A DNA stretch of 17,862 nucleotides from Thermotogota bacterium (GCA_051748045.1 JBNJGY010000019.1:17295-35156), one strand, 5' to 3'; positions 1 through 17,862 are shown, numbered from the stretch's first letter. The notes: generated from the sequence alone by a model not told the origin. Program-made: numbers and translations.

Positions 1-14
1 AGGGGTGCCCCTAC
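1..14 (-). repeat. GTAG-tagged REP-like end inside the transposase coding sequence
   Basis: The reverse complement reads GTAGGGGCACCCCT, a GTAG tag followed by a GC-rich palindrome, in otherwise very AT-rich DNA. Truncated by the window edge. Confidence 0.6.
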
Positions 15-225
15 TTTAGGTAATGTAATTGGTTCTTTTAAATCTTTAACGACTAACAGTTATATAAAAATGGTTAAGAAAAATATATTACCGCCATTTG
101 AAAAAAGAATATGGCAAAAAAATTATTATGAACATATAATAAAAAGTTATAAGGCATATATTAAAATTTCAGAATATATAAAAAATAATCCTTTAAACTG
201 GAAAGAAGATAGATATTATTTATAG
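1..225 (+). CDS. REP-associated tyrosine transposase (RAYT / Y1_Tnp HUH family), C-terminal part; 5' end lies outside the window
   Basis: My translation of frame +1: RGAPTLGNVIGSFKSLTTNSYIKMVKKNILPPFEKRIWQKNYYEHIIKSYKAYIKISEYIKNNPLNWKEDRYYL, stop TAG at 223-225. The motifs FKS, WQxxYYEHII and YIxxNP (catalytic Tyr) are typical of RAYT/IS200-like transposases. Overlaps the rfbC 3' end by 6 nt. Confidence 0.9.
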   Translation, partial: RGAPTLGNVIGSFKSLTTNSYIKMVKKNILPPFEKRIWQKNYYEHIIKSYKAYIKISEYIKNNPLNWKEDRYYL

Positions 226-732
226 AGACTTGTCTTTTTTTGATATTATTAAATCATTTTCAGAAATACCAAATTTTTCTAATTCCCAATCAATATTTAA
301 TTTTTTATCTTTCCAATGTATTCCTGCTTCATATTCTGGTTTATAGTAATTATCTACTTTATAATAAACTATATTCTCTTCTTCTAAAGCTAAATATCCG
401 TGAGCGAATCCCCTTGGAATAAACAATGATTTTTCAATACTATCTAAAATGTACTTGCCATATTTCTTATATGTTATTGAATCTTTTCTTAAATCAACAA
501 AAACATCTAATATTTTTCCTTTGATACAAGTTATTATTTTAGCTTGAGAAAATTCTTTTTGATAATGAAGTCCTCTTAAAACATATTTTTTTGAAAAAGC
601 AAAGTTATCCTGAATTGTATTAAAATCTAAATCAGATCTATATTTTTCTATAAAAAATCCTCTTTGATCTTCATACTTGCTGTTTTCTACTATTTTAACT
701 TCTGGTATTTCTTTATGATTTATAACCTTCAT
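220..732 (-). CDS. rfbC: dTDP-4-dehydrorhamnose 3,5-epimerase
   Basis: Motifs DQRGFF, QDNxAFSKKYVLRGLHYQ, QAK, FIPRGFAHGY, YKVDNYY and ISKKD; GAGG RBS at 740-743. Confidence 0.95.
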   Translation of the reverse strand: MKVINHKEIPEVKIVENSKYEDQRGFFIEKYRSDLDFNTIQDNFAFSKKYVLRGLHYQKEFSQAKIITCIKGKILDVFVDLRKDSITYKKYGKYILDSIEKSLFIPRGFAHGYLALEEENIVYYKVDNYYKPEYEAGIHWKDKKLNIDWELEKFGISENDLIISKKDKSL

Positions 733-757
733 TTTATCGCCTCTTTCTTTTTTTAAA

Positions 758-766
758 ATTATATCA
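758..766 (-). promoter_or_regulatory. Extended -10 promoter for rfbC
   Basis: The minus strand reads TGATATAAT (TGnTATAAT) about 25 nt upstream of the rfbC ATG. Confidence 0.55.
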
Positions 767-858
767 TAAGTAATTTTCTATATATGGAATATTGTCGATT
801 AAAATCAATGAGCCTTGATTTATTTGATTTCCTTTAAGAAATCTGATTTTATATGAAA

Positions 859-887
859 TTTAATTTAATTATGTTTAATGATATAAT
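859..887 (+). promoter_or_regulatory. Sigma70-type extended -10 promoter of the lysine fermentation operon
   Basis: TG-A-TATAAT at 879-887 with a weak -35 (TTTAAT, 859-864) at 17 nt spacing. Confidence 0.6.
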
Positions 888-892
888 ACAAT

Positions 893-922
893 TGAGAGAG
901 TGAAAAAATTTTCATACTCTCA
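893..922. promoter_or_regulatory. Operator-like inverted repeat over the predicted transcription start
   Basis: TGAGAGAGTGAAAA-AA-TTTTCATACTCTCA, 14-bp arms with 2 mismatches; the core TGA-N8-TCA recurs at 966-979. Confidence 0.45.
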
Positions 923-998
923 TTTGTGCTTTAAATAAAGGATACAGAAAATAATTAGTTAGGAATGAAAATTATCTCAGATTAAAGAGGTGGAATAT

Positions 999-1652
999 AT
1001 GGAAGTTATTAATGCAAAAAAAGCAGCGGATTTAATTACAAATAATTCTTCTTTGATGATTGGTGGTTTTTTGGGAGTTGGTACACCTGAAAACATCATA
1101 GCTGAAATCATAGAGTTAAAAAGAGAAGGATTAGTTGTGATTGGAAACGATACATCTTTTGTAGATAAAGGAATAGGAAGGTTAGTTGCTGAAAAACTAG
1201 TTAAAAAAGTTATCACATCACATATTGGAACAAATCCAGAAACACAAAAACAAATGATATCTGATGAATGTGAAGTAGAATTAACTCCTCAAGGCACATT
1301 GGCAGAAAAAATCAGAGCTGCAGGTGTAGGTCTAGGTGGTATATATACTCCAACTGGTGTTGGAACAACTGTAGAAGATGGTAAAGAAGTAAGAGAAATT
1401 GATGGAGTTAAATATTTGTTCGAAAAGCCTTTAAGTGCTGATTTTGCGCTTTTAAAAGCAAAAAGAGCAGATTATAAAGGTAATTTAGAGTACAACCTCA
1501 CAGCAAGGAACTTCAACCCTATAATGGCTCTTGCTGGAAAGACTGTGATCGTAGAAGTTGAAGAAATAGTCCCTGTCGGAAGTATTGATCCTAATAACGT
1601 TCATACTCCAAGTGTTTTGGTTGATTACATAGTTGTTGGGGGGAATAAATAA
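999..1652 (+). CDS. atoD: Butyrate:acetoacetate CoA-transferase subunit A
   Basis: Motifs [19 protein letters not shown], [18 protein letters not shown] and TARNFNP. ATG at 999 is preferred over GTG 990 because the RBS GAGGTG lies at 987-992. Confidence 0.93.
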
Positions 1653-2302
1653 TGGATAATAAAATAAAAATTGCTCAAAGAGTAGCTCAAGAATTAAAAG
1701 ATGGAGATTTGGTTAATTTAGGAATTGGACTTCCTACTCTTGTTACTAATTATATCCCTGATGGAGTTGAAGTAACATTTCAATCAGAAAACGGAATGGT
1801 TGGAATGGGAAGATCTCCAGAAGAAGGATTTGAAAATAAAGACCTTACAAATGCAGGAGGAATGTATGCTACTGCAAATCCCGGTGCGATGTATTTTGAT
1901 AGTGCATTTTCTTTTGCTTTAATAAGAGGAGGACACCTCGATATTACTGTTTTAGGTGGTTTACAAGTAGATGAAAAAGGTCATTTGGCTAATTGGATGG
2001 TTCCTGGTAAAAAAATCCCAGGGATGGGTGGAGCTATGGATTTAGTAACTGGGGCTAAAAAAGTTATTGTAGCTATGACTCATACAGCAAAAGGAACACC
2101 AAAAATTGTTAAAGAATGTGATTTGCCATTAACTTCAATCAGAAAAGTTGATCTTATAGTTACTGAAATGTGTGTTATTGAACCTACTGACGAAGGCCTT
2201 GTATTAAAAGAAATAGCAGCTGATTATACTATTGATGATGTTAAAAATAATACATCAGCTCATTTGATTATCCCTGAAGATGTAAAAATGATGGGAGAAT
2301 AA
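1652..2302 (+). CDS. atoA: Butyrate:acetoacetate CoA-transferase subunit B
   Basis: Motifs [14 protein letters not shown] (catalytic Glu), IRGGHLD and [13 protein letters not shown] stop/start overlap with atoD. Confidence 0.93.
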
Positions 2303-2303
2303 G

Positions 2304-2362
2304 AGAAATTGTTTACAATTTCTGTTTGAAGATGGATGTTGGAAGTTGGAAGTAAAAACGTT
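2304..2362 (+). repeat. Hairpin + 4-heptad repeat module, copy A (between atoA and kal)
   Basis: AGAAATTGT-TT-ACAATTTCT followed by GTTTGAA GATGGAT GTTGGAA GTTGGAA GTAAAAACGTT; related copies at 8362, 11189 and inverted at 11430-11473. Confidence 0.85.
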
Positions 2363-2393
2363 CTAAACAACTAAAATAGAGGAGGTTTTAATA

Positions 2394-2780
2394 ATGAATG
2401 AAGTCATGATTAGAGTTAGAATGTCACAAGCAGAAGCTCATTATGGTGGCAACTTAGTCGATGGAGCTAAAATGCTTCAATATTTTGGTGATGTAGCTAC
2501 TGAATTGTTAATAAGAAATGATGGAGATGAAGGTCTTTTTAGAGCTTATGATAGTGTCGAATTTTTAGCTCCTGTTTACGCAGGTGATTATATAGAGGTA
2601 GTTGGAAAAATTGTAAAAAAAGGAAATACATCAAGGAAAATGGAATTTGAAGCAAGAAAAGTTATTAAACCAAGACCAGATATTTCAGATTCTGCAGCAG
2701 AAGTTTTAGATGAACCAATTATTGTTGCAAAAGCTTCTGGAACATGTGTAGTACCTTTAGACAAACAAAGAGGTGTTTAA
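2394..2780 (+). CDS. kal: 3-aminobutyryl-CoA ammonia lyase (hotdog fold)
   Basis: [35 protein letters not shown] and [19 protein letters not shown]; operon context. Confidence 0.93.
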
Positions 2781-2781
2781 C

Positions 2782-3591
2782 ATGGAAAAACTTATTATAA
2801 CTGCAGCAGTAACAGGTGCAGAAGTTACAAGGGATTTGCAACCAAATCTTCCTTTGACACCTGAAGAAATCGCAGAAGAAGCTTATAATTGTTATAAAGC
2901 AGGTGCATCTATTATACATGTGCATGCAAGAGATGAAGAAGGTAAACCAACACAGGGTTATGAATATTATAAAAAGATTAAAGAAGCTGTAGAAAATAAA
3001 TGTAATGTTATTTTTCAACCATCTACCGGTGGTGCAACTTGGCACTCTTTTGAAGAAAGAATGCAGCCATTGAAATTAAATCCTGAAATGGCAACATTAT
3101 CAGCTGGTACCAGCAATTTCGGTGATGATGTTTTTATGAACACTAATGAATACATTGAAAAATTTGCGCAAGAAATGTTGGATAGAAATGTAAAACCCGA
3201 AATAGAAGTTTTTGAAAGAGGCATGATTAAAAATGCTTTGACTTTTGTGAAAAAAGGTTTATTAAAAACCCCTTTACATTTTGACTTTGTTTTAGGCGTT
3301 CCTGGAGCATGTCCTGGCGAAATTGAAGATTTAGTATATATGGTTGATAAAATTCCTTCTGATGCAACTTGGACTGTTGCTGGAATAGGAAGGTATGAAC
3401 TACCTCTTGCAATGCATGCTATTGCTATGGGAGGGCATGTTAGAGTTGGTTTTGAAGATAATATATATTTCAAAAAAGGTGAAAAAGCAAAATCGAATGC
3501 TCAACTAGTTGAAAGGGTAGCTAATTTAGCAAAAGAATATGGAAGAGACATAGCAACACCAGATGAAGCAAGAAAAATTCTTAATATTTGA
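2782..3591 (+). CDS. kce: 3-keto-5-aminohexanoate cleavage enzyme (BKACE family)
   Basis: MEKLIITAAVTGAE, HVHAR zinc ligands, STGG and GGHVRVGFEDN; ATG at 2782 follows GAGGTG. Confidence 0.93.
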   Translation: MEKLIITAAVTGAEVTRDLQPNLPLTPEEIAEEAYNCYKAGASIIHVHARDEEGKPTQGYEYYKKIKEAVENKCNVIFQPSTGGATWHSFEERMQPLKLNPEMATLSAGTSNFGDDVFMNTNEYIEKFAQEMLDRNVKPEIEVFERGMIKNALTFVKKGLLKTPLHFDFVLGVPGACPGEIEDLVYMVDKIPSDATWTVAGIGRYELPLAMHAIAMGGHVRVGFEDNIYFKKGEKAKSNAQLVERVANLAKEYGRDIATPDEARKILNI

Positions 3592-3611
3592 AGTATAAGG
3601 GAGGAAAATAA

Positions 3612-4646
3612 ATGAAAAAAGGAAATCCATTTGGAACTCATAGAGTTATTCAGCCTGAAGGTGCTTTACCTCAACCAGCAAAAAAAATTGACAACACTAT
3701 GGAAATCTATTCAAATGAAATCTTAATAGATGTTCAAACACTAAACGTAGATTCAGCAAGTTTCACGCAGATCAAAAATGCATGTGATTCTGATGAAACA
3801 AAAATAGCAAATATGATAAATGACATTGTAAGTGAAAAGGGGAAATTACAAAATCCAGTTACGGGTTCTGGAGGAATGCTTATTGGAACAATTAAAGAAA
3901 TTGGTCCAGATTTTCCAGACCAAAGTTTGAAGGTTGGAGATAAAATCGCCACGTTAGTTTCTCTTTCTTTGACACCTTTAAAAATAGATGAAATAATTAA
4001 AGTAAATAAAGGTACTGACCAAGTAGACATCAAAGGTCAAGCTATATTATTTGAAAGTGGTCTTTATGCAGTTTTACCTGAAGATATTTCAGAAAAACTG
4101 GCTCTAGCGGTACTTGATGTAGCAGGAGCTCCTGCCCAAGTAGACAAGTTAGTAGAAAAAGATCAATCAGTTTGTATTATAGGTGGTGGAGGTAAGTCAG
4201 GGATTCTATGTACTTATCAAGCAAAGAAAAAAGCAGGACCAGATGGAAAAGTAATTGTAATTGAATATTCCGAAGAAAATGCTAAGAGAATAGAAAATAT
4301 GGGTATTGCTGATGAAGTTATTATTGCGAACGCTACAAAACCTGTAACTATTTATGAAAAAATAAATGATATCACAAATGGAGATTTATGTGATGTTGTT
4401 ATAAATAATGTGAATGTTGAAGAAACAGAGATGTCTTCAATTTTAATAACTAAAGATGATGGTATTGTTTACTTCTTTTCTATGGCGACATCTTTCACAA
4501 GAGCAGCTCTTGGAGCTGAAGGTGTTGGAAAAGATATTAATATGATCATTGGTAATGGATATACTAAAGGACATGCTGATTTGAGTTTACAAATAATAAG
4601 AGAATCAAAACAAATCAGAGAATTATTTGAAAAATTGTACATATAA
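3612..4646 (+). CDS. kdd: L-erythro-3,5-diaminohexanoate dehydrogenase
   Basis: GTHRVIQPEGALPQPA, NPVTGSGGML, LVSLSLTPL, LDVAGAPAQ and FFSMATSF signatures. Confidence 0.93.
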   Translation: MKKGNPFGTHRVIQPEGALPQPAKKIDNTMEIYSNEILIDVQTLNVDSASFTQIKNACDSDETKIANMINDIVSEKGKLQNPVTGSGGMLIGTIKEIGPDFPDQSLKVGDKIATLVSLSLTPLKIDEIIKVNKGTDQVDIKGQAILFESGLYAVLPEDISEKLALAVLDVAGAPAQVDKLVEKDQSVCIIGGGGKSGILCTYQAKKKAGPDGKVIVIEYSEENAKRIENMGIADEVIIANATKPVTIYEKINDITNGDLCDVVINNVNVEETEMSSILITKDDGIVYFFSMATSFTRAALGAEGVGKDINMIIGNGYTKGHADLSLQIIRESKQIRELFEKLYI

Positions 4647-4663
4647 TATAGGAGGTTTTTTGA

Positions 4664-5944
4664 TTGAGAAGTTTTAAAGATATACCTTTATATAAAGATG
4701 TTACTCAAGAACAATGGAACGATTGGAAATGGCAATTACAAAATAGAATCACAGATGTCGAAACTCTAAAAAAAGTAATAAATCTAACTGATGAAGAGGA
4801 AGAGGGAATAAGAAATACTCTAAAAACTCTAAGGATGGCAATTACTCCTTATTATGCATCTTTAATAGATCCTAATGATCCTAAAGATCCTATAAGAAGA
4901 CAAGCAGTTCCAACAAGTAAAGAATTAAAAGTAGATAGATGGGATATGTTAGATCCTCTTCACGAAGACGCTGATTCACCAGTTCCTGGATTAACTCATA
5001 GGTATCCAGATAGAGTATTATTTTTAATAACAGATATGTGTTCTATGTATTGTAGACATTGTACAAGAAGAAGATTTGCAGGGCAAAAAGATGGTGCAAG
5101 AACAAGAGCAGAAATAGATAAAGCAATTGAATATATCAGAGAAACCCCACAAGTTAGAGATGTTCTTCTTTCTGGAGGAGATGCTTTATTAGCAGGAACT
5201 CCGATGTTAGATTATATTTTAACTGAACTTAGGAAGATAGAACATGTTGAAATAATAAGAATTGGTAGTAGAGCTCCTGTAGTTATGCCGCAAATAGTAA
5301 CAGATGAATTATTAGATGTTTTGAAAAAACATCATCCTATATGGATCAATACACATTTTAACCATCCAAATGAAATCACACCTGAATCGACTGAAGCATG
5401 TGAAAAAATGGCAAATATAGGAATACCTCTTGGTAATCAAAGTGTTTTATTAAAGGGTGTAAATGATAGTCCTTATTTAATGATGGAATTAGTTCACCAA
5501 CTAACAAAAATAAGAGTTAGACCATATTATATTTACCAATGTGATCTTTCTCAAGGTATAGCACATTTTAGAACTTCTGTTAGAAAGGGACTTGGTATTA
5601 TGGAAAGCCTTATAGGACATACATCAGGTTATGCAGTTCCAACATTCGTTGTAGATGCTCCTGGTGGTGGAGGGAAAATAAGACTTATGCCACAGTATCT
5701 TGTTTCTGAATCAGATGGCGCTGTTATTCTTAGAAATTATGAAGGTGTAATAACTACCTACCATGAACCAGAAGATGTTAAAACAGATGTAGATGATGAA
5801 AAATATAGAAAAAAATATCAGCTAAAAGGTGTTGCAGGTCTTTTTGAAGGTGGGCAGGTTAGTATGGAGCCTGAAAGTCTTGAAAGAGGAGAAAGAATTA
5901 AAGAATGGAAAGAAAAACATAAGGAAGACTTAAAAGATTTATAA
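4664..5944 (+). CDS. kamA: L-lysine 2,3-aminomutase (radical SAM, PLP)
   Basis: CSMYCRHC radical SAM motif, [17 protein letters not shown] and VDAPGGGGK (PLP lysine); TTG start after GGAGG. Confidence 0.96.
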
Positions 5945-6945
5945 TGAATTTCATAGATAATTTGATGAATTTTGAGACTCTTTCTGTAGTCGGACTTGAA
6001 AAAAACACTGGGAAAACAGAAACGATGAATTATATAATTAGCCATCTAAAAGATAAGATAACAATTGGTATTACTTCAATAGGTGTAGATGGAGAAACTA
6101 ATGATATAGTTACCAAGACAAAAAAACCTGAGATAACAGTATATGAAAATATGTTTTTTGCAACTACAGAAAAACATTTTAAACTCAAAAAAATCAACGC
6201 TGAAATATTTTATTTAAGTAGAAGAGAAACACCACTTGGAAGAATTTTAATTGCTAAGTCTAATGAAGAGGGGCGGATATTGTTATCCGGCCCTTCTACA
6301 TCAAATTGGCTTAAAGAAATTATGTCTGAAATGTATAATTTAGATAAGATGAAAATAATTGTTGATGGAGCCTTATCAAGAGTTTCTTCATCTTCTCCTT
6401 CTATTACAGAATCAGTTATTCTTTCTACTGGGGCGGCTTTATCTCTCTCTACTAAAAGTATAATAGATAAAACAGTTTACAAAATTAAATTAATGAATAT
6501 TGAAAGTATTGATGATAAACTGTTTTATGTATTAAAAAGTTTGGAAAATGGAATTTATTCTTTAAATGATGAGATAAAAAAACTTCCATATAAAACACTT
6601 TTATCTATAAAAAATGTAGACTTAGATAAATATGGATATACCTATTATTTAACAGGTGTTTTGAGCAATAATTTTGTAAAAAAAATATTGAGTAAAAAGT
6701 GTGTTGAAAAATATACTATTATAGTAAAAGATTATACAAAAATATTTTTAGATAGAAATACATATAATAATTTTATTAAATTAGGTGGAAAAATAAAAGT
6801 ATTACAAAAAGTAGATTTAAAAGCAGTTACATATAATCCAATTAGTCCAGAAGGTTTTGTTATAGATTCAAAAATGATTATGGAAAGTATTAAAGAAAAA
6901 ACTGGAGTAACAGTAATCGATGTAAAAAAGGATTTGATACTATGA
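5944..6945 (+). CDS. kamB: KamB-like accessory protein (putative lysine 5,6-aminomutase reactivase subunit)
   Basis: N-terminal P-loop-like GLEKNTGKT, TSIGVDGE and VDGALSR; position between kamA and the MutS-like gene. Confidence 0.8.
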   Translation: MNFIDNLMNFETLSVVGLEKNTGKTETMNYIISHLKDKITIGITSIGVDGETNDIVTKTKKPEITVYENMFFATTEKHFKLKKINAEIFYLSRRETPLGRILIAKSNEEGRILLSGPSTSNWLKEIMSEMYNLDKMKIIVDGALSRVSSSSPSITESVILSTGAALSLSTKSIIDKTVYKIKLMNIESIDDKLFYVLKSLENGIYSLNDEIKKLPYKTLLSIKNVDLDKYGYTYYLTGVLSNNFVKKILSKKCVEKYTIIVKDYTKIFLDRNTYNNFIKLGGKIKVLQKVDLKAVTYNPISPEGFVIDSKMIMESIKEKTGVTVIDVKKDLIL

Positions 6946-8312
6946 GAGAATTGTTAAAAAAAACTGATGCTGATTACATTTTGAACCAAATGGAATTTTG
7001 CTCTAATATGGGCAAAAAATATTTTCAAAAAATAAAGAAAGGTTTAAATTTAAAAGAAGTTGAAGAACAACTTGAACTAACTTCTATGTTTTTTTGTATT
7101 TTTGAAAATGAAAATGAAATAATTAAATATTTTAAATCTGCTATATCACACATAAATGACATTGAAAATACACTCTTGAATCTAAATTCAAAAAAAATAT
7201 TAGACGAAATTGAAATGTTTGAAATAAAAAATTTTTTATACTTTTCAATGAGAGTACAAAAAAAATTGAATAAAGAGTTCTACCAAATATATTTTGAAAA
7301 TCCTCATGATATTTTCTCAATACTAGATCCTCAAAATAAAGAGATACATAGTTTTTTTGTTTATGATGAATATTCTGAGAAACTAAAAACAATAAGAAAT
7401 CAAAAAAAAGAATATCAAAAAAAGGATTTAACAGAAAATCCAGAATACATAGATATTATTAGAAAAGAAAAAGAAGAGGAATATAAAATAAAAAAAAATT
7501 TAACTGAGAAATTAAAATTACATTCAAAAGAACTTATAAATATATTTAATAAGATAGCTATTTTGGATTTTTTAATTGCTAAATCTGAAATAATAGAAAA
7601 GTATAATTTGGTAAAACCTATTTTAAAAAATAAAATAAAACTAGAGAAAATATTCAATCCAAAAGTATTGGATATTCATGTTAGTAATAAGAAAAGGTAT
7701 CAAAGGATAGACTTTGAATTAGAAGATAAACCAACTATTATAACTGGTTCTAACATGTCTGGAAAAACTCTATCTACCAAAACAATAGCTTTAATATCTG
7801 TTCTTTTAAAACTTGGGTTTTACGTTCCCGCTGAAAAAGCTGAATTAAAATATTTTGAAACTATTTATTATTTATCAGGTGATCTGGGAGCTAATGATAA
7901 AGGCCTTTCAAGTTATGCTGGAGAGATTAAATATATAAATAAATCTTTTGTAGAAGCACAAAAAAACAAAGAAATTTTAATTGTTCTTGATGAACCAGCA
8001 AGAACAACCAATCCGAAAGAAGGAACTGCCATTATAGAAGCACTTATTAGTGAACTACATTCAAAAAAATGTAGTCTTTTAATAACAACACATTATCCAA
8101 ATATAATAGCAAAAAATGCAAAAAAAATGAGAGTAAAAGGATTGATGAAAGATAGAATAGGTGAAATTAATGAAAATAATATTAATGATTTTATAGATTA
8201 TTCTTTTGTAGAAGATGAAAAAGCTAATATTCCAGAAGAAGCTATAACTATTGCTGAGATTCTTGGTGTTGATGAGGTGCTTATAAAAACCGCTAGAAAA
8301 TTTTTAGGCTAA
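6942..8312 (+). CDS. kamC: KamC-like MutS-family ATPase (putative lysine 5,6-aminomutase reactivase ATPase)
   Basis: Walker A GSNMSGKT, GLSSYAGE, LDEPARTTNPKEG and TTHY; no mismatch-binding domain; operon context. Confidence 0.8.
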   Translation: MRELLKKTDADYILNQMEFCSNMGKKYFQKIKKGLNLKEVEEQLELTSMFFCIFENENEIIKYFKSAISHINDIENTLLNLNSKKILDEIEMFEIKNFLYFSMRVQKKLNKEFYQIYFENPHDIFSILDPQNKEIHSFFVYDEYSEKLKTIRNQKKEYQKKDLTENPEYIDIIRKEKEEEYKIKKNLTEKLKLHSKELINIFNKIAILDFLIAKSEIIEKYNLVKPILKNKIKLEKIFNPKVLDIHVSNKKRYQRIDFELEDKPTIITGSNMSGKTLSTKTIALISVLLKLGFYVPAEKAELKYFETIYYLSGDLGANDKGLSSYAGEIKYINKSFVEAQKNKEILIVLDEPARTTNPKEGTAIIEALISELHSKKCSLLITTHYPNIIAKNAKKMRVKGLMKDRIGEINENNINDFIDYSFVEDEKANIPEEAITIAEILGVDEVLIKTARKFLG

Positions 8313-8324
8313 TTTTTTTATAGA

Positions 8325-8571
8325 AAATAATAAATAGAGCTCTTCACAAGTTCGAAAGGGTAGAAATCATTTCATGATTTCTGTTGAGTGTTTATGGTTG
8401 GAAGTTGGAAGTAAAAAACGTTATTAAAAATAGCCATAGCTGTCATTTCGACTAAGATGCGTAGCATCGCATAGAGAAATCCCATCAGTAAATTTCACAA
8501 AGTGAAATTAAGCTTTTAAAACAATTCAATTTTCTACGAAAATTTACTGAATAGATGTCTCGACATGACAG
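8325..8571 (+). repeat. Composite intergenic repeat, copy 1 (hairpin-heptad module + TGTCA...TGACA palindromic element)
   Basis: Aligns to 11152-11408 at offset 2827; only 3 substitutions over about 8379-8564, plus a 10-nt indel near the 3' end. Confidence 0.92.
8440..8571. mobile_element. TGTC/CGTC-type REP- or MITE-like palindromic element
   Basis: Ends CTGTCAT...ATGACAG; nested arms GAGAAATC/GATGTCTC and TCAGTAAATTT/AAATTTACTGA; internal triloop hairpins. Confidence 0.7.
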
Positions 8572-8747
8572 TTGTAATAACTTATAACTCATGCTTTTAC
8601 TAACAATAATATAAATTTTTGTACTATAACTCTTAATAGTTCATCGCATCTATTTATTATTTCATTATAAAAATCAACAACTAACTTCAAGAAAAAATCA
8701 ACAATAAAATTACAAAATAATTTTTTATATAAAAAGGAGTGATTTAA

Positions 8748-10304
8748 TTGAGTAAATTAGGGATAGATTGGTCTCTTGTTGAAAAAGCAAGAGGGTATGC
8801 TTCCAATATAGCAAACAGTGTTAGTCAATATGTACAAGACTATTCAACAGTCTCAGTTGAAAGAACTATTTGTAGATTTTTAGGTATAGATGGAATAAAT
8901 GAAGAAGATATTCCTTTGCCAAATATTGTAGTAGATCATATGAAGCAAAAGAATATTTTAATAAATGGTGCAGCTTATAACATAGGAAATGCTATGATAG
9001 AATTAGATATTACTCCTCAAGAGATTGCAGAAAAAGTTGCAAAAGGTGACATAGATTTGTCAAAAATAACTCCTCATAATTCTGAAGAATCCCTAAAGAT
9101 GATAGAACCTATAATAAATTCAACAATTGAGAAAATAAAAGAAAACAAAAAATACAGAGATGATTTTGTCGAAAACATTGGTGAAGGAACACAACCTTAT
9201 TTATATGTTATTGTTGCAACTGGAAATGTTTATGAAGACGTTGTTCAAGCAAAAGCAGCTGCTAGACAAGGCGCAGATATTATAGCTGTTATAAGATCAA
9301 CAGGGCAGTCTTTATTAGATTTTGTTCCTTATGGACCAACGACAGAAGGTTTCGGTGGAACGTTTGCCACACAAGAGAATTTCAAAATAATGAGAGAAGC
9401 TCTTGATGAAGTAGGACATGAGCTTGGAAGATATATAAGGCTTGTAAATTATGCTTCTGGACTTTGTATGCCAGAAATTGCAGCGATGGGCGCTGTAGAA
9501 AGATTAGATGTAATGCTTAATGATGCATTATATGGTATATTATTTAGAGATATAAACATGAAAAGAACTATAATAGATCAACATTTTTCAAGAGTTATAA
9601 ACGGTTTTGCAGGAATAATTATCAATACTGGAGAAGATAATTATTTAACAACAGCAGATGCTTATGAACAAGCTCACACTGTTTTAGCCTCTGATTTCAT
9701 AAACGAACAAATGGCTTTAACAGCAGGGATTCCTAAATCCCAGATGGGTTTAGGACATGCTTTTGAAATGGATCCTGATATGGAAAACGGGTTTCTATAT
9801 GAACTAGCACAAGCACAATTAGTAAGAGATATCTTCCCCGAAGCAACTCCAAAATATATGCCTCCAACAAAATTCATGACGGGAAATATTTTCAAAGGTA
9901 ATATTCAAGACGCATTATTTAATGAAGTTTCTATTTGGACAAAACAAGGGATTCAACTTTTAGGTATGATAACAGAAGCTATTCACACACCTTTCATGTC
10001 TGATAGGTATATTGCAATTGAAAATGCAAAATACATTTTTAATAATATGAAAAACATAGGTGATGAAGTAGAGTTCAAAGATGATGGGATAATTCAAAAT
10101 AGGGCAAAACAAGTATTGAATGAATCACTCACACTTCTTGAAACTATAGAAAAAGAAGGATTATTTGATTCGCTTGAAAAAGGCGTTTTTGCAGATGTAA
10201 AAAGACCTATAAATGGTGGGAAAGGTTTAGATGGCGTTTTTGAAAAAGGGAAGAACTATATGAATCCTTTCATTGAAAAAATGTTGGGAGATGATGTTAA
10301 ATGA
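8748..10304 (+). CDS. kamD: Lysine 5,6-aminomutase alpha subunit
   Basis: STVSVERT, YVIVATGNVYEDV, IRSTGQSLLD, NYASGLCMPEI and KYMPPTK; TTG start after AGGAG. Confidence 0.95.
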   Translation: MSKLGIDWSLVEKARGYASNIANSVSQYVQDYSTVSVERTICRFLGIDGINEEDIPLPNIVVDHMKQKNILINGAAYNIGNAMIELDITPQEIAEKVAKGDIDLSKITPHNSEESLKMIEPIINSTIEKIKENKKYRDDFVENIGEGTQPYLYVIVATGNVYEDVVQAKAAARQGADIIAVIRSTGQSLLDFVPYGPTTEGFGGTFATQENFKIMREALDEVGHELGRYIRLVNYASGLCMPEIAAMGAVERLDVMLNDALYGILFRDINMKRTIIDQHFSRVINGFAGIIINTGEDNYLTTADAYEQAHTVLASDFINEQMALTAGIPKSQMGLGHAFEMDPDMENGFLYELAQAQLVRDIFPEATPKYMPPTKFMTGNIFKGNIQDALFNEVSIWTKQGIQLLGMITEAIHTPFMSDRYIAIENAKYIFNNMKNIGDEVEFKDDGIIQNRAKQVLNESLTLLETIEKEGLFDSLEKGVFADVKRPINGGKGLDGVFEKGKNYMNPFIEKMLGDDVK

Positions 10305-11083
10305 GTGGAGGACAATACGATACAAACAAAAGAGAATATGACAAAACATTAGATTTGACAAAAGTGAAACCATATGGTGATACCATGAACGATGGAAAAA
10401 TTCAAATTTCTTTTACTCTTCCTGTTCCTTGTGGTGATGAAGCGGTAGAAGCAGCGAAAATTACAATGAAAAAAATGGGGCTACAAAACCCCCAAATTGT
10501 TTTTTATAAAGAGTTGACAAAAGGTTTTACTTTTTTCAATGGATATGGAGAGTTCACTGATACAGTTAATTTTGAAGAAATTCATGTTCCAAAAGTAAAA
10601 ATAGATAAAATGGATATGGAAGAAACAGATGAGTATATAAAAGAAAATATAGGAAGAAAAATAGTAGTAATAGGTGCAAGCACAGGAACAGATGCACATA
10701 CTGTAGGAATAGATGCAATAATGAATATGAAAGGGTTTGCTGGTCATTATGGTCTTGAAAGATATGAAATGATTGATGCTTATAATCTTGGTAGCCAAGT
10801 AGAAAATGAGGATTTTGTTGCAAAAGCGGTAGAATTAAATGCAGATGTTTTATTAGTGTCTCAAACAGTTACTCAAAAAAACATCCATGTAAAAAATCTA
10901 ACAGAATTAGTAGAATTATTAGAAGCAGAAGGATTAAGAGATAAAGTAATTCTCATAGCAGGTGGACCGCGAATATCTCATGAGCTTGTAAAGGAAATAG
11001 GTTATGACGCAGGCTTTGGGCCAAATACTTTTGCAGATGATGTAGCAAGTTATATAGCAAAAGAAATGAACAATAGAAAATAA
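10301..11083 (+). CDS. kamE: Lysine 5,6-aminomutase beta subunit (cobalamin/PLP binding)
   Basis: KPYGDTMNDG, B12-binding DAHTVG (DxHxxG), MNMKG (PLP lysine), SQTVTQ, GGPRI and GYDAGFG. Confidence 0.95.
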   Translation: MSGGQYDTNKREYDKTLDLTKVKPYGDTMNDGKIQISFTLPVPCGDEAVEAAKITMKKMGLQNPQIVFYKELTKGFTFFNGYGEFTDTVNFEEIHVPKVKIDKMDMEETDEYIKENIGRKIVVIGASTGTDAHTVGIDAIMNMKGFAGHYGLERYEMIDAYNLGSQVENEDFVAKAVELNADVLLVSQTVTQKNIHVKNLTELVELLEAEGLRDKVILIAGGPRISHELVKEIGYDAGFGPNTFADDVASYIAKEMNNRK

Positions 11084-11094
11084 ATATAAAATAT

Positions 11095-11130
11095 AGCCTG
11101 ACTTTTAAAAGTCAGGCTTTTTAGTTTTTT
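11095..11130 (+). terminator. Rho-independent terminator of the kam operon
   Basis: Perfect palindrome AGCCTGACTTTTAAAAGTCAGGCT followed by T tracts, 11 nt after the kamE stop. Confidence 0.85.
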
Positions 11131-11151
11131 ATGATTATTCAAAAATTTTTT

Positions 11152-11408
11152 AAATAATAAATAGCACTCTTCACAAGATCGAAAAAGTAGAAAATGTAAA
11201 ACATTTTCTGTTGAGTGTTTATGGTTGGAAGTTGGAAGTAAAAAACGTTATTAAAAATAGCTATAGCTGTCATTTCGACTAAGATGCGTAGCATCGCATG
11301 GAGAAATCCCATCAGTAAATTTCACAAAGTGAAATTAAGCTTTTAAAACAATTCAATTTTCTACGAAAATTTACTGAATAAATGTCTCGACCAAGCTCGA
11401 CATGACAG
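11152..11408 (+). repeat. Composite intergenic repeat, copy 2
   Basis: Direct repeat of 8325-8571 with an extra CAAGCTCGAC; the inner element has ends GCTGTCAT (11266-11273) and ATGACAGC (11402-11409). Confidence 0.92.
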
Positions 11409-11429
11409 CAGTAAAGGTTTTTAGCTCTT

Positions 11430-11473
11430 GTTTTTACTTCCAACCTCCAACATCCATCTTCCAACAGAAATCA
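11430..11473 (-). repeat. Inverted heptad module
   Basis: The reverse complement TGATTTCT GTTGGAA GATGGAT GTTGGAG GTTGGAA GTAAAAAC is nearly identical to 2319-2359. Confidence 0.85.
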
Positions 11474-11475
11474 CC

Positions 11476-11578
11476 TGTCACCCTGAGCATCGTCGAAGGG
11501 TCTGGATTTATAAATTTGCGAAGCAAATTGAAAAGGTTTTAGATTCTTCAGCTCCAAAAATCGTCGTTCAGAATGACA
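11476..11578. mobile_element. Second, sequence-distinct TGTCA...TGACA REP-like element
   Basis: TGTCACCCTGAGCATCGTCGAAGGGTCT ... AATTTGC-GAA-GCAAATT ... AGATTCTTCAG...TTCAGAATGACA; same architecture as the 8440 and 11267 elements. Confidence 0.7.
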
Positions 11579-11640
11579 AGATACTTATCTATCTAATAAT
11601 GTATTAAAGATATATTTCGGAATTGTTTTATAGAATTTTT

Positions 11641-13329
11641 CTACATTTCTTCTAATGTTTTTATTCCCAATAAATCTAGCCCTTTTCCTATGATGAAAGC
11701 TGTTTTAGCAGCGATGTTTAATCTAGATTTTAAAAGGGTTTCTTCAGATTTTATTACGTTTACATTGTTATAAAAAGAGTTGAAACTTTGAGCCAATTCA
11801 TACAAATAATCTGTAAGAAGATTAGGCTTGTATGCTTCAGCAGATCTTAATACAGCATTAGGAAATTTAAGGATATTTTTTACTAGTTTATCTTCATACT
11901 CATTTTCTATTATTAATATATCTTCATAATTATTTTTATTAGCTTTTTTCAATAAAGAACTAATTCTTGCATAAGTATATTGTAAGTAAGGACTTGAGTT
12001 TGAATTGAAGCTTAATACCTTGTCCCAATCAAATATTATGTCACTTGTTCTATTTTGTGAAAGGTCAGCATATTTAACTGCTGCGATTCCGATTATTTCT
12101 GCTTTAGATTCTAAATCTCCAGTTGAGTTTCTTTCTTCAAGAACTTCTCTTGCTTTTTCTTTTGCTTTATCTAAAAGATCTTTTAATTTTATAACATTTC
12201 CTTTTCTTGTTGAAAAGACACCGTCAGCAAATCTCATTAGCCCAAAATAAACGTGTGCTTTTTCTTCTGTCCAACCTAGCATATCTGCTATTTTAAAAAC
12301 TTGTTTGAAATGAGTCTGTTGTCTATGATCTGTAACGTAAACTAATTTATTGACATCATAATGTTCTCTTCTATACTTAATACAAGCTAAATCAGAAGTT
12401 GTATATAAATAACTTCCATTGCTTTTTTGCACTATCGCATTGTGTAAATTTTCTTCATCATCAAATTTAACTACTAAGGCACCTTCATCTTTTTCAGCTA
12501 TGTTTTTGTCTTTTAGAAGTTCGATAATCTCATGCATTATGTCATGATAGAATGATTCTCCATTATATGTATCGAATTCTATATCCATTCTTTTGTATAT
12601 TTTGTCATATTCTTGCATAGAAACTTCTATAAATTCTTTCCAGAGTTTTGTGTTTTCTTCTTCACCTTGCTGGAGTTTTGCTAATTCTGTTCTTGCTTGT
12701 TCTTTTAGCTCTGCATCATCTTCAGCATGTTTTGTATATTCAACATATATTCTCTCGAGTTCTTCAATAGGATTATTTTTATAATTTTCTTGGTTTAAAA
12801 ATTTCCTATATCCTACAATTAAAGCTCCAAACTGGGTCCCCCAATCACCAAGATGATTATCTCCAACTGTGTCATAACCTACAAAATTTAAAATTCTTTT
12901 TACAGAATCACCAATTACTGTTGATCTTAAATGACCAATATGCATTGGTTTTGCTATGTTAGGTGATGAGTAATCTATTATAACTTTACCTTTTGTATCT
13001 AAATCAAATTCAAATTTTTCTTTTTCTAAATTTATCAAAGAAGTTTTAATAAATTCTTCTTTTAAAAAAAGATTAATAAAACCAGGACCTGCTATTTCTA
13101 TTTTTTTAATTACTTTTGAATCTTTAAAATTCTCCACTATAGTTTTAGCTGTTTTTTTGGGAGATTGTTTTAAATCTTTTGCGGTAATCATTGCAAAATT
13201 TGTTTGGTAATCACCAAATTTTGGGTTATTAGTTTCTTGTATAAAAAGTTTTTCTAAAAGTTCTTTTCCAAAAAGATCTGAAATTAAAGATTTAAGTTCT
13301 TGATGAATAATATCTGTTATTGGTTTCAT
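11641..13329 (-). CDS. argS: Arginine--tRNA ligase
   Basis: FGDYQTN, IAGPGFIN, DYSSPNIAKPMHIGHLRS (HIGH), GDWGTQFG, FSTRKG and PYLQYTYARI. Confidence 0.97.
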   Translation of the reverse strand: MKPITDIIHQELKSLISDLFGKELLEKLFIQETNNPKFGDYQTNFAMITAKDLKQSPKKTAKTIVENFKDSKVIKKIEIAGPGFINLFLKEEFIKTSLINLEKEKFEFDLDTKGKVIIDYSSPNIAKPMHIGHLRSTVIGDSVKRILNFVGYDTVGDNHLGDWGTQFGALIVGYRKFLNQENYKNNPIEELERIYVEYTKHAEDDAELKEQARTELAKLQQGEEENTKLWKEFIEVSMQEYDKIYKRMDIEFDTYNGESFYHDIMHEIIELLKDKNIAEKDEGALVVKFDDEENLHNAIVQKSNGSYLYTTSDLACIKYRREHYDVNKLVYVTDHRQQTHFKQVFKIADMLGWTEEKAHVYFGLMRFADGVFSTRKGNVIKLKDLLDKAKEKAREVLEERNSTGDLESKAEIIGIAAVKYADLSQNRTSDIIFDWDKVLSFNSNSSPYLQYTYARISSLLKKANKNNYEDILIIENEYEDKLVKNILKFPNAVLRSAEAYKPNLLTDYLYELAQSFNSFYNNVNVIKSEETLLKSRLNIAAKTAFIIGKGLDLLGIKTLEEM

Positions 13330-13379
13330 TTCTTACCTCCATTATTTTTTAGTTTTATCTATTATATTATATTTCATTA

Positions 13380-13408
13380 ATTATAAGAGAATGTTTTGTT
13401 TAAGTCAA
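13380..13408 (-). promoter_or_regulatory. Sigma70 promoter of argS
   Basis: The minus strand reads TTGACT-17 nt-TATAAT, about 50 nt upstream of the ATG; GGAGG RBS present. Confidence 0.75.
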
Positions 13409-13416
13409 ATTAGTAT

Positions 13417-13443
13417 AAAAAAAGCCTGCTTTTTCAGCAGGCT
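13417..13443 (-). terminator. Rho-independent terminator after the HMA gene
   Basis: AGCCTGCT-5 nt-AGCAGGCT stem with a T run on the minus strand (A run at 13417-13423). Confidence 0.8.
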
Positions 13444-13465
13444 AGTGTGTATTTTTCAATGTATT

Positions 13466-13666
13466 TTATATTATTCTACCGTGATATCCTAATCTTTCTA
13501 GTTGAGATAAAATATCTTGTGACGGTTTGTCAGTATTAATTTCAAATGTTTGTGAATCTAAATCCATCGAACAATCTTCAATTCTCATATCCTTTTTAAA
13601 TGCTTCTTCTATTTTCTTTTTACAATCTTCTGTAGTTGCATTAGGAACATTAATTCTGTATCTCAT
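13466..13666 (-). CDS. Heavy-metal-associated (CopZ/HMA-fold) small protein with degenerate metal motif
   Basis: 66 aa; RINVPNATTEDCKKKIEEAF aligns with the usual VxxMxCxxCxxxIxxAL; C-terminal LGY; GGAGGTGA RBS; own terminator. Confidence 0.75.
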   Translation of the reverse strand: MRYRINVPNATTEDCKKKIEEAFKKDMRIEDCSMDLDSQTFEINTDKPSQDILSQLERLGYHGRII

Positions 13667-13815
13667 GCAATCACCTCCAATGATTTATGAAACAAATAAC
13701 ATTGCTCTATTATTATTATTACATGTTAATTTTTAGTTGATATAAAGTTGATGTAAAAATCTTTGTAATAATAAAAAATAGATAAATACTAAAACATTAA
13801 AATATAAATCATATC

Positions 13816-13847
13816 TTTACTTTTACTTTAAAGTTTGATAAACTTAA
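13816..13847 (+). promoter_or_regulatory. Putative promoter of the flp-encapsulin operon with an overlapping palindrome
   Basis: TTTACT-17 nt-TAAACT with TG extension at 13836-13837; dyad TAAAGTTTGATAAACTTAA at 13829-13847. Confidence 0.4.
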
Positions 13848-13932
13848 AGTGTTACCATTAAATAGTACGTGAGACAAATAAAATATCAAAAAGGCAGGTG
13901 AAAACCCGTTGAGTAAATATAGCGGGGAAAAT

Positions 13933-14292
13933 ATGGGAGATTATCATGAATCATATGATGCTTTAGATGAACAAACAAGAAATTTCACAAGAGCTTTAAA
14001 CAGTTTTAAAGAAGAAATTGAAGCTGTAGATTGGTATAACCAAAGAGTTGCACTTGCTACTGATCCAGAATTAAAAGAAATAATGGCTCATAACAGAGAT
14101 GAAGAGATCGAACATGCAATTATGACTCTTGAATGGTTGAGAAGAAACATGCCAGGATGGGATGAAGAAATGAGAACTTATTTATTTAAACAAGGAAATA
14201 TAGCTCATTTAGAAGATGGAGAAGAAGATGGAGAAGAATCATCTAATGATTCAGGAGACGGTTCTTTAGGTCTTGGAAAAATGAATAAATAA
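13933..14292 (+). CDS. Encapsulin-associated ferritin-like protein (Flp/EncFtn cargo)
   Basis: YHE, EEIEAVDWYNQR and HNRDEEIEHA (EExxH ferroxidase motif), acidic linker and C-terminal targeting peptide GSLGLGKM. ATG 13933 fits the usual family N-terminus; TTG 13909 with an AGGTGA RBS is an alternative. Confidence 0.92.
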   Translation: MGDYHESYDALDEQTRNFTRALNSFKEEIEAVDWYNQRVALATDPELKEIMAHNRDEEIEHAIMTLEWLRRNMPGWDEEMRTYLFKQGNIAHLEDGEEDGEESSNDSGDGSLGLGKMNK

Positions 14293-14332
14293 AATAATAA
14301 CTTATATACTTTTTTTAAAGGAGGTATTTATA

Positions 14333-15121
14333 GTGGATGTGTTAAAAAGAAATTTAGCACCTATATCAGATGGTGTATGGAATGAAATAGATGATAGAGC
14401 AAAAGAAGTTTTTGAATCATATTTATCTGCAAGAAGAATAGTTGGGTTGAAAGGCCCTTTAGGGTTAAATTATACAGTGGTACCTGAAGGTAGAATAGGT
14501 CCTCATGATGAAAAAGATGGAGTAAAATACGGAATGTATAAAGTTAAACCTCTAGTAGAATCAAGAATAGAGTTTGAATTAGATAGATGGGAATTAGATA
14601 ATTTAGAAAGAGGTGCTGTTGATTTAGAATTGGATGATTTAGAAGAAGCTGTTAAAAAAACAGCTCTTTTTGAAGAAAATGCTATATATAACTCTTTAGA
14701 AAATGCTCAAATAGTTGGTTTACAAGAAGCTTCTGAAAATGAACCGATAGAAATAGGCGAATCAACTTCAGATATAATGGAAGCTGTAACAGATGGTTTA
14801 TTAAAATTAAAAGAATCATTTGTTGGGGATAATTATGTATTAGTTGTAGGACCAAAAGTATGGAAAAAAATCAACAAATTATCTGAAAATTACCCACTAA
14901 TGAGAAAATTAGAAGAAACTATTGGGAATAAAGTTATGTTCTCTCATGTACTTGAAGGAGCATTGTTATTACCAGTAGACCATGATGATTTAGAAATGAC
15001 TATTGGAAGAGATTTTTCAATTGGGTATCATTCTTCTACTGATAAAAAAGTTAAATTCTACATTATGGAAACTTTTACTTTCAGAGTATTAGATCCAGCT
15101 ATTATCGTAAAATTCAAATAA
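14333..15121 (+). CDS. Family 1 encapsulin shell protein (linocin M18 / maritimacin-like)
   Basis: LKRNLAPIS..W.EID..AKE, ARRIV...GPLG, FELDRWELDNLERG, GRDFSIGY and ETFTFRVLDPA; GTG start after GGAGG. Confidence 0.95.
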   Translation: MDVLKRNLAPISDGVWNEIDDRAKEVFESYLSARRIVGLKGPLGLNYTVVPEGRIGPHDEKDGVKYGMYKVKPLVESRIEFELDRWELDNLERGAVDLELDDLEEAVKKTALFEENAIYNSLENAQIVGLQEASENEPIEIGESTSDIMEAVTDGLLKLKESFVGDNYVLVVGPKVWKKINKLSENYPLMRKLEETIGNKVMFSHVLEGALLLPVDHDDLEMTIGRDFSIGYHSSTDKKVKFYIMETFTFRVLDPAIIVKFK

Positions 15122-15131
15122 TTAATAATTT

Positions 15132-15160
15132 AAAATCTCCCTTTAAAAAGGGAGATTTTT
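15132..15160. terminator. Bidirectional terminator between encapsulin and the ATPase gene
   Basis: AAAATCTCCCTTT-AA-AAAGGGAGATTTTT between convergent stop codons. Confidence 0.85.
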
Positions 15161-17157
15161 TAAATTAAATCATGTAAAGATATATTTTTATAATTAGATT
15201 GATATGGAGAAAGCACAATTCTTTCATTAAATTTTTCTTGCCATAATTTTTCGAATATTTTTTTAAATTTTTCAAAATTTTTGTTATGCTTCTCTAATTC
15301 TTCAGTGGTTAAAGAATCTTTTTCTATCTTTTTAAGCTTAATGTTTTTGATTATTTCGTATATTTCAGGGAAATGATTCAATTCAAAAGATAAATTCTCT
15401 ATAAAAATATTATATTTGTTAATTTCATTTTTTGATATATATATCTTTTTACTTTTAGTGGTTTTAATTTTTTCTTTTATATATGATAAAAAATCGTTTG
15501 GGAATTTTTTAATTTCTTTTGGTTTGTTTTTAGAATGAATTATTTTTGAATTTGAAAAAATATTCCTGATTTCTTTTGAGATTTGTTCTTTTAGCTCTTT
15601 TTCTAAATTTTCTAAAAATTTTATTATTTTATCATTTCTATCGTTTATATCTATATTTTTAATTGCATATAATTTTTTTGTGTACTCTTCTATTTCATTT
15701 GATTCCGCAAGTAATAAATATATTGAATTTTTGTTTTTTAAAGCTTGTCTTCGAAGTTTTATTTCATTTTCAGAATAAAAAATATCTAAATTATAATCTT
15801 TATTTTTATTAATCAGATTTATGTGGTTGAAAGAGATATTGAATATATTCAAATGTTTTTTATGAGAAATCAAAAAATCTTCAATTAATTCTACAGGGAA
15901 TAAAAATTCAGAATTCTTGGACTGTTTTTCTATATATTTTTGAATATTCATAATTTGTTCAGAAGAAATTCTTGCATGTTTATTTATTATAAATATTTTT
16001 TTGTTTTCTTTTAATTCTTTTAGTTGTTTTTTTGTTTTCTCATTTACTGATTCTATTTTTTCGTTTATTGAAGTATACATGAATTTATTTAAGATGTTTA
16101 TAGGAACACCATAATCTTTATAATAAAATTTTTCAAGGAGATATATTATTTTATAAAGATTATTTTCATTTGTTTCTTTATATAGAATATCAAATAAATC
16201 AGATAAAGTTACCCATTTATAAATTGGTTGATCAAGATATTTATCTTTAATTATTTTATGAATTGTATATATAAGTGTTCTGTTAGATAAATCGTTGTTA
16301 TTGTTCAGTATATTTATTATTAAATCTAATAGATAAGGCTGTATAGGATGATATTTTTGAAATAATAGTTTATTTTCTACGTCGTTATTTAGGTTATAAT
16401 TCATTTTTGTTTTTATATCTGGTGTTTTAAATATTATATTTTCAGAGTTTTCTTCATAAAATTTTTCAATTTCATTAGGATCTTTCTTTTTTAAAACTCT
16501 CTTTGAAAGTACTTCTTTTATATTGTAGTCATTGAAGGATATGTAGTAACTTATTCTATTTCTTATTAATTTTAAATTATCAATATTTTTGATACTGTTT
16601 TGAGTAATAAAGATAAAATTAATTGTTTTAGTTACTACTTCTGATGAATGTATTAACCCTTGTATTTCTAAAGATATATTTTTAATTTTTGAAAAAGATT
16701 CAATTTCATCAAAGACAATAACAACTTTTTTATTAGAGAATTTATTATTTATTTGTTTAAGAATTTCATCAGTGCTTTTTTTTGTTTCTCCTTTTAATAT
16801 TTTATTATTCAATATTTCAGTAAGACTATTGAAGTTTGTATGTAAAGATAGATCTATATTAATTATTTGTAAATTTGAATAAATATTATGTAGTTTTTTT
16901 GGTATATTTTTTGATTTTTGATTTTTATTTATATAGTTCAATATATTAATGAAATGAGATTTTCCTGTTCCATATTTACCATATATGTTTATACCTGTTT
17001 TGTTAGAATTTAAAGCTATTGCTAACTCTTCAAAATTTCTAATTACTTCATCTGTGAAGATGTAGTTTTTTATTAAGGGGTTTTTATCTTCAATTTTTAC
17101 TACATTTTCTGTTTGTTCTTCAAAATGAGACAGAATATCTTTAATTTTTAAAATCAT
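15160..17157 (-). CDS. P-loop ATPase resembling BREX BrxC/PglY (DUF6079/DUF499-like), 665 aa
   Basis: Walker A GKYGTGKSHF (aa 60-69), Walker B VVIVFDE, and ITQ, IKEVLSKRVLKK, YHPIQPY and RTLI in the order expected for BrxC-type ATPases; GGGGG RBS. Confidence 0.7.
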   Translation of the reverse strand: MILKIKDILSHFEEQTENVVKIEDKNPLIKNYIFTDEVIRNFEELAIALNSNKTGINIYGKYGTGKSHFINILNYINKNQKSKNIPKKLHNIYSNLQIINIDLSLHTNFNSLTEILNNKILKGETKKSTDEILKQINNKFSNKKVVIVFDEIESFSKIKNISLEIQGLIHSSEVVTKTINFIFITQNSIKNIDNLKLIRNRISYYISFNDYNIKEVLSKRVLKKKDPNEIEKFYEENSENIIFKTPDIKTKMNYNLNNDVENKLLFQKYHPIQPYLLDLIINILNNNNDLSNRTLIYTIHKIIKDKYLDQPIYKWVTLSDLFDILYKETNENNLYKIIYLLEKFYYKDYGVPINILNKFMYTSINEKIESVNEKTKKQLKELKENKKIFIINKHARISSEQIMNIQKYIEKQSKNSEFLFPVELIEDFLISHKKHLNIFNISFNHINLINKNKDYNLDIFYSENEIKLRRQALKNKNSIYLLLAESNEIEEYTKKLYAIKNIDINDRNDKIIKFLENLEKELKEQISKEIRNIFSNSKIIHSKNKPKEIKKFPNDFLSYIKEKIKTTKSKKIYISKNEINKYNIFIENLSFELNHFPEIYEIIKNIKLKKIEKDSLTTEELEKHNKNFEKFKKIFEKLWQEKFNERIVLSPYQSNYKNISLHDLI

Positions 17158-17178
17158 ATTTTTTTGGTTCCCCCTAGA

Positions 17179-17862
17179 TTAAAAGTTTAATACGGATTTG
17201 AAATAATCAAAAAAGTTATTAGAAGTTTCGTGTATATTAGATAAATCATATTTTTCAAATAGTTTTTGTATTTTTGTTTTATATTTTATTAAATCATCCA
17301 AATCTACTGTAGTTTTTTTGTTTATTTCTAAATTTATAATAAAATCATCTATAGATTTATCTATTCTTTTTGGCGTTAGTTTAGATATATTTTTTAAATT
17401 AACTAAAATATTGAATTTAGTTTTAGGTTCAGCAAAATTGAGAAGATAAGGAGTTTTCTTGAAATATTTAAAATGTTCTTTAGTAAATATTTTGTTTAAA
17501 TATTCTTCTATAGTTTTTTTGAAATAATCTTTTGTAATAAAAGAATCTACATTAAATTCTCTGAGTTTTTTTAATATTGATTTATCACTTGTTTTAATTA
17601 TGTCTTTATCTTTTAATAATTCGCTTATTACTTCATTAACTATAATGAATATGAACTGTTGAACTAAATTTTTATTTTGTGAAAAATCAATTTTATCTAA
17701 TGTTTTCATTATGTCATGACTATTATATCCTTGATTAATGAAACTTCTTGCAATATTTTCATTTAATTTTGTTTTAAATTTATTAATATCATAATTTAAT
17801 TTTAGTTGAGATTCATCTTTTTTATAGATATCAACATAGTCTTTGAATTCTTTCTTAAAGGC
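17179..17862 (-). CDS. Hypothetical protein, C-terminal part; 5' end lies outside the window
   Basis: The frame of the tracked 17179-17709 ORF stays open to the window edge (AFKKEFKDYVDIYKKDESQLKLNY...GYNSHDIMKTLDK), 684 nt in frame, so the ATG at 17709 is probably internal. Confidence 0.75.
   Translation of the reverse strand, partial: AFKKEFKDYVDIYKKDESQLKLNYDINKFKTKLNENIARSFINQGYNSHDIMKTLDKIDFSQNKNLVQQFIFIIVNEVISELLKDKDIIKTSDKSILKKLREFNVDSFITKDYFKKTIEEYLNKIFTKEHFKYFKKTPYLLNFAEPKTKFNILVNLKNISKLTPKRIDKSIDDFIINLEINKKTTVDLDDLIKYKTKIQKLFEKYDLSNIHETSNNFFDYFKSVLNF

Follow-up and report, generated by a model that had tools for sequence, protein, structure and literature searches.

The window, the 17,862-nt stretch of Thermotogota DNA analysed here, carries four modules built from a hairpin, phased 7-nt repeats and a tail, and re-reading of the sequence verifies their coordinates, hairpins and heptads as the original prediction described them. 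Module 1 (2302..2366, plus strand) opens with the hairpin AGAAATTGT-TT-ACAATTTCT (2304-2323), continues through the heptads GTTTGAA GATGGAT GTTGGAA GTTGGAA (2324-2351) into GTAAAAAC, and carries the tail GTAAAAACGTTCTAA. Its hairpin begins 1 nt past the TAA stop codon (2300-2302) of a CoA-transferase B gene, and covariance model R1 matches it at 2302-2359 with 70.3 bits. Module 2 (8362..8424, plus strand) combines the hairpin AGAAATCAT-TTC-ATGATTTCT (8362-8382) with heptads at 8383-8410 and the tail GTAAAAAACGTTATT (R1 match 8360-8418, 74.6 bits). It is preceded by an upstream block, U2 (8325..8361, plus strand; ..aataaatag.gctcttcacaag.tcgaaag..), which lies 5' of the hairpin in one subfamily and is also found at other loci. 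Beyond module 2 lies an inner element of about 130 nt (8441..8570) whose ends are inverted TGTC-tagged REP-like hairpins (TGTCATTTCGAC.. and ..GTCTCGACATGACA; C19 25735+ and 25864-). A degenerate inverted partner of module 2 occupies 8674..8726 on the minus strand, joining the inverted heptads TCAACAACTAACTTCAAG to a remnant of the right-end hairpin, AAAATTA-caaaa-TAATTTT. This fifth window copy, overlooked in the original prediction, adjoins the kamD ribosome-binding site, and the orthologous right hairpin is intact in the sister species G005.

Module 3 (11189..11251, plus strand) consists of the hairpin AGAAAATGT-AAA-ACATTTTCT (11189-11209), heptads at 11210-11237 and a tail (R1 match 11187-11245, 73.0 bits), preceded by a second U2 block (11152..11188, plus strand) recognized by sequence comparison with 8325..8361. 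A second inner element with TGTC-tagged inverted ends (11268..11407) is 98% identical to that at 8441-8570. Module 4 (11430..11473, minus strand; R1 match 11430-11482, 44.9 bits) is inverted, comprising the tail and the heptads GTTGGAA GATGGAT GTTGGAG GTTGGAA; it keeps only the 3' hairpin arm (..GATTTCT) and faces module 3 as a convergent pair. Two further TGTC-tagged REP-like hairpins lie next to it, one at 11476..11505 on the plus strand (TGTCACCCTGAGCATCGTCGAAGGGTC) and one at 11542..11578 on the minus strand, the latter recognized by inspection and missed by the regular expression. The block aaaacaattccgaaatata (11611..11630, minus strand) recurs as the left end of the 'type A' elements, approximately 190 nt long, present at other genomic loci. 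Copies 2 and 3 are 98% identical over the 187 nt common to both and only 88% alike in the 42 nt 5' of the hairpin. Three base pairs had been described as covarying between them; the two stems do differ and both are perfect, but each hairpin allele recurs elsewhere in the genome with its own upstream variant, so the contrast reflects a mosaic of existing alleles. Three fresh compensatory substitutions between the two copies are rejected, since the alleles pre-exist elsewhere in the genome.

Across the genome (G000), the unit measures about 72 nt: a perfect AT-rich hairpin, then GTTGNNN heptads, usually four in number, and finally TAAAAAACATTGTT. The outer stem AGAAAT/ATTTCT is conserved, the inner stem and loop are variable, and a GTAG or ATAG head is often present, its AG belonging to the stem. 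Specifically, GTAG heads 23 of 61 units in G000 (38%), 14 of 48 in G005 (29%) and 4 of 4 in G006, a second sister species of the genus, while ATAG heads a further 4 G000 and 13 G005 units. Heptad arrays of at least three units number 65 in the genome versus 9 in the reversed genome. The claim that exactly four heptads are kept in count and phase holds for the mode and the register: among 43 parsed modules, 16 have 29 nt (four heptads) and 4 have 22 nt (three heptads) between hairpin and A-run, the tract changing by whole units. It fails for the fixed number, which varies from 3 to 5 in G000 and reaches 19.9 copies of period 7 in the relative L113. Paired heptad arrays are convergent in 8 cases and divergent in none; with hairpins outward and a spacer of 32-39 nt, facing pairs form dimers of about 150-190 nt with defined ends, in which the facing arrays form a long, imperfect stem. 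Downstream of 35 of 58 modules comes a TGTC-tagged REP-like hairpin, and units join these hairpins and other blocks into mosaics of several hundred bases. The TGTC-tagged hairpins themselves number 92, 88 of them intergenic, versus 2 in the reversed-genome control; TGTC is followed by A and T/C, and the 5-bp outer stems covary (ATTTC/GAAAT, ATCCT/AGGAT, ATGTC/GACAT, ACCCT/AGGGT). Comparison with Rfam, proposed originally, returns no window match at the gathering score and only chance-level ones at E up to 1 in two repeat regions.

The predicted dispersed, multi-copy character of the element is borne out by 62 modules detected in its own genome with nhmmer and 74 with covariance model R1, far from a handful of copies. 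R1, scoring the 150 best first-look candidates per genome, counts 80 modules for G005 and 7 for G006; the 23 genomes from nine other genera of the family yield none. Widened to the order, the survey places the module in 3 of 51 genomes, all from one genus out of 16, with none found in the other 48 genomes, which represent 15 genera. Carrier genomes measure 2.2-2.4 Mb, with about 60-80 units per genome. The location is predominantly intergenic (57 of 62 modules) in a genome for which crude ORF calls give 91% coding sequence.

Comparison of nine sites reveals seven filled in both G000 and G005 and two filled in G000 only, and two module sites are empty in the genus g6, in line with the non-autonomous repeat behaviour anticipated for the module. 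Since most sites are common to the two species, the repeat is old. At orthologous sites, heptads and downstream blocks are swapped wholesale and most sites are rebuilt internally; in one case, a 189-nt G000-specific segment is bounded by a perfect 29-nt direct repeat consisting of tail and heptads. No target-site duplication or clean excision footprint is seen in the nine site comparisons, and no movement could be traced between near-identical strains, the G006 contigs breaking at repeats. Between species, one orthologous dimer reaches 98.8% (81/82) and 95.6% (65/68) identity, with flanks at 76-83%. This dimer adjoins a tRNA promoter and is conserved like the neighbouring tRNA gene, which is easier to reconcile with a selected function than with a repeat that is purely selfish.

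Analysis of the hairpin reveals that pairing exceeds background. Of 58 modules, 36 have a perfect stem of at least 7 bp 5' of the heptads, versus 7.3% of 5000 random 30-nt intergenic windows, and 26 have one of at least 9 bp, versus 2.6%. With 30 modules aligned by MAFFT, pairing holds in 94.3% of cells versus 86.5% after shuffling (0 of 500 shuffles reach the value) and 43-57% in slid controls, with both sides changing in 5 of 9 pairs. A larger set of 116 distinct sequences from the three genomes and metagenome contigs gives a consistent result: in an alignment fitted to the model, 95.8% of cells pair versus 84.6% after shuffling, and double-sided change is seen at 9 of 9 pairs (108 cells). 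Orthologous hairpins follow the same pattern, differing upstream of kamD as TGT/ACA versus CAT/ATG with both perfect, remaining perfect at another site despite a 4-nt loss, and reading AGAAATC-aga versus AGAAATTGTT-ttac in a further pair, each again perfect. The hairpin is thus maintained through compensatory changes, which supports the hairpin part of the original claim; perfect pairing alone, with G-U pairs rare, is no proof of selection on RNA.

Differing perfect stems could also be a mutational by-product, as intrastrand template switching in quasi-palindromes copies one arm onto the other, and covariation would then be uninformative on function. The almost exclusively Watson-Crick pairing (G-U in about 17 of 908 cells, approximately 1.9%, versus 38 non-pairs), the frequent transversion pair changes (UA to AU in 8 cells, UA to CG in 22), the hairpins that stay perfect after indels and the C66 copy, in which a GC-rich palindrome replaces the inner stem, are all consistent with such copying. 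The conserved outer stem and its position 5' of the heptads in three species nevertheless need palindrome retention, random intergenic DNA rarely offers stems of at least 9 bp, and mechanism and selection are not mutually exclusive, leaving this explanation very improbable. A selected function at the RNA level is rather unlikely: the modules would be cis elements of mRNAs in which a hairpin at the stop codon, in the 3'-UTR or between cistrons, shields the message, ends it, or tunes termination and re-initiation, while CsrA or the ribosome would bind the GGA/GGAGG-rich heptads and dispersal would be secondary. In 12 of 14 tandem contexts (12 versus 2, by crude ORF calls) the module points the same way as its flanking genes, although gene orientation is confounded with replication direction and modules occur in divergent promoter regions too. 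In 15 of 62 modules, versus 2% under the null, the 5' arm of the hairpin overlaps or lies within 5 nt of a co-directional stop codon, yet no U-tract follows the hairpin on either strand, and G-U pairs are not enriched over expectation among single mismatches. The G000 heptads average 2.56 GGA per module and the genome encodes CsrA with FliW, but 22 of 48 G005 modules lack any GGA (GTTGTTG/A/T heptads), and CsrA is present in 26 of 26 family genomes versus modules in 3. Moreover, an RNA-library contig spanning 2331-2531 without differences links the module 1 heptads to the downstream gene, with DNA carry-over possible. The dimer conserved like the neighbouring tRNA gene also favours a role at the RNA level, whereas wholesale replacement of heptads and downstream blocks at orthologous sites speaks against it.

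The facing pairs with outward hairpins, 32-39-nt spacer and defined ends could alternatively represent the terminal inverted repeats of a classical MITE, cut and pasted or copied by a DDE or HUH transposase encoded elsewhere or lost. Differences in presence between species and genera, together with the numerous assembly breaks that coincide with modules, agree with this, but no site comparison yields a target-site duplication, and the search for an enzyme also argues against it. Self-BLAST of 2186 ORFs reveals no multi-copy transposase, only five small paralogue clusters; ORFs between inverted modules are housekeeping genes or lack a Pfam match; TnpB is absent; and Rpn/YhgA-like genes are missing from G000 yet found in genera without modules. 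A single RAYT-like Y1_Tnp gene (C82) exists in G000, flanked by its own GC-rich 12-bp inverted repeats rather than by modules, and all 25 of the other family genomes lack it, with PF01797 giving no match in G005 or G006; the RAYT partner suggested by the original prediction is therefore not supported. No HUH protein is common to the module-bearing genomes, and no candidate mobilizing enzyme was found to co-occur with modules, making a classical MITE unlikely. The other suggested partners are four-helix-bundle (23S rRNA IVP / Avd-like) or GIY-YIG genes in a mobile unit with heptad tracts as its ends; the tracts do exist, but PF05635 matches in 0 of 26 family genomes, all three module carriers included, and GIY-YIG matches are limited to one 574-aa open frame, presumably UvrC, and one 289-aa open frame. 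This arrangement is refuted for the genus unless the gene lies in unassembled sequence, leaving it almost no probability.

Collectively, the copy number, intergenic placement, palindrome maintenance, whole-heptad change, facing pairs, one-genus range, age and reshuffling are direct observations, and the module is probably one unit of a REP/BIME/REPIN-like system of intergenic mosaic repeats confined to one genus of uncultured Thermotogota. Against this reading stand the missing target-site duplications and excision footprints, the lack of an observed movement event, the minority of units with a GTAG head, the absence of a flanking RAYT, a heptad tract foreign to described REPs, the strongly conserved dimer and the orientation bias. 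The palindrome would be retained through a need to fold as single-stranded DNA or RNA, and the heptads may act as slippage-prone homology arms. Spread and reshuffling would rely chiefly on recombination or template switching from module to module, or alternatively on a host enzyme acting in trans, rather than on a dedicated transposase encoded nearby. A more specific proposal, offered tentatively, is a transposase-free REPIN-like replicator in which a REP palindrome is fused to an expandable GTTGNNN microsatellite serving as a homology 'zipper', with partner swapping, mosaics produced by template switching or recombination at heptads and tail, and some copies co-opted by the host. Under the zipper proposal, the 29-nt direct repeat around the 189-nt species-specific insertion would mark one reshuffling event, while the conserved tRNA-promoter dimer and the hairpins on stop codons would point to host takeover of some copies. 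REP-type repeats rank among the commonest non-coding features of bacterial genomes, and here two hairpin classes and a heptad tract combine modularly, with no Y1 transposase in two of three genomes. The genus offers a compact case for testing recombination-driven repeat spread and the persistence of RAYT-less REPs, and could serve to test the expression effect of a hairpin sitting on a stop codon. In practical terms, the modules break short-read MAG assemblies and could be used as strain-typing markers.

Several known systems share parts of this architecture. HUH endonuclease origins and ends in rolling-circle replicons pair a hairpin with adjacent short direct repeats; the module likewise places a few phased repeats after a hairpin, a resemblance only, and lacks a conserved loop sequence able to hold a nick site. 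BOX, RUP and Correia are MITE-like modular repeats of other bacteria, which the module resembles, by description only, in being non-coding, modular, intergenic, present in tens to hundreds of copies and able to fold. Like MITEs it has inverted ends, but neither target duplication in the compared sites nor a related insertion sequence or transposase was found. STRR sequences of cyanobacteria are heptanucleotide repeats that are not known to have a function. The module fits that definition in its tandem, intergenic 7-nt units of variable number (3-5 here, about 20 in L113); it differs in phylum and unit and in its short array, always joined to a hairpin and A-rich tail and paired with an inverted array. 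The name STRR and the use of these sequences for fingerprinting appear in PMC5088731.

The closest correspondence is with published REP families as described by Di Nocera et al. 2013 (PMC3733652), so that the module is in part an instance of something already described. REPs as set out there are palindromic units of 20-40 bp whose stems measure 6-13 bp and whose loops measure 2-3 nt, and their sub-families carry differing but complementary residues in the stem. Head-to-head copies lie 20-100 bp from each other and can fold together into a larger hairpin, and clusters of units build mosaics. REPs are located between unidirectional or convergent ORFs near 3' ends, with a terminus that often supplies a TAG stop, and show long vertical persistence. 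The module shares the short perfect palindrome with its stem and loop sizes, high copy number, intergenic location between unidirectional and convergent ORFs, stem sub-families, facing dimers, mosaics, stop-codon proximity and long vertical persistence. It differs in being AT-rich, in its heptad tract, which is not among the REP features described there, in its conserved A-rich tail and in the GTAG head, an unpaired terminus in >90% of GTAG-REPs in the same text and a minority feature in G000 and G005; the other REP traits tested are present. Unlike REPIN-RAYT systems, no module carrier has a RAYT gene flanked by the same repeats, although two inverted units with a spacer form a dimer, as in a REPIN. 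The companion TGTC-tagged hairpins, as distinct from the hairpin-heptad unit, resemble CGTC/TGTC REPs in their TGTC tag, A-T stem start and variable complementary stems, and are candidate members of CGTC-3. PMC3733652 reports CGTC-3 REPs from K. olearia and M. prima, both Thermotogae, and only CGTC-type repeats from Thermotogota, a phylum in which the hairpin-heptad unit now adds a different kind. That super-family likewise lacks a dedicated transposase, and the paper closes on how CGTC-type REPs without a RAYT spread and persist.

All four module copies of the window lie where the original prediction had placed them. Copy 1 begins 1 base past the TAA stop of CoA-transferase B with a plus-strand hairpin (AGAAATTGT-TT-ACAATTTCT, 2304-2323), continues through the heptads GTTTGAA GATGGAT GTTGGAA GTTGGAA on the same strand (2324-2351) and passes into the tail GTAAAAAC. 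Copies 2 and 3, also on the plus strand, carry the hairpins AGAAATCAT-TTC-ATGATTTCT (8362-8382) and AGAAAATGT-AAA-ACATTTTCT (11189-11209), with heptads at 8383-8410 and 11210-11237, respectively. The inverted copy 4 (11430-11473) retains the 3' hairpin arm only and is complementary to copy 1 at 95% over 42 nt (inverted-repeat pair I1), and a fifth, degenerate copy at 8674-8726 forms the inverted partner of copy 2; its intact sister-species counterpart adjoins the kamD ribosome-binding site. Between copies 2 and 3, the 187 nt located 3' of the hairpins are 98% identical (direct-repeat pair D1) and the 42 nt located 5' of them just 88% (D5). The stem differences between these two copies are real and perfectly paired, as claimed, but they do not represent three fresh compensatory substitutions. 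Because both hairpin alleles recur elsewhere in the genome, each linked to a particular upstream variant, copies 2 and 3 are mosaics of pre-existing alleles with a homogenised right part.

The window encodes a lysine-fermentation operon (CoA-transferase A/B, thioesterase, beta-keto acid cleavage enzyme, lysine 2,3-aminomutase, D-lysine 5,6-aminomutase alpha/beta), within which a 333-aa ORF that matches no Pfam family (5944-6945) and a 456-aa protein with MutS domain V alone (6942-8312) may constitute an aminomutase reactivase-like pair. Arginyl-tRNA synthetase is also encoded, together with an encapsulin (Linocin_M18) shell gene preceded by an EncFtn-like gene (13909-15121); on the strand opposite to this pair, a 665-aa AAA_22 protein is encoded (15160-17157). 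The genome itself (G000) comprises 2.41 Mb in 158 contigs at 28% G+C and encodes FlgL, FliW and CsrA. Contigs from the RNA-library runs X1-X3 cover small shares only, and ends, strand and level are not readable from them; none falls on 8223-8856, and those on 11268-11444 show 7-9 differences each and derive from other copies or relatives. One 201-nt RNA-library contig is identical to 2331-2531 (0 differences); its run is labelled salt lake metagenome, and the organism or a near-identical strain was therefore present in it.

The module is dispersed, as predicted. Iterated nhmmer recovers 62 copies in G000, many at contig ends, and R1, a covariance model built from 30 of these, matches 74 in G000, 80 in the sister species G005 (20 contigs, 99% complete) and 7 in the sister species G006 (68% complete), with the best 150 first-look candidates scored per genome. 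At the same depth, R1 finds no module in 23 genomes of the family's 9 other genera, and order-wide the modules are confined to 1 of 16 genera, with 3 of 51 genomes carrying them. An exact-pattern search adds 8 metagenome loci and 2 loci of one MAG, with 0 matches among the viral contigs searched. Comparison with Rfam, as the original prediction suggested, matched no family.

The recurrent unit spans about 72 nt and runs from the hairpin through the heptads to (G)TAAAAAACATTGTT. Of 58 modules, 36 have a perfect stem of at least 7 bp directly 5' of the heptads and 26 have one of at least 9 bp, compared with 7.3% and 2.6% of 5000 random 30-nt intergenic windows. At least 13 distinct stems occur, in which the outer AGAAAT/ATTTCT is mostly constant and the inner 2-4 bp and loop vary. 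Pairing is maintained across this variation: in A2, a MAFFT alignment of 30 modules, 94.3% of cells are paired versus 86.5% in shuffled versions (94.3% is attained by 0 of 500) and 43-57% in slid controls, with both-sided change in 5 of 9 pairs. Across three genomes and the metagenome contigs, 116 distinct sequences aligned to the model, and hence leaning towards it, give a paired share of 95.8% versus 84.6%, and both-sided change affects 9 of 9 pairs (108 cells). The hairpin also stays perfect at orthologous sites across species while its sequence differs. Specifically, two base pairs are exchanged upstream of kamD, a 7-bp stem remains after a 4-nt loss at the C53/C14 site, and AGAAATC-aga stands against AGAAATTGTT-ttac at the C32 site. 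In one G000 module (C66:2098-2179), the variable inside of the AT-rich hairpin is swapped for the GC-rich palindrome GCCCC-ttcg-GGGGC, with the outer AAATT/AATTTCT retained.

The conserved heptad core is GTTG followed by three variable bases. GTTGGAA predominates in G000; 22 of 48 modules in G005 lack any GGA and use GTTGTTG, GTTGTTA or GTTGTTT. Arrays of at least three heptads number 65 in G000 versus 9 in the reversed genome, divided into 30 with four units, 26 with three and 9 with five. Four is thus the mode rather than the exact number originally stated, and an array of about 20 units exists in G005 and in L113, a locus from a metagenomic relative. The claim of conserved phase holds: of 43 parsed modules, 16 have 29 nt between hairpin and A-run and 4 have 22 nt, and tract length therefore changes by whole heptads. 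The expanded array lies at the site orthologous to C32:19266, where about 20 inverted heptads succeed four forward ones; Tandem Repeats Finder assigns the L113 array a period of 7 and 19.9 copies. In both L113 (242-383) and G005 (L060), this array (CCAGCAA/CCAACAA, top strand) separates a hairpin-heptad unit from the ribosome-binding site of the next gene.

Heptad arrays also assemble into pairs, of which 8 are convergent and 0 divergent, the members of 2 of the 8 being separated by over 250 nt. In a 'type A' element, which measures about 190 nt, a left block is followed by hairpin 1, the forward heptads, a conserved spacer, the inverted heptads and a hairpin of a second class (AAAATAAATTAC-aaa-GTAATTTATTTT), which covaries too (TAC/GTA vs TGC/GCA); dimers of this kind are predicted to fold, on either strand, as hairpin, long imperfect stem and hairpin. 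Additionally, a TGTC-tagged hairpin lies within about 70 nt downstream of 35 of 58 modules. These hairpins occur genome-wide, with 92 in G000 (88 intergenic) versus 2 in a reversed-genome control, and in the window at 8441-8570, 11268-11407, 11476-11505 and 11542-11578. They form a second repeat class with covarying 5-bp outer stems (ATTTC/GAAAT, ATCCT/AGGAT, ATGTC/GACAT, ACCCT/AGGGT) and a ..CATCAGTAAAT tail.

Filled and empty sites were compared, as the original prediction had proposed, at nine loci of G000 and G005, two genomes with a coding-DNA identity of about 80-85%. Seven are filled in both (the first two window sites, C53:5308, C27:17046, C32:19266, C17:12875 and C17:5342), and two are filled in G000 alone, namely a composite of about 450 nt 3' of kamE and a 1-kb segment with one gene, presumably NUDIX-like as named from its sequence. 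Genus g6 has neither operon site filled, its spacers there measuring roughly 10-12 nt. The same comparison failed for G006, the closest relative (86-91% identity), as its contigs end at repeats. At shared sites the hairpin position is retained, and heptads and downstream blocks are often swapped. At C27, G005 carries a simple dimer and G000 the same dimer plus a 189-nt segment (C27:17053-17241) bounded by a perfect 29-nt direct repeat of tail and heptads, a pattern characteristic of template switching or recombination between modules. Interspecies identity is 98.8% (81/82) for one dimer half and 95.6% (65/68) for the other, 97.2% for the adjacent tRNA gene and 76-83% for the flanks. This 96-99% identity against 76-83% in the flanks suggests constraint on the dimer. 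In both species (C27:17001-17310 in G000; C13 in G005, L084 7990-8320 and L098) it sits directly 5' of the tRNA gene's TTGACA/TATAAT promoter.

Modules are predominantly intergenic (57 of 62) in a genome with a coding share of 91% by crude ORF calls, and some copies may have a role in local regulation or at the RNA level. Pointing in this direction are their orientation between tandem genes (12 co-directional with the genes, 2 opposed), the strongly conserved C27 dimer and their placement on stop codons: the 5' arm overlaps, or lies at most 5 nt from, the stop codon of a co-directional gene in 15 of 62 modules versus 2% under random placement, and TAG, TAA or TGA sometimes falls inside the stem. 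Part of this excess is expected if the surviving insertions are those that spared the next gene's ribosome-binding site. Against a role specific to RNA, G-U pairs occupy about 17 of 908 cells, with 38 non-pairs, which is about what single mutations would yield; the covariation therefore does not favour an RNA hairpin over a DNA hairpin. Module-dense regions of G005 (L067-L070) lie among accessory genes (AbiEii-like AAA_21, Fic/DOC, HEPN, PIN, HipA, MqsA, Rpn/YhgA-like), with five units inside 600 nt at L068 4860-5420.

None of the proposed partner genes was borne out. The four-helix-bundle family PF05635 (23S rRNA IVP / Avd-like) is found in 0 of 26 family genomes, G000 included. GIY-YIG was rejected, the sole G000 matches being open frames of 574 aa, which we take to be UvrC, and 289 aa. 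ORFs between inverted modules on C17 have no Pfam match and appear unrelated. For the RAYT proposal, G000 holds one Y1 transposase gene (RAYT-like, 256 aa, HUH motif; contig C82, L003 1444-2214), flanked not by modules but by 12-bp inverted repeats, GGGTCGGACCAA and TTGGTCCGACCC (near L003 1330 and 2305), that are GC-rich in a 28% G+C genome. PF01797 has no match in G005 or G006, and the gene was found in no other family genome; confined to G000, it was discarded as mobiliser of the modules. It fits the 'TIRYT' type (RAYT with unrelated inverted repeats) as outlined in PMC3733652, and is probably a recent acquisition, because G000 alone in the family has it. Rpn/YhgA (PF04754), with 5 matches in G005, where genes of this kind sit within module-dense islands, was set aside, being missing from G000 (0 matches) and found in module-free genera. 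CsrA, present in 26 of 26 family genomes, is therefore not specific to module bearers and was likewise rejected. The TnpB marker PF07282 has no match in G000, and self-BLAST for multi-copy proteins revealed no insertion sequence or multi-copy transposase.

The closest published parallel is the REP family. In the sections consulted of Di Nocera et al. (2013, PMC3733652), REPs have 6-13-bp stems with 2-3-nt loops, split into sub-families whose stem residues differ but remain complementary, form head-to-head dimers at a spacing of 20-100 bp, and lie at most 20 bp from ORF 3' ends, where GTAG termini provide TAG stops; RAYT genes are flanked by REPs or by unrelated inverted repeats, and CGTC/TGTC-tagged REPs, which also occur in Thermotogae, have no dedicated transposase. 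The TGTC-tagged hairpins described here resemble that CGTC/TGTC super-family. Relative to the traits listed in those sections, the hairpin unit shares all but two defining ones, the GTAG tag (on 38% of G000 units and 29% of G005 units) and a cognate RAYT, and on both the family falls outside the GTAG-REP/RAYT group. The heptad tract joined to every unit has no counterpart in those sections (PMC3733652). A heptad tract joined to a hairpin repeat is likewise not described in the freely accessible literature searched. Its nearest analogue is the cyanobacterial STRR, which are heptanucleotides. A match to a repeat family already described would refute the original prediction, and this applies in part, because the properties of the module agree with those of published REP families (PMC3733652). 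Collectively, the hairpin-heptad modules form a genuine repeat family that is structured, old and still being reshuffled, and whose mechanism of spread we infer; the family works like REP/BIME/REPIN elements, to which it adds an expandable heptad arm.
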